Origin: Escherichia coli
GTDB taxonomy: Bacteria; Pseudomonadota; Gammaproteobacteria; Enterobacterales; Enterobacteriaceae
Length of the DNA: 64,000 nt
NCBI RefSeq assembly: GCF_046105845.1
Contig: NZ_CP151004.1
Reading direction: 5' to 3' (one strand)
In this document: positions 1 through 64,000 of the stretch, piece by piece
Layout of the letters: each line of letters opens with the position of its first letter
How positions within the stretch are numbered: the stretch's first letter is position 1
Program-made: the position numbers and the translations under genes
Notes under the pieces: generated by a model
Seen by the model: the letters and a program-made list of their open reading frames with translations, nothing else
Databases searched by the model: none
What the model was told of the DNA's origin: nothing

Positions 1-11595: not shown

Positions 11596-13509
11596 TTACT
11601 TACGACCAGCCAGCAGTTCCAGCACTTCATCCACGCTGGTGGTGTGTGCCAGACGCTCGATGACAGTCTCATCATCCAGTGCATTGGTCAGGCTGGTGAT
11701 AACCTGAATGTGCTCGTTGTTACGGGCAGCAATACCAATCACCAGACGGGCAATGTCATCTTCTTCTTCACCGAAGCGCACGCCTTCCGGGTACTGGCAG
11801 AACACGACGCCCGTTTTGAGTACGCGATCTTTCGCTTCAACCGTACCGTGTGGCACCGCGATAGACTCACCCAGATAAGTCGGGGTCAGTTTTTCACGAT
11901 CCAGCATCGCCTGAACATATTCCGGCTCAACGTAACCGCCTTTCACCAGTTGCTCACCAGCAAAACGAATCGCTTCTTCTTTGGTGGCCGCTTTGCGACC
12001 GAGGAAGATGTTCTCCGCGCCTAGCTTGAACAGGTTAGCACTGGAATCGTCAAAGCTGTCTTTCAGACTGTCTTTCACTTTTACTTCGTTTTCAGTATGG
12101 CGCTGGGCAGCAACCAGACGTTCGGTCAGGCTGGTGTACAGGCCGCTGTCGAGGAAGTTGGTCAGCGAAATATGCTGTGCCTGCGGAACCTGGCGCATAG
12201 CGCGTTCGGTCAGGTCACGGTGAGTGATGACCAGGTCCACATCTGGCGGCAGGTTGTTGATCGCGCTGTTAGTGACCGAAATCTGCGACAGACCTGCATC
12301 CTGAATTTTCTTACGCAGCACGCCTGCGCCCATCGCACTGGAACCCATACCGGCGTCACAGGCAACGATGATTTTACGTACGTGGCTCAGGTCGTTAGTC
12401 ACATCGCCCGCAGACAGCGGGGACGCACCTTTAGACTCAGCTTTCATGTCCTGCATACGACGAGTTGCTGCTTCAATATCATCTTCTTCTTTCACTTTGC
12501 TGGTTTTCAGCAGAATGGCAGAGACAACGAAGGAGACAGCCATCGCCGCACACACACCCGCGATGTTAGCGAAATAAGCACCTTTTGGTGTCATCGCCAG
12601 TACAGCAAGGATAGAACCCGGAGATGCCGGAGAAACCAGACCACCGCCCAGGATAGTCAGCGTGAACACGCCAGTCATACCGCCGAGAATAACGGCCAGA
12701 ATCAGACGTGGATTCATCAGCACATACGGGAAGTAGATTTCGTGGATACCACCCAGGAAGTGGATGATTGCCGCACCGCCCGCAGATTGTTTAGCACTGC
12801 CACGACCAAAGAACATGTACGCCAGCAGCACGCCCATACCTGGACCTGGGTTAGCTTCAATCAGGAAGAAGATGGATTTACCCAGTTCATGGGACTGCTG
12901 AATACCCAGCGGCGAGAAGATACCGTGGTTAATGGCGTTGTTGAGGAACAGGATTTTCGCCGGTTCAACAAAGATAGACGCCAGCGGCAGCATGTCATGG
13001 ACAACCATGAAGTTAACGCCCGCAGCCAGCATTTTGGACAGGGCTTCAACAATCGGGCCAATGCCGAGGAATGCCAGAATAGCGAGGATCATCCCGATGA
13101 TGCCAGCGGAGAAGTTATTCACCAGCATCTCAAAACCGGATTTGATCTTACCGTCTACCCAGCGGTCGAAGTGCTTAATGCACCAGCCGCCCAGCGGACC
13201 TGCAATCATAGAACCGAGGAACATCGGCATGTCTGCGCCGACGATAACGCCCATGGTGGTAATGGCACCGACTACGCCGCCACGTTCGCCGCCTACCAGC
13301 TTACCACCGGTATAACCGATCAGCAGCGGCAGGAGATAAGTGATCATCGGCCCGACCAGCTTCGCCAGCGTTTCGTTCGGTAACCACCCTGTTGGAATAA
13401 ATAACGCGGTGATGATACCCCACGCGATAAACGCGCCGATATTTGGCATCACCATGTTGCTGAGGAAACGACCAAAGCTTTGCACTTTGATCTTAATATC
13501 GGATGACAT
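11596..13509 (-). CDS. mtlA: PTS mannitol-specific EIICBA
   Basis: 637-aa product [33 protein letters not shown]...; IIC membrane domain followed by IIB and IIA domains. Confidence 0.95.
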
Positions 13510-13652
13510 AAAAACACCCCTTCTTATGTTTGCTGTCGCGCAGGCTGGAAGCCCGAGGTTTTTTGTTAATGTGGCGGCAGAGGTAGCCGGACCTTGTAGA
13601 TACTGCGAAATCTGGCACTGAATCGGTTAACTGTCCAGTCGACGGCCTTTTG

Positions 13653-13829
13653 TGTGATATCGGTCACATAAATATAGGGGGTAGAGAGGTAATTGACGTG
13701 ATACTCATCACAAAACGCTTGTGTAAAAAAGCAACAAGGCGGCGATTTTCGCTAAAAATGGCATTTAAATGTGAGTAATGTCACATTTTTGTTTTGTTGG
13801 TTTGTTGAATCTTTGTGATCTGAATCACA
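13653..13829. promoter_or_regulatory. mtl promoter region with several CRP-type sites
   Basis: TGTGA-N6-TCACA matches: tgtgatatcggtcaca (13653-13668), gtgatactcatcaca (13698-13712), tgtgagtaatgtcaca (13770-13785), tgtgatctgaatcaca (13814-13829). Confidence 0.7.
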
Positions 13830-14045
13830 AGATATTTTTTTACGGCGTTCACCTGATGTGATCTACAGCATGTTATGCCTTCGTCATAAAATCGTTATGT
13901 AACTAAGCAACTCATCACCTCTAAAAATTATTCTTTGGTGTTATGGCGAGAATCGCGAACCCGAATTATTGTCAAAATATCAGCCTGACTCCCTTCTGGC
14001 TGCCAGCCAAAAAACAACACCGATAAACGTGAATCCGAGGCAGAT

Positions 14046-14408
14046 ATGTTTCTAAACTATTTCGCGTTGGGAGTGCTGATCTTCGTCTTTCTGGTGATTT
14101 TTTATGGAATCATCGCGATACATGACATCCCTTATCTGATTGCCAAAAAGCGCAACCATCCCCATGCCGACGCTATTCATACGGCGGGCTGGGTGAGCCT
14201 GTTTACTCTGCATGTTATCTGGCCGTTTCTGTGGATCTGGGCGACGCTCTATCAACCGGAGCGTGGCTGGGGTATGCAGTCACATGTTGCGTCGCAGGAG
14301 AAAGCGACTGACCCGGAAATCGCCGCACTTTCTGACCGAATTTCCCGGCTGGAGCATCAACTCGCCGCCGAGAAAAAGACTGACTATTCCACGTTCCCGG
14401 AGATCTAA
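14046..14408 (+). CDS. yibI: YibI inner-membrane protein
   Basis: 120-aa ORF with hydrophobic N-terminal half; divergent from mtlA, followed at 3 bp by yibH. Confidence 0.75.
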
Positions 14409-14410
14409 TT

Positions 14411-15547
14411 ATGGATCTATTGATCGTTTTAACTTACGTGGCGCTGGCGTGGGCGGTCTTTAAAATCTTCCGCATTCCGGTAAATCAGTGGACGCTGGCG
14501 ACGGCGGCGCTGGGAGGCGTGTTTCTGGTGAGTGGTTTGATTTTGTTGATGAACTACAATCACCCTTACACTTTTACCGCGCAAAAGGCAGTGATTGCGA
14601 TCCCTATCACGCCACAGGTGACGGGAATTGTTACTGAAGTCACCGACAAAAATAATCAGCTTATTCAAAAGGGCGAGGTGCTTTTTAAGCTCGACCCGGT
14701 TCGTTACCAGGCGCGAGTTGACAGACTTCAGGCTGACCTGATGACGGCGACGCATAATATAAAGACGCTGCGCGCGCAGCTCACTGAAGCGCAGGCCAAC
14801 ACCACCCAGGTTTCAGCGGAGCGCGACCGTCTGTTTAAAAATTATCAACGTTACCTGAAAGGCAGCCAGGCGGCGGTGAATCCGTTCTCGGAACGTGACA
14901 TCGACGATGCGCGGCAAAACTTCCTCGCGCAGGACGCGCTGGTGAAAGGCTCGGTGGCGGAGCAGGCGCAGATCCAGAGCCAGCTCGACAGTATGGTTAA
15001 CGGCGAGCAATCGCAGATTGTGAGCTTAAGAGCGCAACTTACTGAAGCAAAATATAACCTTGAGCAGACTGTCATTCGCGCACCGAGCAATGGCTACGTC
15101 ACTCAGGTACTGATCCGCCCAGGTACATACGCCGCTGCCTTGCCGCTGCGTCCGGTGATGGTCTTCATCCCCGAGCAAAAACGGCAAATTGTCGCCCAAT
15201 TTCGGCAAAACTCGCTGTTACGTCTGAAACCCGGCGATGATGCGGAAGTGGTGTTTAACGCGCTACCTGGGCAGGTGTTCCACGGTAAACTGACCAGTAT
15301 TTTACCTGTCGTGCCAGGCGGTTCGTATCAGGCGCAAGGGGTATTGCAATCATTAACGGTCGTGCCCGGCACGGACGGTGTGCTGGGAACCATTGAACTG
15401 GACCCCAACGATGATATCGATGCTTTACCTGACGGCATCTACGCCCAGGTGGCAGTTTACTCCGACCATTTCAGCCATGTTTCGGTGATGCGGAAGGTGC
15501 TGCTGAGAATGACCAGTTGGATGCATTATCTTTATTTGGATCATTGA
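14411..15547 (+). CDS. yibH: YibH, HlyD-family membrane fusion-type protein
   Basis: 378-aa ORF with N-terminal TM segment, long coiled-coil region and C-terminal beta-barrel-like region. Confidence 0.8.
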
Positions 15548-15617
15548 GACTTATATCACCTGTGTTTTGCGTGAGCCTGAGCCATACTGATATTTTTCCT
15601 CGCACAAAGGACTCGGC

Positions 15618-16226
15618 ATGAAACTCGTCGGTAGCTACACCAGCCCGTTTGTACGCAAACTTTCTATTCTGTTGTTAGAAAAGGGTATAACTTTCGAATT
15701 TATTAATGAACTGCCCTATAACGCGGACAACGGCGTGGCGCAATTTAACCCGTTAGGGAAAGTGCCGGTGCTGGTGACCGAAGAGGGCGAATGTTGGTTT
15801 GATTCGCCGATCATCGCTGAATATATTGAATTAATGAATGTCGCTCCGGCGATGTTGCCGCGCGATCCGCTGGAGTCGTTGCGGGTGCGCAAAATTGAGG
15901 CGCTGGCGGATGGCATTATGGATGCCGGGCTGGTATCGGTGCGTGAACAGGCGCGTCCGGCGGCGCAGCAGTCTGAAGATGAATTGTTACGCCAGCGGGA
16001 GAAAATCAACCGCAGTCTGGATGTGCTGGAAGGATATCTGGTCGATGGCACACTCAAAACCGATACGGTCAATCTGGCGACTATCGCCATTGCCTGTGCC
16101 GTCGGATATCTCAATTTCCGCCGCGTTGCGCCAGGTTGGTGTGTCGACCGCCCACACTTAGTCAAACTGGTCGAAAACCTGTTTAGCCGCGAAAGTTTTG
16201 CTCGCACCGAACCGCCAAAGGCTTGA
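15618..16226 (+). CDS. yibF: glutathione S-transferase-like protein YibF
   Basis: 202-aa [34 protein letters not shown]..., GST N-terminal thioredoxin-fold signature. Confidence 0.85.
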
Positions 16227-16323
16227 TGCGCGATATGTCCTCCTGACCCATCTCACGTTACAATCCGTGGTTATGTTAAACGCCCTTCTCCGTGTGAGAG
16301 GGCCTTGATCAGCCAGGTTTCCT

Positions 16324-17715
16324 ATGACAACCGAAACGCGTTCCCTCTATAGTCAACTTCCGGCTATTGATCGCTTATTGCGCGATAGCTCCTTCCTTTC
16401 TTTGCGTGATACTTATGGCCACACCCGCGTAGTGGAATTGCTGCGTCAGATGCTTGACGAAGCGCGAGAAGTGATTCGTGACAGCCAGACGCTGCCCGCA
16501 TGGTGTGAAAACTGGGCGCAAGAAGTCGATGCCCGACTGACGAAAGAGGCGCAGAGCGCGCTGCGTCCGGTGATCAACCTGACGGGAACCGTGCTGCATA
16601 CCAATCTTGGGCGAGCTTTACAGGCAGAAGCCGCGGTGGAAGCCGTTGCGCAGGCTATGCGTTCGCCAGTGACCCTCGAGTACGATCTGGACGACGCCGG
16701 ACGCGGACATCGCGATCGGGCGCTGGCGCAGCTGCTGTGCCGCATTACGGGAGCGGAAGATGCCTGTATCGTTAATAACAATGCGGCGGCGGTGTTATTG
16801 ATGTTGGCGGCCACTGCCAGCGGGAAAGAGGTGGTGGTATCTCGCGGCGAACTGGTGGAGATTGGCGGCGCGTTTCGTATTCCTGATGTCATGCGTCAGG
16901 CAGGCTGCACCCTACACGAAGTGGGGACCACCAACCGCACGCACGCTAATGATTATCGTCAGGCGGTGAATGAAAATACCGCGCTGTTGATGAAAGTACA
17001 TACCAGTAACTACAGCATTCAGGGATTCACCAAAGCGATAGATGAAGCGGAACTGGTGGCGCTCGGCAAAGAGCTGGATGTTCCCGTAGTGACTGATTTA
17101 GGCAGTGGCTCGCTGGTTGATCTTAGCCAGTACGGTTTGCCGAAAGAGCCAATGCCGCAGGAGTTGATTGCGGCGGGCGTCAGTCTGGTGAGCTTCTCCG
17201 GCGACAAGTTGTTAGGCGGGCCGCAGGCAGGAATTATTGTTGGTAAAAAAGAGATGATCGCCCGCCTGCAAAGCCACCCGCTGAAGCGTGCATTACGCGC
17301 GGATAAAATGACCCTCGCGGCGCTGGAAGCCACGTTGCGTCTTTATTTACACCCTGAGGCGCTGAGTGAAAAATTACCGACCCTGCGTCTGCTTACCCGC
17401 AGCGCAGAGGTCATTCAAATCCAGGCACAACGTTTACAGGCCCCCCTTGCGGCACATTACGGCGCGGAGTTTGCGGTACAGGTTATGCCATGTCTTTCGC
17501 AGATTGGCAGTGGTTCGCTGCCGGTTGATCGCCTGCCGAGTGCGGCATTAACGTTTACACCCCATGATGGACGCGGTAGCCACCTTGAGTCATTAGCCGC
17601 CCGCTGGCGTGAATTGCCAGTGCCGGTGATTGGTCGTATTTATGACGGACGATTGTGGCTGGATTTACGCTGCCTAGAAGATGAGCAACGGTTTTTGGAG
17701 ATGTTGTTGAAATGA
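16324..17715 (+). CDS. selA: L-seryl-tRNA(Sec) selenium transferase
   Basis: 463-aa [24 protein letters not shown]...; stop overlaps selB start (ATGA). Confidence 0.95.
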
Positions 17716-19556
17716 TTATTGCGACTGCCGGACACGTTGACCACGGCAAAACAACCTTATTGCAGGCGATTACTGGCGTAAATGCCGATCGTCTGCCGGA
17801 AGAAAAAAAGCGCGGCATGACTATCGATCTCGGCTATGCCTACTGGCCGCAGCCGGATGGTCGCGTGCCTGGTTTTATCGACGTACCCGGTCATGAAAAG
17901 TTTCTTTCCAACATGCTGGCGGGCGTTGGTGGTATCGATCACGCGCTGTTGGTGGTGGCGTGCGATGACGGCGTGATGGCACAGACCCGTGAGCATCTGG
18001 CGATTTTGCAGCTGACCGGTAATCCGATGCTGACAGTGGCGCTGACCAAAGCCGATCGCGTGGACGAAGCGCGTGTTGATGAGGTTGAACGCCAGGTAAA
18101 GGAGGTGCTGCGGGAATACGGTTTTGCTGAGGCAAAACTGTTTATCACCGCAGCAACCGAAGGTCGGGGAATTGATGCCCTGCGCGAGCATCTGCTTCAG
18201 TTACCAGAACGCGAACACGCCAGCCAACATAGTTTCCGCCTCGCGATCGACCGCGCATTTACCGTAAAAGGTGCCGGGCTGGTCGTCACCGGTACGGCGT
18301 TAAGCGGGGAAGTGAAGGTAGGCGATTCACTATGGCTGACTGGTGTAAATAAACCGATGCGCGTGCGTGCGCTACATGCGCAAAATCAGCCAACAGAAAC
18401 TGCCCATGCCGGGCAGCGTATCGCGCTTAACATCGCGGGTGATGCGGAAAAAGAGCAGATTAACCGTGGCGACTGGCTGCTTGCCGATGCGCCGCCGGAG
18501 CCGTTCACACGGGTGATTGTCGAGCTTCAAACCCATACACCGCTGACCCAGTGGCAGCCGCTGCATATTCACCACGCCGCCAGCCACGTCACGGGACGCG
18601 TTTCGCTGCTGGAAGATAACCTTGCCGAGCTGGTGTTCGACACGCCGCTGTGGCTGGCGGATAACGATCGCTTAGTGCTGCGCGATATCTCGGCCCGCAA
18701 CACGCTGGCGGGGGCGCGTGTGGTGATGCTTAACCCGCCGCGTCGCGGTAAACGTAAGCCGGAATATCTGCAATGGCTGGCGTCACTGGCACGGGCGCAG
18801 AGCGATGCCGATGCGTTATCTGTTCATCTGGAACGCGGCGCGGTTAACCTTGCCGATTTCGCTTGGGCACGGCAGCTCAACGGCGAAGGGATGCGCGAAC
18901 TATTGCAACAGCCTGGCTATATTCAGGCTGGTTATAGCTTGTTGAATGCGCCGGTTGCCGCCCGCTGGCAGCGGAAAATTCTCGACACATTAGCGACTTA
19001 TCATGAGCAACATCGCGATGAACCTGGTCCTGGGCGCGAACGTCTGCGACGTATGGCGTTGCCAATGGAAGATGAAGCGCTGGTACTGTTGCTGATTGAA
19101 AAGATGCGCGAAAGCGGCGACATCCTCAGTCATCACGGCTGGCTGCATCTGCCAGATCACAAAGCGGGATTCAGCGAAGAGCAGCAGGCCATCTGGCAAA
19201 AAGCAGAGCCGCTGTTTGGTGACGAGCCGTGGTGGGTGCGTGATCTGGCAAAAGAGACGGGAACCGACGAGCAGGCAATGCGCCTGACGCTACGCCAGGC
19301 GGCGCAGCAAGGAATTATTACCGCGATCGTTAAAGATCGTTATTACCGTAACGATCGGATTGTCGAGTTTGCCAATATGATCCGCGATCTCGATCAGGAG
19401 TGTGGTTCAACCTGCGCGGCGGATTTCCGCGATCGCTTAGGTGTAGGCCGAAAGCTGGCAATTCAGATTTTGGAATATTTTGACCGCATTGGCTTTACGC
19501 GGCGTCGTGGAAATGATCATTTATTGCGCGACGCATTATTATTTCCGGAAAAATAA
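17712..19556 (+). CDS. selB: selenocysteine-specific elongation factor
   Basis: 614-aa ORF with GTPase motifs [10 protein letters not shown] and DVPGH; C-terminal winged-helix extension. Confidence 0.95.
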
Positions 19557-19614
19557 TGAGATAATTAATTAAGATTAATTAGGAAACACTCTAAAAATCT
19601 TATTAATTTTTAAA

Positions 19615-19641
19615 AAAGCACATTCGGATGTGCTTTTTTTA
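19615..19641 (+). terminator. rho-independent terminator after selB
   Basis: agcacattcggatgtgct stem-loop followed by a T7 run. Confidence 0.6.
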
Positions 19642-19734
19642 TGGCCTCTTATAAAAAGAGCAATAGCGGTCATGTTTTCAAATAAAAACACTTCGTAAGC
19701 TTCTCGCCCTTTTATACTCGTTCAGGAGTGTGTT

Positions 19735-20884
19735 ATGGCTGCTTCCACCTTTTTTTATTCCTTCCGTTAATGTCATTGGTGCAGATTCTTTTAAAGATGC
19801 GATGAATATGATGGCGGAATATGGTTTTCGCCGTACATTAATTGTGACTGATAGTGTGCTAACAAAATTAGGTATGGAGGGTGATGTACAAAAAGCATTA
19901 CAGGAACGTGATATTTTTAGCGTAATTTATGATGGTACGCATCCTAACCCGACCACAAAAAACGTCGCAGAAGCTCTTAAAATGCTGACGGAAAATAATT
20001 GCGATAGCGTGATTTCTTTAGGTGGTGGTTCCCCGCACGACTGCGCAAAAGGCATTGCGCTGGTGGCAGTTAACGGCGGCGATATTCGCGATTACGAAGG
20101 CGTGGATCGCACGGCGAAACCGCAACTACCGATGATTGCCATCAACACCACGGCGGGTACTGCATCAGAAATGACCCGTTTTTGCATTATCACCGACGAA
20201 GCACGCCACATCAAAATGGCGATTGTGGATAAACACGTCACCCCGCTGCTTTCTGTGAACGATTCGACTCTGATGATGGGTATGCCGAAGCCGTTAACCG
20301 CCGCCACCGGGTTGGACGCGCTGACTCACGCCATCGAAGCGTATATCTCTATTGCGGCAACGCCGATCACTGACGCCTGCGCGCTGAAAGCAATGACCAT
20401 GATCGCGGAAAACTTACCGATAGCGGTTGAAGATGGTCACAACGGCAAAGCGCGTGAAGCAATGTCTTACGCTCAGTTCCTCGCGGGCATGGCGTTTAAT
20501 AATGCTTCACTGGGATACGTACACGCGATGGCGTATCAGTTGGGTGGCTTCTATGACCTGCCGCACGGCGTTTGTAATGCCATTCTGCTGCCGCACGTTC
20601 AGTTATATAACAGCAAAGTTGCCGCCGCACGCTTTGACTGCGCGGCGGCTATGGGCGTGAATGTCACAGGCAAAAACGACGCGGAAGATGCGCAAGCCTG
20701 CATTAAAGCGATTCGCGAACTGGCGAAGACAGTGAATATCCCGGCAGGCCTGCGCGATCTGAATGTGAAAGAAGAAGATTTTGCGGTGCTGACCACCAAT
20801 GCCCTGAAAGATGCGTGTGGATTCACTAACCTTATTCAGGCAACCCATGAAGAAATTGTGGCGATATATCGCGCCGCAATGTAG
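19735..20884 (+). pseudogene. iron-containing alcohol dehydrogenase (YiaY/FucO family) paralog with an apparent +1 frameshift after codon 7
   Basis: ATG at 19735 with RBS aggag reads [15 protein letters not shown]; removing one T from the 7-T run restores [18 protein letters not shown]...; rest of ORF 19730..20884 is a full-length Fe-ADH (GGGSPHD motif, His-rich metal site). Confidence 0.6.
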
Positions 20885-21244
20885 TTCTCTTCCCGCAACG
20901 GCTGGCGCGTTGTCAGCCGTTTTGCTGAAGATATTACTGTATTTATGATATGGATATCAGACTATTAAAATATATTCAGACCTGTTTTGGAATATCTCAA
21001 TAATATTCGTTTCATTTGCGGTCGGGGGAAGAATTACCTACTATTCGCTGAGCGTTAAGGCCTGCTAATTGATCAACTTATGATCAATCAATATGGAAAA
21101 GTTATTGTTAAATAAATAACATATCGCACGCTGAATACGTCATGAATTTTTTTCAAGAAATATGTTATTAATAGTAAAGATGATCAAATTTATAAGCTTT
21201 TTTTATCTGTAAGCTGCGCCCCTTTTTCATATGGAGATAAAAAC

Positions 21245-22396
21245 ATGGCAGCTTCAACCTTTTTCATTCCCTCTGTGAATGTAATTGGCGCGGATTCATT
21301 AAAAGATGCAATGAATATGATGGCGGATTATGGTCTGCGTCGTACATTAATTGTGACAGGCCGTGTAATGGGCAAGAGCAGCGTGTTGGTGCAACTCCAA
21401 CAAGCCTTGCAGGAACGCAATATCGTAAGCGTTGTTTATAATGGCTCCCAACCGAACCCAACGACGAAAAACGTGGCTGCGGGTTTAAAAATATTGCAGG
21501 AAAATAATTGTGATAGCGTTATCTCCTTAGGCGGCGGTTCTCCACATGACTGTGCAAAAGGGATTGCGCTGGTGGCAACCAACGGCGGCGATATCCGGGA
21601 TTACGAGGGCGTAGACCGCTCGGCGAAACCGCAATTGCCAATGATTGCCATCAACACCACGGCGGGTACGGCGTCTGAAATGACCCGTTTCTGCATCATT
21701 ACCGATGAAACGCGCCACATCAAAATGGCAATTGTGGATAAACACGTCACCCCAATTCTTTCTGTTAATGATTCTACGTTAATGATGGGGATGCCGGAGT
21801 CACTGACCGCCGCCACTGGGATGGACGCATTAACCCATGCCATCGAAGCATATGTCTCTATTGCGGCAACGCCGATCACTGATGCTTGTGCATTGAAAGC
21901 GGTCACCATGATTGCTGAAAACCTGCCGCTGGCAGTAGCAGACGGAAGCAATGCCCAGGCGCGTGAAGCTATGGCTTACGCCCAGTTCCTCGCGGGTATG
22001 GCGTTCAACAACGCATCGCTGGGTTACGTTCATGCAATGGCGCACCAGTTAGGTGGTTTTTACAACCTGCCTCACGGGGTGTGTAATGCTGTTTTGCTGC
22101 CGCATGTTCAGGAGTTCAACAGCAAAGTTGCCGCTGCACGCCTGCGTGACTGCGCGGCGGCAATGGGTGTGAATGTAATGACAATGAACGAAGCTGAAGG
22201 TGCGCAAGCTTGCATTAATGCCATTCGCGAGCTGTCGAAGAAAGTGAATATCCCGGCAGGCCTGCATGAACTGGATGTTAAAGAAGAAGATATTCCGGTA
22301 CTGGCCACCAATGCCCTGAAAGACGCATGTGGGTTTACAAACCCAATTCAGGCAACCCACGAAGAAATTATGGCGATTTATCGCGCCGCAATGTAA
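21245..22396 (+). CDS. yiaY: iron-containing alcohol dehydrogenase (YiaY family), intact, 383 aa
   Basis: [26 protein letters not shown]...; Fe-ADH motifs; length matches what I recall for K-12 YiaY; which of the two copies is the true ortholog is uncertain. Confidence 0.8.
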
Positions 22397-22410
22397 TTAC
22401 CCTTCCTCCA

Positions 22411-22440
22411 GCGGCTGGCGTTTTGTCAGCCGTTTTTTTA
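22411..22440 (+). terminator. terminator hairpin after the second alcohol dehydrogenase gene
   Basis: cggctggcgttttgtcagccg followed by a T run; a related hairpin follows the first copy at about 20893-20915. Confidence 0.5.
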
Positions 22441-22521
22441 ACTATCTCAAAATTCGCGTTTTTTGAGATAGTTTCTCTTTCCTGCTATACACTATCTCAA
22501 TATTACGCTTTTTTGAGATAG
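22441..22521. promoter_or_regulatory. two copies of a 31-bp palindromic element upstream of the fic gene (candidate operators)
   Basis: actatctcaaaattcgcgttttttgagatag (22441-22471) and actatctcaatattacgcttttttgagatag (22491-22521); each is an inverted repeat tatctcaa...ttgagata; 50-bp spacing; ends 5 bp before the fic start. Confidence 0.6.
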
Positions 22522-22525
22522 GCAA

Positions 22526-23821
22526 ATGGTTATCAAATCACCTCCCACGCTGATTCCTTTATCACACTTATCGGGTGAGGAACTCCAGGCCCACCTGCGC
22601 TTTAACCGGGTTACCGATGAAAAAGGACGTTATCTACCTTTTGATGAGTTGCAGTACCGCATCAAAAAAGGAGAAAACGTCGAAGTGGCGTGGACGCTTA
22701 CCCGTCTGGCGCGCAACGCGGCGATCCAACGAATCAATTATTGCAATGAAGCGGGTGAACAGGCCGGATACAACATTACCCCGGTGATTGCAGAAGCGTG
22801 CGAGCTTGTCGACAAACGTGCTACCGCGCTGGCGCTGAAAGATCAGACTGAACGGTTACGCGGGGCCGGAGCCGAGTTAAGCCAGTTACGCCTGGAAGAG
22901 CCGATCACCAGCTCCCAGCTGGAAGGTGCGAATACTACAACGCTGGTGGCGAGAAAAATGCTGGAAACAGGGCGGTCGCCACGCACTGAAGACGAGCATA
23001 TGATTGCAGGAAATGCCCGACTGATGGCGGAAATTCCGCACTTACTCGCAGAACCGCTGACACCTGCGCTTATTCGCCAGTTACATGCCATTGGTATGGG
23101 TGGAATCAATGACGCGAAATATCGTCCGGGAGAATTTCGTGAAACAGATGATGTTGTGATCGCCGACTATGACGGCAATATTGTGCACCAACCGCCCGCT
23201 GCGGCATTGTTGCCGGAACGGCTGGAAAAAGTTTGCCAGTGGTTAAACAGCCATGAAGGGTATATTCACCCGTTAATCCGTGCCTGCATTCTGCATTTTA
23301 TGCTGGCCCATGAACATCCATTTCGCGATGGCAACGGGCGCACCAGTCGGGCACTGTTTTACTGGTATATGCTGAAATCGGGCTACGATGTTTTTAAATA
23401 TATTTCCATCAGCCGTTTTCTTCATGCTGCGCCAGTCAAATATGCTGCCAGCTACCAGTACACTGAATCAGACGGTATGGATCTGACTTATTTCCTTGAG
23501 TATCAGGCGGGTGTCATTAAACGTGCTTTGCAAAACTGGCAGCAGCATATTGATGAAATTATGCAACGAAGTGCAAAACTCGATAGTGTGCTGTTTAGCT
23601 CTGGTGTGCTTAAACGCCTGAATCCGCGCCAGGTAACGCTCCTGAATGTGATGCTCGCCAATCCGGGGAAAGAGTACACAGTTGCTGAAATTAGCGCGAG
23701 CCTGGGCGTCTCTGATAATACGGCTCGAGCTGATTTACGGACAATTGTTAAAGAAGGGTTTGCGCAAGAGAAAAGAATTAATAACCAGCAAGCAGTGTAC
23801 GTCGCACACTACCCGCTGTAG
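22526..23821 (+). CDS. Fic-domain protein (putative AMP-transferase), 431 aa, with N-terminal inhibitory-type motif and C-terminal HTH-like region
   Basis: Canonical Fic motif [12 protein letters not shown] at residues 264-275; S-x-x-x-E-G match (SSQLEG) at residues 129-134; C-terminal about 70 aa resembles a winged helix-turn-helix. Confidence 0.85.
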
Positions 23822-23928
23822 CTTTTGCCCGTAAATTCGTGATAGCCGTCGTAAAGCTGTTACCGACTGGCGAAGATTTCGCCAGCCACGTCTACCCTTG
23901 TTATACCTCACACCGCAAGGAGACGATC

Positions 23929-25467
23929 ATGACCAATAATCCCCCTTCAGCACAGATTAAGCCCGGCGAGTATGGTTTTCCTCTTAAGTTAAAAGCCCGT
24001 TATGACAACTTTATTGGCGGCGAATGGGTAGCCCCTGCCGATGGTGAGTATTACCAGAACCTGACGCCGGTGACCGGGCAGCTGCTGTGCGAAGTGGCGT
24101 CTTCGGGCAAACGAGACATCGATCTGGCGCTGGATGCTGCGCACAAAGTGAAAGATAAATGGGCGCATACCTCGGTACAGGATCGCGCGGCGATTCTATT
24201 CAAGATTGCCGATCGGATGGAGCAGAACCTCGAACTGTTGGCGACGGCAGAAACCTGGGATAACGGCAAACCCATTCGCGAAACCAGTGCTGCCGACGTG
24301 CCGCTGGCGATTGACCATTTCCGCTATTTTGCCTCGTGTATTCGGGCGCAGGAAGGCGGGATCAGTGAAGTCGATAGCGAAACCGTGGCCTATCATTTCC
24401 ACGAACCATTAGGCGTGGTGGGGCAGATTATCCCGTGGAACTTCCCGCTGCTGATGGCGAGCTGGAAAATGGCCCCTGCGCTGGCGGCGGGCAACTGCGT
24501 GGTGCTGAAACCCGCACGGCTTACCCCGCTTTCTGTACTGCTGCTAATGGAAATCGTCGGTGATTTACTGCCGCCGGGCGTGGTGAACGTGGTCAACGGC
24601 GCGGGTGGGGAAATTGGCGAATATCTGGCGACCTCGAAACGTATCGCCAAAGTGGCGTTTACCGGCTCAACGGAAGTGGGCCAACAAATTATGCAGTACG
24701 CCACGCAAAACATTATTCCGGTAACCCTGGAGCTGGGCGGCAAGTCGCCAAATATCTTCTTTGCTGACGTGATGGATGAAGAAGATGCCTTTTTCGATAA
24801 AGCGCTGGAAGGCTTTGCACTGTTTGCCTTTAACCAGGGCGAAGTTTGCACCTGTCCAAGCCGTGCTTTAGTGCAGGAGTCTATCTACGAACGCTTTATG
24901 GAACGCGCCATCCGCCGTGTCGAAAGCATTCGTAGCGGTAACCCGCTCGACAGCGTGACGCAAATGGGCGCGCAGGTATCTCACGGGCAACTGGAAACCA
25001 TCCTCAATTACATTGATATCGGCAAAAAAGAGGGCGCAGATGTGCTTACCGGCGGGCGGCGCAAGCTGCTGGAAGGCGAACTGAAAGACGGCTACTACCT
25101 CGAACCGACGATTTTGTTTGGTCAGAACAATATGCGCGTGTTCCAGGAGGAGATTTTTGGCCCGGTGCTGGCGGTAACCACCTTCAAAACGATGGACGAG
25201 GCGCTGGAGCTGGCGAATGACACGCAATATGGCCTGGGCGCGGGCGTCTGGAGCCGCAACGGTAATCTGGCCTATAAGATGGGGCGCGGCATTCAGGCCG
25301 GGCGCGTGTGGACCAACTGTTATCACGCTTACCCGGCACATGCGGCGTTTGGCGGCTACAAACAATCAGGTATCGGACGCGAAACCCATAAGATGATGCT
25401 TGAGCATTACCAGCAAACCAAGTGCCTGCTGGTGAGCTACTCGGATAAACCGTTGGGGCTGTTCTGA
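23929..25467 (+). CDS. aldB: aldehyde dehydrogenase B
   Basis: 512 aa from [17 protein letters not shown] (RBS aggag upstream); aldehyde dehydrogenase family with catalytic Cys region; the 542-aa ORF is a 5-prime extension. Confidence 0.9.
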
Positions 25468-25744
25468 TATAAGAAGCTGGTCGCATTGGGTATTCATTGC
25501 CTGATGCGACGTTTGCGCGTTTTATCAATTCAAATGTCTACGTCTTGAATGACTGAATATTGATTGAACTTAATTACGAGTCTCCTCGCATATTTTCTAC
25601 CAATTACTGCACACCGTTATTCTTCTTCCGAGTGGCATTCCTGAGTCAACTTTATCCCCCTGACGGCCCATATAAATCGCGCTATCGTGATTGTTATCGC
25701 TAATTGTGTGTGTATCGTGTGTATAATCATGGAAGGGCAGGGAT

Positions 25745-25930
25745 GTGAAAAGTGCAGACGTGATCGCCATCCTGAAGCAGCATGGCTGGGAACATATTCG
25801 AACCCGTGGCAGTCATCATCAGTTCCGCCACCCTGTTCATCCGGGTCTGGTGACGGTTCCGCACCCTAAAAAAGATATTAAGCCCGGTACGCTGGCGCAA
25901 ATTGGGCGTCAGGCTGGTTTAACATTTTAA
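25745..25930 (+). CDS. hicA: HicA-family toxin
   Basis: 61-aa basic protein (GTG start) ...LKQHGWEHIRTRGSHHQFRHP...; size and G-S-H-H motif fit HicA; immediately followed by hicB. Confidence 0.75.
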   Translation: MKSADVIAILKQHGWEHIRTRGSHHQFRHPVHPGLVTVPHPKKDIKPGTLAQIGRQAGLTF

Positions 25931-25946
25931 AATTTCAGGAGGCAAT

Positions 25947-26357
25947 ATGTTTTATCCCGCCTATATCCACAGTGATCCTGACGGCAGCGCCAGCGGTTTT
26001 TTCCCTGATGTTCCAGGCTGTTATTTTGCTGGTGATACGCTGGACAACGCTTTCCAGGATGCGCGAAGTGCACTGGTCGCGCACTTCGAAACCTTATGCG
26101 AGATGAATGAAGAGTTGCCGCTTCCAGGCTCTGTGGAAACACATCTGGTCCAGCGTGCGCAGGACTTTATTGGCGGGCAATGGTTGCTGGTGGATATCAA
26201 TATGAATCAATTCGAAGGTCGGGCTGAACGTATCAATATTACGATGCCAAAAAGATTACTGAACAAGATTGATACCTACGTGCGCAATAACCCAGACTAT
26301 GCCAACAGAAGTGCGTTTCTGGCGGAAGCTGCCCGGCGTGTATTGCCGGGCGTTTAA
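25947..26357 (+). CDS. hicB: HicB-family antitoxin with C-terminal ribbon-helix-helix-like region
   Basis: 136 aa; N-terminal HicB-like fold; C-terminal RINITMPKRLLNKIDTYV...RSAFLAEAARR resembles an RHH DNA-binding domain; 16-bp gap after hicA. Confidence 0.75.
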   Translation: MFYPAYIHSDPDGSASGFFPDVPGCYFAGDTLDNAFQDARSALVAHFETLCEMNEELPLPGSVETHLVQRAQDFIGGQWLLVDINMNQFEGRAERINITMPKRLLNKIDTYVRNNPDYANRSAFLAEAARRVLPGV

Positions 26358-26402
26358 TCTCGCGTTTCGATGGTTGGCGGGCAACCGCACCGATATGTTG
26401 AT

Positions 26403-26432
26403 ACTGATAAGACGCGTTAAGCGTCGCATCAT
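26403..26432. repeat. REP-like element at the hicB / glycosidase 3-prime junction
   Basis: ctgataagacgcgttaagcgtcgcatcatg resembles a REP unit; a partial REP-like gcctgatgcgacg lies near 25500 after aldB. Confidence 0.5.
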
Positions 26433-28393
26433 GCGCTGGTTTCCTCATTCACCCAGATCCGCATTTCGCCTTCACCCCGGTTGGCCCAGCTAAACCACGG
26501 GATAAAGGTCAGGGTTTGCGGCTGGCGTTTGGCTGGCGCACTGTCGTAATGCCACAGCGGTTGTTGTTCTGGATTGCTCTGTTCATACCGGTAACCCGGT
26601 GCCTGGATTAAGATCTTATGGCTGAACAATCCCTTACCTTCAAATGTCGTAAATGGCGCATCGGCGGGCAGCCACAGATTATGCAGTGACTCGCCGTTGT
26701 CGGCCTGTTCCAGGCAATACACCAGCGGGCCGCGCTGAATCGCCACTTTTCCGGCGACGTGACGCACCAGCGGGTTACCGTAAACGCGGCGTACCGGCAT
26801 CGGCAAAGTCAGATTCAGCGTATCGCCCTCCTGCCATTCGCAGGTAATGTGCAAATACCCTTTACGAATATCCTGCTCGACCTCTTCCCCATTCAATATG
26901 ATCTGCGGCTGTGTGCACCAGTCCGGCAGACGTAAAGCCAGCGTATGACGCACCGGCTGGGGCGATTCAACCGCAATTGTCACCTGTTCCTGCCACGGAT
27001 AGTTTCCGCTAACCCGCAGACGCAGCGTGCCATTTTCTACCGGCACTTCCATGCTGTTTCCTGCGTAGATGTTGATATACAACGCATCTTCACGCGGCGT
27101 GTAGAGATAATGACCAATCGAGGTTAGCACGCGGGCGATATTTGGCGGACAACAAGCGCAACCAAACCAACGCTGGCGGATCGGCTTAACGTGATCGTAG
27201 ATATGGTTGAATTTTAACGTTTTTGGATGCACTTCCAGCGGATTAACGTAGAAGAAATGTTTGCCATCCAGCGCCATGCCGCCGAGCACGGTGTTGTACA
27301 GTGCGCGCTCCATCACATCGGCATATTGACTGTCGCCTTCCATTTCCAGCATTCGCCGGGCGAACATCATCAGGCCGATGGAAGCACAGCTTTCGGCGTA
27401 TACCGTGTCATTCGGCAGATCGTAATCGCTGCTGAACGCTTCGCCGCTGCTTTGTGAGCCAATGCCGCCGGTAATATATAACTGACGCTGGGCCATATTG
27501 TTCCACAGCCGCAGGCAGTCCTGACGCTTGCTTTCATCGTGACTTAAACGCGCGAGATGCGCGACACCGGTCATCAGATATACAAAGCGTACTGCATGTC
27601 CGATGGCGGTTTGTTGCTGTGCGATGGGCAAATGCGCCTGGCTGTAGGCTTTATCTTTCACCATCCACGCCGGGCCGTAGGTGTGCCAGTGCGAGGTCTG
27701 CCCGCGCTTTTCATATTCCTGGTCGTAATAGTGCGGTTGCGCACCACGCTGTTCGACAAAATAGTTCGTCAGCGCCAGGTAGCGCGGCTCTTCGGTCACT
27801 TCATACAGGCGCATTAGTGCCAGTTCAATTTCCGGGTGACCAGGATAACCGTGTAACTTACTTTCACCTGGACCAAATACGCTGTCGATATGATCGGCCA
27901 GACGGCAAACCACTTCCAGCAAGCGCCGCTTGCCCGTGGCCTGGAGGAAGGCGACTCCGGCTTCAATCAGATGACCGGCGCAGTAAAGTTCATGACACTC
28001 CGCCAGATTGCTCCAGCGTTCTTCGGGCGCTTTTACCGTAAAGTAAGTATTGAGATAGCCATCTTCGCACTGGGCGGAAGCGACCAGTTCGATTACCTCG
28101 TCAGCGGTTTTTTCCAGTTCGGCATCCGGCTTCTGGCACAGCGACCAGGCTACCGCTTCCAGCCATTTGGCGACGTCGCTGTCCTGAAACACCATCCCGT
28201 AAAATTCACCGTCTTGCAGTCCTGCGGCAATGCGAAAGTTTTCAATCGCATGGCTGGGTTCCGCTTCTGGGATACGATCGTTCAAGGCATCCCACTGATA
28301 AGGAATCACCACGTCGCGGACCAGTTGTTGGTACTGACCGAGGAACGGATCGCTGACCGTCAGTTTATGCAGATCGACTTCCGAAATGTTCAT
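26429..28393 (-). CDS. glycoside hydrolase family 127-like protein (DUF1680 / beta-L-arabinofuranosidase-like)
   Basis: About 654 aa from MNISEVDLHKLTVSDPF; AAGGAG RBS 6 nt upstream of this start; Cys-rich C-terminal half as in HypBA1-type enzymes; assignment is from family resemblance by eye. Confidence 0.65.
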   Translation of the reverse strand: MNISEVDLHKLTVSDPFLGQYQQLVRDVVIPYQWDALNDRIPEAEPSHAIENFRIAAGLQDGEFYGMVFQDSDVAKWLEAVAWSLCQKPDAELEKTADEVIELVASAQCEDGYLNTYFTVKAPEERWSNLAECHELYCAGHLIEAGVAFLQATGKRRLLEVVCRLADHIDSVFGPGESKLHGYPGHPEIELALMRLYEVTEEPRYLALTNYFVEQRGAQPHYYDQEYEKRGQTSHWHTYGPAWMVKDKAYSQAHLPIAQQQTAIGHAVRFVYLMTGVAHLARLSHDESKRQDCLRLWNNMAQRQLYITGGIGSQSSGEAFSSDYDLPNDTVYAESCASIGLMMFARRMLEMEGDSQYADVMERALYNTVLGGMALDGKHFFYVNPLEVHPKTLKFNHIYDHVKPIRQRWFGCACCPPNIARVLTSIGHYLYTPREDALYINIYAGNSMEVPVENGTLRLRVSGNYPWQEQVTIAVESPQPVRHTLALRLPDWCTQPQIILNGEEVEQDIRKGYLHITCEWQEGDTLNLTLPMPVRRVYGNPLVRHVAGKVAIQRGPLVYCLEQADNGESLHNLWLPADAPFTTFEGKGLFSHKILIQAPGYRYEQSNPEQQPLWHYDSAPAKRQPQTLTFIPWFSWANRGEGEMRIWVNEETSA

Positions 28394-28403
28394 CTTGTGC
28401 TCC

Positions 28404-29804
28404 TTAAGGCTGTACATGACGCTGACGCAGGTCGCTAGCTATGCGTGACATCATAGGGTTATTGAGTTTGCAAAAGCGGATCGCCATCGCCAGCAGCAGG
28501 TGGAATAGCGCAGGCAGCAATGTTTCCATCGCCGCGATCCCGCCAAGCGAACTGGCGGTCTGGTTTTCCACGCCTGGCTGGTAGGCGACAAAAATAAACA
28601 GCAGGCTGATGATCCCGGCGCTGGAGGCCCAGGCCAGCTTGATGAAAAACAGATTGAAGGCGAAGTTCATGCCGGAAGAACGTACGCGGGTTTTCCACTC
28701 GCCGTAGTCATCGGCAAAGGCCATCAATGAGAAGTGCAGTGGCAATGTGAAGCCAAGAATCACGCCATTACCGAGGATCACCGCCAGCCACAGCGTTTGA
28801 TAAGCCGGGCCGGAGGGCAGGAACCACATCAACACCGCCAGCGCGGCGAGGAGCAGGTTGGTGTAGTAGTAAATTTTGACGGTATCGAAACGCCGCGTTA
28901 ACGGGCTGACAATCACCGAGCCGATAATGGAGGCGAAGGTGACCATGGTGAAGAACAGCGACGTGTAGCCCGTACTGCCTTGTAAGACGTAGGTAATGAA
29001 GTACATATACCCACCGCCGCGAATATTAAAGACGTTAATCAGCAGGAAAGACATGACCAGCATCAGCAGCAGTTGGTCGTTGTTCCGCAGCCCGGCAAGA
29101 TGTTCGCGCAGGGTAAATTTCCCCATTGTGGAGAGTGGCACCCGTTCACGAACCCAGAAGAAACAGCACAGGAACATCACCACGGCAATGGCGCACAATA
29201 CGCCGACGCCCAGTTGATAGCCGCGCGCGGCATTACCCTGACCGAAGAGATCCACCATCCACGGCAGGCCAACCGAAACCAGAAATCCCGCTACGCCGCA
29301 GAGAACGAATCGCCAGGACTGGCAGGAGATCACTTCATTGTGGCGGGTGGTCATGGTGTTGATCAGCGCGCAGTACGGCACGTTGATGACGGTATAACCG
29401 ACTGAAAGGAGCAGGTAAGTGCCGAACGCCCAGGCGATTTTTACTCCCATGCTGGCATCTGGCACGGTGAACGTCAGGATGCCGATAATGCCGATGGGAA
29501 TGGCAATCCACAACTGCCACGGACGAAAGCGCCCCCAGCGACTTTGCGTCCGGTCGGCAATGACGCCCATCACCGGGTCGGAGATGGCATCAAACACGCG
29601 CAGTGCAATAAACAGCGTGCCGACCAGCGCCGGAGTTAAGCCAAAAACGTCGGTGTAGAAAAAGGTGAGAAAGTTCATGATCAGGCAAGTTATTACGGTG
29701 CCGCCTGCGTCACCCAGGCCGTAGCCTATTTTTTCCCGTACAGATAACGCATCGTCAATTTTACCTTTAGCGATATCAGCGGTAGTAATCGGTGTAGAGG
29801 TCAT
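28404..29804 (-). CDS. GPH-family (glycoside-pentoside-hexuronide) cation symporter
   Basis: 466-aa 12-TM protein; N-terminal GYGLGD motif and overall MelB/YicJ/XynT-like pattern. Confidence 0.8.
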
Positions 29805-30029
29805 AGATATTCCTCGTGAATAGGGAGCAATTTTTAGTTTTATTGCAATGACCTGATTAATTCTGCCGTGAACGGGAATATCAACAAGGCGAGAAAAGAG
29901 TAAAAAAAGGTGACGATTCCGACCTGAATTTAAAAGTGTGAATTGGATCAGGTGAAATTAATGTTTTTGATTAATAATCAAAAGGTAATGTGTTTAATCA
30001 TTAATGAATAAGCGGGAAATTACATATCA

Positions 30030-30845
30030 ATGCTCGAATTATCCATGACGTTACCGATTAAAGTGCAAAATGGTGGATTATTTATTTCCCGTGGCGTAGG
30101 GAGGCATCCGGCAAGGCGGCTGGAGTCATGGGAAATTATCTTTGTCGAAAAAGGTCGATTAACGATTCAGGAAGAAGAGCGGATATTTCTGGTCGATGCG
30201 GGAGAGAGTTTATTACTCTGGCCGAACCGACAGCATGTTGGGGTAGAGGATTTTCCCGCCGATCTCAAATTTTACTGGCTGCATTTTGAGGTTAAAGCGC
30301 CGGATAGCGACCCGCGCTGGCTCACTCATCTTAGCGTGCCGCAACAAACGAAGGTTGCCGATCCGCAGGCGCTGGTGGCCCTGTTTCGCCAGTTCTTAAG
30401 CGAACAGGAAAAGCATCAGCGCACTCCGGCGCTGGAGTTTATTGTGCTGCTGATTTTGCAGCAACTCACCCGTGACGCGCGTCTTGATGAACAGGCCGAT
30501 GCCGCAGGTACCACGCTTGCCTGGAAAGCGCAGAAACTGATCCGCACGCAATATCATCGCCCGCTTTCCACGGCGCTTTTAGCCCGCGAGCTGTACTGCA
30601 ATGCCGATTATCTTGGGCGCGTCTATCGGCGGGTGTTTCATCTGACGTTAACAGAAGCAATCCATCGCCAGCGAGTGCGCGAAGCCGAAAAGCTGTTAAT
30701 TAGCGAAGCGCGATCGCTCACTGAAGTGGCTGCGTTGTGCGGGTTTAATGACGTTGGCTATTTCCGGCAGATTTTTCGCAAACACACCGGTTTAACGCCA
30801 GCAGCGTGGAAGCGGCGTTACAGCAAGGAACATATCAATTCGTAG
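30030..30845 (+). CDS. AraC/XylS-family transcriptional regulator
   Basis: 271-aa ORF with cupin-like N-terminal sugar-binding region and C-terminal AraC-type HTH; divergent from the symporter. Confidence 0.8.
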   Translation: MLELSMTLPIKVQNGGLFISRGVGRHPARRLESWEIIFVEKGRLTIQEEERIFLVDAGESLLLWPNRQHVGVEDFPADLKFYWLHFEVKAPDSDPRWLTHLSVPQQTKVADPQALVALFRQFLSEQEKHQRTPALEFIVLLILQQLTRDARLDEQADAAGTTLAWKAQKLIRTQYHRPLSTALLARELYCNADYLGRVYRRVFHLTLTEAIHRQRVREAEKLLISEARSLTEVAALCGFNDVGYFRQIFRKHTGLTPAAWKRRYSKEHINS

Positions 30846-30846
30846 T

Positions 30847-30868
30847 GCCGGGGCGATGAAGCCCCGGC
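30847..30868. terminator. GC-rich hairpin between convergent AraC-family gene and sgbE
   Basis: gccggggcgatgaagccccggc perfect stem-loop; no T-run. Confidence 0.4.
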
Positions 30869-30876
30869 GTGAGGGA

Positions 30877-31572
30877 TTACTGCCCGTAATAGGCATTGGC
30901 CCCATGTTTACGCAGGTAGTGCTTATCCAGCAGTTCGTTTTGCATCGCAGGGAGCTGCGGCGCAAGCTGGCGCGAGAACAGGCCCATATAGGCGCACTCT
31001 TCCAGCACTACGGCATTATGCACCGCATCGGCGGCGTTTTTACCCCAGGCGAACGGGCCGTGAGAATGCACCAGTACCGCCGGGATTTGCGCCGGACTCC
31101 TGCCGCGTTCTTCGAAAGTTTCAATGATCACTTCGCCGGTCTGGTATTCATACTCGCCGTTGATCTCCTCTGCGGTCATCTGTCGCGTGCAGGGGATGGC
31201 ACCATAGAAATAATCAGCGTGCGTGGTGCCCCAGGCGGGGAGATCCAGCCCGGCCTGCGACCAGATGGTCGCGTGGCGCGAGTGGGTATGCACAATGCCA
31301 CCGATTTCGGCATAGCGACGGTAAAGCGCCAGATGCGTTGGCGTGTCGGACGAGGGCTTTTTGCTGCCTTCTACCACCTTACCGCTGGCTATCTCAACCA
31401 CCACCATATCGTCGGCGGTCATCACGTCGTACTCGACGCCGGAAGGTTTGATTACCATCCATTGCCGCGCTTCGTCTACCGCGCTGACATTGCCCCAGGT
31501 GAACGTCACCAGATGGTGAGCGGGAAGCGCCAGATTCGCCGCCAGCACGTCGGCTTTCAGTTGCTCTAACAT
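30877..31572 (-). CDS. sgbE: L-ribulose-5-phosphate 4-epimerase
   Basis: 231-aa class II aldolase/epimerase [30 protein letters not shown]... Confidence 0.9.
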
Positions 31573-32426
31573 ATAAAACCTGCCTCCTGCATACGCGCTT
31601 CAATCCAGCGCCGCGCCTGAATAATCTCCAGCACCGGCTCTTTGGCTTTTTCGGTCCACATCTCAATCAGGAAAGAACCGCGATAGTTCAGTTCATGCAG
31701 CGTTTTGAAGATGCCAACGAAATCGACGCAGCCTTCGCCAAACGGCACATCACGGAACTGTCCGGGGCTTTGCTCGGTAACTGGCTGGGTGTCTTTCAGG
31801 TGGATCGCGGCGATACGATCAATGCCCAGTTTCAGTTCGGCGGGAACATCATTGCCCCAGGCGCTGAGGTTGCCGACGTCCGGGTAGACGGTGAACCACG
31901 GCGAGGCGAGCCTCTCGTCCCATTTTTTCCATTTGCTGATGGAGTTCATAAACGCGGTATCCATAATCTCCACCGCCAGCATTACTTGTGATGCCGCCGC
32001 CTGTTCGACCGCCCACGCCAGCCCTTCAGCAAAACGTTGCTGGGTGCCTTCGTCGTGGTCTTCGTAATAGACGTCATAACCCGCCAGTTGAATGGTGCGA
32101 ATGCCGAGATCGCGCGCCAGGCGAATCGCTTTACTCATGATTTCCCGCGCCCGTTCGCGCACCGCCTCGTCCCGGCTGCCAAAGGGAAAGCGACGATGTG
32201 CGGACAGGCACATTGACGGAATGGCAACACCCGTTTCGATCATCGCAGTGACCAGCGAAGCACGTTGTGCGGCGCTCCAGTCAAGGCGTGACAAACGTTC
32301 GTCAGTTTCATCCACCGACATTTCGACAAAATCAAAACCGCAGCTTTTCGCCAGCACCAGCCGCTCGGGCCAGGAGAGATCTTTCGCCAGCGCTTTTTCA
32401 TAAATCCCTAACGGATGATTACGCAC
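31566..32426 (-). CDS. sgbU: L-xylulose-5-phosphate 3-epimerase
   Basis: 286 aa from GTG start (M)[22 protein letters not shown]; the ORF track begins 30 codons upstream. Confidence 0.85.
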
Positions 32427-33081
32427 GCGCGCCTCCCCAGATGGCATCAATTTGCGCATGGAAATCGCCTGCCACCTGTGCCGGATTTGCCGCGCCTGCC
32501 AGCGCCCGTCCGGCAATAAACGCCTTTACGCGGATATCTTTAAACAGTGGCAGATCAGCAGGAGTAATACCGCCGGTAATGGAAAGCTCAAAGCCGATAT
32601 CGGAAAGCGCCTTCATGCGTGCCAGATCGGCTTCGCCCCACTGTTGCCCGCTGGCCTGCGCGTCACGACCGCGATGATAAATGGCCTGCCGCACGCCAAT
32701 ACGATGCCAGTCGCGGGCGTCGTCCAGCGTCCAGTTACCGAACAGCTCTATCTGAATTTCACCACCGCAGCGTTGCGCCATGGCGTGGCCTTTTTCCACC
32801 GTCGCGAGCGGCGCGGCGCAGATGATGGTCATCCAGTTAGCGCCTGCGCCAAACGCCTGTTGCGCGAGCGTTTCACCAGCGTCGGCGACCTTCCAGTCAG
32901 CAACGATGATTTTGTCCGGGCACTGTTCGCGCAAGGCTTTCACCGCGCCAAGCCCTTCGTTTAAACAGAGAATGGTGCCCGCTTCGACGATATCGACGCT
33001 GTCTTTTAACAGCGTCACGTCGCGCTGCGCGGCTTCAAGTGATGAGTGGTCGAGGGCCAGTTGCAGAAGTGGTCGGCTCAT
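32419..33081 (-). CDS. sgbH: 3-keto-L-gulonate-6-phosphate decarboxylase
   Basis: 220-aa OMP-decarboxylase-fold protein [19 protein letters not shown]... Confidence 0.9.
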
Positions 33082-34574
33082 AATGTGTGCTCCTTGATGC
33101 GGGCGTGATAACCCTGAAGTGCGGCAATGAGATGCTGATAACGTTGATATTTTTGTTGATAAAGCTGATGGGCGGTCATATCCGGCAGCAGTGTGCGCAC
33201 CGGGTGCTGCAAGTCACGTTGGGCTTCGCTGAAATCGCGATAAACCCCGGTGCCGACGCTGGCGGCAAGCGCCGCGCCAAAACAGCCGGTTTCTTCCACC
33301 TGCGGCAGTTCGATACGCAGCCCGCTGACGTCCGCCAGCATTTGCATCCAGACATCGGAATGCGCCGGGCCGCCAGTGACGCGCAGGGTGTGCACATCAG
33401 TAAAACGTTCGCGCATTCGGTTGAGATGGGTCATATGGCTGAACACCACGCCTTCATAAATGGCCTGCAACAGGTGTGCGCGGGTGTGAATGGCCTGCAT
33501 CCCGTAGAAACCGCTGGTCATCTCGAGTCCGGCGTTGCTGCCGTACAGGAACGGCAGGAAAAAGAGATCGCCCCCAGCCTTCGGCAAGCTGGCAACGGCC
33601 TGGTTGATCTCTGCAAATGAGATTTCTCCCCACTGTGCGGTAAACCATTCGAGGTTGCCGGAAGAGGTGGGGCTGGCTTCGTGAACGATAAATTGACCAT
33701 CGTTAACGTAGCGACCATAGACATACGGATGCGCTTCACCGTCACGTAAACCACGGGTTATGCCGCTGGTCACCGCCCAGGTGCCCATCACCGCATTAAG
33801 GGTAAATTCGTCTTCGATCCCGGCACAGAGTGCGGTGGAAACCACATCAAACAGGCCGCCGACAACGGGCGTGCCCGCTTTCAGACCGGTCAGTGCGGCT
33901 GTCTGAGCGGTGATCTCCCCGCAGATTTCGGCAGATCCGACAACAGGCGGCAGGGCGTGGTTGATTTCAGCGATCCCAAGCCAGTCGGTGAGGCACGGGT
34001 CATATTCCCCAAGACTCATGTTGTAGAGATTGGACTCAGAAATATTGCTCTCTTCGCAACCTTTGACGCCGGTTAAACACCAGCGCAGGTAGTCGTGCGT
34101 CATCATCACGCAGCCAATTTGCGCGTAGCGTTCCGGTTCGTGCTCTTTCAGCCAGCGTAACAGCGACACCGGATGCCCGGTCCACAAGGTTTGTCGGGTC
34201 AGCGGGTAGAGTTTTTCCGGGATGCCATCTTCCTGCCAGCGACGAACGATTTCCATCGCCCGGCGATCCGAGGACAAAATGGCGTTACCGAGCGGCTTGT
34301 TGTTTTTATCCAGCAAAAACAAGCCCTTTCCCTGCGCGGAGATGCCGATACCGACAATTTGTTCCCCGCTGACGCCGGAATGGGTAAGCAGGGCGCGAAT
34401 GACAGCCATGCAGCATTGCCACAGCTCTGCCATGTCGCGCTCTGCCCAGCCTGGCTGTGGACTTAATGCGCACAGCGGCAGGCGCTGCACGCCCGCCTCC
34501 CGGCCTTCTCGGTCATACAGCCCGGCTTTCAGCCAGCTACCGCCACAATCTAACCCCAGCCAGTATTGCGTCAT
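33078..34574 (-). CDS. lyxK: L-xylulose kinase
   Basis: 498-aa FGGY-family kinase MTQYWLGLDCGGSWLKAGLYD... Confidence 0.9.
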   Translation of the reverse strand: MTQYWLGLDCGGSWLKAGLYDREGREAGVQRLPLCALSPQPGWAERDMAELWQCCMAVIRALLTHSGVSGEQIVGIGISAQGKGLFLLDKNNKPLGNAILSSDRRAMEIVRRWQEDGIPEKLYPLTRQTLWTGHPVSLLRWLKEHEPERYAQIGCVMMTHDYLRWCLTGVKGCEESNISESNLYNMSLGEYDPCLTDWLGIAEINHALPPVVGSAEICGEITAQTAALTGLKAGTPVVGGLFDVVSTALCAGIEDEFTLNAVMGTWAVTSGITRGLRDGEAHPYVYGRYVNDGQFIVHEASPTSSGNLEWFTAQWGEISFAEINQAVASLPKAGGDLFFLPFLYGSNAGLEMTSGFYGMQAIHTRAHLLQAIYEGVVFSHMTHLNRMRERFTDVHTLRVTGGPAHSDVWMQMLADVSGLRIELPQVEETGCFGAALAASVGTGVYRDFSEAQRDLQHPVRTLLPDMTAHQLYQQKYQRYQHLIAALQGYHARIKEHTL

Positions 34575-34577
34575 GGT

Positions 34578-35564
34578 TTATTGCACCTCATCCACGGCTT
34601 TCAGCAGATCAGCTCCCTGCGGCACATCTTTAACAAACATGTCGCGAACCTGATTCCCCAGTGCGTCGCTAAAGGCTTTGCGGTCGAGATCGGTGATGAC
34701 TTCCACGCCCGCTTCTTTCATGCCATCGATGATTTTTTGCTGATCTTCGGCAACCAGTTTGCGCTGGTAGTTACCCGCTTCCTGCGCAGATGAGATCAGC
34801 GCCTGCTGGAACTCCGGGGTTAAGCCGTCAAACTTCGCTTTGTTGATCACCACCAGAAGCGGGGAGTAGGCGTGGTGCGTCAGAGAAAGGTACTTCTGTA
34901 CTTCGAAAAATTTTGCTGACCAGACGACGTTGATCGGGTGTTCCTGAGCGTCGATAGTGCGCGTTTCCAGCCCGGTATAGACTTCGGCAAACGGCATCGG
35001 GATCGGGTTAGCGCCAAAGACTTTGAATGCGGCGATATTCATCGGGCTATTGTTGGTGCGAATTTTCAGCCCTTTCAGGTCGGCGGGGGTTTTAACCGGT
35101 GCGCGCGAGTTGGTGACATCGCGCCAGCCGTTTTCCCAGTAGGCAAGTACTTTCAGTCCTTTACCTTCAAGTGATGCTTTCAAATCATCACCGACTTTGC
35201 CGTCGAGCGTTTTATGCGCGTGAGCGGTATCGCGGAACAGGAAAGGGACATCAAGCAAGTTCATCACTGGTGATAACCCGGCAAAGTTATTCGAGCCGGA
35301 CATTTCCATATCGATGGTGCCGCCACGTACGCCGCTGATCATCGCCTGCGCGTTACCGAGAGTGCTGTCCGGGAACAGTTTTAATTTCAGCTCGCCTTTG
35401 GTTCTCTCCTGCAATAAATCATTGAATTTTTTCGCCGCAATATGTTGCGAGTCGGTTTGTGAGGTTTCATAACCGAAACGTAAAGACTGCGCCGCCATTG
35501 AAGATGTACTAAATGCAGCCAGGCCAGCAATGAATAATGCGTAGGTTACAGAGCGTAATTTCAT
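34578..35564 (-). CDS. yiaO: TRAP transporter substrate-binding protein (2,3-diketo-L-gulonate)
   Basis: 328 aa with signal peptide; DctP-type periplasmic binding protein. Confidence 0.9.
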   Translation of the reverse strand: MKLRSVTYALFIAGLAAFSTSSMAAQSLRFGYETSQTDSQHIAAKKFNDLLQERTKGELKLKLFPDSTLGNAQAMISGVRGGTIDMEMSGSNNFAGLSPVMNLLDVPFLFRDTAHAHKTLDGKVGDDLKASLEGKGLKVLAYWENGWRDVTNSRAPVKTPADLKGLKIRTNNSPMNIAAFKVFGANPIPMPFAEVYTGLETRTIDAQEHPINVVWSAKFFEVQKYLSLTHHAYSPLLVVINKAKFDGLTPEFQQALISSAQEAGNYQRKLVAEDQQKIIDGMKEAGVEVITDLDRKAFSDALGNQVRDMFVKDVPQGADLLKAVDEVQ

Positions 35565-35576
35565 AATATTTTCCTT

Positions 35577-36854
35577 TTAATTAATCCATTTCAAAGGGAG
35601 GATGATGAGATCGGGAATAAAAACAAATACGACTAATAATGAATATAAAACCAGGACGTAAGGGAAAACGCCTCTGACTGCATCATCGAATTTGAGTTTT
35701 GCCACCCCTGAAATAACGTTAAGCACATTACCGATAGGCGGTGTAATTAAGCCGATTGAGCAGTTAATGATAAACATGACACCGAAATAAATCGGATCGA
35801 TTCCTGCCTCTTTAACTAAAGGCATTAATACCGGGGTAAGAATTAATACCGTCGGCGTTAAATCCATGACCATGCCGACAATCAGGATAGCCACCATAAT
35901 GACGATAAACAGCAGACGCGGTGAATCGACCAGCGGTTGCAGTAAATCAGAAACCATCATCGGCAGTTCAGCAATGGTGATCAGCCAGGCGGAAACTTGT
36001 GCCGAGGCCACCAGAAACATCACCACTGAGGTCGTTTTCGCTGCGCCAATGAGCACATGCCAAAGTGTGGCGAAGGTCATTTCACGGTAAATAACTGTGG
36101 CGACAAACAGCGCATAGAAAGCAGCAACGGCCCCGGCTTCGGTAGGGGTAAACAGACCGGAGCGAAACCCGCCAATAATGATGACTGGAAGAAACAGCGC
36201 CCAGATACCGGAGACAAAAGAGTGCCAGATTTCCTGCATCGTTGCTTTTTGCTGGCGGGGTAAATTAAGGCGACTGGCCTGCCACCACCAGGTAAGCATC
36301 AGCGTTGCGCCCATCATCATGCCAGGGGCAATGCCCGCCATAAACAGCTTACTGATGGATAATCCGCTGGAAACGCCGAAAATAATAAACGGAATGGAAG
36401 GGGGAATAATTGGCGCGATAATGCCGCCAGAGGCAATCAGCCCCGCCGCCCGGTTGACCGGGTAGTTGGCGCTGCGCATCATCGGCACCAGTAGAGCGGC
36501 AACGGCGGCGGTATCCGCAACGGCAGAACCAGAAAGGCTTGCCATAATCATAGCCGCCAGCACGCCGACGTAGCCCAGCCCGCCTGGTTTATGCCCCACC
36601 AGTTTCATCGGCAGGTCAACAATGCGTTTTGACAAGCCGCCCGCATTCATGATTTCACCCGCCAGCACAAAGAACGGAATCGCCAGCAGGGAGAAGCTGT
36701 CGGCTCCGTTCACCAGCGTTTGTGCCATGATCTGGACATCAAACATATCCAGCCAGAACATTAACGCCGCCCCGCACAACAAAAGTGCCCAGGCAATAGG
36801 CAAACCGATAGCAATGCCACCCAACAGGCAGCCCAGAAAAATCAGCACAGCCAT
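35577..36854 (-). CDS. yiaN: TRAP transporter large permease
   Basis: 425-aa polytopic DctM-type membrane protein. Confidence 0.9.
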   Translation of the reverse strand: MAVLIFLGCLLGGIAIGLPIAWALLLCGAALMFWLDMFDVQIMAQTLVNGADSFSLLAIPFFVLAGEIMNAGGLSKRIVDLPMKLVGHKPGGLGYVGVLAAMIMASLSGSAVADTAAVAALLVPMMRSANYPVNRAAGLIASGGIIAPIIPPSIPFIIFGVSSGLSISKLFMAGIAPGMMMGATLMLTWWWQASRLNLPRQQKATMQEIWHSFVSGIWALFLPVIIIGGFRSGLFTPTEAGAVAAFYALFVATVIYREMTFATLWHVLIGAAKTTSVVMFLVASAQVSAWLITIAELPMMVSDLLQPLVDSPRLLFIVIMVAILIVGMVMDLTPTVLILTPVLMPLVKEAGIDPIYFGVMFIINCSIGLITPPIGNVLNVISGVAKLKFDDAVRGVFPYVLVLYSLLVVFVFIPDLIILPLKWIN

Positions 36855-36856
36855 GA

Positions 36857-37330
36857 TTAAGCTCCTTGCGGTGGCGGAGTTAGAGAATTACTACGCGTGA
36901 TGAGTTGATATAAATGACGCAGTTCAAAGAATGCGATAACGAGGCTGGTGGGCAGACAAGCGGCATACATCAGGCCGATAGGCAAACCGAGGATCGGTGA
37001 ATAATCGCTCCAGTCCTGAATTGTTTTTAGCGTTGCGCCCCAGGCCAGTGCGCCACAAATAAATAAGATTAAGGAATGGGTAACCAGAGCGACTCGTCGC
37101 TGCCATGCGGGGGAGAGTTTCTCCACCAGAAAGGTGACCTGAACGTGGGCGTTATCCATAAAAGCCACAATCGCGCCAATAAATGTTAACCAGACAAATA
37201 AATAACGTGACAATTCATCTACAGATAAAATGCTTGTCTGAAAACCATATCTTAAAATAATGTTTATAAACACAATACAGGAAAGTACGGCGAGATTAAT
37301 CGCCAGTATTGCTTCAAGTATTTTTTTCAT
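36857..37330 (-). CDS. yiaM: TRAP transporter small permease
   Basis: 157-aa DctQ-type four-TM protein. Confidence 0.85.
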
Positions 37331-37447
37331 AGCTATTCCTTGAGGCTATGTCTGTCATAATTCAAGTTGCATGTGCAGCAACCTAAATTATTAATATAGT
37401 TAGAGCAATAACATTACCCAGGCGTTCTGGCGTAGACGATTATTCGA

Positions 37448-38924
<1,477 letters not shown>

Positions 38925-39125
38925 CCCTGGCTTCCTTGTTTTTTTTGATCGCTTTTTTGGCTTAAAATTTCAATATGCGAAATCTGATTTCAAATATATC
39001 GATCGCTTTTTAACAAAGCAATCTGATTGATGAATTTCAAAAAACTTAAAAATCAAGTGGTTATAAATTATCTGTCGAGATCGTGAACTACGACACACTT
39101 TGCGCTACCATCAGGACGCGACAAA

Positions 39126-39974
39126 ATGGGGAAAGAAGTGATGGGAAAAAAAGAGAACGAGATGGCGCAGGAAAAAGAGCGTCCAGCCGGAAGCCAGAGT
39201 CTGTTTCGCGGGTTGATGCTGATTGAGATTTTGAGCAACTATCCAAACGGTTGTCCGTTGGCGCATCTTTCGGAACTGGCTGGTTTAAATAAGAGTACCG
39301 TCCATCGCTTATTGCAGGGATTACAGTCCTGCGGCTATGTGACCACCGCGCCCGCCGCAGGGAGTTACCGCCTGACTACCAAATTTATTGCCGTCGGGCA
39401 GAAGGCGCTGTCTTCGCTGAATATCATTCATATCGCCGCTCCGCATCTTGAGGCACTGAACATCGCCACTGGTGAAACCATTAACTTCTCCAGCCGCGAA
39501 GACGATCACGCTATTTTGATTTATAAGCTGGAACCCACAACCGGGATGCTGCGAACCCGTGCCTATATAGGCCAGCATATGCCGCTCTACTGTTCCGCAA
39601 TGGGCAAGATCTACATGGCGTTTGGTCACCCGGACTACGTGAAGTCATACTGGGAAAGCCATCAGCATGAGATCCAGCCGTTAACCCGCAATACCATTAC
39701 CGAGCTGCCCGCGATGTTCGACGAACTGGCGCACATTCGTGAAAGCGGAGCGGCGATGGACAGAGAAGAAAACGAACTCGGCGTCTCCTGTATTGCTGTT
39801 CCGGTGTTTGATATTCATGGGCGGGTGCCGTACGCCGTGTCGATTTCTCTTTCGACATCACGTCTGAAACAGGTGGGGGAGAAAAATCTCCTGAAACCAC
39901 TGCGTGAAACCGCGCAGGCTATTTCTAATGAACTGGGATTTACTGTCAGGGACGACCAGGGCGCGATCACATAA
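39126..39974 (+). CDS. yiaJ: IclR-family repressor of the yiaK-S operon
   Basis: 282-aa ORF with N-terminal HTH and C-terminal IclR effector domain; divergent from yiaK. Confidence 0.9.
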   Translation: MGKEVMGKKENEMAQEKERPAGSQSLFRGLMLIEILSNYPNGCPLAHLSELAGLNKSTVHRLLQGLQSCGYVTTAPAAGSYRLTTKFIAVGQKALSSLNIIHIAAPHLEALNIATGETINFSSREDDHAILIYKLEPTTGMLRTRAYIGQHMPLYCSAMGKIYMAFGHPDYVKSYWESHQHEIQPLTRNTITELPAMFDELAHIRESGAAMDREENELGVSCIAVPVFDIHGRVPYAVSISLSTSRLKQVGEKNLLKPLRETAQAISNELGFTVRDDQGAIT

Positions 39975-40075
39975 CCCTTTGGACAAGTGCCAAAACTTTA
40001 ACATTTCCTTCGTTGGATCAAAGCAGTAGAGACGCGCTCTCTGGCACTCTGCTGTTTTAGTGCAAAGGAGTGATC

Positions 40076-40549
40076 ATGAACCGGTTTATTATTGCGGATG
40101 CGACGAAATGTATCGGTTGCCGTACCTGTGAAGTGGCTTGCGCAGTGTCGCATCAGGAGAATCAGGATTGCGCTGCGTTGTCACCAGACGAGTTTATTTC
40201 CCGTATTCGTGTTATTAAAGACCACAGCTGGACCACGGCTGTAGCCTGCCATCAATGTGAAGATGCACCGTGCGCGAATGTCTGCCCTGTTGACGCGATA
40301 AGCCGCGAACATGGGCATATTTTCGTTGAACAATCACGTTGCATTGGCTGTAAAAGCTGTATGCTGGCTTGCCCGTTTGGTGCGATGGAGGTCGTTTCTT
40401 CGCGCAAAAAGGCGAGGGCGATTAAGTGCGATCTGTGCTGGCATCGGGCGACGGGACCGGCCTGTGTTGAAGCCTGCCCGACAAAGGCGTTGCAGTGCAT
40501 GGATGTCGAGAAAGTGCAGCGACATCGGCTACGGCAGCAGCCTGTTTGA
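40076..40549 (+). CDS. ysaA: 4Fe-4S ferredoxin-type protein
   Basis: 157 aa from MNRFIIADATKCIGCRTCEVACA; several CxxCxxCxxxCP cluster motifs. Confidence 0.85.
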   Translation: MNRFIIADATKCIGCRTCEVACAVSHQENQDCAALSPDEFISRIRVIKDHSWTTAVACHQCEDAPCANVCPVDAISREHGHIFVEQSRCIGCKSCMLACPFGAMEVVSSRKKARAIKCDLCWHRATGPACVEACPTKALQCMDVEKVQRHRLRQQPV

Positions 40550-40596
40550 AACGTTTTTCCGGCGTTTCTCAACGCCGGGATAGTGCGCTTTGTTTA

Positions 40597-40694
40597 TGCC
40601 GGATGCGGCTAAAACGCCTTATCCGGCCTACAAATTCTACCAAATTCAATATATTGCAGAAATCATGTAGGCCTGATAAGCGTAGCGCATCAGG
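40597..40694. repeat. REP/BIME element (two inverted REP units)
   Basis: gccggatgcggctaaaacgccttatccggcctac and gtaggcctgataagcgtagcgcatcaggc between ysaA and avtA. Confidence 0.7.
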
Positions 40695-40700
40695 CAATTT

Positions 40701-41954
40701 TTAGTGACTTTCAGCCCAGGCTATTTCTATCTCTTCTGCCAGAATCTTCACACCCGCCTCAATTTTCTCCGGCTCCGGCACGTAGTTCATGCGCATACAT
40801 TGATGTGTATGTGGCCACGGTTTATCCAGCCCTGGGAAGAAGTTGTGCCCCGGCACCATCAGCACGCCCCGTGCTTTCAGGCGCTGGTAGAGCTGCTCGG
40901 TCGTAATTGGCAAATCCTTAAACCATAGCCAGAGGAAAATGGCTCCTTCGGGTTTATGAATCAGGCAGCGATCTTCCGGTAAATAGCGGCGAATGATAGC
41001 GATAGTTTCCTGAACACGCTGGTAGTAAAACGGTTTGATGACTGTTTCAGACAGGCGCAGCAGATCGTTACGCTTAATCATTTCACACATCATCGCCGGA
41101 CCAATACCGCCAGGTGCCAGGCTGATAATGCCGTTCATATTGGTGATGGCGGTGATGATTTTTTCATTGGCGATGATAATGCCGCAGCGGGAGCCAGGTA
41201 GCCCCAGCTTGGAAAGACTCATGCACAGTACGATATTCGGATTCCACAGCGGGCGCGCTTCGCTGAAGATGATACCCGGGAACGGGACGCCATAAGCGTT
41301 ATCAATCACCAGCGGAATGCCGTGTTGATTCGCCAGCGCGTCAAGCTTCAGCAACTCTTCGTCAGTAATCACATTGCCTGTTGGATTCGTCGGCCGGGAG
41401 ACGCAAATCATCCCGGTTTCTTCGCCAATATGCAGATGCTCAAAATCGACGTGGTATTTAAACTGGCCTTCCGGCAGCAGTTCAATATTCGGACGCGCAG
41501 AGACAAACAGATCTTCTTCCAGTCCGGCGTCAGCGTAGCCAATGTATTCCGGTGCCAGCGGAAACAGCACTTTTTTGACCCGACCATCGGCACGGCGTCC
41601 GGCGAACAGATTAAATAAGTAGAAAAACGCGCTCTGGCTGCCGTTTGTTAGTGCAATATTCTGTGGTTCGATATCCCAACCCAACTTATCGCGCAGCATT
41701 CCGGCAAGCAGTGTGAGTAGCTCCGTTTTCCCCTGTGGACCGTCGTAATTGCACAGTGCATCAGTCGCTTTGCCACTTTCCAGCATGTCGGTCAGTAGCG
41801 TCTGGAAGTAGTCCTGCATTTCCGGGATCTGCGCTGGATTACCGCCGCCGAGCATAATCGCGCCAGGCGTGCGTAAACCGTCGTTCAGATCTTCCATCAG
41901 CAGCGTAATGCCGGAGTGGCGGGTAAATTTGTCACCAAAAAGGGAGAATGTCAT
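40701..41954 (-). CDS. avtA: valine--pyruvate aminotransferase
   Basis: 417 aa from MTFSLFGDKFTRHSGITLLMEDL; the ORF track begins at an upstream TTG. Confidence 0.9.
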   Translation of the reverse strand: MTFSLFGDKFTRHSGITLLMEDLNDGLRTPGAIMLGGGNPAQIPEMQDYFQTLLTDMLESGKATDALCNYDGPQGKTELLTLLAGMLRDKLGWDIEPQNIALTNGSQSAFFYLFNLFAGRRADGRVKKVLFPLAPEYIGYADAGLEEDLFVSARPNIELLPEGQFKYHVDFEHLHIGEETGMICVSRPTNPTGNVITDEELLKLDALANQHGIPLVIDNAYGVPFPGIIFSEARPLWNPNIVLCMSLSKLGLPGSRCGIIIANEKIITAITNMNGIISLAPGGIGPAMMCEMIKRNDLLRLSETVIKPFYYQRVQETIAIIRRYLPEDRCLIHKPEGAIFLWLWFKDLPITTEQLYQRLKARGVLMVPGHNFFPGLDKPWPHTHQCMRMNYVPEPEKIEAGVKILAEEIEIAWAESH

Positions 41955-42131
41955 AGCGGGATATCTGTCGAACTCTGTAGCAAGGAAGGTAACAATAACG
42001 CTACATTTGCTGGGGTGCAAATCGCTCTGTTGAAGAGGGAGCGGTGCTTTATCCTGCAACGCTGATTAAAGCTGACATTTTATCCTGGTTGGCGGCTTCC
42101 CGAGGTACTGACGAACGGGAAGCCGGAAAAG

Positions 42132-44162
42132 TCACTGTTGCCCAGCCCAGATGACCAGCACTTTATCGTCGCCATGCTCACGAACAAAGCCGTAGCCCTG
42201 CTTCAGTGAAAGTGTCGTTTGTTTGCCCGCGCCAATTGCGGGATGGCGGGCGCGGAACTGGCTGATTTTCTGCCAGTGCGCGACGCTGGCGGCAGATTTA
42301 CCGCTAACATCCTGCCAGTTCATATCCGAACGCGTACCTTGCAGCGGATCCGAACCGGTGGGGCCGAACGGACGCGAGGATTCATCACCATAAAAGATTT
42401 GTACCGCGCCTGGCGCTAATAATAATAACTCTGCTGCTTTGTCGCCCCCTTCACGGAACAGGCGGGTATCATGCGATGAGAGGTAGCTCAACACGTTGAA
42501 ATCCTGCAATTTCTCCGCCATTTGCTGCCAGGTAGTATCCATCTGCGCCAGACAATCGACTGCTTTCGCCGCCTGCTCCTGATAATCGAAATTGATCATC
42601 GCATCGAAGCCGTGGCGATAGTAGTCACTTTGCATCACGCCGTGGCCCCAGGCTTCACCGGTCATCCAGAAAGGTTTGTCATCTAATGCTTTGTCGGGGT
42701 TAGCTTTTTTCCATTCGCGAAGCGCGGCGCGGGCTTCGGTTTTCAGTTGCTGCCAGGCGGGCAACTCAACATGTTTGGCGGTGTCGACCCGAAAACCATC
42801 AATCCCATAGTCGCGGACCCACTGACTTAACCAGTGGGTTAAGTAATCGCGAGGGGTAAAGCCGTCGATGACTTTAGCGTGGGTATCCGTTTTGTTTTTA
42901 TAGAACACCGGCAGACCAGAAGCGGTCGTTGATTCGGTTTTGATATCCGGCAAAAAGGCCAGCGACATAGTGAGATCGTCGAATCCAGGATTGTCGTAAT
43001 CGCCGATATCGGTTCTGATCCAGTTTTTTCCCCACCATTTATCCCAGCCTGTTTTGTCGCTGAAATTAATGTAATCGTTAAAGCTATGCCAGGTTTGCCC
43101 GGCGGCAGGTTTCCAGTCGCTCCAGCGTTCACCCAACGTTTTTTTCACTTCGTCACCAGAAAGATATAACGCGCCAAACTGATACTCCTGCATATCCGCC
43201 AGCGTGGCATAGCCAGTGTGGTTCATCACGACATCAAAGAGAATACGAATACCGCGCTGATGCGCGCTATCAACCAGCGTCCGTAGATCGGCTTCGCTGC
43301 CCATATTGGCATCAAGGTTCGTCCAGTCCTGTGTGTAATAACCGTGGTAGGCATAATGCGGGAAATCACCTTTTGTACCGCCGCCGACCCAGCCGTGAAT
43401 TTGCTCAAATGGGGCACTTATCCATAAAGCATTGACGCCCAGCTGCTGGAGGTAATCCAGTTTGTTGGTCAGGCCGCGTAAATCGCCGCCGTGAAAAGTG
43501 CCAATTTCTGCCATACCGTCTTTATGACGTCCGTAACTCTGGTCATTACTGGGATCGCCGTTTTCGAAACGATCTGTCAGCACAAAGTAAACCGTGGCGT
43601 TATGCCAGTCGAAAGGGGCAGGGGCGTCAGTTTCTGCCCGTTCCAGCAGGAGTAAACCGTTGCTGGTGGCAGCGGGTTGTAACGTTATTTGACCGTTCTT
43701 CACTATCGCAATTTGCTGGCTGTAATAATCCCGGACTGCGGCTCCCTCCGGAAAAGTGGCGCTGACATCCAGTGTGAGCGGTAATCCATCCCATTTCGGG
43801 CATTCACGGACCAGGCTTGCTACCGGTTCGACGGCGTTCTGGATGGAAATCATCAATGTTGGTGTACCGGAGCGGGTGTCTAGTTGCAGCGTATATTCGC
43901 CGTCCCTGAACAATCGCCATTGAGGTGGCGTGTTGCTACAAGGTTGCAGGGAAAGCATCTGATTGAGTTTTATCGCATCCGCAGGCTGCCAGCACTGTTG
44001 GTCAAAATTTAGCGTTAGTGGACGCGTACCTTTGGGCAACTGCGCGTGGCTGACAAATGTTCCCGTCCCCTGTTCGCTAAAGGCGGGAAACCCCGGAGAA
44101 GTCCAGCTGGCGGCAACGGCGAAGCCAGGAAGGAGTGTCAGAAAACAGGCGGCGAGTTTCAT
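42132..44162 (-). CDS. malS: periplasmic alpha-amylase
   Basis: 676 aa with signal peptide MKLAACFLTLLPGFAVA; GH13 catalytic motifs (GFRVDTAKH, FDVVMNH). Confidence 0.9.
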   Translation of the reverse strand: MKLAACFLTLLPGFAVAASWTSPGFPAFSEQGTGTFVSHAQLPKGTRPLTLNFDQQCWQPADAIKLNQMLSLQPCSNTPPQWRLFRDGEYTLQLDTRSGTPTLMISIQNAVEPVASLVRECPKWDGLPLTLDVSATFPEGAAVRDYYSQQIAIVKNGQITLQPAATSNGLLLLERAETDAPAPFDWHNATVYFVLTDRFENGDPSNDQSYGRHKDGMAEIGTFHGGDLRGLTNKLDYLQQLGVNALWISAPFEQIHGWVGGGTKGDFPHYAYHGYYTQDWTNLDANMGSEADLRTLVDSAHQRGIRILFDVVMNHTGYATLADMQEYQFGALYLSGDEVKKTLGERWSDWKPAAGQTWHSFNDYINFSDKTGWDKWWGKNWIRTDIGDYDNPGFDDLTMSLAFLPDIKTESTTASGLPVFYKNKTDTHAKVIDGFTPRDYLTHWLSQWVRDYGIDGFRVDTAKHVELPAWQQLKTEARAALREWKKANPDKALDDKPFWMTGEAWGHGVMQSDYYRHGFDAMINFDYQEQAAKAVDCLAQMDTTWQQMAEKLQDFNVLSYLSSHDTRLFREGGDKAAELLLLAPGAVQIFYGDESSRPFGPTGSDPLQGTRSDMNWQDVSGKSAASVAHWQKISQFRARHPAIGAGKQTTLSLKQGYGFVREHGDDKVLVIWAGQQ

Positions 44163-44481
44163 GGCGGATGAGTCCTTATTGCTGCGATTTCAGACAGTTT
44201 GCCAGCGATAAGCCAGACAAAACTCATCCCTGAGCGGTAAGTCCACAGGATGAGAAGCAAGGGTGAGCGATCGCGCGCAAAAAACGGCTGAATTTTGCGA
44301 TAACCCCCACATTTTCTGCGATTTAGCGCCAATCTGAATCGTTAACACGTGACATAGTTTCAGATTTGGACTATTCCTTGGGGTGCTCTTGACAGCTATT
44401 TTTGATATGATTTGAGATTCAACTCTCAAATTTGTGAAAAATATAAGGTGTTGGAATGATTAAATCCGACCAGGAGACCTG

Positions 44482-45306
44482 ATGATTTTGACTCCCATAC
44501 GACGATATGGGGCGATGATTCTTATGTTACTCACTCTGGTGTTTTCGAGTGAGGTGTTAGCGAAGACGCACACAACAACAGCGAGTCAAAAGTCCCACTT
44601 AACTAAAGCTAGTAATAAACAGGTAAGCAGTAAACAAGAGTATTCTCGCAATAGTGCAAAGAGTAGTTCACTTCCTGATTTGCGAAAATACCCTTCCGGA
44701 ACACCAAGGAAAAAGGCGTTTCTCCGGACTGTAATGCCTTACATTACCAGCCAAAATGCGGCCATTACTGCGGAACGTAACTGGCTGATTTCAAAACAGT
44801 ATCAGGGCCAATGGTCACCTGCTGAGCGTGCGCGTCTGAAAGACATCGCCAAACGCTACAAGGTGAAGTGGTCTGGTAATACGCGAAAAATCCCGTGGAA
44901 TACCTTGCTTGAACGCGTAGACATTATCCCCACCAGTATGGTAGCGACGATGGCTGCAGCAGAAAGCGGTTGGGGAACGTCGAAGCTGGCGCGCAACAAC
45001 AACAATCTGTTCGGCATGAAATGCATGAAAGGACGTTGTACTAATGCGCCGGGTAAAGTGAAGGGGTACTCACAGTTTAGTTCTGTCAAAGAATCGGTGA
45101 GCGCCTATGTTACTAACCTGAATACGCATCCGGCTTACTCTTCGTTCCGTAAATCGCGTGCACAGCTGCGTAAAGCGGATCAGGAAGTGACTGCCACAGC
45201 GATGATTCACAAGCTGAAGGGCTACTCGACCAAAGGGAAGAGTTATAACAACTACCTGTTCGCAATGTACCAGGATAACCAACGGTTAATCGCGGCACAT
45301 ATGTAA
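44482..45306 (+). CDS. bax: Bax protein (glucosaminidase-domain protein)
   Basis: 274-aa ORF with N-terminal signal/TM segment; position between malS and xylR. Confidence 0.8.
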   Translation: MILTPIRRYGAMILMLLTLVFSSEVLAKTHTTTASQKSHLTKASNKQVSSKQEYSRNSAKSSSLPDLRKYPSGTPRKKAFLRTVMPYITSQNAAITAERNWLISKQYQGQWSPAERARLKDIAKRYKVKWSGNTRKIPWNTLLERVDIIPTSMVATMAAAESGWGTSKLARNNNNLFGMKCMKGRCTNAPGKVKGYSQFSSVKESVSAYVTNLNTHPAYSSFRKSRAQLRKADQEVTATAMIHKLKGYSTKGKSYNNYLFAMYQDNQRLIAAHM

Positions 45307-45413
45307 TTGCATTTCCTCGAGCCTTATCCGACTTGTCGGTCGGATAAGGCTTTTGCTCGCATCAGGTGATTGTGCTGAGTTACCTGATGCGACGCCGACA
45401 ATTCTCATCATCG

Positions 45414-46592
45414 CTACAACATGACCTCGCTATTTACATCGCGATACTCTTTTGGCGTCGTGTCATATGCTTTTTTAAAAACAGAGTAGAAATATTGCAG
45501 CGATGGATAACCGCACATTTGCGATATCTCATTGATCGACAAGGTGGTTGAAATCAGCAGACTGCGCGCTTTCTCCAACTTCTCGGCATGAATCATGGCA
45601 TGGATGGTTTCACCCACCTCTTCTTTAAAACGCTTCTCAAGATTGGAGCGCGAGATCCCGACCGCATCGAGTACCTGATCCACTTTAATCCCTTTACAGG
45701 CGTGATTACGAATGTAATGCATGGCCTGAATAACGGCGGGATCGGTCAGCGAGCGGTAATCTGTTGAGCGCCGTTCAATGACGCGAACTGGTGGGACCAA
45801 AATCCGCTGTAGCGGCATTTCTTCTTTATCTAATAATCGATGCAACAGTTTTGCCGCCTGATAGCCCATTTGCCGCGCGCCCTGAGCGACCGAAGAAAGG
45901 GCGACACGCGACAGATAGCGGGTCAGTTCTTCGTTATCGATGCCAATCACGCATAATTTTTCCGGTACGGGAATATGTAGATGTTCACATACTTGCAGAA
46001 TATGCCGCGCCCGGGCGTCAGTAACGGCAATAATCCCGGTTTGCGGTGGCAGCGTTTGTAGCCAGTCTGCCAGCCGATTTTGCGCGTGTTGCCAGTTCTC
46101 TGGCGCGGTTTCTAACCCCTGATAAACCACTCCGCGATACTTTTCTTCGGCGACAAGCTGACGAAATGCATATTCGCGTTCAGTGGCCCAACGTTTACCG
46201 CTTGATTCCGGAAGACCATAAAAAGCAAAGCGGTTAATGCCTTTCTCTTTTAAATGCAAAAATGCGCTTTCAACCAGCGCATAGTTATCGGTGGCAATGT
46301 AATGAACGGGTGGGTAACTTTCGGCAAGGTGATACGAGCCACCAACCCCAACAATGGGGACGTCGACATCAGCCAGCGCTTGCTCGATTTGTTTGTCGTC
46401 GAAGTCGGCAATGACGCCATCTCCTAACCAGTCCTTGATTTTATCAATGCGGGCGCGGAAATCTTCTTCAATGAAAATATCCCATTCCGATTGTGACGCC
46501 TGTAAATATTCCCCTACGCCTTCTACTACCTGCCGGTCATAGGCTTTATTGGCATTGAACAGTAATGTGATGCGGTGACGTTTAGTAAACAT
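45414..46592 (-). CDS. xylR: xylose operon activator (AraC family with periplasmic-binding-like domain)
   Basis: 392-aa ORF with C-terminal AraC HTH. Confidence 0.9.
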   Translation of the reverse strand: MFTKRHRITLLFNANKAYDRQVVEGVGEYLQASQSEWDIFIEEDFRARIDKIKDWLGDGVIADFDDKQIEQALADVDVPIVGVGGSYHLAESYPPVHYIATDNYALVESAFLHLKEKGINRFAFYGLPESSGKRWATEREYAFRQLVAEEKYRGVVYQGLETAPENWQHAQNRLADWLQTLPPQTGIIAVTDARARHILQVCEHLHIPVPEKLCVIGIDNEELTRYLSRVALSSVAQGARQMGYQAAKLLHRLLDKEEMPLQRILVPPVRVIERRSTDYRSLTDPAVIQAMHYIRNHACKGIKVDQVLDAVGISRSNLEKRFKEEVGETIHAMIHAEKLEKARSLLISTTLSINEISQMCGYPSLQYFYSVFKKAYDTTPKEYRDVNSEVML

Positions 46593-46669
46593 GGTTCTTT
46601 TCCTGCTGAATCATGCAAAAACTCAAAACCGGTAATACGTTACCGGCTTTGAGAAAATTTTTATCAAAA

Positions 46670-47851
46670 TCAAGAACGGCGTTTGGTTGCGGAGTCCATC
46701 CATACTGCCAGCAACAGAATCGCACCTTTAACGATATACTGCCAGAAGGTCGGTACATCCATCATACTCATGCCGTTATCCAGTGAAGCCATGATGAATG
46801 CCCCCATTACCGCTCCGGCCACGCTCCCGACGCCGCCTGCCAGACTGGTGCCGCCAATCACGCATGCTGCAATTGCGTCCAGCTCGGCGATATTCCCCGC
46901 AGAAGGTGAACCAGCGCCAAGTCGAGAACTGAGGATTAATCCGGCGATGGCTACCATTAATCCGTTAATTGCGAACACGGCAAGTTTGGTGCGTTCAACG
47001 TTAATCCCGGAGAGCCGTGCTGCTTCCAGATTGCCGCCGATGGCATAAATGCGTCGTCCAAATGCCGTCCGCGTTGCCATAAACATTCCGCCGAGTAACA
47101 GCAACGTCAGCAGCAGAACAGGAGTGGGAACGCCACGGTAATCGTTCAACAGCCAGATTGCGCCTAAGACGATAATCGCCGTTAATGCCTGGCGACCGAC
47201 AACTGCGGTAGAGGCCGGAGACTGCAAACCCAAAGCCTGACGGCGCATTCTTCCGCGCCATTGCCAGCCAACAAAAGCCATTAAGCCAAGCGCGCCAATG
47301 ATGAAGCCGGTGCTGGCGGGTAGATAGCTTTGCCCGATTTGTGACATCGTGGCGCTGGTGGGGGAAACAGTCGTGCCGTTGGTGATGCCAATGAGTATGC
47401 CGCGAAATGCCAACATGCCCGCGAGGGTGACAATAAATGAAGGGACTTTGCGGTAAGCGACCCACCATCCGTTCCAGGCACCGAGAAGCAGTCCCAGAAC
47501 CAAAGTCACAATGATGGTAAGTGGCAAAGGCCAGCCTAACCAAACGTCACAAATCGCCGCGACGCCACCTAATAGCCCCATCATTGAGCCGACGGAAAGG
47601 TCGATTTCAGCAGAAATTATGACGAACACCATTCCTACCGCGAGGATGCCGGTAATCGCGGTCTGGCGTAACAGGTTGGAGACGTTACGAGCGCTTAAGT
47701 AGGCACCATCGGTGGTCCAGGTAAAGAACAGCATGATTGCGATGATAGCTGCAATCATCACGAAGACCTGCAAATTCAGTGACTTCAGCCCGGAAAAGCC
47801 ACCGGATGTCGGTACGGCCAATTTCACTTCAGACGGATTGCTTTTCGACAT
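46670..47851 (-). CDS. xylH: xylose ABC transporter permease
   Basis: 393-aa polytopic membrane protein. Confidence 0.9.
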
Positions 47852-49370
47852 GATGTTCGCTCCTCAATGCGGCTTCCATCACCTGCTCCTGAGTCAGGTT
47901 ATGATTTATCAGGTTGGCTTTTAGTTTCCCTTCATGCATCACCAGTACACGATCGCTAAGGCCGAGCACTTCAGGTAATTCGGAAGAGATGACAATAACG
48001 GCAATACCCTGCTGGACGAGTTGGTTAATTAATTTGTAGATCTCGTATTTCGCGCCAATATCGATACCCCTGGTAGGTTCATCAAGAATGAGAATGCGCG
48101 GGTTGAGTAACAGACAGCGAGCGAGGATCGCTTTTTGCTGATTGCCGCCGCTCAAACGTCCAATAGCAAGGTCGGGGGACGACGTTTTAACTTTGAGTTG
48201 CTGGATTGATTCCAGAATACATTTTTGCTCTGCCGCGTCATCAAGCTGGCTAATACCGCCGGTAAATTTATTGAGTGCGGCGAGGGTAATATTTTTACCA
48301 ACCGCCATTACCGGAACGATGCCGTCGCGCTTTCTGTCTTCGGGGACCATCGCAATCCCCTGGGCGATGGCTTGCTGACAGTTACGAATATCTACCTGTT
48401 TGCCATCAATATAAATTTTTCCTTCCCATTGTCCGGGCCACACGCCAAACAGGCACTGAATGGTCTCGGTACGTCCGGCACCAACGAGTCCGGCAATACC
48501 CAGTATTTCGCCACGTTTCAGGGAAAACGAGACATCATTAACTCGTTTAATATGACGATTAACCGGATGCCATGCCGTCAGATGTTCAATACGTAATATT
48601 TCATCTCCGGTGGTATGTGGTTCATTTGGGTAAAGCGCGGTTAACTCTCGCCCGACCATCATGGTGATAATATCGTCTTCACTCATTCCGGCAGCATCAC
48701 GCGTACCAATGTGCTGACCGTCGCGAATAACGCAAATCGTATCGGAAATCGCTTTGACTTCGTTGAGTTTGTGCGAAATATAAATACAGGCGATACCGTG
48801 CTGTTGTAGATCGCGAATAATATCCAGTAAAACCGACGTTTCCTGCTCAGTTAATGAGGCTGTCGGCTCATCGAGAATTAACAAACGCACCTGTTTATTA
48901 AGTGCCTTGGCAATTTCAACCAGTTGTTGTTGCCCAAGCCCTAAATCGCCAACGCGGGTATCGGGTGAAATAGATAAACTGACCTGTGCGAGCAGCTTCT
49001 GACAGCGTAGCGTCATCAGATCATAATCCATAATGCCATTATGGGTTATTTCGTTACCCAGGAAGATATTTTCCAGCACGGTCAATTCTTTCACCAGCGC
49101 CAATTCCTGGTGAATGATGGCGATACCTTTGCGTTCGGTATCGCGGATGTGACTCGCCTGAATCTCTTCTCCCGCAAAAATAATTTCGCCTTCGTAGGAG
49201 CCATGGGGATAAATACCACACAGCACTTTCATCAGCGTTGATTTACCAGACCCATTTTCCCCACAGAGTGAGACGATTTCGCCAGCATTCAACCGCAAGC
49301 TGACGTTATCAATCGCCTTCACACTGCCGAAGGTTTTGGTAATGTTCTTCATTTCAAGTAGATAAGGCAT
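47829..49370 (-). CDS. xylG: xylose ABC transporter ATP-binding protein
   Basis: 513 aa from [15 protein letters not shown]; two ABC domains with Walker [10 protein letters not shown] and GLVGAGRTE. Confidence 0.9.
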
Positions 49371-49447
49371 AACGACTCCACCTAAGCCAATTAATTCACG
49401 CGGCATGGAGAGAAATCACGCCCCCGCTCCTCGCCGGGGCGTAACGC

Positions 49448-50440
49448 TTACAGCTCGCTCTCTTTGTGGAATCCGTCTTTAACTACCGTATCTTTGATGT
49501 TGTTTTTATTCACATCGATCGGTGTCAGCAGGCGGGAGGGAACATCTTTCAGACCATTATTCAGAGTGGTATCTGCTTTTGGTTCCTGACCATTGCCCAA
49601 CTCAACGGCAATTTCTGCGGCAGTATTTGCCAACAATGTAATAGGTTTATACACCGTCATAGTTTGCGTACCGGCAGCAATACGTTTAATACCTGCGAGA
49701 TCCGCATCCTGGCCGGAAATTGCTACTTTCCCTGATAAACCTTGCGCGCTTAATGCCTGAATTGCCCCACCTGCGGTGGCATCGTTTGAGGCAACTACAG
49801 CATCAATTTTGTTATTATTGGCGGTTAGCGCGTTTTCCATAATTTTCAATGCGTTTTCCGGTAACCAGCCATCAACCCATTGGTCACCAACGACTTTAAT
49901 TTTTCCGGAATCAACGTAAGGTTTTAACACTTTCATTTGCCCGGCGCGGAACAGCTTGGCGTTGTTATCTACCGGCGAGCCGCCCATCAGGAAGTAATTA
50001 CCTTGCGGAACAATATCGACCAGGGCTTTTGCCTGCAGTTCACCGACTTTTTCGTTATCGAAAGAAATATAAAAATCGATATCCGCATCGTTAATCATAC
50101 GGTCGTAAGCTAATACTTTAATACCTTCTTGTTTGGCTTCTTTTACAACGTTACTTAATACCTGACCGTTATACGGAATAATGACAAGAACATCGACGCC
50201 CCGGTTAATCATGTTTTCAATCTGCGACATTTGTGTTTCTTCATTGCCATTTGCAGACTGTACAAATACTTTCGCGCCGAGAGATTCTGCCTTTTTCACA
50301 AAAATATCTCGATCTTTTTGCCAGCGTTCAAGACGGAGATCATCAATCGCCATACCTATTTTGACTTCTTTGGCGTGTGCAGCAACGTTGGTAAGCAGGA
50401 GTGAGGTGCAAAGGGTGAGTAGAATGTTCTTTATTTTCAT
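49448..50440 (-). CDS. xylF: D-xylose-binding periplasmic protein
   Basis: 330 aa from MKIKNILLTLCTSLLLTNVAAHA (signal peptide); the ORF track has a 5-prime extension. Confidence 0.9.
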   Translation of the reverse strand: MKIKNILLTLCTSLLLTNVAAHAKEVKIGMAIDDLRLERWQKDRDIFVKKAESLGAKVFVQSANGNEETQMSQIENMINRGVDVLVIIPYNGQVLSNVVKEAKQEGIKVLAYDRMINDADIDFYISFDNEKVGELQAKALVDIVPQGNYFLMGGSPVDNNAKLFRAGQMKVLKPYVDSGKIKVVGDQWVDGWLPENALKIMENALTANNNKIDAVVASNDATAGGAIQALSAQGLSGKVAISGQDADLAGIKRIAAGTQTMTVYKPITLLANTAAEIAVELGNGQEPKADTTLNNGLKDVPSRLLTPIDVNKNNIKDTVVKDGFHKESEL

Positions 50441-50805
50441 GGTGTAGGGCCTTCTGTAGTTAGAGGACAGCTTTAATAAGTAACAATCACCGCGATAAAC
50501 GTAACCAATTTTTAGCAACTAAACAGGGGAAAACAATTACAGATTTTTATCTTTCGATTACGATTTTTGGTTTATTTCTTGATTTATGACCGAGATCTTA
50601 CTTTTGTTGCGCAATTGTACTTATTGCATTTTTCTCTTCGAGGAATTACCCAGTTTCATCATTCCATTTTATTTTGCGAGCGAGCGCACACTTGTGAATT
50701 ATCTCAATAGCAGTGTGAAATAACATAATTGAGCAACTGAAAGGGAGTGCCCAATATTACGACATCATCCATCACCCGCGGCATTACCTGATTATGGAGT
50801 TCAAT
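50441..50805. promoter_or_regulatory. divergent xylFGH / xylAB control region
   Basis: Intergenic between divergent xylF and xylA; CRP-like half-sites around tgtgaattatctcaatagcagtgtgaaat; XylR and CRP binding here is established for E. coli. Confidence 0.6.
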
Positions 50806-52128
50806 ATGCAAGCCTATTTTGACCAGCTCGATCGCGTTCGTTATGAAGGCTCAAAATCCTCAAACCCGTTAGCATTCCGTCACTACAATCCCGACGAACT
50901 GGTGTTGGGCAAGCGTATGGAAGAGCACTTGCGATTTGCCGCCTGCTACTGGCACACCTTCTGCTGGAACGGGGCGGATATGTTTGGTGTGGGGGCGTTT
51001 AATCGTCCGTGGCAGCAGCCTGGTGAGGCACTGGCGTTGGCGAAGCGTAAAGCAGATGTCGCATTTGAGTTTTTCCACAAGTTACATGTGCCATTTTATT
51101 GCTTCCACGATGTGGATGTTTCCCCTGAGGGCGCGTCGTTAAAAGAGTACATCAATAATTTTGCGCAAATGGTTGATGTCCTGGCAGGTAAGCAAGAAGA
51201 GAGCGGCGTGAAGCTGCTGTGGGGAACCGCCAACTGCTTTACAAACCCTCGCTACGGCGCGGGTGCGGCGACGAACCCAGATCCTGAAGTCTTCAGCTGG
51301 GCGGCAACGCAAGTTGTTACAGCGATGGAAGCAACCCATAAATTGGGCGGTGAAAACTATGTCCTGTGGGGCGGTCGTGAAGGTTACGAAACGCTGTTAA
51401 ATACCGACTTGCGTCAGGAGCGTGAACAACTGGGCCGCTTTATGCAGATGGTGGTTGAGCATAAACATAAAATCGGTTTCCAGGGCACGTTGCTTATCGA
51501 ACCGAAACCGCAAGAACCGACCAAACATCAATATGATTACGATGCCGCGACGGTCTATGGCTTCCTGAAACAGTTTGGTCTGGAAAAAGAGATTAAACTG
51601 AACATTGAAGCTAACCACGCGACGCTGGCAGGTCACTCTTTCCATCATGAAATAGCCACCGCCATTGCGCTTGGCCTGTTCGGTTCTGTCGACGCTAACC
51701 GTGGCGATGCACAACTGGGCTGGGACACCGACCAGTTCCCGAACAGTGTGGAAGATAATGCGCTGGTGATGTATGAAATTCTCAAAGCAGGCGGTTTCAC
51801 CACCGGCGGTCTGAACTTCGATGCCAAAGTACGTCGTCAAAGTACTGATAAATATGATCTGTTTTACGGTCATATCGGCGCGATGGATACGATGGCGTTG
51901 GCGCTGAAAATTGCAGCACGCATGATTGAAGATGGCGAGCTGGATAAACGCATCGCGCAGCGTTATTCCGGCTGGAATAGCGAATTAGGCCAGCAAATCC
52001 TGAAAGGCCAAATGTCACTGGCAGATTTAGCCAAATATGCTCAGGAACACAATTTGTCTCCGGTGCATCAGAGTGGTCGCCAGGAGCAACTGGAAAATCT
52101 GGTAAACCATTATCTGTTCGACAAATAA
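50806..52128 (+). CDS. xylA: xylose isomerase
   Basis: 440 aa from [31 protein letters not shown]. Confidence 0.95.
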
Positions 52129-52199
52129 CGGCTAACTGTGCAGTCCGTTGGCCCGGTTATCGGTAGCGATACCGGGCATTTTTTTAAGGAACGATCGAT

Positions 52200-53654
52200 A
52201 TGTATATCGGGATAGATCTTGGCACCTCGGGCGTAAAAGTTATTTTGCTCAACGAGCAGGGCGAGGTGGTTGCTTCGCAAACGGAAAAGCTGACCGTTTC
52301 GCGCCCGCATCCACTCTGGTCGGAACAAGACCCGGAACAGTGGTGGCAGGCAACTGATCGCGCAATGAAAGCCCTGGGCGATCAGCATTCTCTGCAGGAC
52401 GTTAAAGCATTGGGTATTGCCGGCCAGATGCACGGTGCAACCTTACTGGATGCCCAGCAACGGTTATTACGCCCTGCCATTTTGTGGAACGACGGGCGCT
52501 GTGCGCAAGAGTGCACTTTGCTGGAAGCGCGAGTTCCGCAATCACGGGTGATTACCGGTAACCTGATGATGCCCGGATTTACTGCGCCTAAATTGCTATG
52601 GGTTCAGCGGCATGAGCCGGAGATATTCCGTCAAATCGACAAAGTATTATTACCGAAAGATTACTTGCGTCTGCGTATGACGGGGGAGTTTGCCAGCGAT
52701 ATGTCTGACGCAGCTGGCACCATGTGGCTGGATGTCGCAAAGCGTGACTGGAGTGACGACATGCTGCAGGCTTGCCACTTATCTCGTGACCAGATGCCCG
52801 CATTATACGAAGGCAGCGAAATTACTGGTGCTTTGCTACCTGAAGTTGCGAAAGCGTGGGGTATGGCGGCGGTGCCAGTTGTCGCAGGCGGTGGTGATAA
52901 TGCAGCTGGTGCGGTTGGTGTAGGAATGGTTGATGCTAATCAGGCAATGTTATCGCTGGGGACGTCGGGGGTCTATTTTGCTGTCAGCGAAGGGTTCTTA
53001 AGCAAGCCAGAAAGCGCCGTACACAGCTTTTGCCATGCGCTACCGCAGCGTTGGCATTTAATGTCTGTGATGCTGAGTGCAGCGTCGTGTCTGGATTGGG
53101 CTGCGAAATTAACGGGCCTGAACAATGTCCCAGCTTTAATCGCGGCTGCTCAACAGGCTGATGAAAGTGCCGAGCCAGTTTGGTTTCTGCCTTATCTTTC
53201 CGGCGAGCGTACACCACACAATAATCCCCAGGCGAAGGGGGTTTTCTTTGGTTTGACTCATCAACATGGCCCCAATGAACTGGCGCGAGCAGTGCTGGAA
53301 GGCGTGGGTTATGCGCTGGCAGATGGCATGGATGTCGTGCATGCCTGCGGCATTAAACCGCAAAGTGTTACGTTGATTGGTGGCGGGGCGCGTAGTGAGT
53401 ACTGGCGTCAGATGCTGGCGGATATCAGCGGTCAGCAACTCGATTACCGTACGGGGGGGGATGTGGGGCCAGCACTGGGCGCAGCAAGGCTGGCGCAGAT
53501 TGCGGCGAATCCAGAGAAATCGCTCATTGAGTTGTTGCCGCAGTTACCGTTAGAACAGTCGCATCTACCAGATGCGCAGCGTTATGCCGCTTATCAGCCA
53601 CGACGAGAAACGTTCCGTCGCCTCTATCAGCAACTTCTGCCATTAATGGCGTAA
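52200..53654 (+). CDS. xylB: xylulokinase
   Basis: 484-aa FGGY kinase MYIGIDLGTSGVKVILLNEQGEV. Confidence 0.95.
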   Translation: MYIGIDLGTSGVKVILLNEQGEVVASQTEKLTVSRPHPLWSEQDPEQWWQATDRAMKALGDQHSLQDVKALGIAGQMHGATLLDAQQRLLRPAILWNDGRCAQECTLLEARVPQSRVITGNLMMPGFTAPKLLWVQRHEPEIFRQIDKVLLPKDYLRLRMTGEFASDMSDAAGTMWLDVAKRDWSDDMLQACHLSRDQMPALYEGSEITGALLPEVAKAWGMAAVPVVAGGGDNAAGAVGVGMVDANQAMLSLGTSGVYFAVSEGFLSKPESAVHSFCHALPQRWHLMSVMLSAASCLDWAAKLTGLNNVPALIAAAQQADESAEPVWFLPYLSGERTPHNNPQAKGVFFGLTHQHGPNELARAVLEGVGYALADGMDVVHACGIKPQSVTLIGGGARSEYWRQMLADISGQQLDYRTGGDVGPALGAARLAQIAANPEKSLIELLPQLPLEQSHLPDAQRYAAYQPRRETFRRLYQQLLPLMA

Positions 53655-53822
53655 ACGTTATCCCCTGCCTGACCGGGTAGGGGATAATTCACATCTATAT
53701 ATCTCAGTAATTAATTAATATTTAGTATGAATTTATTCTGAAAATCATTTGTTAATGGCATTTTTCAGTTTTGTCTTTCGTTGGTTACTCGTAATGTATC
53801 GCTGGTAGATATGGAGATCGTT

Positions 53823-54164
53823 ATGAAAACCTCAAAGACTGTGGCAAAACTATTATTTGTTGTCGGGGCGCTGGTTTATCTGGTTGGGCTATGGATCTCA
53901 TGCCCATTGTTAAGTGGAAAAGGCTATTTTCTTGGCGTATTAATGACAGCAACTTTTGGCAACTATGCATATCTTCGCGCAGAAAAACTCGGGCAACTGG
54001 ATAATTTTTTTACCCATATCTGCCAGTTAGTTGCGTTAATCACTATCGGTCTCTTGTTTATCGGTGTTTTAAATGCACCTATCAATGCTTATGAAATGGT
54101 GATCTACCCCATCGCCTTTTTTGTCTGCTTGTTTGGTCAAATGCGTTTGTTTCGCCCGGCATGA
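53823..54164 (+). CDS. yiaB: YiaB inner-membrane protein
   Basis: 113 aa from MKTSKTVAKLLFVVGALVYL; paralogous to yiaA. Confidence 0.7.
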   Translation: MKTSKTVAKLLFVVGALVYLVGLWISCPLLSGKGYFLGVLMTATFGNYAYLRAEKLGQLDNFFTHICQLVALITIGLLFIGVLNAPINAYEMVIYPIAFFVCLFGQMRLFRPA

Positions 54165-54205
54165 GCAACATAAAGCTCTTACACATTCAGGAATGAAGGA
54201 ATACT

Positions 54206-54646
54206 GTGATGGACAACAAAATATCAACCTATTCACCGGCCTTTAGTATTGTGTCATGGATAGCTCTCGTTGGTGGTATCGTTACCTATCTGTTAGGGCT
54301 ATGGAATGCAGAGATGCAGTTAAATGAAAAAGGATATTATTTTGCCGTACTGGTATTAGGACTGTTTTCTGCTGCGTCTTATCAAAAGACCGTTCGGGAC
54401 AAGTATGAAGGCATACCGACCACTTCCATTTATTATATGACCTGCCTGACTGTCTTTATTATCTCTGTTGCATTACTGATGGTAGGTCTGTGGAATGCGA
54501 CATTATTACTCAGCGAGAAAGGTTTTTATGGACTAGCTTTCTTCTTAAGCTTGTTTGGTGCAGTAGCGGTGCAGAAGAATATTCGTGATGCCGGAATAAA
54601 CCCACCAAAAGAAACACAGGTTACCCAGGAAGAATACAGCGAATAA
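54206..54646 (+). CDS. yiaA: YiaA inner-membrane protein
   Basis: 146-aa hydrophobic protein with duplicated YiaAB-type two-TM module. Confidence 0.75.
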
Positions 54647-54687
54647 TTCACATAAGCCCGGTCAGTCCAATGTGACCGGGCCTTTAT

Positions 54688-55683
54688 TTAACTCACTAGT
54701 CTGTTTCTGTCGATTCGTTGTACCAGCATAGAAAGTAACAAACTCGCTGCCAACGTCGCGCAAAAGATCCAAATAATATCGAGTATTGGCCAGTTCTTAA
54801 GCTCAATCCCCCGGGTGCGCAGTGCATGGATAATCAAGGCGTGGAATCCGTATATACCCAACGAATGGCGGGAGATTAAGCCAAGTCCGCGAATGGTACG
54901 CGTATCCAGCGTGTTTTTAACCAGAGTCAATAGCGTGATTGCGCAGATAAAAACCATCGGCCCACAGTAAAGATACCAGGTATCGGCAAAATTTCCGCGC
55001 CACTGCAATTCATATAATGTCCCGCGAGAGATAATAAAAACCCCCGTCGCAAACAGTGCGGCGCACACCCACGACAGTGCTTTATGCTGTGTGTCCATCA
55101 TCCCTATAGCGCGGCCCAACATGCCATACAGGATGTAGTAAAAAGTATCGCCATTGATATATAAGTTAATTGGCAGCCATTCAAAACCGTCAATTTTCTG
55201 CGGCACTGTGTTTGGGTTAGCGATAATGCCAATCACCACCATTAGCACCAGCAACATTTTTCCGCCGACGTTCTTCACCTGAATCAGCGGTGAAACCAGA
55301 TAAATCACCGCAATCGCGAAGAAAAACCACAAGTGGTAAAACACTGGCTTTTGCAGCAGGTTTTTCAGCGCTAACTCCATATTGATGGAGGTAAACAGCG
55401 CAATGTAGAGCAGTGCGATTGCGCTATAAAAAAGCAGACATAAGCCGATACGCAAGAAATGGCGCGGCTGGGCGCTGCGTTCGCCAAAAAAGAGATAGCC
55501 GGAAATCATGAAAAATAGCGGCACGCTGACACGAGAGGCAGAATTCAGAACATTGGCGATATCCCATGTGACGGGGCTAACACTATGAGCATTGGTCACA
55601 TACCAGGTAGTGGTGTGAATCATCACCACCATTAAACACGCTATCCCTCGCAGGTTATCAATCCAGTAAATTTTGGGCTGCAT
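54688..55683 (-). CDS. wecH: O-acetyltransferase (acyltransferase-3 family)
   Basis: 331-aa polytopic acyltransferase-3 family protein; position matches wecH (yiaH). Confidence 0.8.
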
Positions 55684-55857
55684 CTGTGTCTCTGTATCTG
55701 GTTAAAAAAAGTCTGACCGATAAATCATTCGGTTGGCGCACTGGAATAATCTGAGTTTTATCACTACAGCTTATAGAGGCTTAAGGAAATTCGTAAGATA
55801 TCAGCCACTATACCGATATAAATAATAAGACTCACCTGCAAACCAGACGGTAATTTA

Positions 55858-56166
55858 ATGATGATGAACTCTTTCTTTCCGGCAATGGCGCTTATGGTGC
55901 TTATGGCGCTAGTGGGTTGTTCTACACCGCCACCCGTGCAGAAAGCACAACGGGTAAAGGTTGATCCTCTGCGTTCGTTGAATATGGAAGGGCTATGCAA
56001 AGATCAGGCGGCAAAACGCTATAATACAGGTGCGCAAAAAATCGACGTCACCGCATTTGAACAGTTCCAGGGGAGCTACGAAATGCGCGGTTATACCTTC
56101 CGTAAAGAGCAGTTTGTCTGTTCTTTTGACGCAGATGGCCATTTTTTGCATCTTTCCATGCGTTAA
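55858..56166 (+). CDS. ysaB: YsaB putative lipoprotein
   Basis: About 100 aa with signal peptide and lipobox LVGCS. Confidence 0.7.
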   Translation: MMMNSFFPAMALMVLMALVGCSTPPPVQKAQRVKVDPLRSLNMEGLCKDQAAKRYNTGAQKIDVTAFEQFQGSYEMRGYTFRKEQFVCSFDADGHFLHLSMR

Positions 56167-56260
56167 GCCCTGCTTTTTCCCGTTTCGTACTGTATATCTT
56201 CCATCCAGCGGGTATACTGATCCCTTCCTTTAAATCCACACGTATCCAGCACGAAATAAT

Positions 56261-57172
56261 ATGCAAAAGTTTGATACCAGGACCTTCCAGGGCTTGATCC
56301 TGACCTTACAGGATTACTGGGCTCGCCAGGGCTGCACCATTGTTCAACCATTGGACATGGAAGTCGGCGCGGGAACCTCTCACCCAATGACCTGTCTGCG
56401 CGCGCTGGGGCCAGAACCGATGGCGGCTGCTTATGTTCAGCCTTCTCGTCGCCCGACCGATGGTCGCTACGGCGAAAACCCCAACCGTTTACAGCACTAC
56501 TATCAGTTCCAGGTGGTCATTAAGCCATCTCCGGACAATATTCAGGAGCTGTACCTTGGTTCTCTGAAAGAGCTGGGCATGGATCCGACCATCCACGACA
56601 TCCGTTTCGTGGAAGATAACTGGGAAAACCCGACGCTGGGTGCCTGGGGGCTGGGCTGGGAAGTGTGGCTGAACGGCATGGAAGTGACGCAGTTCACTTA
56701 CTTCCAGCAGGTTGGTGGTCTGGAGTGTAAACCGGTTACCGGCGAGATCACCTACGGTCTGGAACGTCTGGCAATGTACATTCAGGGCGTAGACAGCGTT
56801 TACGACCTGGTCTGGAGCGACGGTCCGCTGGGTAAAACCACCTATGGCGACGTGTTCCATCAGAACGAAGTGGAGCAGTCCACTTACAACTTCGAATACG
56901 CGGATGTGGACTTCCTGTTCACCTGCTTCGAGCAGTACGAGAAAGAAGCGCAGCAGCTGCTGGCGCTGGAAAATCCGCTGCCGTTGCCAGCCTACGAGCG
57001 TATTCTGAAAGCCGCCCACAGCTTCAACCTGCTGGATGCGCGTAAAGCCATCTCCGTCACCGAGCGTCAGCGCTATATTCTGCGCATTCGCACCCTGACC
57101 AAAGCAGTGGCAGAAGCATACTACGCTTCCCGTGAAGCCCTCGGCTTCCCGATGTGCAACAAAGATAAGTAA
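56261..57172 (+). CDS. glyQ: glycine--tRNA ligase alpha subunit
   Basis: 303 aa [30 protein letters not shown]. Confidence 0.95.
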
Positions 57173-57181
57173 GAGGCGGCC

Positions 57182-59251
57182 ATGTCTGAGAAAACTTTTC
57201 TGGTGGAAATCGGCACTGAAGAGCTGCCACCAAAAGCACTGCGCAGCCTGGCTGAGTCCTTTGCTGCGAACTTTACTGCGGAGCTGGATAACGCTGGCCT
57301 CGCACACGGCACCGTTCAATGGTTTGCTGCTCCGCGTCGTCTGGCGCTGAAAGTAGCTAACCTGGCGGAAGCGCAACCGGATCGTGAAATCGAAAAACGC
57401 GGCCCGGCGATTGCCCAGGCGTTCGACGCTGAAGGCAAACCGAGCAAAGCGGCAGAAGGTTGGGCGCGTGGTTGTGGTATTACCGTTGACCAGGCTGAGC
57501 GTCTGACTACCGATAAAGGCGAATGGCTGCTGTATCGCGCCCACGTGAAGGGCGAAAGCACCGAAGCTCTGCTGCCGAATATGGTTGCGACTTCGCTGGC
57601 GAAACTGCCGATCCCGAAACTGATGCGTTGGGGCGCAAGCGACGTGCACTTCGTGCGTCCGGTGCACACCGTGACCATGCTGCTGGGCGACAAAGTCATT
57701 CCGGCAACCATTCTGGGCATTCAGTCCGATCGCGTGATTCGCGGCCACCGCTTTATGGGCGAGCCGGAATTCACTATCGACAATGCCGATCAATACCCGG
57801 AAATTCTGCGTGAGCGCGGGAAAGTCATCGCCGATTACGAAGAACGTAAGGCGAAGATTAAAGCCGATGCCGAAGAAGCAGCGCGTAAGATTGGCGGTAA
57901 CGCTGACTTAAGCGAAAGCCTGTTGGAAGAAGTGGCTTCGCTGGTGGAATGGCCGGTTGTGCTGACCGCAAAATTCGAAGAGAAATTCCTCGCGGTGCCG
58001 TCTGAAGCGCTGGTTTACACCATGAAAGGTGACCAGAAATACTTCCCGGTGTATGCGAACGACGGCAAACTGCTGCCGAACTTTATCTTCGTTGCCAACA
58101 TCGAATCGAAAGATCCGCAGCAAATTATCTCTGGTAACGAGAAAGTCGTTCGTCCACGTCTGGCGGATGCCGAGTTCTTCTTCAACACCGACCGTAAAAA
58201 ACGTCTGGAAGATAACCTGCCGCGCCTGCAAACCGTGTTGTTCCAGCAACAGCTGGGTACACTGCGCGACAAAACTGACCGCATCCAGGCGCTGGCTGGC
58301 TGGATTGCTGAACAGATTGGCGCTGACGTTAACCACGCAACCCGTGCGGGCCTGCTGTCCAAGTGCGACCTGATGACCAACATGGTCTTCGAGTTCACCG
58401 ACACCCAGGGCGTTATGGGGATGCACTACGCGCGTCACGATGGCGAAGCGGAAGATGTTGCAGTGGCGCTGAACGAGCAGTATCAGCCGCGCTTTGCCGG
58501 TGATGACCTGCCGTCTAACCCGGTAGCCTGTGCGCTGGCGATTGCTGACAAGATGGATACTCTGGCGGGTATCTTCGGTATCGGCCAGCATCCGAAAGGC
58601 GACAAAGACCCGTTTGCGTTGCGTCGTGCCGCACTTGGCGTACTGCGTATTATCGTTGAGAAGAACCTCAACCTTGATCTGCAAACGCTGACCGAAGAAG
58701 CAGTGCGTCTGTATGGCGATAAGCTGACTAATGCCAACGTGGTTGATGATGTTATCGACTTTATGCTTGGTCGCTTCCGCGCCTGGTATCAGGACGAAGG
58801 TTACACCGTTGACACCATCCAGGCGGTACTGGCGCGTCGTCCGACGCGTCCGGCTGATTTCGATGCCCGTATGAAAGCGGTATCGCACTTCCGTACCCTG
58901 GAAGCAGCTGCAGCACTGGCGGCGGCGAACAAACGTGTATCCAACATTCTGGCGAAATCTGACGAAGTGCTGAGCGACCGCGTGAATGCCTCTACTCTGA
59001 AAGAGCCGGAAGAAATTAAACTGGCGATGCAGGTGGTTGTGCTGCGTGACAAGCTGGAGCCGTACTTTGCGGAAGGTCGTTACCAGGATGCACTGGTCGA
59101 ACTGGCTGAGCTGCGTGAACCGGTCGATGCTTTTTTCGATAAAGTGATGGTAATGGTTGATGACAAAGAATTGCGTATCAACCGTCTGACCATGCTGGAG
59201 AAACTGCGCGAACTGTTCCTGCGAGTTGCGGATATTTCGCTGTTACAGTAA
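57182..59251 (+). CDS. glyS: glycine--tRNA ligase beta subunit
   Basis: 689 aa [27 protein letters not shown]. Confidence 0.95.
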
Positions 59252-59269
59252 TAATGCCGTTATTAAATA

Positions 59270-59295
59270 GCCTGCCATCTGGCAGGCTTTTTTTA
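59270..59295 (+). terminator. rho-independent terminator of glyQS
   Basis: gcctgccatctggcaggc stem-loop followed by a T7 run. Confidence 0.75.
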
Positions 59296-59573
59296 TCGCT
59301 AAATAATACAGCAACCTTTAATAATCTTCTGATGAATAAAGATTATCTCATATATTAATTTTATGAGATTTTTTTAGGATTATATCAAGGAGAAGAAACG
59401 AACTTATTAAGCTAGAATAGCCACGGGTGCTTGAGACTGTTTGTCTCAGGTATTCACCGAAAGGCAGACAGAGAAAAGCCCCACCTGACTATAAATCAAA
59501 GTGAGGCCCCTCTATGCATAGACACCATAAGGTTAGCCTCTTACTCGTTGGAAATCAACACAGGAGGCTGGGA

Positions 59574-59726
59574 ATGCCGCAGAAATATAGATTACTTTCT
59601 TTAATAGTGATTTGTTTCACGCTTTTATTTTTCACCTGGATGATAAGAGATTCACTGTGTGAATTGCATATTAAACAGGAGAGTTATGAGCTGGCGGCGT
59701 TTTTAGCCTGCAAATTGAAAGAGTAA
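59574..59726 (+). CDS. hokA: Hok-family type I toxin (small membrane peptide)
   Basis: 50 aa MPQKYRLLSLIVICFTLLFFTWMIRDSLCELHIKQESYELAAFLACKLKE; overlapping upstream frame 59514.. corresponds to mok. Confidence 0.85.
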   Translation: MPQKYRLLSLIVICFTLLFFTWMIRDSLCELHIKQESYELAAFLACKLKE

Positions 59727-59857
59727 GCGTCTTCGGCGGGAAATTATTCCCGCCTTTCTTACGGTGTTGCGCATTCTCATTGCACCCAAATTTATTCTTC
59801 ACAAAAATAACACTAGATTCTATTACGCGATCGATTATTTATTTCCTGAAAAACAAA

Positions 59858-59888
59858 TAAAAAAATCCCCGCCAAATGGCAGGGATCT
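59858..59888 (-). terminator. rho-independent terminator of cspA
   Basis: Minus strand reads atccctgccatttggcgggga followed by T run, just downstream of the cspA stop. Confidence 0.55.
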
Positions 59889-59913
59889 TAGATTCTGTGC
59901 TTTTAAGCAGAGA

Positions 59914-60126
59914 TTACAGGCTGGTTACGTTGCCAGCTGCCGGGCCTTTAGCGCCGCTTTCGATGGTGAAGGACACTTTCTGACCTTCGTCCAGAGATTT
60001 GTAACCATCGTTCTGGATAGCAGAGAAGTGTACGAACACGTCTTTAGAGCCATCGTCAGGAGTGATGAAGCCGAAGCCTTTGTCAGCGTTGAACCATTTT
60101 ACGATACCAGTCATTTTACCGGACAT
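59914..60126 (-). CDS. cspA: major cold-shock protein
   Basis: 70 aa [37 protein letters not shown] with RNP1/RNP2 motifs. Confidence 0.95.
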
Positions 60127-60290
60127 AGTGTATTACCTTTAATAATTAAGTGTGCCTTTCGGCGATATGGCGTGCTTTACAGATTTTGAAGCGTTAAAGG
60201 AATGTGCACTACGAGGGGTATCAACGATAACTCTTGAAGAGGACTTGCCTTACTACACTGCTTTAATGGTCTGTACGTCAAACCGTTGAG
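60127..60290 (-). promoter_or_regulatory. cspA long 5-prime UTR region (cold-box / thermosensing leader)
   Basis: About 160 nt non-coding leader upstream of cspA; function from established knowledge, boundaries approximate. Confidence 0.5.
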
Positions 60291-60406
60291 TGCATTAAGC
60301 CACGCATTGGCGGGTGATGCAACAATTATTTTTCATATTTATGATTAATCGGTTGGAAAACGGTCCTGTCATCAGGACCGTAAACAGCAATAAAGTGGAT
60401 AAAAGT

Positions 60407-60697
60407 CTATTCCATCAACTGCTTACTTAATGCCGGGTTGGCTTGAATCAAACGCATCAATTTTAGTTCGGCACTTGAAGGCTTCACGCGTCTGGATTCC
60501 CATTCCTTTACCATGGCGACTGATACGCCCAAAACCCGGGCGAAATCATCGATTTTTAACCCTGTCCCTTTTCGTAACTGCTCAATTTCGGTACAGGATG
60601 TTGTTCTGTGCGTCAGGGTAATTTTCTGCGTTTCATCTTTAAAAACAATCTGTTCCAGGCTGCTCAACAGCTCATGCATTGGATCTTTATATTCCAT
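60407..60697 (-). CDS. yiaG: XRE-family HTH transcriptional regulator
   Basis: 96 aa MEYKDPMHELLSSLEQIVF... with HTH LKIDDFARVLGVSVAMVKEWE. Confidence 0.8.
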   Translation of the reverse strand: MEYKDPMHELLSSLEQIVFKDETQKITLTHRTTSCTEIEQLRKGTGLKIDDFARVLGVSVAMVKEWESRRVKPSSAELKLMRLIQANPALSKQLME

Positions 60698-61130
60698 TGA
60701 AAACTCCTCAAATCACACTGCGGGATCGTGAATTGCATCGAAGCTCATTAAGAATAGTCGGGAAAAGCAGACACAGCGGGGTGAAGTCAGGGCATGCTCT
60801 GGCTATGATTCGATTCAGCCAGTCATTTAGCGTGACTTATAGCCACCTAACGATCTGATAAATGCCGATATATCTCTTACCACTCCCGGTTTGTAAAGAT
60901 TTCGAAAATCTAACGTTCTGAGAAGGTGTAAATCTCTGGCAACAAAAAAAGCAACGGCACTATCATTTTTTAACAATGAAACAACAAATTAACCTTGTTT
61001 CATTTTCTCCATGATTTTACCAGGAAGATTACGTAGAAAGGGTATCCTGCAAGCCTGTCCTGGACTATCCTTGTCACGTCAGACACGCGTGTGTCGTTGT
61101 GCGCTTTTTTTGGGTGAAAGGAGTAAGAAA

Positions 61131-61841
61131 ATGGCGACAGGAAAGTCCTGCTCTCGCTGGTTTGCGCCTCTTGCGGCGTTATTAATGGTAGTTAGCCTGA
61201 GTGGGTGTTTTGATAAAGAAGGCGATCAGCGTAAAGCGTTTATCGACTTCCTGCAGAATACAGTGATGCGTAGCGGTGAACGTCTACCAACCCTGACTGC
61301 CGATCAGAAAAAACAGTTTGGTCCTTTTGTCTCTGATTACGCGATTCTGTATGGTTATTCTCAGCAGGTGAATCAGGCGATGGATTCCGGTCTGCGCCCG
61401 GTCGTAGACAGCGTTAACGCAATTCGCGTACCGCAGGATTACGTTACGCAAAGCGGCCCACTGCGTGAAATGAACGGTTCTCTGGGCGTACTGGCGCAAC
61501 AGCTGCAAAATGCGAAGTTGCAGGCCGATGCTGCGCACTCTGCGCTAAAACAGAGCGATGACCTGAAACCGGTTTTCGATCAGGCATTCACCAAAGTGGT
61601 AACGACGCCAGCTGATGCATTGCAACCGTTGATTCCGGCGGCACAAACTTTCACGCAACAACTGGTGATGGTTGGAGACTACATTGCTCAGCAAGGTACT
61701 CAGGTGAGTTTTGTCGCAAATGGCATCCAGTTCCCGACTTCGCAGCAGGCAAGTGAATATAACAAACTGATTGCGCCATTACCGGCACAACATCAGGCGT
61801 TTAATCAGGCCTGGACTACAGCAGTTACTGCAACCCAATAA
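61131..61841 (+). CDS. yiaF: YiaF (DUF3053) putative lipoprotein
   Basis: 236 aa from MATGKSCSRWFAPLAALLMVVSLSGCFD (lipobox); the ORF track has a 40-codon extension. Confidence 0.8.
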   Translation: MATGKSCSRWFAPLAALLMVVSLSGCFDKEGDQRKAFIDFLQNTVMRSGERLPTLTADQKKQFGPFVSDYAILYGYSQQVNQAMDSGLRPVVDSVNAIRVPQDYVTQSGPLREMNGSLGVLAQQLQNAKLQADAAHSALKQSDDLKPVFDQAFTKVVTTPADALQPLIPAAQTFTQQLVMVGDYIAQQGTQVSFVANGIQFPTSQQASEYNKLIAPLPAQHQAFNQAWTTAVTATQ

Positions 61842-61890
61842 AGAGTAAAAGCCCGGGCGATTATCGGGCTTTACTCCACGCAGTCGCGGC

Positions 61891-62865
61891 TTAGTCCGCG
61901 ACGTGCGGATTCACACAGTTCTTCTCAACCTTTCCTTGTAACGCATCAATCAAATTATCCACGGCACAGGCGGCCATGCCATAACGCGTCTCATGGGTGG
62001 CAGATCCAATATGCGGTACTGCGACGACGTTGGCCATTGAGAGCAACGGCGAATCTACGGAAAGTGGCTCTTGTTCGAAGACATCCAGCCCGGCGGCGTG
62101 AATTTCCCCTTTCTGCAATGCAGCAATCAGTGCATTTTCATCAACCACCGGGCCACGTCCGGCATTAATGAAAATGGCGGAGGATTTCATTTTGGCGAAT
62201 TGTTCTGCGCCAAACAGATGATGCGTTTCATCAGTTAACGGCAGGATCAGGCAAACGAAATCTGACTCTTGTAACAGTGTATCCAAATCGCAGTAGCGGG
62301 CGTTGAAGCGTTCTTCTGCTTCTTTATGGTGGCGGCGCGCGTTATAGAGGATGGGCATGTTGAAGCCAAAGTGCGCACGTTGTGCCAGCGCCATGCCGAT
62401 CCGTCCCATCCCGACAATGCCCAGTGTTTTATGGTGAACGTCAGTGCCATACCAGTCCGGACCTATGCTCGCGGTCCATTCGCCTGCTTTTACTCGTTCT
62501 GCTACCTCCACAACCCGACGAGCGGTAGACAACACCAGCGCCATCAGCGTATCGGCGACGGTTTCTGTTAATACGGTTGGCGTGTGCATCAGCAGAATTT
62601 TTCGGGCGGTAAGCGCATCGACATCAAAATTGTCATAGCCGACGGAGATCGTTGATGTGGCACGCAGTTTCGGCATTTTTTCCAGCAATGCGGCATCAAC
62701 ATTCTCGTTTGAACCCAGTAAACCTTCAGCTTCGGCAAAAATTGCTGCATTTTGTTCGACGGTTTGTGGGCTGAGGTTTGCCACCTGGTGAACGGTGAAA
62801 TGCTCTTGCAGGCGTTGCAGTAAATCATCAGGTAAGGCTTTGTAGAGGATAACGGACGGCTTCAT
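61891..62865 (-). CDS. ghrB: glyoxylate/hydroxypyruvate reductase B
   Basis: 324 aa from [24 protein letters not shown]-2-hydroxyacid dehydrogenase fold with GxGxxG (GIVGMGRIG). Confidence 0.9.
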
Positions 62866-62968
62866 GCTTCTCTCCATTCACTGATAAGGCGATCACCTTA
62901 GCCTGAAATATGATGAAGGAAAACTGAAGAATGCCAGGTGATTTCTGCATCACCTGGCATGAAAGGGA

Positions 62969-63628
62969 TTACAGCGGGCTTAAGGTAATTTCTACACGGC
63001 GGTTTTGCGCCTTACCTTCTGCGGTGCTGTTGCTGGCGATTGGGTTAGCCGGGCCAAGGCCCTGAGTACGGATGCGGCTGGCGTCCACGCCCTGGGTGAT
63101 CAACGCGCTGGCAACGGAATCCGCACGCTGCTGGGAGAGACGCATGTTCAGGTCGTGACCACCCGTGCTGTCGGTATAACCAATCACGTTAACCGCCGTT
63201 TTCGGATACTCTTTCAGCACCATTGCCACGCCGGTCAGGGTGTTAGCGCCCGCCGGTTTCAGGGTCGCGCTGCTGCTGTCGAAGGTCACATTGTTCGGCA
63301 TATTGAGGATAATGTTATCCCCGCTGCGGGTTACGCTAACACCAGTGCCGCGCATTTTGTCACGCAGCTTCGCTTCCTGTACATCCATGTAATAACCAAC
63401 GCCGCCGCCCAGAGCTGCACCCGCTGCTGCGCCAATCAGCGCGCCTTTACCGCGATCTTTCTTCGAAGAAGAGAGCGCACCAATACCCGCGCCAACGAGA
63501 GAGCCCAGACCTGCGCCGATAGCAGATTTACCTGCTTCGCGTTCGCCAGTGTAAGGGTTAGTTGTGCAGCCAGATACCGCCAGAGCGCCACTCACTACGG
63601 CGGCAATAAGATAAACACGTTTCTTCAT
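62969..63628 (-). CDS. yiaD: OmpA-family lipoprotein
   Basis: 219 aa with lipobox AVSGC, Gly-rich segment and C-terminal OmpA-like domain. Confidence 0.85.
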   Translation of the reverse strand: MKKRVYLIAAVVSGALAVSGCTTNPYTGEREAGKSAIGAGLGSLVGAGIGALSSSKKDRGKGALIGAAAGAALGGGVGYYMDVQEAKLRDKMRGTGVSVTRSGDNIILNMPNNVTFDSSSATLKPAGANTLTGVAMVLKEYPKTAVNVIGYTDSTGGHDLNMRLSQQRADSVASALITQGVDASRIRTQGLGPANPIASNSTAEGKAQNRRVEITLSPL

Positions 63629-63780
63629 TGTTAATCCTTAATAAACTTTTTATTCTTTGCCACGGGTTCCGTGGCGGGAGATTATGCCGCGTGAACATGA
63701 AGATTATTCCTGGGAATACTCGGAAATTTGTAAGTAATATTTAACTGCTCAATACATCTAACCTTTCAGGAGTCTTCGGT

Positions 63781-64000
63781 TTGGCCAACTCATCCTCACG
63801 ATATTCCGTTCTGACTGCCGCCCACTGGGGGCCCATGCTGGTTGAAACCGACGGCGAAACCGTGTTTAGCTCGCGTGGCGCGTTAGTCACAGGAATGGAA
63901 AACTCCTTGCAGAGCGCGGTTCGCGACCAGGTTCACAGCAATACGCGGGTACGATTTCCAATGGTGCGCAAAGGCTTTCTCGCGTCACCGGAAAACCCGC
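63781..64000 (+). CDS. bisC: biotin sulfoxide reductase, N-terminal part only; gene runs off the window end
   Basis: From TTG (RBS aggag 9 nt upstream) translation reads (M)ANSSSRYSVLTAAHWGPMLVETDGETVFSSRGALVTGMENSLQ..., matching the BisC N-terminus; not in the ORF track because of the non-ATG start and truncation. Confidence 0.7.
   Translation, partial: MANSSSRYSVLTAAHWGPMLVETDGETVFSSRGALVTGMENSLQSAVRDQVHSNTRVRFPMVRKGFLASPENP

Follow-up and report, generated by a model that had tools for sequence, protein, structure and literature searches.

The interval 13653-13829 of the window (the whole 64-kb stretch of Escherichia coli DNA that was analysed) very probably represents the upstream regulatory array of the mtlADR (mannitol) operon promoter, doubling as a platform for the repressor MtlR. 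The CRP array of this promoter is real, strongly conserved and already described: the five-site CRP region has been known since 1995, and the spacing-dependent anchoring of MtlR was published in 2026. The mtlADR promoter, its approximate transcription start and its regulatory sites are now fixed in window coordinates.

The interval lies inside a 536-bp intergenic region between mtlA (- strand) and the divergent yibI (+ strand). The mtlA gene (11596-13509, - strand), the first gene of the regulated operon, is a 637-aa open reading frame (ORF); in matching E. coli records its product is given as PTS mannitol transporter IICBA. The ORF list, the K-12 alignment and the K-12 annotation identified 10353-11501 (- strand) as mtlD, coding for mannitol-1-phosphate 5-dehydrogenase. 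The third gene, mtlR (9766-10353, - strand), codes for a protein of 195 aa, a repressor that lacks a DNA-binding domain and attaches to pairs of CRP dimers (role from PMC13421365). This MtlR is identical to that of K-12 at 195/195 positions, R167 and L178 included. On the other side of the intergenic region, yibI (14046-14408, + strand) is a 120-aa ORF annotated in matching E. coli genomes. The K-12 gene order is the same (yibH, yibI | mtlA, mtlD, mtlR). ORF, annotation and a gap-free K-12 alignment all agreed that the downstream gene is mtlA, and the assignment to the mtl promoter in the preliminary description was thus upheld.

The promoter region is widespread in the species. Used as a query, 13400-14150 was matched in 5404 of 5426 complete E. 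coli genomes, with at least 80% query coverage in 5401. Most genomes fell in the 95-99% identity band (~98% in the sampled rows), and strain VCSW7 was 100% identical over this 751-bp stretch. A 596-bp stretch around the intergenic region aligned gap-free with K-12 MG1655, with 13 differences.

An exact-pattern search of the whole 64-kb window revealed three perfect TGTGA-N6-TCACA motifs, all within the interval. The expected number per 64-kb window is 0.05, and none of 100 shuffles reached three. When one mismatch was allowed, 13697-13712 was added as a fourth site; its + strand sequence is CGTGATACTCATCACA, corresponding to TGTGA-N6-TCACG in the mtlA sense. The promoter-proximal site, CRP5, occupies 13653-13668 (TGTGACCGATATCACA in the mtlA sense), with its centre at 13660.5, corresponding to -58.5, and 10/10 core bases. 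CRP4 (13697-13712, TGTGATGAGTATCACG in the mtlA sense) is centred 44 bp from CRP5, at 13704.5 or -102.5, and has 9/10 core bases. It is separated by 73 bp from CRP3 (13770-13785, TGTGACATTACTCACA in the mtlA sense; centre 13777.5 or -175.5; 10/10 core bases), and CRP3 by 44 bp from CRP2 (13814-13829, TGTGATTCAGATCACA in the mtlA sense; centre 13821.5 or -219.5; 10/10 core bases). The weak distal site CRP1 is found 43 bp from CRP2, at 13857-13872 (TGTGATCTACAGCATG on the + strand, CATGCTGTAGATCACA in the mtlA sense; centre 13864.5 or -262.5), and has 7/10 core bases. It lies outside the interval, 28 bp past 13829. The array shows the canonical CRP-N core, a two-fold symmetric 16 bp within a 22-bp site.

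Four TGTGA-N6-TCACA-type sites within about 180 bp had been described before, and this proved true, with one of them counted as 9/10. The coordinates 13653-13829 were exact, running from the first base of motif one to the last base of motif four. The count needed a correction: four sites were seen, but the known architecture has five, and CRP1 was missed. The four listed sites, 144-320 bp 5' of mtlA, are the functionally important and cross-species conserved ones, while CRP1 is weak and poorly conserved.

The sites were scored with a symmetrised CRP matrix of 22 columns and 11.8 bits, built from 23 classical CRP sites outside mtl, among them those of lac, gal, ara, malT, deoP2 and tnaA. The training sites approximately follow the Stormo-Hartzell set; their own scores ranged from 2.7 to 18.1 bits, with a median of 13.2. 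The CRP3 22-mer (13767-13788) scored 20.2 bits and the CRP5 22-mer (13650-13671) 19.6 bits, ranks 1 and 2 in the window. CRP4 (13694-13715) followed with 14.8 bits, CRP2 (13811-13832), which has non-consensus flanks, with 11.9 bits, and CRP1 (13854-13875) with 10.9 bits. Among all positions of the 64-kb window, the five mtl sites ranked 1, 2, 4, 14 and 17. The scan proposed earlier as a check placed all five sites within or above the range of the training sites, at 10.9-20.2 bits. In random 64-kb sequence the mean maximum was 13.95 bits, with ~10.3 expected matches of at least 10 bits, and the Poisson probability of five such matches in 226 bp was ~5e-10. The K-12 versions of the five sites scored 10.8-19.3 bits. 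Pairs of matrix matches 43-46 bp apart were found in the 64-kb window only in the mtl array.

The best non-mtl match (50672-50693, 15.0 bits) was in the xylF-xylA intergenic region. Others were in the yiaK-yiaJ intergenic region (39079-39100, 13.8 bits) and upstream of malS (44293-44314 and 44410-44431, 12.9 and 11.5 bits). We take these three regions to be CRP-regulated promoters, whose known CRP sites the matches probably represent. That the matrix picks the xyl, yiaK and malS regions serves as a check of the training set.

In the K-12 mtl operator, five CRP sites are located at -262.5/-219.5/-175.5/-102.5/-58.5 from an S1-mapped start (Lee et al. 2026, NAR 54:gkag751, PMC13421365). As cited in that paper, the sites CRP1-CRP5 go back to Ramseier & Saier (1995, Microbiology 141:1901). 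The centre spacings in the window, 43/44/73/44 bp from CRP1 to CRP5, match this map exactly, and the four sites listed earlier can be named CRP5, CRP4, CRP3 and CRP2, because their centre spacings equal the published ones. The conserved-base counts also agree with those of PMC13421365, with 7/10 for CRP1 and 10/10 for CRP2 and CRP3. In the comparison with the characterised K-12 promoter, sites and spacings were the same and the core bases were 50/50 identical. Calling the array expected rather than novel was right, as the sites coincide with experimentally characterised K-12 CRP sites.

The window and K-12 share the locus, gene order, five sites, spacings, -35/-10 elements and MtlR. They are set apart only by strain-level substitutions, with 8 differences within the 226-bp array. 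None of the 13 K-12 differences is in a half-site; 6 are in the N6 centres of CRP3, CRP4 and CRP5. These N6 substitutions, at 13658-13663, 13702-13707 and 13775-13780, include runs of two and three adjacent changes. They change the matrix scores by at most 1 bit and could slightly alter CRP affinities.

Much is known about the function of these sites in K-12. CRP is required for mtl expression there, and site mutants have shown that CRP2, CRP4 and CRP5 are essential, while mutation of CRP3 alone gives a slight reduction (PMC13421365). CRP1 is dispensable and poorly occupied (PMC13421365). Binding of CRP to the K-12 sequence is cAMP-dependent, as revealed by EMSA and footprinting (PMC13421365; Ramseier & Saier 1995, as cited there). 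By sequence identity with K-12, CRP would be expected to bind and function in the same way in the present strain.

The core promoter was located downstream of CRP5. Its -35 hexamer, TGGACA (13632-13637, - strand), was read from the sequence and positioned from the published CRP site centres, which are numbered from the S1-mapped start. Its context, CTGGACAG, is conserved in Enterobacteriaceae. At a distance of 17 bp follows an extended -10 element, TGcCAGATT (13609-13617, - strand), with the TG at 13617-13616 and the hexamer CAGATT at 13614-13609; the -10 stretch GTGCCAGATT is also conserved in Enterobacteriaceae. The hexamer is weak, with 3/6 matches to TATAAT, and because of this the promoter would need an activator. 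A generic sigma-70 scan of 13400-14150 found one promoter-like site, in the mtlA coding sequence, and did not pick up the mtlA promoter, as expected of an activator-dependent promoter with a weak -10.

The mtlADR transcription start was placed at approximately 13601-13604 (- strand), with a nominal +1 at 13602, by subtracting 58.5 bp from the CRP5 centre at 13660.5 according to the published numbering. The published start is one S1 mapping, as cited in PMC13421365. Counted from the start placed here, the 5' UTR of mtlADR would be ~93 nt long. With its centre at -58.5, CRP5 is shifted 3 bp towards the -35 from -61.5, the canonical position of class I sites. Because of this 3-bp shift, a direct contact between CRP5 and the polymerase is plausible rather than proven.

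Between the -35 and -10 elements, on the + strand, lies a moderately conserved Cra (FruR)-like operator, ACTGAATCGGTTAA (13617-13630). It presumably fits the Cra consensus, RSTGAAWCSNTHHW (Ramseier et al. 1995). A Cra site and repression by Cra have been reported for the mtl promoter in the literature (PMC13421365). The element at 13617-13630 is likely this site, consistent with the reported repression.

Outside the Enterobacteriaceae, a different core promoter was observed. In Yersiniaceae, Erwiniaceae, Pectobacteriaceae and Hafnia, an extended -10 of the form TGnTAGAGT (promoter region, +41 to +50 relative to the CRP5 centre) lies 2 bp closer to CRP5 than TGcCAGATT does in Enterobacteriaceae, without a TGGACA -35.

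Conservation of the array was assessed upstream of genes for MtlA relatives at 80 loci, each from a different species, with the CRP matrix run over 600 bp per locus. The scan is an independent confirmation of the published mtl operator geometry. A pair of sites 43-46 bp apart was present in 65 of 72 gammaproteobacterial mtlA upstream regions. Out of ~190 adjacent spacings at these 72 loci, 95 were exactly 44 bp and 43 exactly 73 bp. The exact 44/73/44 geometry was found at 38 loci from other Enterobacterales species, with genera including Escherichia, Citrobacter, Enterobacter, Cedecea, Hafnia, Serratia, Yersinia, Pantoea, Erwinia, Pectobacterium and Tatumella. Seven non-gammaproteobacterial loci (Bacillus, Sporosarcina, Pleomorphomonas, Fusobacteriales) had one weak matrix match in all.

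For a footprint alignment, the 38 loci and the window (39 sequences) were stacked gap-free on the CRP5 centre. Mean pairwise identity was 0.93 in the 40 core columns, compared with 0.41 in the N6 centres and 0.45 between the sites (Mann-Whitney p 3e-10 and 1e-16, respectively, against the core columns). This pattern points to purifying selection on the half-sites, and not on the N6 or the flanks. The core of CRP1 had an identity of only 0.36 across the 39 sequences, and CRP1 reached at least 9 bits at 11 of the 38 loci with 44/73/44, all of them close relatives of E. coli. Its poor conservation fits the dispensability and low occupancy reported for K-12.

The array also keeps its position relative to the gene. 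The CRP5 centre is ~145-155 bp from the mtlA ATG in most Enterobacteriaceae, and yibI is the divergent neighbour at only 10 of the 80 loci. We conclude that the array belongs to mtlA, because the distance to mtlA is kept while the yibI neighbourhood is not.

The 43-44 bp spacings give the array its second role. MtlR has no DNA-binding domain, and CRP pairs are its anchor on the DNA (PMC13421365). In EMSA, MtlR supershifted CRP-DNA complexes only when two filled sites were 43-46 bp apart, with an optimum at 44-45 bp (PMC13421365). MtlR binding was created when the malK sites were stretched from 34 to 44 bp, or when the CRP3-CRP4 distance was shrunk from 73 to 44 bp (PMC13421365). The MtlR interface mutants R167E and L178A lost repression, and a 43-46 bp spacing was unique among 331 CRP-regulated units (PMC13421365). 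The anchoring model comes from a single 2026 study that combined EMSA, mutants and AlphaFold models (PMC13421365). The window carries the features of the mtl operator: a position 5' of mtlADR, the five-site spacing and a cognate MtlR with R167 and L178. Reading the array as a CRP activator cluster is correct but incomplete, since the 43-44 bp spacings also recruit the repressor MtlR (PMC13421365). We infer that the array serves activation and at the same time anchors the operon's own repressor, and that it would behave in this strain as in K-12.

The regulation could proceed as follows. When glucose is absent, cAMP-CRP would fill the mtl sites, and the weak core promoter (TGGACA, 17 bp, TGcCAGATT) would depend on CRP for its activity. 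CRP5, at about -58.5, would be placed for contact with RNA polymerase. CRP2-4 would also be required, in a role that is probably architectural. An MtlR dimer would bridge two CRP dimers only where these are spaced 43-46 bp apart, as in CRP4/5, CRP2/3 or CRP1/2. The bridging would block the contacts between CRP and the polymerase. Dephospho-HPr would compete for MtlR, and repression would be restored with glucose present.

The array could also be an ordinary activator cluster, in which CRP dimers additively recruit RNA polymerase, the 43-44 bp spacings have no meaning and MtlR represses in some other way. Until 2026 this was the generally accepted view, and the preliminary description assumed it; CRP is essential for mtl expression, and multi-site class III CRP promoters are common. 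However, additive activation does not require spacing that is exact to the base pair, as seen here for the 44-bp distance (95 of ~190) and for 44/73/44 (38 species). Helical phasing could conserve spacing too, and conservation alone is no proof of a role of MtlR. The experimental results weigh further against additive recruitment: the EMSA supershift was limited to pairs 43-46 bp apart, the change of malK from 34 to 44 bp created MtlR binding, and both the loss of repression in R167E and L178A and the loss of recruitment in spacing mutants are already reported (PMC13421365). An array without an anchoring function is thus very unlikely. A role in the expression of the divergent yibI-yibH (+ strand), instead of or in addition to mtlA, is suggested by the palindromic nature of the sites, the shared 536-bp intergenic region and the short distance of 181 bp between CRP1 and the yibI start at 14046. 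Against this stand the fixed distance to mtlA, a geometry kept in 38 species with yibI as neighbour at 10 of 80 loci, and the sigma-70 scan, which found no promoter-like site facing yibI in the interval. We regard such a role as highly improbable, and any effect on yibI in E. coli would be at most secondary.

Short palindromes can arise randomly, and a search for repeats connected the sites with one another, so the motifs were also considered as chance matches or relics of local duplication without a binding function. Three perfect motifs were found against 0.05 expected, with a cluster probability of ~5e-10, which argues against chance. The repeats consist of the CRP motifs only: they are 72-75% identical across 16-18 nt, and the duplication does not reach into the flanks, which argues against such an origin. 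Both origins are further contradicted by half-sites that are 93% conserved next to DNA conserved at 41-45%, and such an explanation has virtually no chance of being correct. Other CRP-related operator types were rejected as well. CytR-CRP operators have tandem CRP sites ~52-53 bp apart that flank paired CytR octamers (GTTGCATT-like). Here the spacings are 43/44/73/44 bp and there is no conserved octamer pair; a single 7/8 octamer-like sequence in the CRP3-CRP4 spacer, GTTGCTTT, is not conserved across species. Sxy-dependent CRP-S sites (TGCGA-N6-TCGCA, with C at position 6 of the 22-bp site) do not fit, as the strong half-sites are all TGTGA/TCACA, and FNR-type sites were ruled out by the half-site sequence. 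In an Rfam scan that covered the whole window, the 13-14 kb region gave no match, and none was seen to an MtlS-like antisense RNA family.

The platform reading leaves a group of conserved spacer sequences to be considered. Across 39 Enterobacterales sequences, four short blocks that are not half-sites were nearly invariant, while the neighbouring bases varied. AACAAA (13806-13801 in the mtlA sense) lies 15-20 bp from the CRP2 centre and is 90-100% conserved. AAAATA (13838-13833 in the mtlA sense) flanks CRP2 on its opposite side and shows 85-100% conservation. Upstream of CRP4, at about 13721-13732, a run of T precedes ACAC (TTTTTTTACAC). The fourth block is a run of five C or five G in the middle of the CRP4-CRP5 spacer, at about 13675-13683; this G/C run, in one orientation or the other, extends to Aeromonas and Providencia. 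Lee et al. found the spacers to be mutually dissimilar, and MtlR docked with arbitrary spacer DNA as well (PMC13421365). Because arbitrary spacers support docking, MtlR does not explain the blocks. The 2026 study left the need for the far-upstream sites CRP2-4 unexplained (PMC13421365). Tentatively, and at a rather low probability, the blocks might form an undescribed layer of the mtl operator, either for the docking of a factor (alpha-CTD, Fis or an unknown protein) or for a DNA shape that remote activation by CRP2-4 requires. They are a small lead on how far-upstream CRP sites activate. AACAAA and AAAATA were also considered as -35 and -10 elements of a divergent or upstream promoter. This candidate was rejected by reasoning from the sequence, since TTTGTT and TATTTT on the + strand are ~25 bp apart and the position of CRP2 would fit neither -41.5 nor -61.5.

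Several observations were made elsewhere in the window. The mtlA-mtlD gap (11502-11595) is 94 bp long here and ~135 bp longer in K-12 and VCSW7; the extra DNA looks like REP-type palindromic repeats. The window thus differs from VCSW7 at this gap despite the 100% identity over 751 bp near the promoter. The offset between the window and VCSW7 also shifts, from 14000 to 13813-13814, between about 14600 and 37400, with ~186 bp absent from the window. Three matches reached the Rfam gathering score: the cspA thermoregulator (59859-60287, - strand, 491 bits), the sok antitoxin RNA beside hokA (59425-59576, + strand, 119 bits) and the ES036 sRNA (40632-40674, + strand, 38.9 bits), the last barely over the threshold. 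As annotated in the closest genome, two paralogous pairs of DUF3302 and HlyD-family genes, yibI-yibH (14046-15547) and yiaW-yiaV (about 22990-24460), lie ~9 kb apart.

The mtl array resembles several known regulatory systems. In the CytR-CRP promoters (deoP2, cdd, udp and others), a repressor is likewise held between two CRP dimers by protein contact and acts as an anti-activator, a comparison also drawn by Lee et al. (PMC13421365). CytR, however, binds DNA through a domain of its own and has operator octamers, whereas MtlR has no such domain and the mtl sites are 43-44 bp apart. With class I and class III CRP promoters (lac, malK, pap), the mtl promoter shares a weak -10, the dependence on cAMP-CRP, and a site near -60 combined with far-upstream sites. 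It differs from them in its proximal site, at -58.5 compared with -61.5, and in its three far-upstream sites (-102.5 to -219.5), which are individually needed for full activation, although loss of CRP3 by itself has only a slight effect. The membrane sequestration of Mlc by EIICB(Glc) is similar in that a dephosphorylated PTS transporter captures the repressor and thereby inactivates it, but Mlc binds its own operators, whereas MtlR is anchored through CRP.

Follow-up and report, generated by a model that had tools for sequence, protein, structure and literature searches.

The rhsA element of Escherichia coli K-12 was reportedly delimited in 1990, when Feulner et al. are said to have set its limits at 8,249 bp in K-12 and 32 bp in the empty allele, 'Rhs0', by comparison with an Rhs-free strain. 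The locus described here, in a 64,000-nucleotide stretch of an E. coli contig (NZ_CP151004.1; hereafter the window), has the same flanking genes and an interval of the same size by our own measurement, and we detect no difference from 'Rhs0' as reported; what is added is the identification of the 32 bp as ancestral spacer, together with the frequency of each allele in the population. In the survey of Jackson et al. (2009; PMC2935791), the yibF/yibH interval is rhs 'position 10', which many E. coli have, though not every one, and which is missing in the B2-like group and in E. albertii; its authors infer that position 10 arose after the B2-like split, by duplication of position 5 (rhsC). Our locus and its flanks are those of position 10, and the leader of rhsA is almost identical to that of rhsC, unlike that of rhsB, in agreement with an origin from position 5. 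Whereas that study recorded rhs presence only, in 20 strains, the present comparison covers 5,426 complete E. coli genomes and includes a third occupant of the site, in 143 of them.

The site lies within a conserved run of genes. Upstream, mtlA is encoded on the minus strand (11596–13509; NF011663, full length), followed on the plus strand by yibI (14046–14408), a DUF3302 protein gene from the list of open reading frames and the first of a yibI–yibH pair. In two E. coli genomes, those of MEI003 and Z1322HEC0005, the matching gene carries the annotation yibI, and the window's copy shares 95–99% amino-acid identity with its equivalents at four other Escherichia loci (L004–L007). The 378-residue product of yibH (14411–15547, plus strand, with its TGA stop codon at 15545–15547) is a membrane-fusion protein of the HlyD family, matching the NCBIfam HlyD/EmrA-type periplasmic adaptor. 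Next on the same strand is yibF (15618–16226, ATG at 15618), which encodes a glutathione S-transferase-like protein of 202 residues (NCBIfam NF007682, E = 7e-123, full length), and the downstream context consists of selA and selB (16324–19556, plus strand; TIGR00474, 3.5e-190, and TIGR00475, 6.2e-276). The names yibH and yibF are those of the RefSeq annotation in matching E. coli genomes. The two reading frames are thus adjacent, in the same orientation and 70 bp apart (spacer 15548–15617, as read from the sequence and the list of open reading frames), just as a preliminary description of this DNA had placed them.

That description also placed rhsA, yibA, yibJ and yibG between yibF and yibH in K-12, and the MG1655 annotation bears this out. 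There, yibF (3761347–3761955) and yibH (3770243–3771379) are separated by 8,287 bp, and the eight genes of the interval are rhsA, yibA, yibJ (a pseudogene), yibG, yibS, yibW, yibV and yibU; adjacency of yibH and yibF is therefore not a feature that K-12 shares. When the interval was aligned by blastn, homology between the window and K-12 stopped at 15548 (NC_000913.3 3770242) and restarted at 15581 (3761992), with approximately 98% identity on either side of the break. More specifically, the yibI–yibH block shares 98.3% nucleotide identity with K-12, and the segment from 15581 to 16226, comprising yibF and its leader, shares 99.2%. Between these breakpoints the window has an unrelated sequence of 32 bp (15549–15580, ACTTATATCACCTGTGTTTTGCGTGAGCCTGA) where K-12 has exactly 8,249 bp (3761993–3770241). 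According to the blastn breakpoints, the 32-bp segment is found only in genomes with an empty site, while the remaining 37 bp of the spacer, the yibF leader (15581–15617, plus strand), are common to empty and occupied genomes, the latter matching from 15581 onward.

The RhsA element, which sits at exactly this chromosomal position in K-12, is wholly missing from the window. Searches of the entire 64 kb by tblastn with RhsA, YibA, YibJ, YibG and YibV, and by blastn with the whole K-12 element, returned no match, and none of the traits of an Rhs element (a large reading frame, a GC-rich core of YD repeats, a variable C-terminal tip, or a downstream region of immunity genes and orphan tips) is present in the window. 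With an intact junction, no remnant, and homology that breaks just where the element of K-12 begins and ends, the earlier reading of the site as unoccupied stands. A search within the element for a trace of the ancestral spacer gave a match of 10 bp, TTATATCACC, situated 79 bp in from the yibF-side edge. This stretch aligns with the rhsC leader, to which it is identical at 7 of 10 positions, and was consequently rated as chance or microhomology rather than as a remnant of the spacer.

The spacer itself is plain. It matches the spacer of MEI003, also an empty-site strain, at every base and that of Z1322HEC0005 at all but one. Neither a sigma-70 consensus promoter nor an intrinsic terminator was found within it; its predicted RNA fold is no better than that of shuffled controls (z = +1.18); no Rfam family matches it, no repeats occur in or around it, and the window contains no tRNA. 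A Shine-Dalgarno-like AAGGA (15607–15611) lies 6 nt upstream of the yibF ATG, and a block at 15579–15591, GAGCCATACTGAT, is kept in the spacers of Escherichia and of the Kluyvera group, with one change in Citrobacter amalonaticus. Judged from its sequence, the spacer is likely to provide yibF with no more than a ribosome-binding site and a promoter that is weak or departs from the consensus, and the GAGCCATACTGAT block may contain a putative −10-like element. In that case, the −35 side of the promoter would be what the Rhs insertion replaced in K-12. The traits of an island attachment site were likewise not observed: there is no tRNA at the boundary and no flanking repeat, and no integrase is annotated in the occupants of K-12 or of strain EcPF40. 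Nor does the spacer resemble the scar of an excised transposon or insertion sequence, as it shows no target-site duplication or remnant of an inverted repeat and consists of the ancestral sequence with no extra bases.

To establish which state came first, the YibF protein was searched against one genome per species, which yielded 55 loci. The order mtlA (minus strand), yibI, yibH, yibF, selA is found in four representatives of Escherichia species (L004–L007), including E. whittamii, and again in Citrobacter amalonaticus, two Citrobacter-like isolates, Kluyvera cryocrescens, Pluralibacter, Lelliottia, Huaxiibacter and two further Enterobacteriaceae. In the outgroup loci that share this order, the gap between yibH and yibF is approximately 65–95 bp, and no Rhs core was found at any of the 55 YibF loci. 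The spacer can be aligned throughout in the other Escherichia (L004–L007) and is also alignable in L010, L011 and L014; it is partly conserved in Citrobacter and Kluyvera. The orthology of the spacer in outgroups that lack Rhs indicates that the 32 bp are ancestral intergenic DNA, and that the empty state is the ancestral one. Two loci of the genus are arranged differently. On a short contig of E. albertii NBRC 107761 (L009 89–781), the gene directly upstream of yibF is not yibH but a MOSC-domain (YiiM-like) gene. In Escherichia sp. MOD1-EC7003 (L008 1–2925), yibF adjoins the edge of a K-12-type element, beyond which come a transposase fragment of the H-repeat/ISAs1 type and unknown reading frames, with no Rhs core within 2.9 kb.

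Elsewhere, the window is a mosaic. Identity to E. coli was only 94.6% for a 16-kb query, a low value that is attributable to a divergent block at 19.4–25.5 kb: in a sliding profile, identity is 96–99% from mtlA to selB and drops to 82–87% in the block that begins at approximately 19.4 kb. A source in another Escherichia species was considered and rejected, since the 24-kb xyl–glyS segment matches E. coli collinearly, with 99.0% identity, and ordinary E. coli are closer to the window than the other Escherichia representatives are. This 24-kb alignment is also the best match among complete genomes, none of which is very closely related to the source lineage. Within the block (approximately 19400–25500) are two tandem yiaY-like genes for iron-dependent alcohol dehydrogenases (19730–20884 and 21245–22396), where E. 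coli has a single yiaY; their products share 83% amino-acid identity, and both genes are 82–84% identical to E. coli yiaY at the nucleotide level. The first has no close copy in complete E. coli genomes (best match 84.4%), and the best match to the second together with a Fic-family gene is 90.5%. The divergent block was probably imported.

Several further features were recorded in passing. Only about 0.9 kb (25527–26440) separates aldB from the GH127 and MFS genes, where Z1322HEC0005 (L003 24163–28095) has a hypothetical gene followed by yiaW, yiaV, yiaU and yiaT; from this short distance, the window appears to lack the yiaW–yiaT block, a paralogue of yibI–yibH. An intact reading frame of 1,808 aa on the minus strand (2202–7628) occupies the position at which Z1322HEC0005 has a split or pseudogenised YadA-like trimeric autotransporter, and the part from 3856 to 7164 has no megablast match to that genome. 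At 11565–11585, the window lacks some 115–135 bp, possibly a REP-type repeat, that Z1322HEC0005 has between mtlD and mtlA; owing to this absence, the mechanically called reading frame 10353–11684 (443 aa) overextends mtlD. Three Rfam families scored above their gathering thresholds: the cspA thermoregulator (59859–60287, minus strand), the sok antitoxin RNA of a chromosomal hok/sok locus (59425–59576, plus strand), and the sRNA ES036 (40632–40674, plus strand).

These comparisons lead us to propose, with high confidence, that 15548–15617 is the unoccupied ancestral allele, that RhsA was gained in the K-12-like lineage, and that the source strain either has always lacked it or, with lower probability, recovered an empty site. 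In Escherichia and its close relatives, the genes would at first have stood in the order mtlA (minus strand), yibI, yibH, yibF, selA, selB, with a yibH–yibF spacer of approximately 70 bp. Into this spacer, in the K-12-like lineage, an 8,249-bp composite would have arrived, made up of the rhsA polymorphic-toxin gene, its partner yibA and a trail of orphan C-terminal tips, either by illegitimate recombination or by duplication from rhsC, and would have taken the place of 32 bp of spacer sequence. The source strain most plausibly stands outside that event; alternatively, homologous recombination could have returned the empty allele to it.

This last scenario, in which the ancestors of the strain bore RhsA and recombination replaced the whole yibH–yibF interval, fares best among the competing explanations, yet we regard it as unlikely. 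The mosaic pattern of identity to E. coli, 97–99% around the site and 82–92% in a block only 4 kb away, implies that recombination has acted nearby, and the segment 15581–16226 is 99.2–99.4% identical to genomes of occupied lineages. Replacement of the allele also seems feasible, as suggested by strain EV36 (H155, NZ_CP079993.1), a laboratory hybrid obtained by crossing K-12 with a K1 strain through conjugation, which has an empty junction though K-12 is occupied. Against this, no positive sign of an earlier occupant in this lineage was seen. MEI003, whose site is empty, matches the spacer and both flanks just as closely (99.4% identity over 15548–16226), such that the flanks are about as similar to occupied as to empty genomes. 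As an empty site is ancestral for the genus, a site that was never occupied is the simpler reading.

Precise deletion of a formerly present RhsA is effectively refuted. Rhs elements are known substrates of RecA-dependent rearrangement (PMC2935791), but the 32 bp are missing from K-12 and present in the window and in the outgroups, and simple deletion of the element from a K-12-like chromosome could not have recreated the sequence seen here. Moreover, we found no terminal direct or inverted repeats on the K-12 element that might mediate a precise excision, and the window retains no remnant of it. An artefact of assembly is hardly credible either: Rhs cores are multi-kilobase repeats that commonly break short-read assemblies, and a collapsed or skipped core could falsely join yibH to yibF, but a collapse would not yield the exact ancestral 32 bp, no Rhs sequence lies at any edge, and a 102-bp junction is present in one piece, at 98–100% identity, in 1,522 complete genomes. 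Ancestral vacancy thus remains the favoured explanation.

Across the 5,426 complete E. coli genomes, the intact one-piece junction that marks an empty site occurs in 1,522 (approximately 28%), a count that was identical with two independent queries, one of 1,327 bp and the other the 102-bp junction. A K-12-type Rhs edge contiguous with yibF was detected in 3,745 genomes, and the yibF-side junction of an island encoding fimbriae and an S6-family peptidase in 143; together, the three states account for 5,410 of 5,425 genomes, leaving approximately 15 unclassified. The empty site is exemplified by O25b:H4-ST131, E2348/69 and an APEC O2:K1:H7 strain, all of them phylogroup B2 lineages, and the Rhs-occupied state by K-12 derivatives, HS, O157:H7, O121 and O91. 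The value for strain typing that had been attributed to the empty site holds only in part: it is a marker at the level of lineages, but a coarse one, given that 1,522 of the 5,426 genomes share the empty state and that the site has three states rather than two. The locus is therefore best described as a three-state lineage marker (empty, Rhs, or fimbrial/SPATE island) with limited discriminatory power on its own. PCR from yibH to yibF would tell the states apart, with products of approximately 0.3 kb for an empty site, several kilobases for Rhs (approximately 8.5 kb in K-12, the length of the element differing among strains), and approximately 10.7 kb for the island.

The third occupant is illustrated by EcPF40 (L059 3635–14000), in which an island of approximately 10.4 kb carries, besides a helix-turn-helix gene, an operon for chaperone-usher fimbriae and the gene of an autotransporter peptidase of the S6 family (SPATE). 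Literature searched under the names of its flanking genes returned nothing specific to this island. The K-12 element (L001, approximately 13243) and the EcPF40 island (L059, approximately 3635) both start just after the position equivalent to 15548, the first base past the yibH stop codon, and both open with GGGGA(A/G)GGGG before diverging completely; on the yibF side, the island keeps the spacer, in a divergent form, from 15553 onward. This common start of two unrelated occupants could reflect serial replacement or sequence-directed insertion. Homology to the window in E. albertii and MOD1-EC7003 likewise ends at 15581. The shared breakpoints at 15548 and 15581 may mark a recombination-prone spot or a succession of occupants, each replacing the last; they may also be a coincidence, combined with conservation that declines naturally ahead of the yibF leader. 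That the spacer is a preferred hotspot accepting different insertions, and not simply the place where one chance event happened, strikes us as doubtful.

Overall, the presence/absence polymorphism at this site is confirmed as real, and it is an already published, ordinary difference between strains. The limits of rhsA measured here match the figures reported in 1990, now at the scale of 5,426 genomes, and the significance of the empty site goes little beyond bookkeeping. For the source strain, it means that no RhsA toxin/immunity locus is present between yibH and yibF, which places it among the approximately 28% of sequenced E. coli that have the ancestral arrangement.

Follow-up and report, generated by a model that had tools for sequence, protein, structure and literature searches.

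The first of two tandem yiaY-type genes in a rare Escherichia coli lineage is very probably a homopolymer frameshift pseudogene

In ordinary E. coli a single yiaY gene lies between selB and Fic/aldB, whereas the stretch of DNA analysed here (64,000 nucleotides, hereafter called the window) carries two yiaY-type genes in the order selA-selB-gene 1-gene 2-Fic-aldB, with gene 1 occupying the yiaY slot. Near its start gene 1 has a run of seven T (T7) that puts the native ATG out of frame with the gene body, and the question is what this run represents. The first-pass annotation had offered three answers: a homopolymer sequencing error, a recent inactivation, or a slippage-prone on/off switch. From the comparison of gene 1 with its orthologs and among its known carriers, we consider it very probable that gene 1, a redundant paralog, has become a pseudogene through a homopolymer frameshift fixed in its lineage, with the intact gene 2 adjoining it.

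From direct reading and by script, the ATG at 19735 stands behind its AGGAG with a spacer of 6 nt, and translation from this RBS-served start does run off frame at the T7, as had been noticed at the outset, meeting the TAA at 19768-19770 after 11 codons (Table 1). When one T was removed from the run by script, the frame was uninterrupted as far as 20884. The rest of the gene had accordingly been called full length, which is correct for the open frame but not for the repaired product, which has 382 residues instead of 383 owing to a one-codon deletion (AARL-DC versus AARLRDC). It had also been claimed that deleting a T restores the match to the downstream paralog; this holds at the protein level, but not for the DNA, where the paralog reads ACC TTT TTC ATT (T5C, not T6). 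The long open reading frame that begins at GTG 19730 comprises 384 codons. The window contains 16 T7 and 8 A7 runs, a T7 alone being commonplace; judged from the sequence, the significance of the one in gene 1 is its position and the frame break that it makes at codon 8 relative to all orthologs.

Table 1. Features of the yiaY-type locus, in window positions
Feature	Position	Strand	Remarks
Divergent island of ~3 kb with both paralogs	19557..22525	.	Stands where ordinary E. coli has its single yiaY
Shine-Dalgarno AGGAG of gene 1	19724..19728	+	Homologous to the ordinary E. coli yiaY RBS CAGGAGTGTGTTATGGC
Gene 1 body, yiaY-type iron-dependent alcohol/threonine dehydrogenase	19730..20884 (from ATG: 19735)	+	+1 frame relative to native ATG; judged a pseudogene
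GTG in the frame of the gene body	19730..19732	+	1 nt past AGGAG; also upstream of intact E. coli yiaY
Residual 11-codon ORF, native ATG (19735-19737) to TAA (19768-19770)	19735..19770	+	
CTG, the NCBI start of a 381-aa 'L-threonine dehydrogenase' (MLPPFF...)	19739..19741	+	In draft genomes carrying gene 1
T7 run, the primary frameshift lesion	19750..19756	+	In every known gene 1 copy
M193L (TGMDAL to TGLDAL)	20312..20314	+	Last of three post-frameshift changes in the window haplotype
TAT = Tyr267 (H267Y)	20534..20536	+	His in 115 YiaY orthologs and the three closest solved homologs (HAMAHQLGG)
L300F (AARL-DC to AARF-DC)	20633..20635	+	Derived, post-frameshift
Stretch intact in the window, broken in other sub-lineages	20705..20719	+	
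Pro to Leu in the conserved TNP motif (GFTNPIQ to GFTNLIQ)	20831..20833	+	Derived, post-frameshift
Gene 2, intact yiaY-type paralog, 383 aa	21245..22396	+	Own RBS, 360-nt upstream region; undisrupted in 31/31 samples

The island that holds the two paralogs begins where selB ends (~19557) and reaches only as far as the beginning of Fic (~22525). Its flanks are E. coli-like, with selB mostly 93-100% and Fic/aldB 92-99% identical, and since selB is 98-99% identical to that of E. coli the chromosome is of the E. coli type. Gene 1, gene 2 and E. coli yiaY are mutually deep-diverged (dS 0.8-1.0, amino-acid identity 84-90%), and at >90% identity neither gene 1 nor the island is found in any of the 5,426 complete E. 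coli genomes of RefSeq that were searched. The island occurs beside two selB haplotypes with 2.6% of their sites differing; it may have been imported from another species or be an ancient polymorphism. An Rfam scan of positions 19000-27000 gave no match, and a consensus scan for promoters and terminators found fewer sites than in shuffled sequence, which makes it uninformative for gene 1.

Two further features of the neighbourhood may be recorded. E. coli genomes are polymorphic for the presence of the Fic-family gene (22526-23821) that separates yiaY from aldB, and K-12 is among those without it; about 1,571 of the 5,426 complete E. coli genomes cover ⩾80% of a query made of gene 2 plus Fic. 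Beyond aldB, a stretch of about 0.9 kb leading to a GH127 gene carries a HicA toxin (25745-25930; PF07927, E = 2e-23) and a HicB-like antitoxin (25947-26357; PF15919, E = 9e-36), and this pair has no counterpart in E. coli L1PEag1.

Both paralogs are recognized by the YiaY family model (NCBIfam NF007363, an L-threonine dehydrogenase equivalog with a cut-off of 581), the repaired gene 1 product scoring 798.1 bits and gene 2 796.1 bits, and the Fe-ADH Pfam domains are listed for the shifted gene 1 ORF as well. The closest structure to gene 1 is that of Zymomonas mobilis ADH2 (3OWO/3OX4; E = 2e-149 to 3OWO). Gene 1 retains all of Asp194 (20315-20317), His198 (20327-20329), His263 (20522-20524) and His277 (20564-20566), which correspond to the metal ligands of the Z. 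mobilis ADH2 and FucO structures. Tyr267, which stands for the conserved second His of the HxxxH motif, and the one-codon deletion are present in all gene 1 protein variants examined. Thus, gene 1 resembles YiaY and the group III iron-dependent alcohol dehydrogenases in its full-length model match and its metal ligands, and is unlike them in H267Y, in the one-codon deletion, in the Leu that the window allele has for the TNP Pro, and in its native start, the frame from the RBS-served ATG being uninterrupted in a YiaY gene and broken here.

The site of the one-codon deletion (20624-20650; AARLRDC to AARL-DC) coincides with a tandem repeat in one YiaY variant (P0027, AARLRDC four times), and other E. 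coli YiaY variants have larger internal duplications, which suggests that the sequence at 20624-20650 is repeat-like and prone to indels. The odd lengths of the protein matches P0022, P0026 and P0027 come from internal duplications in what is otherwise ordinary E. coli YiaY, and these matches have no bearing on the frameshift.

Gene 2 is under purifying selection (omega ~0.07) and has peculiarities of its own. It carries D39G (VTD to VTG) at an otherwise invariant Asp, its block of codons 33-64 is only 61% DNA-identical to E. coli yiaY, and seven of its ten private substitutions at invariant sites fall within residues 39-68 (21359-21448). In related iron-dependent dehydrogenases the Asp equivalent to position 39 contacts the NAD ribose; by analogy, D39G together with the diverged block may have altered the cofactor preference of gene 2.

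What was the run before the frameshift? Gene 1 keeps the upstream region, RBS, GTG and ATG context of yiaY. The E. coli yiaY alleles of CE10 and L1PEag1 read ...CAGGAGTGTGTTATGGCAGCTTCAACC-TTTTTT-ATTCC, that is, T6 at codons 6-7, and alleles such as these, not the downstream paralog, are the proper T6 comparators; in K-12 yiaY the run is interrupted (ACG TTC TTT). Since gene 1 keeps the yiaY context and the run-bearing E. coli alleles are T6, its extra T is the derived state. T6 and T7 were told apart by exact protein look-ups, BLAST of the 5,426 E. coli genomes conflating T6 with T7 plus one SNP. Hypothetical T7 versions of two common T6 yiaY alleles are absent, the alleles themselves being found on >1,000 and on 362 contigs.

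The same run is also altered in ordinary yiaY. One T is lost (T5 for the normal T6) in eight of the ten places shown, out of 24 contigs read (L030-L034, L036, L037 and L039), which amount to at least eight samples on two sequence backgrounds (L033 having K-12-like SNPs and a Fic neighbour). A truncated 361-aa YiaY call (P0155) is found on 21 contigs, as against >1,000 for the intact allele. The T-run at yiaY codons 6-7 is thus a recurrent natural frameshift site, given T5 in at least eight samples and two backgrounds.

In gene 1 itself the run length does not vary. Each of the 35 independent samples has a run of 7 bases, 34 reading TTTTTTT and one TTTATTT, with neither T6 nor T8 among them; these samples comprise NCBI isolates, ENA metagenome assemblies, Logan assemblies of sequencing runs and the window, and some of them share studies of origin. 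All nine loci that were fetched through the neighbouring gene 2, and so without bias for run length, have T7. The exact GTG-frame ORF of the window occurs on several contigs in the collection of 15 billion proteins, whereas hypothetical T6 'revertant' proteins, looked up there for four haplotypes, are missing in every case. A homology search of 5.8 billion protein clusters gave no intact relative more than ~85% identical, every relative at 99-100% being the shifted form. A scan of JGI metagenome contigs for a gene 1 start with any run of 4-10 bases gave no match and is thus uninformative on run length. The carriers fall into at least seven gene 1 haplotypes on two selB backgrounds, which means that the T7 state has been stable through appreciable diversification. 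The one exceptional copy (L028, SRR14368318) is interrupted at the equivalent of window position 19753 with the total length unchanged; it is metagenome-derived, has two more private changes (P288S and one synonymous), and may reflect real drift or a low-coverage assembly error.

Compared with E. coli yiaY, gene 1 has an omega of 0.05-0.07 at a dS of ~0.8-1.0, which indicates that it was constrained and working for nearly all its history. The polymorphisms that arose after the frameshift are of another kind: 10 are nonsynonymous, a nonsense change included, and 1 is synonymous, and there is an 11-bp deletion besides. The corresponding ratios are 3:4 in gene 2 and 9:16 in Fic, 12:20 in sum, and although these counts are small, the contrast with the 10:1 of gene 1 gives a Fisher p of 0.0025. 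The binomial probability of 10:1 is 1e-7 under an omega of 0.06 and 0.24 under neutrality.

In addition, a second ORF-breaking lesion is found in 13 of the 35 samples, which form two sub-lineages with two independent kinds of lesion. One is the 11-bp deletion (equivalent to 20709-20719), seen in eight fetched samples, its protein being on 24-26 contigs; the other is a nonsense change at K326 (AAA to TAA, equivalent to 20705), seen in five fetched samples, with the protein on 9-10 contigs. With orthologs as outgroup, the ancestral shifted haplotype has V176, M195, L302 and P368 (numbering of the GTG ORF, here and below), and it is actually observed (P0173/P0170). The window allele is this ancestor plus L302F, P368L and M195L, acquired in succession with no synonymous change. 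None of these three sites varies among 115 YiaY orthologs, and the closest solved structures keep the TNP Pro. The window allele thus has T7 and three later changes, as yet without a second break of the ORF. Two other signs were set aside. Private substitutions at invariant sites number 13 in gene 1 and 10 in gene 2 and are not diagnostic of decay alone; the open 384-codon frame is no evidence of function, since with so small a number of mutations it has no power, and other sub-lineages have the frame interrupted.

Gene 1 therefore bears marks of a pseudogene, namely a disabling lesion relative to functional orthologs, relaxed selection and further lesions, and the inactivation proposed in the first-pass annotation is borne out by the 10:1 ratio and by the two independent second knock-outs. 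Its description as 'recent' is apt in comparison with the long constrained history of the gene, but not in the sense of a very young event, as the lesion predates the split into at least seven haplotypes and two selB backgrounds.

The course of events that we propose starts in a rare E. coli lineage with two deep-diverged tandem yiaY copies, gene 1 being in the normal yiaY slot. Replication slippage would have added one T to a T6 run in codons 6-7. Ribosomes recruited by the well-spaced AGGAG would then initiate at ATG 19735 and terminate after 11 codons at TAA 19768, yielding no gene 1 enzyme or only traces of it. The loss would have been tolerable thanks to the intact gene 2; yiaY is in any case non-essential and can be deleted in the laboratory (PMC3439341, PMC10918650). 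The lesion would have been fixed in the ancestor of all known carriers, with gene 1 drifting as a pseudogene from then on. Such a trajectory is that of a classic pseudogene whose function is covered by its neighbour.

Might gene 1 be leaky instead, down-tuned but functional? Some enzyme could arise from a GTG or CTG start, with an N-terminus of MLWLLPP... or MLPP... that keeps FFIPS, or could be made with the native N-terminus if RNA polymerase lost a U or the ribosome slipped by +1 on UUU UUU U. In keeping with this, 384 codons are open from GTG 19730, only the residues before FF differ, the metal ligands are retained, and the uninterrupted T7 is conserved in 34 of 35 samples. We nonetheless regard such an outcome as unlikely: the remaining sample has an interrupted run (TTTATTT), two sub-lineages have lost the downstream frame by the 11-bp deletion or the nonsense change and the lineage persists, and the 10:1 ratio fits neutrality, not constraint. 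The later knock-outs in these sub-lineages show that the gene 1 product is dispensable.

GTG 19730 lies 1 nt from the Shine-Dalgarno sequence, a spacer that is too short by established Shine-Dalgarno spacing, so the early remark that this codon is badly placed for the RBS was right; nor is it an adaptation for rescue, since it is also found upstream of intact yiaY. A CUG start is weak and reaches 1-2% of the AUG level even where the context is optimal (10.1101/063800). Both GTG 19730 and CTG 19739 would be expected to compete poorly with the ATG. Slippage of the E. coli RNA polymerase is detectable in reporters from 7 T upward, T7 being the minimum (PMC6260861), which speaks for the leaky reading and makes rescue at the percent level conceivable; the known utilised cases have ⩾9. 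The downstream frame, which transcriptional-slippage recoding would keep in all carriers, is broken in 13 of 35. The rescue needed in gene 1 is a deletion of one U, while the published values at T7 are for insertion (~5% reporter rescue, and 0.75% mRNA insertions at a T7 tract); for rescue by deletion a figure is given for T8 (10%) and none for T7 (PMC6260861).

As for the ribosomal route, the sequence has neither a slow A-site codon nor a nearby stimulator for a +1 shift. Programmed +1 shifts of the prfB type are marked by an A-site codon that is slow or a stop, by a Shine-Dalgarno-like stimulator a short way upstream, and by conservation in orthologs. In gene 1 the A-site codon after UUU is UAU, the sole Shine-Dalgarno sequence precedes the shift codon by ~25 nt, and orthologs read in frame without a shift. 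Programmed -1 frameshifting on the U-run was also discarded, the run being preceded by a C and the gene needing a shift of +1 or -2.

A more specific version would make gene 1, in copies without a second lesion such as that of the window, a 'pseudo-pseudogene' that yields perhaps ~1% of the enzyme with its native N-terminus through a U dropped from a small share of transcripts, or, in a related form, would make the T-run at codons 6-7 a preferred target of repeated, possibly advantageous loss of yiaY (T7 here, T5 in ordinary alleles). We hold this to be quite improbable. If the dropped-U reading were true, gene 1 would be a strongly down-tuned paralog and not a dead one. Pseudo-pseudogenes and slippage-recoded genes include Shigella mxiE (T9), Thermus dnaX (A9), Citrobacter rodentium tssM and the 9A/9T genes of Baranov et al. 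2005 (PMC1088944). Gene 1 is like the slippage-rescued genes in being out of frame with a poly-T/A run at the junction whose length is conserved among carriers, and unlike them in that its run has 7 and not ⩾9 bases, a deletion is needed, the ORF has decayed in sub-lineages and the orthologs are in frame.

A phase-variable switch, in which the T-run would expand and contract at high frequency so that gene 1 is on at T6 and off at T7 or T5 within populations, is very improbable. In its favour would be the T5 alleles of ordinary E. coli yiaY, in which this run at codons 6-7 has contracted in at least eight samples on two backgrounds. Against it, there is zero length variation across 35 samples and seven haplotypes, the T6 revertants of four haplotypes are missing from the 15 billion sequences, the T7 versions of the two common T6 alleles are absent, 7 bases are short for a homopolymer switch, and decay downstream means that the off state is permanent. 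In many bacterial genomes selection against A/T runs is evident from ~9 nt (PMC1088944). Like the contingency loci of Neisseria, Haemophilus and Campylobacter, gene 1 has a frame-setting mononucleotide run in its 5' coding region; unlike these loci of slipped-strand mispairing, it has no tract polymorphism, its tract of 7 T is not long enough for high-frequency slippage, and it is a metabolic gene instead of a surface or restriction-modification gene.

It is hardly conceivable that the T7 is a homopolymer sequencing or assembly error in this genome and that gene 1 is really T6 and intact: some long-read platforms do often produce false homopolymer indels, but 34 further independent samples, which come from several sources and assemblers, have a run of identical length, so that only a systematic artefact common to all platforms would account for it, the carriers including the NCBI drafts GCA_044249515.1 and GCA_026687785.1 as well as ENA metagenome and Logan assemblies. 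The first-pass annotation had asked for the T-run length to be compared across related genomes, and the constancy of 7 bases in 35 of 35 gene 1 samples, nine of nine unbiased loci among them, disposes of its sequencing-error option; its on/off switch is left unsupported by the same constancy, with no T6 form on record.

Taken together, the reading of gene 1 as a lineage-fixed frameshift pseudogene places it with the homopolymer-slippage pseudogenes of redundant or dispensable enterobacterial genes, in which a single-base gain in a short 5' run becomes fixed in the lineage, selection is relaxed, secondary lesions follow and an intact paralog adjoins; there is no essential difference. The one oddity relative to such pseudogenes is that the lesion is so early that an upstream in-frame GTG preserves a full-length ORF. 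The search of the yiaY literature found no description of this frameshift in gene 1, and the case appears to be undescribed, although redundant paralogs are well known to turn into pseudogenes by homopolymer slippage.

The value of the case is mostly practical, and the understanding of mechanism is unchanged by it. An early frameshift can be masked by a fortuitous upstream in-frame GTG or CTG, and annotation then reports an intact 'L-threonine dehydrogenase' of 381-384 aa. NCBI has 381-aa records that start at the CTG (HCX5476358.1, MCN2719939.1, HBB8111600.1, HFX4494130.1, HBA6839197.1 and HBA6810432.1) and do not flag the frameshift, and other gene callers start gene 1 at GTG 19730 (384 aa); in view of the population evidence, which marks gene 1 as a pseudogene, its NCBI annotation as intact is probably wrong. 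The analysis also documents a rare yiaY locus of E. coli, with two ancient, deep-diverged copies.

Follow-up and report, generated by a model that had tools for sequence, protein, structure and literature searches.

The single yiaY gene between selB and Fic/aldB is overwritten, in the E. coli DNA examined here (a stretch of 64,000 nucleotides from a rare lineage, hereafter the window), by a block that spans 19557 to ~22435 (about 2.9 kb) and consists of two complete units in tandem, each made of a leader, a yiaY gene and a terminator. Taken as a whole, the data make it likely that the tandem was imported, that its first gene (copy 1) is dead and that the second (copy 2) is a working enzyme with probable use of NADPH. 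The list of open reading frames returned two co-oriented homologs of Fe-dependent alcohol dehydrogenases (Fe-ADH), at 19735-20884 and 21245-22396, copy 1 occupying the 5' slot on the selB side and copy 2 the 3' slot on the Fic/aldB side. An earlier note made from the bare sequence had described two co-oriented genes of about 383 aa, roughly 80% identical at the protein level by eye. Number, orientation and coordinates were confirmed, as was the length of copy 2 (383 aa), and BLASTP returned 83% amino acid identity (315/378), with 80.3% nucleotide identity in the codon alignment; copy 1, at 1150 nt, is not a multiple of three and is frameshifted, a point that had escaped the note. The features of the block are as follows.

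19557..19734, + strand: left edge of the block and copy-1 leader, with the selB terminator hairpin, conserved boxes and SD
19735..20884, + strand: copy 1, a yiaY-type Fe-ADH pseudogene by its sequence, with a frameshift, H267Y, loss of codon 301 with L300F, and P367L
20885..20929, + strand: copy-1 3' flank with a terminator-like hairpin, homologous to the region downstream of Escherichia yiaY
20930..21104, + strand: AT-rich spacer without match in sequence searches
21105..21244, + strand: copy-2 leader, a diverged second selB-yiaY intergenic region according to alignments with yiaY upstream regions and between the two units
21245..22396, + strand: copy 2, an intact 383-aa yiaY-type Fe-ADH with metal ligands and GGGSPHD (796 bits)
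22397..22435, + strand: copy-2 intrinsic terminator and right edge of the block, from the terminator scan and the rise in identity to E. coli CE10

Both edges of the block were sharp. Identity to E. coli CE10 stayed at about 99% until the selB stop codon (19556), collapsed across 19557-19667 and was about 85% in the remainder of the leader (19668-19734); on the right side it rose from about 85% to about 95% immediately past the copy-2 hairpin. The flanking genes showed 97.8% identity to K-12 (selA) and 98.4%, 97.0% and 96.2% identity to CE10 (selB, fic and aldB respectively), and 16 kb of backbone were 96.3% identical to the best complete E. coli genome, values that assign the backbone of the window to a deep E. 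coli lineage. An origin of the window outside E. coli, raised by matches of 84-88%, was rejected on the basis of the same 96-98% identity of the flanking genes and of the 16-kb backbone.

The distribution of the tandem was then defined. In agreement with the earlier note, K-12 carries one gene between selB and aldB, and a single yiaY was present at the locus in all 5,426 of 5,426 complete E. coli genomes, so that the pair is not ordinary core content of the species. Neither copy was found at more than 90% identity in these genomes (0/5,426), which under-sample the relatives of the window since its backbone belongs to a deep lineage. The copy-2-type protein (P0001, P0008, P0009 and P0010) was confined to contigs bearing the name E. 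coli, 63 of them among the matches listed, P0008 being indexed in 56 collection blocks. The identical tandem arrangement was shared by 22 contigs, which came from numerous independent samples (NCBI isolates, Logan, ENA), varied in flank haplotype and in some cases reached 65-388 kb or more; the order selB-ADH1-ADH2-Fic-aldB was observed in every carrier contig of sufficient length. Between carriers, selB and aldB differ by 2-4% and the block by about 0.5%. No tandem pair was detected in other species within +/-6 kb of 80 species-representative loci.

Each copy has its own upstream region and a related downstream hairpin, as previously noticed. The copy-1 leader contains the selB terminator hairpin GCACAT-TCGG-ATGTGC with its T run (19618-19640), the boxes GGTCATGTTTTC and CGTAAGCTTCTCGCCCTTTT, kept across the yiaY upstream regions of Escherichia and Citrobacter in the alignment, and the SD AGGAG at 19724-28. 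Alignment with 12 yiaY upstream regions and pairwise alignment of the two units indicated that the copy-2 leader retains a diverged version of the selB-yiaY intergenic boxes GATCAnATTT and GTAAGCTGC..CCCTTTT, together with a degenerate remnant of the selB terminator with a TGAATAC loop and the boxes GATCAAATTTAT and TGTAAGCTGCGCCCCTTTTT. Downstream of copy 1, the hairpin CGGCTGGCGCGTTGTCAGCCG followed by TTTT (20899-20923) folds as CGGCTG-GCGCGTTGT-CAGCCG (20899-20919, with TTTT at 20920-23); it fails a simple terminator scan, having a 9-nt loop and a short T run, and this 3' flank is nearest to E. whittamii among the Escherichia yiaY downstream regions. The copy-2 hairpin GCGGCTGGCGTTTTGTCAGCCG (22410-22434), with a T run after it, passes the scan. 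The 360-bp gap between the two copies has a GC content of 33.6%. Its portion 20930-21104 returned no match in the 5,426 complete E. coli genomes (blastn, word 11) or in the 80 species-representative loci, and 20930-21244 contained no Rfam family and gave no E. coli match in distant mode either; one weak sigma-70-like site occurs at 20975-21004.

Both genes belong to the family of K-12 YiaY (b3589; NF007363 'L-threonine dehydrogenase', a group III Fe-ADH), with which they share length, the ligands D194, H198, H263 and H277 at the same positions, the GGGSPHD motif, the selB-aldB slot, and a homologous leader and terminator. Scores against the NCBIfam YiaY equivalog NF007363 were 798.1 bits for copy 1 (frame-corrected), 796.1 for copy 2 and 866.6 for K-12 YiaY, with a cutoff of 581. 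The two loci differ in having one unit in K-12 and two here, copy 1 being frameshifted and carrying H267Y and copy 2 carrying D39G/N40R with a rewritten 39-52 loop. The closest solved structure is Zymomonas mobilis ADH2 (PDB 3OWO/3OX4), aligned over its full length with an E value of 9e-159 and identical active-site motifs; the metal ligands and GGGSPHD of both copies align to it.

The frame of copy 2 is intact from its native start, whereas that of copy 1 is not. The dN/dS of copy 2 against E. coli yiaY is 0.07 and its polymorphism among carriers amounts to two nonsynonymous and five synonymous changes, seven sites only, a ratio not significantly different from that of selB and aldB (p=0.14); by these measures copy 2 is under purifying selection. 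The residues Gly39-Arg40 (GGC CGT, 21359-64) replace Asp39-Asn40 and the whole segment 39-52 is rewritten, the loop being nearer to MNKSGVVKQV of the Zymomonas enzyme than to LTKLGMAGDV of K-12; the Zymomonas enzyme has Asp39 and is NAD-dependent, unlike copy 2 with its Gly39-Arg40. In five solved NAD-type homologs the residue aligned with Gly39 is Asp. Among about 225 relatives, Asp39 is kept in about 215, and Gly39 is limited to the copy-2 cluster and a Superficieibacter/UBA5654 branch.

An Asp at this position of NAD-type enzymes clashes with the 2'-phosphate of NADP, and NADP-type enzymes have Gly instead (PMC8836905). K-12 YiaY is itself listed with NAD+-dependent L-threonine dehydrogenase activity (PMC5125639). 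With Gly39-Arg40 the carboxylate that keeps out the 2'-phosphate is lost, so that copy 2 probably accepts NADP(H) beside or instead of NADH, and an Arg directly after Gly39 would favour phosphate binding. The NADP(H)-dependent group III reductases YqhD and YugJ, with a GGGS loop at beta2-alpha2, likewise have Gly at the first loop position, where it makes room for the 2'-phosphate (PMC8836905); copy 2, however, has GRVM, is distant to YqhD (E 2e-22) and is a YiaY by descent. A substitution of the same type, D494G in Clostridium thermocellum AdhE, creates NADPH-linked alcohol dehydrogenase activity with the NADH activity kept (PMC6370804), an analogy drawn from a bifunctional enzyme of a laboratory-evolved strain whose D494 is likened to D39 by substitution type only.

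A change of cofactor is not assured by a GRVM loop that shares Gly39 with the NADP type and is not the canonical GGGS. On this ground Gly39-Arg40 might have no effect on the cofactor, or merely weaken NAD binding, leaving a neutral foreign allele beside a dead neighbour, and the homolog '8zwd NAD(P)-dependent' retains Asp, so that dual use seems possible without Gly. We consider this explanation a serious one, somewhat short of probable. It has to accommodate the near-general conservation of Asp39 in relatives, the steric exclusion of the 2'-phosphate by Asp in structural work (PMC8836905), the NADPH activity gained by AdhE upon Asp to Gly replacement (PMC6370804), the putative contribution of Arg40 to phosphate binding, and the fixation of Gly39-Arg40 in 22/22 carriers of a constrained gene. 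A more far-reaching reading is put forward only tentatively, as rather doubtful in its full extent: copy 2 would be a natural YiaY whose cofactor use was broadened or switched to NADP(H) by D39G/N40R and the remodelled beta2-alpha2 loop, and the tandem would capture a gene replacement under way, in which a xenolog with new redox properties was added, the NAD-type neighbour became dispensable and decays, and the block is spreading by recombination.

As for the origin of the pair, identity to K-12 YiaY was 88-89.5% (amino acids) and 82-83% (nucleotides) for both copies, with 97% amino acid identity for E. albertii, and identity to every Escherichia yiaY was 83-85% for copy 1 and 80-82% for copy 2. 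Divergence from E. coli yiaY, and from every other Escherichia yiaY, amounts to 16-19% for the two copies against 2-4% from E. coli in the flanks, and the question of which one is the yiaY ortholog, left unresolved in the earlier note, is answered by sequence as neither. The dS was about 1.0 for each copy against K-12 yiaY and for copy against copy, and 0.82 for copy 1 against CE10; reference values were 0.58 between E. coli and E. albertii yiaY and 1.4 between E. coli and Citrobacter. Recent gene conversion between the copies was not detected, 90-nt windows reaching at most 88% identity. These data bear out the earlier suggestion of an acquisition or an old duplication rather than a recent amplification.

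Trees were built by bootstrapped neighbour-joining only. Escherichia and the two copies formed a clade in 81-100% of replicates, and E. coli, E. whittamii and E. albertii grouped without both copies in 86-98% (60% when only third codon positions were used). Copy 1 grouped with yiaY of Escherichia sp. E1V33 with moderate bootstrap (54-90%), while copy 2 joined Salmonella in 4%. On these trees the copies are inside the Escherichia yiaY clade and outside the coli/whittamii/albertii crown, each farther from E. coli than is E. albertii yiaY. A tandem duplication in situ, in which the copies are each other's closest relatives, was not supported, as the two were sisters in only 2-20% of replicates. 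Because they are not sisters, the pair points to an import of old alleles and not to a local duplication, and its members fit the description of imported xenologs better than that of duplicates arisen in this genome.

Alternatively, an ancient duplication in situ could have been inherited vertically in a deep E. coli lineage and its second copy lost in the other Escherichia, without any import. Complete and collinear units with homologous leaders and terminators, the position of both copies in the Escherichia clade and the deep branching of the window would suit such a history. It appears unlikely, however, in view of the dS of about 0.8-1.0 to E. coli yiaY, far above the 2-4% nucleotide divergence of the adjacent genes and above the coli-albertii value, the abrupt drop of similarity at the selB stop, the lack of sister grouping, and a diversity among carriers that is about 4-8 times lower in the block than in its flanks, where an old resident segment should show the reverse. 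The import is deduced from this discordance, no matching donor having been found: the species-representative scan gave nothing above 88% amino acid identity, and in a collection of 5.8 billion proteins no closer match occurred beyond the E. coli carriers, except for one possibly chimeric contig. In this contig (L093, encoding P0012, 90% identical to copy 2), a Kluyvera-like 5' third joins copy-2 sequence at the most conserved part of the gene. It is a single contig of 2.8 kb that may be an assembly chimera and was set aside as proof of intragenic recombination.

Copy 1 was analyzed for the nature of its lesions. Its ATG (19735), preceded by a good SD, opens 11 residues before a TAA at 19768-70, a stop reached because a T7 run at 19750-56, in place of the T6 of CE10, adds a base eight codons in and shifts the frame. 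The long open reading frame of 384 aa, ending with TAG at 20882-84, is open only from a GTG at 19730, one base past the SD, and NCBI annotates copy 1 as a 381-aa 'L-threonine dehydrogenase' starting from CTG 19739, not as a pseudogene. Since T7 was present in 21/21 independent carrier contigs, a sequencing error was excluded. A phase-variable contingency gene was likewise rejected, as the run length was invariant in these contigs and no intact, in-frame T6 protein occurred among the 5.8 billion. Besides the frameshift, copy 1 shows H267Y (TAT 20534-36), the loss of codon 301 with L300F, and P367L; all carriers share T7, Y267 and the missing codon 301 as fixed differences. H267Y was dropped as proof of inactivation, human ADHFE1 having a natural Tyr at this position (PMC5125639).

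Polymorphism in copy 1 comprised 11 nonsynonymous changes, one of them a nonsense (K324*), to one synonymous, a ratio that differs from that of the other genes (Fisher p ~1e-9) and fits neutrality (p=0.32). Secondary lesions were found independently, K324* in three contigs and an 11-bp deletion in L095, and gene calls were truncated or absent in L094-L097. Having lost purifying selection and gathered these lesions, copy 1 is on this evidence a pseudogene now evolving neutrally, its body cut off from its own SD and ATG; some translation from GTG 19730, CTG 19739 or by slippage on T7 may occur, weak if present.

Were that translation efficient, both copies could be working, sub-functionalised enzymes, with the active site of copy 1 altered by H267Y. 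This is a quite improbable explanation, despite the open 384-aa frame, the annotated 381-aa product, the low long-term dN/dS of copy 1 (0.05-0.07), the Tyr of functional ADHFE1 (PMC5125639) and the homopolymer as a possible slippage site. The SD lies 1 nt from the GTG and 6 nt from the out-of-frame ATG, the 11:1 ratio, the nonsense codon and the deletion agree with neutral decay, gene calls are truncated or missing in four contigs, and the T run, being invariant, does not suggest phase switching. An assembly artefact, such as the joining of two alleles from a mixed sample, is scarcely credible: aberrant public yiaY entries (P0007, P0011 and P0013, whose high scores had suggested hybrids of the two copies and which proved to be K-12-type YiaY with internal duplications) and the possibly chimeric L093 do exist, but the same arrangement recurs in the 22 contigs, independently sampled, partly long and with differing flanks.

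The import of the tandem probably proceeded as follows. An unsampled Escherichia-related lineage would have carried the two old alleles already side by side, and E. coli would have taken up the whole block at once through homologous recombination, with selB on one side and the yiaY terminator/Fic region on the other as anchors; later recombination would have carried it between E. coli backgrounds. Copy 2 would have been the working enzyme, and because it worked, copy 1, which has the NAD-type Asp39, would have become dispensable and decayed. In prokaryotic genomes it is a general pattern that gene families expand through xenologs gained horizontally and that one member then decays. The present locus resembles it in its adjoining non-sister homologs, a divergence discordant with the flanks and the ongoing loss of one copy, and differs in that neither member is native to the host species and the resident copy is gone.

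The agreement of discordant divergence, sharp edges and low diversity within the block argues for overwriting by foreign DNA, and makes this locus a clean, well-bounded case in which an E. coli core metabolic gene would have been replaced by a block of an unsampled Escherichia-related lineage. The pair is an instance of ordinary genome turnover and does not constitute a new kind of system. It also corrects public annotation, the upstream 381-aa 'L-threonine dehydrogenase' with a CTG start being most simply read as a pseudogene, and it provides in copy 2 a natural Asp39 to Gly variant with Arg40 of a poorly understood enzyme, which may be useful for cofactor engineering of Fe-ADHs or for studies of YiaY function.

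The two Fe-dependent alcohol dehydrogenase (Fe-ADH) homologs, the upstream copy 1 and the downstream copy 2, lie in the following gene order:

16324-17715, plus strand: selA
17712-19556, plus strand: selB
19735-20884, plus strand: copy 1, Fe-ADH homolog
21245-22396, plus strand: copy 2, Fe-ADH homolog
22526-23821, plus strand: Fic-family gene
23929-25467, plus strand: aldB
25745-25930 and 25947-26357: HicA/HicB, downstream of aldB
26429-28393, minus strand: GH127 beta-L-arabinofuranosidase-like gene
28404-29804, minus strand: MFS transporter
30030-30845: AraC regulator

Pairwise alignment of the two copies returned identities of 83% for protein (315/378) and 80.3% for DNA, confirming the co-oriented, diverged homologs described in the earlier note. 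Each scored about 797 bits on NF007363, the NCBIfam YiaY equivalog (cutoff 581 bits; K-12 YiaY, 867), and both retain the metal ligands D194, H198, H263 and H277 and the GGGSPHD motif; by this curated model both are YiaY-family members. The separate upstream regions and related downstream hairpins noticed earlier were also found: each copy is preceded by its own selB-yiaY intergenic region and followed by the hairpin CGGCTGGCG(C/T)(G/T)TTGTCAGCCG and a T run. The copy-2 leader carries the conserved boxes GATCAnATTT and GTAAGCTGC..CCCTTTT together with a degenerate remnant of the selB terminator loop. Since each copy has its own intergenic region, the block (19557 to about 22435) consists of two complete leader-gene-terminator units. 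A weak Rfam match to the Salmonella sRNA STnc40 at 19571-19640 (24.7 bits, gathering score 45, E=0.32) is most likely just the selB terminator hairpin, which it overlaps. For aldB, a mechanical ORF starts at GTG 23839 (23839-25467, 542 aa); the start at 23929 (512 aa) is the one used by homologs and by gene calls in identical contigs, so GTG 23839 is probably not the real start.

K-12 shows the order selB-yiaY-aldB, with the single yiaY given in the earlier note, and strain CE10 the order selB-yiaY-Fic-aldB. The tandem is not ordinary core content, as each of 5,426 complete E. coli genomes holds a single yiaY; in these genomes neither copy was matched at >90% identity, and the inter-copy spacer gave zero matches even in a sensitive search. 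The order selB-ADH1-ADH2-Fic-aldB was found again in 22 contigs of independent origin, from isolates and metagenomes (carriers), and all records of the copy-2-type protein (entries P0001, P0008, P0009 and P0010) are from contigs named E. coli (63 listed; P0008 is indexed in 56 collection blocks). The arrangement is thus a genuine, though rare, E. coli haplotype. The best match of the window backbone over 16 kb (positions 1-16000; YadA-like, lldP, mtlADR, yibH region) among the complete genomes was only 96.3%, which places the window in a deep-branching E. coli lineage without a close complete reference.

The flanks are of E. coli grade: identity to K-12 is 97.8% for selA, and identity to CE10 is 98.4% for selB, 97.0% for fic and 96.2% for aldB. 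Against any Escherichia yiaY, identity reaches only 83-85% for copy 1 and 80-82% for copy 2. Similarity to CE10 stays at about 99% until the selB stop, collapses right after this point and recovers to about 95% once the copy-2 terminator (near 22435) is passed. Each copy shows a synonymous divergence of about 1.0 from K-12 yiaY, as do the two copies from each other; for copy 1 against CE10 the value is 0.82 (E. coli-E. albertii, 0.58; E. coli-Citrobacter, 1.4). These values bear out the earlier proposal of acquisition or old duplication rather than recent amplification.

Bootstrapped neighbour-joining trees were built from protein, all sites, codon positions 1+2 and 3 and separate domains, also with Salmonella added. 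Both copies fell within the Escherichia yiaY clade (bootstrap 81-100%) and outside the coli+whittamii+albertii crown (86-98%; third positions alone, 60%). Duplication in situ was rejected, as the copies are not sisters (2-20%); copy 1 grouped (54-90%) with the yiaY of Escherichia sp. E1V33, a divergent allele. Searches of 100,044 species-representative genomes and of 5.8 billion proteins yielded nothing closer to either copy. Carriers differ by about 0.5% in the block versus 2-4% in selB and aldB. We infer that the pair, made up of old alleles and already in tandem, was imported once; the donor would be an unsampled Escherichia-related lineage, entry would have occurred by homologous recombination, and the block may then have spread between E. 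coli backgrounds.

The E1V33 yiaY (6001-7152 of its contig) is itself an outlier, with about 85% nucleotide identity to yiaY elsewhere in Escherichia, against 92-93% identity of the E1V33 selA and selB to the window, a hint that alleles of yiaY are replaced repeatedly within the genus.

The earlier note had read two genes of about 383 aa; this holds for copy 2, while copy 1 (1150 nt) is not an intact gene. Its ATG at 19735 lies 6 nt past a good SD (AGGAG), and a T7 run at 19750-56 (ACC-TTTTTTT-ATT, versus ACC-TTTTTT-ATT in CE10, with leader, SD and start otherwise conserved) brings the frame to a stop at TAA 19768-70; the long ORF can be read only from GTG 19730, one base beyond the SD. T7 occurred in 21/21 contigs covering the run, Y267 and loss of codon 301 in 22/22, and no in-frame copy 1 was present among the 5.8 billion proteins. 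Polymorphism among carriers was 11 nonsynonymous (including K324* in 3 contigs) to 1 synonymous, compared with 2:5 in copy 2, 7:71 in selB and 10:99 in aldB (p about 1e-9), and fitted neutral expectation (p=0.32). One carrier (L095) has an 11-bp deletion, gene calls are truncated or missing in some others, and NCBI deposits elsewhere give a 381-aa product with a CTG start. Copy 1 is thus a YiaY pseudogene without an intact frame. Its long-term dN/dS is still low (0.05-0.07), which places the inactivation late in the history of the allele. A phase-variable switch was rejected on the T run. H267Y alters a proposed substrate-contacting residue; it was not counted as proof of inactivation, as Tyr is natural at the equivalent position of human ADHFE1.

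The codon deletion (RLRDC to RF-DC) falls in a short GC-rich stretch at 20624-20645 (copy-2 counterpart, 22133-22157), which is expanded four-fold (RLRDCAAA x4) in the public K-12-type YiaY entry P0013; the shared stretch suggests a slippage-prone site. Entries P0007 and P0011 carry other internal duplications.

Directly upstream of the Fic-family gene, two near-perfect palindromes, TATCTCAA(A/T)A-N6-TTTTTTGAGATA, at 22441-22473 and 22493-22521, about 52 bp apart and conserved in CE10, look like candidate paired operator sites; autoregulation is plausible given the HTH-like C-terminus of the protein. This gene occurs in about 1,574 of the 5,426 complete genomes and is absent from K-12; its score of 42 bits on the NCBIfam Fic adenylyltransferase model falls well short of the cutoff of 550. 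Its nonsynonymous:synonymous ratio among carriers, 17:24, is far above the 17:170 of selB+aldB (Fisher p=2.6e-6), suggesting relaxed or diversifying selection. The right flank is itself variable: in place of the window genes at 25745-30845, K-12 has yiaW-yiaV, as does one carrier (L097).

A further contig, L093 (Logan SRR21291477, 1-2805), has one ADH only between selB and Fic. From about nt 430 the gene, with one difference, and Fic are almost identical to the copy-2 region; the selB tail, the intergenic region and the opening ~430 nt of the gene resemble Kluyvera (78% nt, 88% aa). The contig represents either a genuine recombinant between genera or an assembly chimera whose junction falls within the conserved GGGSPHD...NTTAGT stretch.

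Copy 2 is intact and constrained and appears to be the working gene, probably with a different cofactor pocket. It shows five changes at columns invariant in 30 relatives, including D39G, L42M, G46S and D66N, clustered in the beta2-alpha2 region, where residues 39-52 differ from DNMLTKLGMAGDVQ. Gly39 aligns with Asp in 5/5 of the closest solved homologs; Asp39 occurs in about 215/225 family members, and Gly39 otherwise only in a Superficieibacter/UBA5654 branch. Copy 2 thus lacks the NAD-type Asp39 in an otherwise canonical protein. In structural work on YugJ, this Asp of NAD-dependent group III enzymes (ZmADH2, DhaT) clashes with the 2'-phosphate of NADP(H), and NADP-dependent members have Gly there (PMC8836905). 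An Asp-to-Gly change in C. thermocellum AdhE, comparable in kind and possibly in position, conferred NADPH-linked ADH activity with NADH activity kept (PMC6370804). The copy-2 loop is GRVM, whereas the canonical NADP-type loop is GGGS. Taken together, Gly39 and these two studies make NADP(H) use by copy 2 somewhat more probable than not, the physiological substrate of YiaY itself being uncertain.

The tandem represents a known gene family in a new and rare arrangement of alleles, for which recombinational import and pseudogenisation offer a good explanation; the possible cofactor change of copy 2 would add one testable functional twist.

Follow-up and report, generated by a model that had tools for sequence, protein, structure and literature searches.

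Two palindromes that lie directly before fic in Escherichia coli are best understood as a pair of operators by means of which Fic keeps its own promoter repressed, a reading to which we assign a probability of roughly 0.8. They were analysed in a stretch of 64,000 nucleotides of E. coli DNA (hereafter the window), for which an initial annotation had suggested that the palindromes are operators for a dimeric helix-turn-helix (HTH) protein and that Fic regulates its own gene through them. This suggestion is supported by the linkage of the sites to fic alone, by the conservation of their half-sites across distant bacteria, by the way in which they interlock with the predicted promoter, by the winged helix of Fic and by the precedent of the related proteins CccR and SoFic. 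Taken together, gene, promoter and operators amount to a mobile, self-contained unit of ~1.4 kb that passes from one genome or plasmid to another.

The fic locus and its palindromes

Within the window, selB, two yiaY-like iron alcohol dehydrogenase genes, fic (22526..23821) and aldB follow one another in this order, all on the plus strand. The yiaY-like genes (19730-20884 and 21245-22396) stand in tandem and are 81-85% identical at the DNA level; similar terminators, 86% identical, stand behind both of them (20889-20923 and 22402-36), and the locus holds a single yiaY in the E. coli genomes examined, versus two in the window. Downstream of aldB there is a hicA/hicB-like toxin-antitoxin pair (25745-25930 and 25947-26357), which is annotated at the equal position in E. 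coli E-1246 and absent from the annotation of O157. Neither an antitoxin gene after fic nor T6SS effector genes as neighbours were found at this locus in the window.

The gap between the second yiaY copy and fic measures 129 bp and begins with the yiaY intrinsic terminator (22410..22440, plus strand), recognized by a terminator scan as a stem of 11 pairs, six of them GC, at 22410-22434 and followed by TTTTTTT. Among Escherichia haplotypes this stem displays compensatory changes, and the terminator bounds the fic control region on its upstream side. Both palindromes lie downstream of its T-run, as had been noted at the outset.

The window sequence also bears out the basic description of the pair as two palindromes of about 31 bp placed 50 bp apart: palindrome 1, ACTATCTCAAAATTCGCGTTTTTTGAGATAG, occupies 22441-22471, and palindrome 2, ACTATCTCAATATTACGCTTTTTTGAGATAG, occupies 22491-22521, each being 30-31 bp long with a start-to-start distance of 50 bp. 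Some details of the initial annotation had to be adjusted. Palindrome 2 does lie close before the fic ATG, but the gap consists of 4 nt (GCAA) and not of 5 bp, because the fic ORF starts at 22526. The predicted distal operator, O1, is a perfect 13+8+13 palindrome once its flanks are included (22440..22473, unstranded; AACTATCTCAAAA-TTCGCGTT-TTTTGAGATAGTT), with half-sites TATCTCAA at 22443-22450 and TTGAGATA at 22463-22470 separated by 20 bp centre to centre. The predicted proximal operator, O2 (22491..22521, unstranded; ACTATCTCAATA-TTACGCTT-TTTTGAGATAG), carries the same half-sites at 22493-22500 and 22513-22520; thus, internal symmetry holds in full for O1, whereas the left arm of O2, CTATCTCAATA, has one mismatch. 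The centre had been given as nine nucleotides long and is in fact 8 nt, since a pattern with N9 gives no match and one with N8 finds both sites. The N8 between the 11-mers corresponds to N12 between the CTCAA and TTGAG cores. Written as CTATCTCAAWA-N8-TTTTGAGATAG, the pattern matches only the two palindromes in the 64 kb, with 0.00 matches expected (100 shuffles).

Solitary sequences of a similar kind are also present. The 9-mer CTATCTCAA occurs seven times in the window versus 0.3 expected from shuffles, including three more exact copies at 7932 (minus), 28050 (minus) and 31389 (plus) that have no partner half-site at the right spacing. A half-site-like stretch, GGAATATCTCAATAATATT, is found at 20981-21012, ~70 bp past the terminator of the first yiaY copy, without a TTGAG partner 12 nt on. 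To our knowledge, none of the motifs of IHF or other E. coli factors fits TATCTCAA.

The palindromes interlock with the predicted fic promoter

Read from the sequence, the right arm of O1 contains a predicted -35 element, TTGAGA (22463..22468, plus strand), which matches TTGACA at five of six positions, and a predicted extended -10 element, TGcTATACA (22483..22491, plus strand), follows 17 nt past it, with the TG at 22483-22484 and the hexamer at 22486-22491. This placement leads to a predicted transcription start on the CTCAA of O2, at ~22497-22500. O2 starts at the final base of the -10 hexamer and spans both the predicted start and a predicted ribosome-binding stretch, GAGA (22515-22518), which lies in its right arm, 7 nt before the ATG. 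A stricter promoter scan of the window called no promoter at fic, because the -10 hexamer (TATACA) ends in A instead of the usual final T; promoter and start are accordingly spoken of here as predicted.

The overlap of the inverted repeats with the predicted -35/-10 region of fic recurs in an equal layout in distant loci. In 17 of 25 such loci, T-A stands at offset -9/-8 from the proximal CTCAA and forms a TAnnnT hexamer, with TTGAGA, TTGAAA or TTGACA 16-19 nt upstream of it. In most of the loci with two sites, TTGAGA or TTGAAA stands 17-19 nt away from the -10-like hexamer. In two-site loci the -35 element coincides with the right arm of the distal palindrome, and a -35-like hexamer is likewise present at that place in loci with a single site. 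It is nevertheless important to stress that the 49-52 bp spacing between paired sites may simply reflect promoter geometry and is thus no evidence for cooperative binding.

Distribution and variation within Escherichia

Of 5426 complete E. coli genomes, 1563 (29%) have the arrangement yiaY-fic-aldB with both palindromes, at 89-93% identity; O157:H7 and ST131 are among them. When the 91-bp region was searched in all E. coli genomes, matches were obtained at this locus only, at a median of one place per matching genome and always between yiaY and aldB. Among 11 distinct Escherichia haplotypes the palindrome arms are invariant except for the outermost base of the last arm, while the centres vary at five of eight and two of eight positions, respectively, and the spacer between the sites varies except for CTGCTATA, which corresponds to the predicted -10 region. 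The arms are even more strongly constrained than the nearby true terminator. This combination of invariant arms with variable centres and spacer suggests purifying selection on the arms.

Genomes without fic are also informative. About 500 E. coli genomes keep O1 and the start of O2, joined to the last bases of fic, and have GAGAGAG instead of GAGATAG in O1 (loci L009 and L010, 2462-2661). In the yiaY-aldB spacer of E. coli K-12 MG1655 (locus L008, 2013-2176, minus strand), only AACTATCTC is left, joined to TGTAA, so that the breakpoint falls inside the left arm of O1. The fic-less alleles have their breakpoints at microhomologies of TATC, and each of the five examined shows a change at a conserved T in the O1 right arm. 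These alleles are best read as deletion scars of the fic module, and the operator reading accounts for the short palindromic remnants that such deletions leave, as in K-12.

Conservation in distant homologues

Fic homologues of this type, with ~430-460 aa, are widespread, and in many of their loci an inverted-repeat scan reveals an nTCTCAAAA...TTTTGAGAn palindrome that immediately precedes the start of fic. One genome per species was scanned, which gave 80 loci, 74 of them usable, ranging from Escherichia albertii (95% identity) to Pseudomonas, Pseudoalteromonas, Marinomonas, Leptolyngbya, Sulfurovum and others at identities down to 36%. With a site defined as CTCAA-N10-12-TTGAG with at most one mismatch, located no more than 130 bp upstream of fic, 45 of the 74 loci carry one, as compared with 32 of 2955 control windows (~1%) from the same loci (Fisher p = 4e-59); the remaining 29 loci have none at this threshold. 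The 74 loci include representatives of Photorhabdus as well as of Escherichia, Pseudomonas, Pseudoalteromonas, a cyanobacterium and Sulfurovum. Paired sites with a distance of 49-52 bp occur in 18 loci. In Alcanivorax quisquiliarum there are three operator-like sites, 124, 74 and 24 nt before the fic start, that is, in exact 50-bp steps. The proximal CTCAA generally lies 22-32 nt before the fic start in the distant homologues, and in a few loci up to ~50 nt.

At positions outside the search pattern, 100 half-sites show on the outer side T (71%), a purine (99%) and T (89%), and W W on the inner side. The resulting half-site consensus is TRTCTCAAWW, and the two window palindromes read TRTCTCAA-N12-TTGAGAYA. 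Conservation that extends beyond the search pattern is what base-specific contacts by a protein predict. When the flanking ORFs of the loci were compared all-against-all, no gene besides fic proved common to them, and hence no shared antitoxin, separate regulator, recombinase or transposase.

Plasmid-borne copies differ in their sites. A copy on a Klebsiella IncFIB plasmid (39% identity) is preceded by TTAACTCAA-N12-TTGAGTTAA, with 7 nt between the end of the site and the ATG; the site of an Aeromonas plasmid copy is degenerate, and none is visible before a Vibrio plasmid copy. Phage records contained no full-length homologue, and literature searches with the motif strings and the O157 locus tags returned nothing relevant.

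When contigs from metagenomes were scanned for exact matches to TATCTCAA-N12-TTGAGATA, at least 120 loci were obtained, and a Fic ORF follows the site in 16 of the 120 matches listed. These 16 fic-linked loci hold 26 sites, all with W-rich inner flanks (100%) and one within a long open frame, whereas W-rich flanks are seen in 30% of the other 105 sites among the matches listed, 37% of which lie inside long open frames. As the collection is very large, a 16-base pattern is expected to yield mostly chance matches. One human gut metagenome contig (L101) has two good sites 49 bp apart (2835-2911), directly before a 140-aa fosA-like gene and with no fic gene present; it is probably another deletion scar, or otherwise a second target of such a Fic protein.

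A search for further copies, as first proposed, thus returns two in the 64-kb window, one locus per matching E. coli genome and fic-linked sites in distant loci. The opposite case, of a common dispersed repeat unrelated to fic, does not apply, given that E. coli matches occur only between yiaY and aldB.

The Fic protein and its winged helix

The 431-aa product of fic matches the Pfam family Fic with E = 4.6e-20. Its catalytic motif, HPFRDGNGR (residues 264-272), fits HPFx[D/E]GN[G/K]R, and the inhibitory motif typical of class II, S129-x3-E133-G134 (here S129-S-Q-L-E133-G134), is situated N-terminal to the Fic core, with all six columns invariant in an alignment of 22 sequences (alignment A2). 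Residues 96-427 also match PDLC03963, the PADLOC protein model for the SoFic anti-phage defence system (profile positions 30-351 of 361; E = 3.1e-44).

The putative HTH that the initial annotation had seen in Fic is recovered as a C-terminal winged helix (23618..23818, plus strand), which shows a weak Pfam HTH_DeoR match and is modelled with confidence by AlphaFold2 (mean pLDDT 89.6). It comprises helices at residues 367-378, 386-393 and 397-409 and beta strands at 413-417 and 423-427, which form a hairpin (413-427). The recognition helix (residues 397-409, 23714-23752 on the plus strand) bears the motif S-D-N-T-A-R, whose S-x-N-T-A core is kept across clades. Enterics have VSDNTAR at this place; CSYNTA is the form seen in pseudomonads, marine bacteria and the cyanobacterium. 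Variants of the helix go along with variants of the site. Half-sites of the type TAACTCAA, spaced by N10, belong to a clade whose helices read I-x-E-N-T-A-R and whose N-termini are shorter, and several Pseudomonas copies with altered helices (CSYKTA, CAYTTA, CSHSEA, CSHREA) have no site, the numbers in this last case being small.

Foldseek searches of the PDB with the model returned full-length matches, all at 18-19% identity, to CbFic2 (8cil), SoFic (3zcn/3eqx), CccR (7xux), Dde_2494 (4rgl) and a Mycobacterium marinum FIC protein (7cb8). CbFic2 is the top match, with the lowest E-value, and SoFic gives the best superposition (TM 0.60-0.71).

Alternative explanations

The palindromes might also act as RNA hairpins, and structured RNA elements had been offered from the beginning as the other possibility: O2, in the 5' leader, would hide the ribosome-binding site or stabilise the mRNA, and O1 would fold in read-through transcripts. 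When transcribed whole, the palindromes do fold (-14.5 and -10.5 kcal/mol; z = -6.9 and -5.0), as any palindrome would, and the GAGA stretch lies within the right arm of O2. Moreover, imperfect arm pairs on the sense strand are more often G:U-compatible (29) than A:C (15) at arm positions 2-10, an excess that may reflect some constraint at the RNA level; at the most variable arm position, however, A:C (9) outnumbers G:U (6), and the half-site is conserved across phyla as a sequence and not through pairing alone. The position of the promoter speaks in the same sense, since O1 overlaps the predicted -35 element and the predicted start, inside the left arm of O2, removes most of that arm from the transcript; RNA beginning at 22498 has no significant structure (z = +0.59). 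Rfam contains no matching family: a permissive search of 22200-22800 returned only STnc310, which reaches 18.3 bits (gathering score 40; E = 0.87) and lies on the opposite strand, over the terminator. An RNA role is thus disfavoured, and we consider it unlikely. Even less credit can be given to the notion that O1 is a mere back-up terminator for yiaY and O2 a duplicate without regulatory role. The terminator scan does flag O1, which lies directly past the yiaY terminator and offers a 13-bp stem followed by TCTCTTTCCT, but only three of the 13 pairs are GC, the T-rich tail is not conserved and is absent in many homologous loci, and O2 lacks a T-run altogether. In other genomes the sites precede fic whatever the upstream gene may be, and the stronger constraint on the arms than on the true terminator is likewise at odds with this notion, which appears very improbable.

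Another question is whether the sites, if they are operators, serve some other transcription factor, with its gene at another place in the host genome. A palindrome by itself does not name its binder, and sites do exist without fic, both in the ~500 E. coli genomes that keep O1 and before the fosA-like gene of the gut contig. Such a factor, however, would need conservation all the way from enterobacteria to cyanobacteria and Campylobacterota, and would also have to accompany plasmids, while no further gene is common to the loci and the operator variants track the Fic clades; the fic-less sites are in turn best explained by the scars described above, with their TATC breakpoints and the altered T in five of five O1 right arms. 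We regard a foreign regulator as distinctly unlikely. Finally, the presence or absence of the fic module at one E. coli chromosomal site, with the K-12 breakpoint in the left arm of O1, might recall a dispersed repeat (REP, ERIC or MITE) or the recombination ends of a mobile element. A repeat of this kind is hard to reconcile with only two copies in 64 kb and with a single place per matching E. coli genome, and the metagenome sites without fic, with W-rich flanks in a minority and a frequent position in open frames, resemble chance matches. Mobile-element ends or attC-like sites were rejected, because the loci share no recombinase or transposase and because deletions at TATC microhomologies explain the fic-less alleles. 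This last group of explanations is the least probable of all.

A proposed model of negative autoregulation

Autoregulation by Fic, the reading preferred here, can be put into a simple model. A Fic dimer would sit on each palindrome, with one winged helix per TRTCTCAA half-site, the half-sites being ~20 bp (~68 Å) apart and roughly on one face of the DNA. On O1 the dimer would cover the -35 element, represented by TTGAGA in the right arm, and on O2 it would extend from just past the -10 element, over the start, to the ribosome-binding site. In view of these overlaps with promoter parts, occupancy of either operator should block RNA polymerase. The expected outcome would be a negative autoregulation that keeps a potentially toxic AMP-transferase at a low and steady level.

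Comparison with known systems

Control of a Fic-type toxin at its own promoter has a familiar counterpart in the operators of type II toxin-antitoxin systems, such as phd-doc of phage P1, in which a Fic/Doc toxin is held in check by repression at palindromes that overlap the promoter of the operon itself. In the phd-doc type, a separate antitoxin binds the DNA, whereas in the present case toxin and DNA-binding domain are parts of one protein, and no antitoxin gene is present.

The closest functional precedent is CccR of Yersinia pseudotuberculosis (YPK_0951; 7xux): this Fic protein, likewise of class II and with an HTH at its C-terminus, represses its own promoter and must dimerize to do so (PMC9755527). 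Its operator, AGATAATCAT-N26-ATGATAATCT, is located near the -35 and -10 elements and was defined by lacZ fusions, EMSA, DNase footprinting and ITC (PMC9755527). The window Fic resembles CccR in being of class II, in its N-terminal inhibitory helix, in its C-terminal HTH and in the full-length match of the folds; it differs in sequence (~18-19% identity) and in size, CccR having 380 aa versus 431 aa here, with ~70 extra N-terminal residues. The operators diverge as well: that of CccR is one pair of 10-bp repeats with 26 bp between them, while fic has two palindromes of the form TRTCTCAA-N12-TTGAGAYA, 50 bp apart, and neither O1 nor O2 matches the CccR operator in sequence or spacing. In addition, CccR is a T6SS effector encoded beside T6SS effector genes, unlike the window fic. 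The estimated half-site separation of ~68 Å compares with 70.2 Å reported for apo CccR.

For SoFic of Shewanella oneidensis (SO_4266; 3eqx, 3zcn), which shares its domain order with the window Fic, it has been reported that the dimeric but not the monomeric protein binds specifically to a stretch of 100 bp that directly precedes its own start, with no operator motif being defined (bioRxiv 10.64898/2026.07.09.737422). The promoter fragments F1 and F2 listed in Table S2 of that preprint contain ATGTCGAT / ATCGACAT inverted repeats, for instance ACATGTCGATTGAATCGACAT in F1; by our own reading these ATGTCGAT-type repeats, on which the preprint does not remark, are candidate SoFic half-sites, and they are unlike TRTCTCAA. 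SoFic has ~372 aa, and the N-terminal ~70 residues of the window Fic are absent from both SoFic and EcSofic. The SoFic homologue of E. coli H397 is further distinguished by a 47-aa antitoxin encoded downstream, for which there is no equivalent after fic here.

CbFic2 of Coxiella burnetii (8cil) is likewise a Fic enzyme with a winged helix, although its role is not promoter control: DNA binding by the winged helix drives dimer formation and switches the enzyme from AMPylation to deAMPylation (PMC10628234). This binding is largely non-specific, and the switch acts on histone H3 (PMC10628234). By analogy, and as a doubtful proposal, the operator pair may keep a SoFic-like toxin harmless, in a deAMPylating or auto-inhibited form, for as long as its dimer is bound there; if this contact were lost upon phage attack or damage to the DNA, the gene would be derepressed and active enzyme set free. 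If true, this would make Fic a single-protein switch, toxin and sensor at once, whose half-site has a second function in each operator, that of the -35 element in O1 and that of the ribosome-binding site in O2; it would extend the DNA-dependent AMPylase/deAMPylase switch of CbFic2 to a sequence-specific site and would bear on the activation step of SoFic in defence.

There are thousands of Fic enzymes that carry a fused winged helix, anti-phage toxins among them. A footprinted operator is known only for CccR, and SoFic binding has been mapped only to a 100-bp fragment. The locus described here gives a readable consensus (TRTCTCAA, the CTCAA and TTGAG cores being 12 nt apart) and a conserved promoter plan with two operators for a large clade, to which the fic gene found in 29% of complete E. 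coli genomes belongs, and the consensus permits searches for more targets of these Fic proteins. The kind of system is thus already known from CccR and SoFic, and what is new with respect to both is the operator sequence, the layout of two palindromes interlocked with the predicted promoter and the conservation of this arrangement across phyla.

Follow-up and report, generated by a model that had tools for sequence, protein, structure and literature searches.

A probable class II Fic protein of Escherichia coli with a C-terminal winged helix-turn-helix, a conserved N-terminal domain and paired palindromes at its promoter

Introduction

Fic toxins of class I, the FicT/FicA (VbhT/VbhA-type) group, arrest bacterial growth by AMPylation, are encoded in autoregulated operons and are controlled by an inhibitory helix that is supplied in trans from an antitoxin gene. 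In class II proteins, the inhibitory glutamate is expected to contact the second arginine of the Fic motif, and its exchange for glycine is expected to raise AMPylation. The equivalent glutamate of human FICD (HYPE) is a switch between AMPylation and de-AMPylation. Class II is the largest Fic class, and the triggers and targets of its members are mostly unknown (PMC9755527).

A design wherein a class II Fic core is followed by a C-terminal winged helix-turn-helix (wHTH) is already known from SoFic, EcSofic, CccR and CbFic2 (PMC12249575, PMC9755527, PMC10628234, bioRxiv 10.64898/2026.07.09.737422). SoFic of Shewanella oneidensis (SO_4266/MloA; structures 3EQX, 3ZCN and 3ZEC) is described as a constitutive de-AMPylase. 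It binds the 100-bp stretch ahead of its own start codon (bioRxiv 10.64898/2026.07.09.737422). SoFic-type proteins have been reported to be toxic and to protect against T5 (PMC12249575, PMC11514479). EcSofic, from the EcSofic-AS1 system of E. coli H397, is toxic when expressed, forms a dimer via its N-terminal helix and needs its C-terminal domain for toxicity (PMC12249575). The CccR dimer of Yersinia pseudotuberculosis (7XUX) represses its own promoter via widely spaced inverted repeats near the -35 and -10 elements (PMC9755527). CbFic2 of Coxiella burnetii (8CIL) is a bifunctional AMPylase/de-AMPylase whose activity is switched by DNA binding via the C-terminal HTH (PMC10628234).

Here we describe a Fic gene in a 64-kb stretch of E. 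coli DNA, which was analysed as a whole and is called the window below. What is new at this locus, compared with the systems described, is a subfamily with an additional N-terminal domain, a pair of palindromes at the promoter, and a palindrome half-site at the corresponding junction of K-12. A literature search found no paper on this gene or on the yiaY-aldB junction.

Results

The gene and its locus

The Fic gene and its flanks comprise the following elements.

21245..22396, + strand: left flank, an intact yiaY-type Fe-alcohol/threonine dehydrogenase gene, the second of two tandem copies, which corresponds to annotated yiaY of E. coli
22410..22434, + strand: intrinsic-terminator-like hairpin plus T-run at the end of the upstream yiaY-type gene, from the terminator scan
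22526..23821, + strand: Fic family protein gene, 431 aa plus stop, ATG start, from the ORF list
23929..25467, + strand: right flank, aldB (aldehyde dehydrogenase B), true start 23929, 95.6% nucleotide identity to K-12 aldB

A previous reading of the sequence by itself had singled out a 431-aa ORF bearing Fic motifs between a yiaY-type gene and aldB, where it expected no gene in K-12. The ORF was found exactly so, and at the K-12 DH1 junction yiaY is followed directly by aldB, 164 nt away, with 0 genes between. The same reading had proposed a survey of E. coli genomes, and the gene, annotated as ‘Fic family protein’, is indeed present at this junction in 1572 of 5426 complete genomes (~29%). 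The 107 nt upstream of aldB are common to the window and K-12, and both K-12 and Escherichia sp. E1V33 have the terminator-like hairpin ahead of the junction as well. At the present locus, this hairpin forms the left edge of the Fic cassette.

The corresponding gene of E. coli L1PEag1 (WP_000985737.1) encodes a protein with ~98% amino acid identity (8 differences in 431 residues). Identity to the representative (P0001) of the 90%-identity cluster is 96%, and this cluster contains 1771 full-length member sequences. With dN/dS ratios of 0.10 in the comparison with E. coli and 0.07 in that with E. albertii, the Fic gene is under strong purifying selection, and it is, as judged from its sequence, real and functional. 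An ORF scan of the locus found no AS1-like antitoxin or other partner gene beside it; the only small ORFs overlap the Fic or aldB frames.

A class II Fic core with an inhibitory helix in cis

22865..22927, + strand: inhibitory helix (residues 114-132 in the model), with SSQLE133G at residues 129-134 (nt 22910-22927)
23054..23368, + strand: Fic core domain, Pfam PF02661, residues 177-281 (E 1.4e-19)
23315..23350, + strand: catalytic Fic motif, residues 264-275, which fits HxFx(D/E)GNGRxxR

In all of 44 homologues, down to 39% identity, the catalytic residues H264, F266, D268, G269, N270, G271, R272 and R275 are unchanged, as are S129, Q131, L132, E133 and G134 of the putative inhibitory motif. 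The bare [ST]xxxE[GN] pattern is weak evidence when taken alone because TIVKEG at residues 406-411 matches it too. HMMER, however, places E133 opposite E/G234 in chains of human FICD and opposite the SARIEG motif in CccR, and the model shows a helix, a short loop and a helix that ends in the motif, an arrangement like that of SoFic Q54-E73. The query carries an (S/T)xxxE(G/N) motif at a helix end ahead of its own Fic motif, as defines class II in the Engel et al. classification (summarised in PMC9755527 and PMC12249575). By homology, E133 is predicted to occupy the site of the ATP gamma-phosphate. Family members that lack the catalytic histidine also lack the inhibitory glutamate.

An AF2 model of the full-length protein (pLDDT 89.3, pTM 0.85) is matched by Foldseek with a probability of 1.00 to many solved Fic proteins. 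The best full-length matches are CbFic2 (8cil) and SoFic (3eqx, 3zcn and 3zec), with target-normalised TM scores of 0.68-0.72, followed by 4rgl, 7cb8 and CccR (7xux). Sequence identity to the solved Fic-wHTH proteins is 18-21%.

The C-terminal winged helix-turn-helix

23606..23818, + strand: C-terminal winged helix-turn-helix, residues ~361-431, probable recognition helix 397-409

The modelled C-terminus consists of helices 367-378, 386-393 and 397-409 and strands 413-417 and 423-427, in the order helix-helix-helix-strand-strand. From residue ~90 onward, the chain superposes on SoFic across both the Fic domain and the wHTH (~350 columns, with the TM scores given above), and the profile alignment to the HTH region of CbFic2 (8cil) runs through residue ~436. 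N398, T399 and A400 are conserved in homologues. Pfam HTH matches for the query alone are weak (HTH_DeoR, E 0.0028). At the family level, 17 of 44 members match HTH_DeoR at E<=0.001, and there are matches to HTH_11 and SoFic-like_C; the latter profile (PF21248) reaches E<=0.001 in only 4 of the 44, and the query sequence has no match to it.

The sequence-only reading had suggested each of these parts, namely a canonical active-type Fic motif, SSQLEG as an inhibitory motif acting in cis, and a C-terminal winged HTH, and had combined them into an auto-inhibited Fic AMP-transferase joined to a DNA-binding domain. The parts and their combination are supported by the profile, alignment and fold evidence presented here, and we regard the assignment of the protein to the class II Fic plus wHTH enzymes as highly probable.

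An N-terminal domain that defines a subfamily

22526..22780, + strand: subfamily-specific N-terminal domain, residues 1-85, whose conserved pattern includes AW..R.AR
22781..22858, + strand: helix placed like the SoFic N-terminal dimerisation helix (L28-L50), residues 86-111

The first ~85 residues form a domain that is conserved among homologues and is modelled confidently, and for which structure comparison found no solved relative. This conserved domain sets apart a separate Fic-wHTH subfamily. Two helices (86-98 and 101-111) follow it in the model of the whole protein; a model of the domain by itself shows them as a single helix (86-111). The SoFic alignment begins at query residues ~90-100, which correspond to chain residues 33-41. 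With the SoFic helix boundaries taken from bioRxiv 10.64898/2026.07.09.737422, the segment 86-111 is by its position the counterpart of the SoFic dimerisation helix, and may likewise serve dimerisation. The N-terminal domain and the dual palindromes described below are the most informative features of the locus, and both go beyond what had been read from it before.

Comparison with described Fic proteins

SoFic is listed by PADLOC and DefenseFinder as a single-gene anti-phage system. The PADLOC model for it (PDLC03963) matches residues 96-427 over profile positions 30-351 of 361 (E 3.1e-44, 149.8 bits), whereas the NCBIfam SoFic equivalog NF046030, ‘protein adenylyltransferase Fic’, gives 41.9 bits against a cutoff of 550. 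Because the equivalog score falls below its cutoff and identity is so low, function is not simply transferable from the solved Fic-wHTH proteins.

SoFic itself is the best full-length fold match and has the same N-terminal helix, inhibitory helix with (S/T)xxxE(G/N), Fic core and C-terminal wHTH. It differs in its sequence (~18% identity) and in lacking the conserved domain to which the ~60 extra N-terminal residues of the query belong, and its operator is undefined, whereas two explicit palindromes are present at the locus described here. EcSofic is likewise an E. coli class II Fic protein with a C-terminal domain, but it is a different protein, wherein His194 and Glu70 take the place of H264 and E133, and its gene is followed by the 47-aa antitoxin gene AS1, whereas only 107 nt without a credible small ORF separate the present gene from aldB. 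CccR is a class II Fic protein with a C-terminal HTH and with SARIEG aligned to SSQLEG. It has ~18% identity to the query, lacks an extra N-terminal domain, and acts as an effector of a type VI secretion system (T6SS), with FtsZ as its AMPylation target, whereas there is no sign of secretion for the query. CccR binds a single inverted repeat of 10 bp with a spacer of 26 bp; the present locus has two palindromes, 50 bp apart, with spacers of 12 bp. CbFic2 is the best profile-to-PDB match (E 4.8e-24, across the Fic core and HTH), but this effector is directed at eukaryotes, where it modifies histone H3; it has ~21% identity and lacks the N-terminal domain. FICD aligns in its Fic core and inhibitory glutamate (E133 with E234), yet it belongs to the ER of eukaryotes, has TPR repeats but no wHTH, and dimerises through its Fic domain. 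Unlike class I FicT/FicA toxins, the query carries its inhibitory helix in cis and has no partner gene. The direction in which oligomerisation or DNA binding controls activity differs among SoFic, FICD and CbFic2, and is therefore not predictable for the query.

Two palindromes overlap the putative promoter

22442..22471, no strand assigned: distal palindrome O1, CTATCTCAA-N12-TTGAGATAG, candidate operator over the putative -35 element, with perfect 9-13 nt arms
22463..22491, + strand: putative sigma-70 promoter read from the sequence, with -35 TTGAGA (22463-22468), a 17-nt spacer and extended -10 TGcTATACA (22483-22491)
22492..22521, no strand assigned: proximal palindrome O2, CTATCTCAA-N12-TTGAGATAG, candidate operator over -10/+1 and the 5' UTR, ending 4 nt before the ATG

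The region upstream of the Fic gene carries two palindromes of the form ATCTCAA-N12-TTGAGAT, each 30 bp in length and 50 bp apart. They overlap a putative promoter that was missed by the automatic scan because position 6 of its -10 element is A, and from which transcription is predicted to start near 22498. The same arrangement (TTGAGA-17/18 nt-TATAAC/TATACT) occurs at loci L003 and L005. Only two matches to the palindrome are present in the window, both at the promoter of the Fic gene, versus 0 in 100 shuffles.

A palindrome at the distal position is also found upstream of homologues in E. coli, E. albertii, Pseudescherichia, a Salmonella element and Endozoicomonas, and upstream of Pseudomonas homologues with the half-site ATTTCAA. 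Among 11 loci that were retrieved independently, through the protein, YTCAA-N12-TTGAR lies 22-32 nt upstream of the ATG in nine, and it occurs 0 times in their other 113.6 kb. The information content reaches 2 bits at the TCAA/TTGA cores and falls to ~0.2 bits in the spacer centre. Sequence and position of the palindromes are kept upstream of homologues that are 41-96% identical and that reside in unrelated genomic contexts. Since the palindromes travel with the gene to unrelated sites in other genera, they are probably autorepression operators of the Fic gene and, by the same sequence evidence, the probable DNA target of its HTH. Autoregulation through these sites is, in our estimation, likely.

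We also considered whether the recognition helix co-varies with the half-site. The enterobacterial helix sequence SDNTARxDL pairs with ATCTCAA and the Pseudomonas sequence C[SA]YNTAAxVL with ATTTCAA, but Endozoicomonas combines a Pseudomonas-type helix with ATCTCAA sites, and this line of argument was dropped.

Genome-wide, 46 exact palindrome matches were found, of which ~20, from AT-rich Firmicutes and other MAGs, have no neighbouring Fic gene and were treated as chance. Orphan copies, without any Fic gene, are present in intergenic regions of several genera, including the panB-folK intergenic region of Enterobacter sp. BIGb0383. Among 14 species-representative loci with a palindrome beside a Fic homologue, an extra perfect site away from the promoter was found only in Leminorella and in Escherichia sp. 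ESNIH1, which has both the Fic gene and a second palindrome site. The empty K-12 yiaY-aldB junction has kept a palindrome half-site, a probable deletion scar, and several orphan sites (those of E1V33 and K-12) look like scars of cassettes lost from the same locus.

Discussion

Taken as a whole, the locus is best read as encoding a self-repressed, cis-inhibited class II Fic AMP-transferase of the SoFic/CccR/CbFic2 architectural group that acts as a toxin-like module, a reading that we favour with moderate confidence. From these parts we infer a series of steps that covers dimerisation, DNA binding, repression, catalysis, target and trigger. The chain is ordered as N-terminal domain (1-85), dimerisation-type helix (86-111), inhibitory helix with SSQLE133G, Fic core with H264, and wHTH. 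A dimer would bind both ATCTCAA-N12-TTGAGAT palindromes through its two wHTH domains and, because these overlap the -35 and -10/+1 regions of the gene's own promoter, the level of the protein is proposed to stay low. Residual AMPylation would be curbed by E133, whose counterpart in relatives blocks productive ATP binding and supports de-AMPylation. Once triggered, the enzyme would arrest growth by AMPylating an essential protein of the cell. By the precedent of SoFic as a single-gene defence, phage infection would be the most likely trigger, and EF-Tu, also taken from SoFic, is the only lead to a target. An anti-phage role is a tentative proposal, which we judge somewhat less likely than not.

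The palindromes allow two other explanations. One is that the protein is mainly a transcription factor, for other genes as well as its own, with the Fic domain serving as a sensory or modulatory (de)AMPylase, as on the regulator side of CccR. CccR and SoFic do bind promoter DNA, the de-AMPylase activity of SoFic is constitutive, and in Enterobacterales exact palindromes exist away from Fic genes, such as the BIGb0383 copy and the second ESNIH1 site. However, the sites in the window are confined to the gene's own promoter, further perfect sites are as rare as noted among the 14 loci, and several orphans have the appearance of cassette scars. The invariant catalytic and inhibitory residues, the strong purifying selection and the toxicity of relatives when over-expressed also speak against a mainly regulatory role, which we consider improbable. 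The other explanation is that the palindromes are hairpin elements, be it insulating terminators, controls of RNA stability or translation, or extragenic repeats tied to cassette movement, and that the wHTH binds something else or nothing specific. Indeed, the palindromes fold far better than shuffled sequences (-15 and -10.5 kcal/mol; z -7.7 and -3.7), the distal one is flagged as terminator-like, arm changes in other genera are symmetrical (ATTTCAA/TTGAAAT, ACCTCAA/TTGAGGT, ATCGCAA/TTGCGAT), and intergenic orphan copies are consistent with such elements. Yet the arms are near-invariant among proteins of widely differing identity while the spacer centre is free to vary, and this fits sequence-specific recognition rather than a mere stem. 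Moreover, the spacing is fixed both within a site (N12) and between sites (~50 bp), the sites coincide with -35-like and -10-like hexamers, a transcript that begins at ~22498 lacks the left arm of O2 and has no significant structure (z 0.59), the stems contain only three G-C pairs, and among relatives with solved structures two are known to bind either inverted repeats or DNA of their own promoters. We therefore give the hairpin explanation little credence.

Two further explanations concern what the protein is for. CccR (7xux) is among both the sequence and the fold matches and has the Fic-wHTH design and autoregulation in common with the query, so that a secreted interbacterial effector of its kind, delivered by the T6SS and AMPylating, for example, FtsZ in competitors, might be considered. 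The similarity covers no more than the Fic region (residues 122-290), with the low identity given above, CccR is built without the extra N-terminal domain, and no secretion-system gene lies beside the homologues in any context examined, all of which makes an effector very improbable. The gene might also remain from an old insertion and be decaying or without function, as could be suggested by its loss from ~71% of complete E. coli genomes and by the existence of truncated and fused variants (P0002, P0075 and P0111). Against this stand the intact frame, the full set of catalytic residues, the low dN/dS ratios and the large number of full-length cluster members. The leftover explanation is largely refuted by the selection analysis, and we find it hardly credible.

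The self-repressed toxin-like module that we favour is in keeping with the accessory and mobile behaviour of the family. Homologues are found in a conjugative-type element of Salmonella, a prophage of Klebsiella, an integrase/excisionase island of Pseudomonas, and plasmids. On the other side, the gene occupies the same locus in E. coli and E. albertii, and no recognisable defence island was seen in Escherichia, a pattern that suggests long-term vertical retention with losses rather than the rapid turnover of defence genes. In a more speculative version, which we think rather unlikely, N-extended Fic-wHTH proteins would form a distinct and widely mobile single-gene immunity or addiction module, wherein the N-terminal domain is a sensor (e.g. 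of a phage protein) whose response relieves auto-inhibition, or selects a target other than that of SoFic, and wherein a ~1.4-kb cassette with a dual-operator promoter is inserted into and excised from intergenic sites and leaves orphan operators behind, as at the K-12 junction. In sequenced phage genomes, a full-length homologue with the N-terminal domain was not found; the Fic-wHTH part alone has matches there at <=36% identity. A comparison of Buttiauxella loci (L035 and L061 with L057), made to find the cassette ends, was uninformative because the downstream flanks differ.

This Fic subfamily is a tractable case. Because the gene is native in ~29% of E. coli and cleanly absent from K-12, the native cassette can be moved into an isogenic background. 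An explicit operator, predicted from sequence and present in two copies, offers a way into the coupling of DNA binding to AMPylation or de-AMPylation, with the extra N-terminal domain as a possible sensor. For annotation, the Fic family found here is separated from true SoFic orthologues, and the half-site in the K-12 yiaY-aldB spacer has a probable explanation in a past deletion.

Domain architecture of the Fic protein

The open reading frame at 22526-23821 (+) encodes 431 amino acids and, as the sequence-only reading had stated, carries a Fic motif at residues 264-275 and the sequence SSQLEG at residues 129-134. Its start codon is well supported, because in-frame stops lie directly 5′ of the ATG and all homologues begin with M-x-I-K-x-P-P. 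A significant Pfam match (E 1.4e-19, residues 177-281) bears out the Fic domain. The loose pattern [ST]xxxE[GN] on its own is weak evidence for an inhibitory motif, since TIVKEG (residues 406-411) fits it as well. The proposed inhibitory nature of SSQLEG is supported by the invariance of S129, Q131, L132, E133, and G134 among 44 homologues down to 39% identity, by HMMER alignments that pair E133 with position 234 (E or G) of human FICD and with the CccR motif SARIEG, and by the AF2 model, wherein a longer helix (86-111) is followed by a helix (114-132) that ends in the motif.

The C-terminal winged HTH (wHTH) proposed from the sequence likewise holds. Although Pfam gives only a weak HTH_DeoR match for the single sequence (E 0.0028), the same domain is found at E ≤ 0.001 in 17 of 44 relatives, residues 367-427 are modeled as a helix-helix-helix-strand-strand unit, and from about residue 90 onward the model can be superposed on SoFic and further Fic-wHTH structures.

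By profile, the best solved relatives include CbFic2 of Coxiella (8cil; E 4.8e-24, covering Fic and HTH), CccR (7xux), FICD, a Bordetella Fic (8uqu), 9vjc, 4rgl, and SoFic, and the best full-length superposition is with SoFic (target TM 0.68-0.72). Identity to the solved relatives is just 18 to 21%. The architecture, class II Fic plus wHTH, is a known design and currently an active research area, and the gene already has a generic annotation. The protein is not a SoFic orthologue, because it scores 41.9 bits with the NCBI SoFic equivalog model, for which the cutoff is 550. The broader PADLOC SoFic defense HMM matches residues 96-427 (E 3.1e-44), and PHROG family phrog_5978 also matches (E 2.4e-54). 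The dimerization helix (L28-L50) and inhibitory helix (Q54-E73) of SoFic have the same helix-loop-helix layout as residues 86-111 and 114-132 here.

A conserved N-terminal domain defines a subfamily

What sets this protein apart is its N-terminal region, for which PDB sequence and fold searches returned no match over residues 1 to ~90. This region directly precedes the helix equivalent to the dimerization/allosteric-control helix of SoFic. It is strongly conserved, with an 11-residue signature and invariant P7, Y36, R45, W56, and R63, and it is modeled confidently both in the full-length context (pLDDT 83-97) and alone (92.8). A profile search of 1.84 billion representative proteins yielded only 253 clusters. 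In all 49 listed matches of at least 300 amino acids the domain lies at or near the N terminus, and in 41 of them a strict HxFxxGNGR follows an SxxxEG motif; the others are variants, frameshifts, or chimeras. Foldseek matches in AFDB50 are nearly all annotated “Fic family protein” (420-505 amino acids) and come from Gammaproteobacteria, cyanobacteria, and Desulfobacter. Because the matches from both searches are nearly confined to Fic proteins, we consider the N-extended proteins, as judged from these comparisons, to be a separate, modest-sized subfamily defined by this accessory domain.

Three distant N-extended members (P0215, P0239, and P0255) have lost the catalytic histidine (KMFVDGNGR, YAFEDGNGR, and APFARGNGR) and also lack the inhibitory glutamate (ESALLAG, ESARLSG, and ASAQLSG), a joint loss consistent with functional coupling of the two sites. 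One small locus of Xenorhabdus khoisanae (L011) encodes a pair of differing Fic-HTH proteins: the N-extended homologue and, ~800 bp downstream in the opposite orientation, a shorter one (7206-8216, 336 amino acids).

Two palindromes form a predicted operator

The 129 nucleotides that separate the end of yiaY from the Fic ATG contain the following elements.

22410-22434, yiaY terminator, the first element after the yiaY stop codon
22442-22471, distal palindrome, 30 bp, CTATCTCAA-N12-TTGAGATAG
22492-22521, proximal palindrome, 30 bp, CTATCTCAA-N12-TTGAGATAG, ending 4 nt before the ATG

The two palindromes are near-identical and 50 bp apart, and their pattern has no further match elsewhere in the window and none in 100 shuffles. 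Homologous genes were found by exact protein look-up, independent of the DNA motif, and the 11 retrieved loci all differ in genomic context. They comprise E. coli, Pseudescherichia (adjoining a NIT/ANTAR gene), Salmonella (in an element with AcaB/TrwB-type genes), Photorhabdus (adjoining parE and hicAB), Klebsiella (in a prophage), one context each in Xenorhabdus, Cronobacter, Buttiauxella, and Endozoicomonas, and two islands of Pseudomonas. YTCAA-N12-TTGAR lies 22 to 32 nt upstream of the start codon in nine of these loci, with no match in their other 113.6 kb, and about half of the loci with this proximal site have a distal copy ~50 bp further upstream. Across 14 sites the TCAA and TTGA cores reach 2 bits per position, versus ~0.2 bits at the spacer center. 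Half-site variants change jointly in both arms, as in Pseudomonas (ATTTCAA/TTGAAAT), Cronobacter (ACCTCAA/TTGAGGT), and a Leclercia distal site (ATCGCAA/TTGCGAT).

TTGAGA forms part of the distal palindrome's right arm, and 17 nt downstream TGcTATACA abuts the left arm of the proximal one; the same -35/-10 arrangement is found in the Pseudescherichia and Salmonella loci. The palindromes would therefore cover a putative -35 and -10/+1 in a classical repressor layout, which has been demonstrated experimentally for CccR and is predicted here. Half-site centers are ~21 bp (~70 Å) apart, a spacing that would fit a dimer with well-separated wHTH domains. The palindromes might instead act as hairpin elements rather than protein operators. 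We disfavor this explanation because the arms are conserved in sequence, beyond mere pairing, because the stems are G+C-poor, and because the predicted transcript would be missing the proximal site's left arm and has no significant structure.

The Fic gene is accessory, and Fic-less alleles retain palindromes

In K-12 DH1, aldB directly follows yiaY with no gene in the gap, in agreement with the sequence-only reading. Of 5426 complete E. coli genomes searched by megablast with the locus, 1572 carry the full gene at this junction; it is chromosomal in every case and bears the annotation “Fic family protein” (WP_000985737.1 in strain L1PEag1). E. albertii carries it there as well. The gene is under purifying selection, with dN/dS values of 0.10 versus E. 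coli and 0.07 versus E. albertii and no stops. Since selB (17712-19556) and aldB (23929-25467) are 96.7% and 95.6% identical to K-12, the window suggests a divergent Escherichia lineage, on the margin of E. coli proper or outside it, and not a typical E. coli.

The exact 18-base palindrome occurs at 46 loci in a scan of 100,044 species-representative genomes. A Fic homologue adjoins it in 14, about 10 are Enterobacterales orphans, and the remainder, in AT-rich genomes, are likely chance matches. In Escherichia sp. E1V33, which is without the gene, an orphan sits between yiaY and aldB (L036 1635-1664). In this allele the complete distal palindrome precedes AGTTATCTC-TGTAG, which continues into sequence found 3′ of the Fic stop codon where the gene is present; at the equivalent spot K-12 has just AACTATCTC-TGTAA. 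Enterobacter sp. BIGb0383 has an orphan pair, 50 bp apart, between panB and folK (L043 1515-1594). Such orphans may mark places where a cassette was lost, belong to a wider regulon, or serve as insertion targets. From the junction sequences, we read the Fic-less Escherichia alleles as probable deletion derivatives that keep some of the operator region, although palindromes that were there first might instead attract the cassette.

Four other loci (L029, L035, L042, and L061) also have CTATCTCAA-N12-TTGAGATAG, in its exact form, as an intergenic orphan with no Fic gene nearby. Escherichia sp. ESNIH1, which carries the Fic gene (L038), has a second perfect palindrome elsewhere, inside a 231-aa ORF (L037 564-593), a possible additional binding site.

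Proposed mechanism and role

Against the known class II architecture, the new features are the subfamily-defining N-terminal domain, the conserved dual operator predicted to travel with the gene, and the putative K-12 scar. Related proteins suggest how these parts might work together. SoFic binds DNA of its own promoter and both AMPylates and de-AMPylates EF-Tu (bioRxiv 10.64898/2026.07.09.737422), EcSofic toxicity requires the catalytic histidine, dimerization, and the C-terminal domain (PMC12249575), CccR is autorepressed via inverted repeats and AMPylates FtsZ (PMC9755527), and CbFic2 activity is switched under control of DNA binding (PMC10628234). We propose that the protein is a cis-inhibited AMP-transferase that would bind the two palindromes as a dimer, keep its own promoter repressed, and become toxic once a trigger de-represses or activates it. 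EF-Tu is a possible target, a lead taken from SoFic. The analysis establishes the motifs, fold, conservation, operator architecture, accessory status, and purifying selection; dimerization, DNA binding, repression, catalysis, target, and trigger belong to the predicted part of this scheme.

The most likely role, by analogy with SoFic systems, would be abortive-infection-type phage defense or addiction, which is consistent with the patchy, mobile-element-associated distribution; phage T5 protection by a member of this design is mentioned as a cited result in PMC11514479 and PMC12249575. Against a defense role, the Escherichia copy does not lie in a recognizable defense island, the gene appears to be retained vertically in two species, sequenced phage genomes contain no N-extended members, and the SoFic equivalog score of 41.9 bits falls short of the 550-bit cutoff.

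Neighboring features

The final 36 nt of the Fic coding sequence include a 15-pair inverted repeat (23786-23818). A terminator scan scored it as terminator-like for the minus strand; in plus-strand orientation TAGCTTTTG comes next, and the repeat might be a weak terminator before aldB. In an E. coli-like variant from one Logan contig (P0111), Fic residues 1-167 are joined in frame to AldB, which implies that an internal deletion has removed the 3′ portion of Fic together with the beginning of aldB.

Where E. coli has a single gene, two yiaY-type Fe-dependent dehydrogenase genes lie in tandem here (19730-20884 and 21245-22396). They share 80.6% identity, copy 1 shares 83% with K-12 yiaY, and no complete E. 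coli genome has the duplication (best matches ~84%). Copy 1 has an apparent frameshift, an extra T in the T-run directly after the ATG (ATGGCTGCTTCCACCTTTTTTTATTC near 19735), and so may be a pseudogene or reflect a sequencing error.

A hicA/hicB-type toxin-antitoxin pair (25745-25930 and 25947-26357) lies between aldB and a GH127 glycosidase gene, a position where E. coli L1PEag1 has none. In Photorhabdus, hicAB likewise occurs immediately upstream of the Fic homologue.

Follow-up and report, generated by a model that had tools for sequence, protein, structure and literature searches.

A chromosomal HicAB-family toxin-antitoxin operon in the aldB 3' flank of Escherichia coli, probably an old resident of this site

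Downstream of aldB, in the 64,000-nucleotide stretch of Escherichia coli DNA that we analysed (the window), lies a pair of small genes, hicA and hicB. We identify them with high confidence as a chromosomal HicAB operon, a type II toxin-antitoxin system whose antitoxin is of the ribbon-helix-helix (RHH) subtype, long resident at the aldB flank. Judging from its sequence, the pair is most likely a working RHH-type module. As a toxin-antitoxin pair it is already known: RefSeq gives both genes their correct names, and the structure of the family and its general mechanism are established. In the literature searched, we found no experimental paper on the aldB-flank pair and none linking hicAB to the aldB/yiaW locus. 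Hou et al. 2023 reportedly dealt with hicAB deletion and biofilm in ExPEC PPECC42, and Winter et al. 2018 are said to have dealt with HicAB-DNA of B. pseudomallei.

Results

Organisation of the hicAB locus

The original prediction had placed a 61-aa and a 136-aa open reading frame 16 bp apart between aldB and a glycosidase gene, with coordinates and spacing that proved correct. Read directly, both frames are intact, with no frameshift in either gene. The toxin gene comes first and the antitoxin gene directly downstream on the same strand, which is the organisation of a type II toxin-antitoxin system.

25731-25737, + strand: GGAAGGG, a putative Shine-Dalgarno-like sequence of hicA, 7 nt 5' of its start
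25745-25930, + strand: hicA toxin gene, GTG start, 61 aa
25931-25946: spacer of 16 nt between hicA and hicB
25937-25942, + strand: AGGAGG, Shine-Dalgarno sequence of hicB, within the spacer and 4 nt 5' of the ATG
25947-26357, + strand: hicB antitoxin gene, ATG start, 136 aa

The left neighbour is aldB, whose stop is at 25467, and the right neighbour is a convergent open reading frame of 662 aa (26429-28417, - strand), which is annotated as GH127 in matching genomes. The pair had also been described as adjacent to the Fic locus; in fact, aldB in full stands between the Fic gene (22526-23821) and hicAB.

HicA and HicB belong to the HicAB family

Profile searches with HicA and HicB models, put forward earlier as a way to check the assignment, gave matches far beyond chance. 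HicA matches Pfam HicA_toxin PF07927 with E 2.1e-23 (residues 4-59 against positions 2-58 of the 58 of the model), and HicB matches HicB_lk_antitox PF15919 with E 9.1e-36 (residues 3-129 against positions 1-123 of 123). Together with full-length matches to solved structures, they establish the identity of the pair. The NCBIfam scan gave no match for HicA or HicB; this is because the models are missing, and it is not evidence against membership of the family.

The closest solved structures for HicA are those of HicA from Burkholderia pseudomallei, 4c26 and 6g26 (E 1.2e-16, full length), and from this homology we infer a dsRBD-like fold of about 60 residues. The segment R21-G22-S23-H24-H25 aligns with G-S-(H24A)-H of 4c26, and HicA carries G22, S23, H24, F27, V36, V38, P39, P41, D44 and G48 at the positions of the B. 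pseudomallei protein. Toxicity of B. pseudomallei HicA needs Gly22 and His24, and S23, F27, V36, V38, P39, P41, D44 and G48 are given as conserved in HicA (PMC3969222).

Residues 2-133 of HicB align with B. pseudomallei HicB, 6g1n (E 2.8e-25), and residues 1-132 with Yersinia pestis HicB3, 4p78 (E 1.6e-21). The alignment runs through the C-terminal segment, approximately residues 95-133 (ERINITMPKRLLNKIDTYV...RSAFLAEAARRVL), which pairs with the C-terminal domains of both structures, and both antitoxins have been described as RHH antitoxins (PMC11594946). At the sequence level, this supports an architecture in which an N-terminal HicA-binding domain is followed by a C-terminal RHH DNA-binding domain (about 95-133), and the RHH-like tail that had been noticed earlier is thus borne out by alignment. 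One fragment in the 90% cluster bears the name CopG family regulator.

Distribution and arrangements of the locus

The exact HicA and HicB proteins are each found on at least 1000 public contigs, under the names "type II toxin-antitoxin system HicA family toxin" and "HicB family antitoxin", and E. albertii, E. marmotae and E. ruysiae are among the names borne by members of their 90% clusters. Of 5426 complete E. coli genomes, 505 contain 80% or more of the hicAB interval and 521 contain some of it. The pair occurs as one copy per genome, always on the chromosome, with both genes named by RefSeq, and it lies beside aldB in every locus inspected. The full-length GH127 gene was found in 2315 genomes, many more than carry hicAB. 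A plasmid search returned no homologue above 58% identity, once two matches of at least 99% had been set aside because these records, at 4.9 Mb, are chromosomes deposited as plasmids; a phage search returned none above 43% identity.

Four arrangements were distinguished, in which repetitive extragenic (REP) elements recur. These are imperfect palindromes of about 30-35 nt, intergenic, of the GCCTGATGCGACGCT...GCGTCTTATCAGGCCTAC type.

Type a: aldB-REP-hicAB-REP-GH127 (the window, 118UI, A1_136)
Type b: as type a, with window positions 25469-25571 replaced by about 1.4 kb that holds a 359-aa gene with an HsdR-N domain
Type c: aldB-REPs-[about 110 nt]-104-aa ORF-yiaW-yiaV-yiaU-yiaT-REPs-GH127 (O157 and others, K-12)
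Type d: aldB-REP-hicA-hicB-104-aa ORF-yiaWVUT-REPs-GH127 (16 genomes)

In the type c locus of K-12, GH127 itself is reduced to the ysaD pseudogene. Type d was found with a chimeric query designed to test for the arrangement aldB-hicAB-ORF104-yiaWVUT-GH127. The 359-aa HSDR_N gene of type b occurs in 190 genomes and stands beside hicA in all loci inspected (L002, L004, L012-L014), and in L011 an IS3-family element occupies the same spot. In assemblies whose proteins go under the name E. albertii in some sources, the order is yiaY-Fic-aldB-(HSDR_N or IS)-hicAB-GH127. In the E. marmotae/ruysiae assembly, hicAB follows aldB and is followed by rhamnose genes.

A possible role in phage defence

Candidate roles for the pair include locus stabilisation, stress-induced growth arrest and abortive phage defence, the last of which is conceivable. 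It is unlikely, in our estimate, that hicAB is mainly an abortive-infection phage-defence module sitting in a small islet with a SoFic-like gene upstream of aldB and, in other strains, with the HsdR-N nuclease gene between aldB and hicA. The Fic protein (22526-23821) matches the SoFic model of PADLOC with E 3e-44, but its score of 41.9 bits with the SoFic model of NCBIfam is far short of the cutoff of 550 bits, and it is only this separate gene that matches PADLOC at all: in PADLOC-DB v2, 0 families match HicA and 0 match HicB. The company of the pair speaks for such an islet where the HSDR_N gene stands beside hicA or the IS takes its spot in L011; however, the occurrence of hicAB is independent of that of Fic, as in L001, which has hicAB but no Fic. 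A defence role of HicAB has been proposed from gene context (PMC11594946); no phage-defence experiment is known for any close homologue.

Non-coding signals around the pair

The region upstream of hicA and the end of hicB hold the following elements.

25572-25744, + strand: conserved 5' region of hicAB, delimited by blast breakpoints, presumed promoter, operator and leader
25722-25727, + strand: TATAAT, a -10-like hexamer 17 nt 5' of the hicA GTG, with no recognisable -35
26330-26352, + strand: GC-rich hairpin with a 9 bp stem, ending 2 nt before the hicB stop codon, then TTTAATCT

Homology of all hicAB-bearing variants begins at 25572, where the blast breakpoints of L002, L004 and L011-14 fall, and positions 25590-25693 are nearly invariant, even against the E. 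marmotae/ruysiae locus (L015). A sigma70-like -10 element had been predicted here. The TATAAT hexamer is indeed present, ending 3 nt 5' of the Shine-Dalgarno-like sequence of hicA, but it lies at 25722-25727 and not at 25723-25728, it has no -35 partner at a spacing of 16-18 nt, and a consensus scan found 0 sigma-70 promoters in 25440-26480. As a lone hexamer it is not beyond chance, and its reading as a -10 element is only suggestive. The hairpin at 26330-26352 is a possible weak terminator, a single site and no more than shuffles give.

A repeat search for an operator in this region yielded nothing but short repeats whose significance is doubtful; no operator is claimed from them. TATCGTG... 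occurs upstream of hicA at 25683 and 25713. In addition, a tandem GTGTGTAT at 25708 and 25717 was read by eye. CRP-like half-sites near 25686-25701, also seen by eye, are too poorly supported to claim.

Proposed mechanism

The mechanism that we propose is drawn from work on the HicAB family (PMC11594946, PMC3969222, PMC7167474). By homology, HicA would be a small, dsRBD-like RNase that acts independently of the ribosome and arrests growth, with a toxicity depending on Gly22 and His24. The N-terminal domain of HicB would bind and neutralise HicA, and its C-terminal domain would form a dimeric RHH unit repressing the promoter of its own operon, both properties being carried over from homologues. 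As in the family, an excess of HicA probably releases HicB from the DNA. The strong AGGAGG/ATG of hicB, set against the GTG and weaker Shine-Dalgarno sequence of hicA, would favour an excess of antitoxin.

In K-12 hicAB, the autoregulated promoter gives a transcript that is truncated at the ribosome-binding site of hicA, from which only HicB is made (PMC7167474). By speculative analogy, the TATAAT near the hicA Shine-Dalgarno sequence could give a truncated, HicB-only transcript at the aldB flank, and the full transcript would, equally speculatively, start from a promoter further upstream, within the conserved block 25590-25700.

Constraint and decay

Compared with its E. marmotae/ruysiae orthologue (L015), hicA has a dN of 0.033 and a dS of 0.318 (dN/dS about 0.10), and hicB a dN of 0.019 and a dS of 0.476 (dN/dS 0.04). 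These low ratios indicate that both genes are under purifying selection, and they suggest that the pair is likely still functional.

Some alleles nevertheless depart from the intact form. In strain MLI114 (L004), His24 of HicA is replaced by Arg (H24R). The L015 locus is without 73 nt (approximately window positions 25694-25766) that lie between the direct repeats CGTGATTG and CGTGATCG. The TATAAT, the GTG start and the Shine-Dalgarno sequence all fall within this gap, and the annotated start codon of the allele is ATA. From these two cases, expression and toxicity may be attenuated in some lineages. Moreover, the loss of hicAB in about 90% of E. coli indicates that the pair is dispensable.

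Such losses, the H24R allele, the E. marmotae/ruysiae allele without -10, Shine-Dalgarno sequence and GTG, and, in the window itself, a weak GTG start of hicA with no clear promoter found, would all suit a domesticated or decaying module, in which HicA is non-toxic or hardly expressed and HicB serves mainly as an RHH transcription factor, the whole heading for loss. We hold this to be quite improbable, because none of the residues on which toxicity is known to depend is altered in the window allele, purifying selection acts on hicA itself (the ratio of about 0.10 given above), and the exact HicA sequence is common to at least 1000 contigs.

REP elements and history of the locus

Three features bear on how the pair came to its present position.

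25499-25528, + strand: degenerate REP just 3' of the aldB stop, with an indel, common to loci without hicAB
26274-26382 (to about 26386), + strand: 3' end of hicB (about 84 nt) and about 25 nt downstream, the segment found as a relic elsewhere
26404-26431, - strand: REP between hicB and GH127, with the GH127 stop codon (26429-26431) within it

Both REPs had been noticed in the original prediction, as a partial motif near 25500 and a fuller one at 26403-26432, and both observations stand. The degenerate left REP has as its homologue the canonical REP found after aldB in K-12 and other strains; its region is 95% identical over 60 nt to the K-12 sequence that includes this REP. Comparison with the longer REP cluster in L015 and L009 suggests that it is a fusion of two REPs. 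In Rfam it gave a weak naRNA4/REP-like match (E 0.71), and otherwise the Rfam search gave nothing meaningful. The right REP is found again ahead of GH127 elsewhere in E. coli: the copies in L005-L007, L009 and L010 are 96-100% identical to it, whether those loci have hicAB or not. A pattern built from this right copy itself matches 26406-26430 with 0 mismatches by construction, and so tells us only that this copy is the sole one in the window; 100 shuffles gave 0 matches.

Loci without hicAB (L005, L007, L008, L009) contain a segment 82-96% identical to the 3' end of hicB and the adjoining nucleotides, placed just after the aldB REPs; the identity is 96% in EM03-18-08 and 82-83% in K-12 and O157. 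In MG1655, translation of this relic still gives TYVRNNPDYANRSTFLG----RVLSGV (tblastn with HicB residues 110-136 as query, intergenic region as target, E 7e-10), and the relic carries no annotation in NC_000913.3. A site that still holds the 3' part of a gene cannot count as empty; type c therefore derives from a type d-like ancestor, through a deletion that took out hicA and roughly three quarters of hicB.

The window, for its part, is collinear with type d (L010) up to 26382 and resumes at the REP (26405-26431), with GH127 from 26440. Between the breakpoints 26382 and 26405, the 104-aa ORF, yiaWVUT and the second REP, about 3.9 kb, are missing. Hence hicB abuts the right REP because these 3.9 kb were lost, and not because a cassette was inserted. 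Flanking REPs are found in all arrangements, so that they are resident features of the aldB and GH127 ends.

Taken as a comparison of sequences, these arrangements indicate that hicAB has long resided in the 3' flank of aldB within the genus Escherichia. About 10% of E. coli have kept the pair, and the rest have lost it by deletion, with the hicB 3' relic left behind; the lineage of the window lost the neighbouring yiaWVUT block instead, which placed hicB beside the REP that precedes GH127. The earlier suggestion that the module was inserted between the REPs does not survive, given both REPs in loci without hicAB, the hicB relic in K-12 and O157 and the type d order. Comparative genomics of the aldB flank, which had been proposed along with it, points instead to ancestral residence followed by deletions.

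That hicAB is a mobile cassette inserted between two REPs in the aldB-GH127 interval is thus highly improbable: the REPs do flank it in inverted orientation and toxin-antitoxin modules are often horizontally mobile (PMC11594946), but the right REP lies 3.9 kb from hicB in type d, the relic implies that the pair was deleted at hicAB-less loci and not that it was never present, the pair comes after aldB in every Escherichia lineage compared, the window has neither integrase nor transposase nor target duplication alongside the pair, and no near-identical copies were found in the plasmid and phage searches. Put in terms of a genomic islet, we found no mobility gene, clean empty site or copies elsewhere. 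One further observation in favour of mobility is that hicAB is 99.0% identical between the window and L011-14, against 93.1% for the aldB 3' end and 90.9% for GH127. This suggests that homologous recombination has swapped hicAB between lineages at a later date than the sequences beside it; with the few loci compared (the window and L011-14), it is only a hint.

Discussion

The preferred reading, an RHH-type HicAB operon residing from old in the aldB flank and lost from most E. coli by deletion, can be extended in a more speculative way. The aldB 3' flank could be an ancient variable spot of Escherichia anchored by HicAB, with an RHH-type pair acting in abortive infection or locus stabilisation, interchangeable neighbours (SoFic-like, HsdR-N, IS), a segment re-spread by homologous recombination, and most E. 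coli as secondary losers. We give little credence to this extension as a whole. If true, re-spread would explain the 99% identity of hicAB against 91-93% in the flanks, and most E. coli, K-12 included, would be secondary losers with an unannotated hicB fossil.

As for the residence reading itself, its comparative value is modest: the species carries a second HicAB on its chromosome, with an RHH antitoxin, and this pair is among the ancestral genes of the aldB flank. The natural variants, namely the intact pair, H24R, the promoter/start-deleted allele and the 3' fossil of K-12, are material for studying the decay of toxin-antitoxin modules and the stabilisation of DNA. That flanking REPs imply insertion was a plausible but wrong inference, corrected by comparison of loci, and the reading as ancestral residence with deletions and the unannotated hicB fossil of K-12 came out of this comparison as by-products.

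Among known systems, HicAB of B. pseudomallei K96243 (4C26, HicA H24A; 6G26, the complex; 6G1N, HicB) is the best solved-structure match for both proteins. The Gly22/His24 numbering is identical in the two toxins and, as in the aldB-flank pair, the toxin gene comes first and the antitoxin combines an N-terminal neutralising domain with a C-terminal RHH domain. The identity between the two HicA proteins is moderate, at roughly half of the positions in the alignment. The B. pseudomallei pair is part of a prophage or genomic island (PMC11594946), whereas the aldB-flank pair lies at a conserved chromosomal site with no mobile-element genes. For this closest characterised homologue, RNase activity has not been shown (PMC11594946).

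HicA3-HicB3 of Y. pestis (4P78, 4P7D) also has an RHH-type HicB, and its C-terminal NRS.FLAE motif is included in the HicB alignment. Like the aldB-flank pair, it is an enterobacterial chromosomal system, but at another genomic location and with a HicA3 much more distant from the aldB-flank HicA (E 1e-4).

Finally, HicAB of E. coli K-12 (hicA b4532 / hicB b1438, 6HPB) belongs to the same family and shares the toxin-first operon order. The original prediction had stated that the two pairs differ in sequence and location, and this was confirmed with K-12 sequences taken from NC_000913.3. The two HicA proteins are barely alignable (E 0.011 over 21 aa), and the HicB proteins are 33% identical over the N-terminal 66 residues only, with no alignment past residue 66. 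The C-terminal domain of K-12 HicB is a helix-turn-helix (PMC11594946), in contrast to the RHH domain predicted for the aldB-flank HicB, and K-12 hicAB lies at 1.509 Mb, against 3.755 Mb for the aldB flank (NC_000913.3).

Possible recombination at the hicAB module

We compared the window with four comparison loci that carry hicAB (L011-L014) and whose proteins are named E. albertii in some sources. In this comparison, the hicAB segment (window 25572-26371) is 99.0% identical, whereas identity in the flanks falls to 93.1% at the neighbouring aldB 3' end and to 90.9% in the GH127 gene. In these loci, the module seems younger than its flanks, suggesting exchange between lineages by recombination.

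A trace of the module was also found in E. coli K-12 MG1655 (L017), where the 3' end of hicB persists as an unannotated fossil between aldB and yiaW:

NC_000913.3 3754429-3754972 (L017 6430-6973), reverse strand: hicB 3'-end fossil, homologous to window 26274-26386

Its translation reads TYVRNNPDYANRSTFLG----RVLSGV (tblastn, E 7e-10). The curated NC_000913.3 record has no annotation at this position, and the ysaC and ysaD pseudogenes are annotated close by.

Variant alleles of hicA

Two alleles of the toxin gene are altered. In E. coli MLI114 (L004 6174-6359, WP_000833474.1), His24, a residue critical for toxicity, is replaced by Arg (motif RGSRHQF) and the HicB encoded beside it is intact; this HicA is possibly a naturally disarmed toxin. 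The allele of E. marmotae/ruysiae (L015 6990-7030) lacks 73 nt relative to window 25694-25766, a gap bordered by the direct repeats CGTGATTG and CGTGATCG. With these 73 nt, hicA loses the TATAAT, its Shine-Dalgarno sequence and its GTG start. The start of this hicA is annotated as ATA, but translation more likely begins at the in-frame GTG of codon 6. Purifying selection is still acting on the remainder of the gene.

The aldB-hicA spacer

In several loci, the place of window 25469-25571 is taken by a gene for a 359-aa protein with an HsdR N-terminal domain:

L002 4620-5699: 359-aa HSDR_N gene
L004 4622-5701 (E. coli MLI114): the same gene
L012 5245-6324: the same gene

This protein, which is annotated as 'type I restriction endonuclease' and matches HSDR_N and HSDR_N_2 of Pfam, is encoded in 190 of the 5426 complete E. 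coli genomes searched. In the loci inspected (L002, L004 and L012-L014), its gene lies between aldB and hicA on the opposite strand. L011 has an IS3-family element at this position instead. The spacer between aldB and hicA is a small insertion site whose content varies.

Downstream of hicB

At 26429-26439 in the window-type locus, the REP contains the stop codon of the GH127 gene (26429-26431), and homology to the yiaT-adjacent form of this gene begins only at 26440, so that the final few codons differ among locus types. The nearest NCBIfam model for the GH127 protein is aceric acid hydrolase, at 452 bits, well under the cutoff of 950. The full arrangement, represented by L010, has an additional ORF at this end of the module:

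L010 7408-7722, minus strand: 104-aa hypothetical ORF, convergent with hicB, absent from the window

The stops of this ORF and of hicB overlap (TTAA), and no match to NCBIfam was obtained for it. It lies within the block that the window lineage has lost by deletion. At the same place in the K-12-derived MG1655_insertion and in DETEC-S792, the annotation shows only a 47-aa ORF.

Upstream of aldB

Three further genes of the window were considered on the other side of aldB:

19730-20884 and 21245-22396: two tandem yiaY-like genes (L-threonine dehydrogenase, Fe-ADH)
22526-23821: Fic-domain gene (431 aa), between yiaY and aldB

The two yiaY-like proteins are 83% identical to each other; a single yiaY is present in the remaining E. 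coli loci that were examined. At the nucleotide level, this stretch is only about 82-84% identical to most complete E. coli genomes, and just 7/5426 reach at least 90%. It resembles a rare segment that arose by duplication or recombination.

The presence of the Fic gene varies independently of hicAB: 118UI lacks it, and LD67-1 and ATCC 25922 have it. Its product matches the PADLOC SoFic defence model over nearly its full length (E 3e-44) but reaches only 41.9 bits with the SoFic equivalog of NCBIfam, for which the cutoff is 550.
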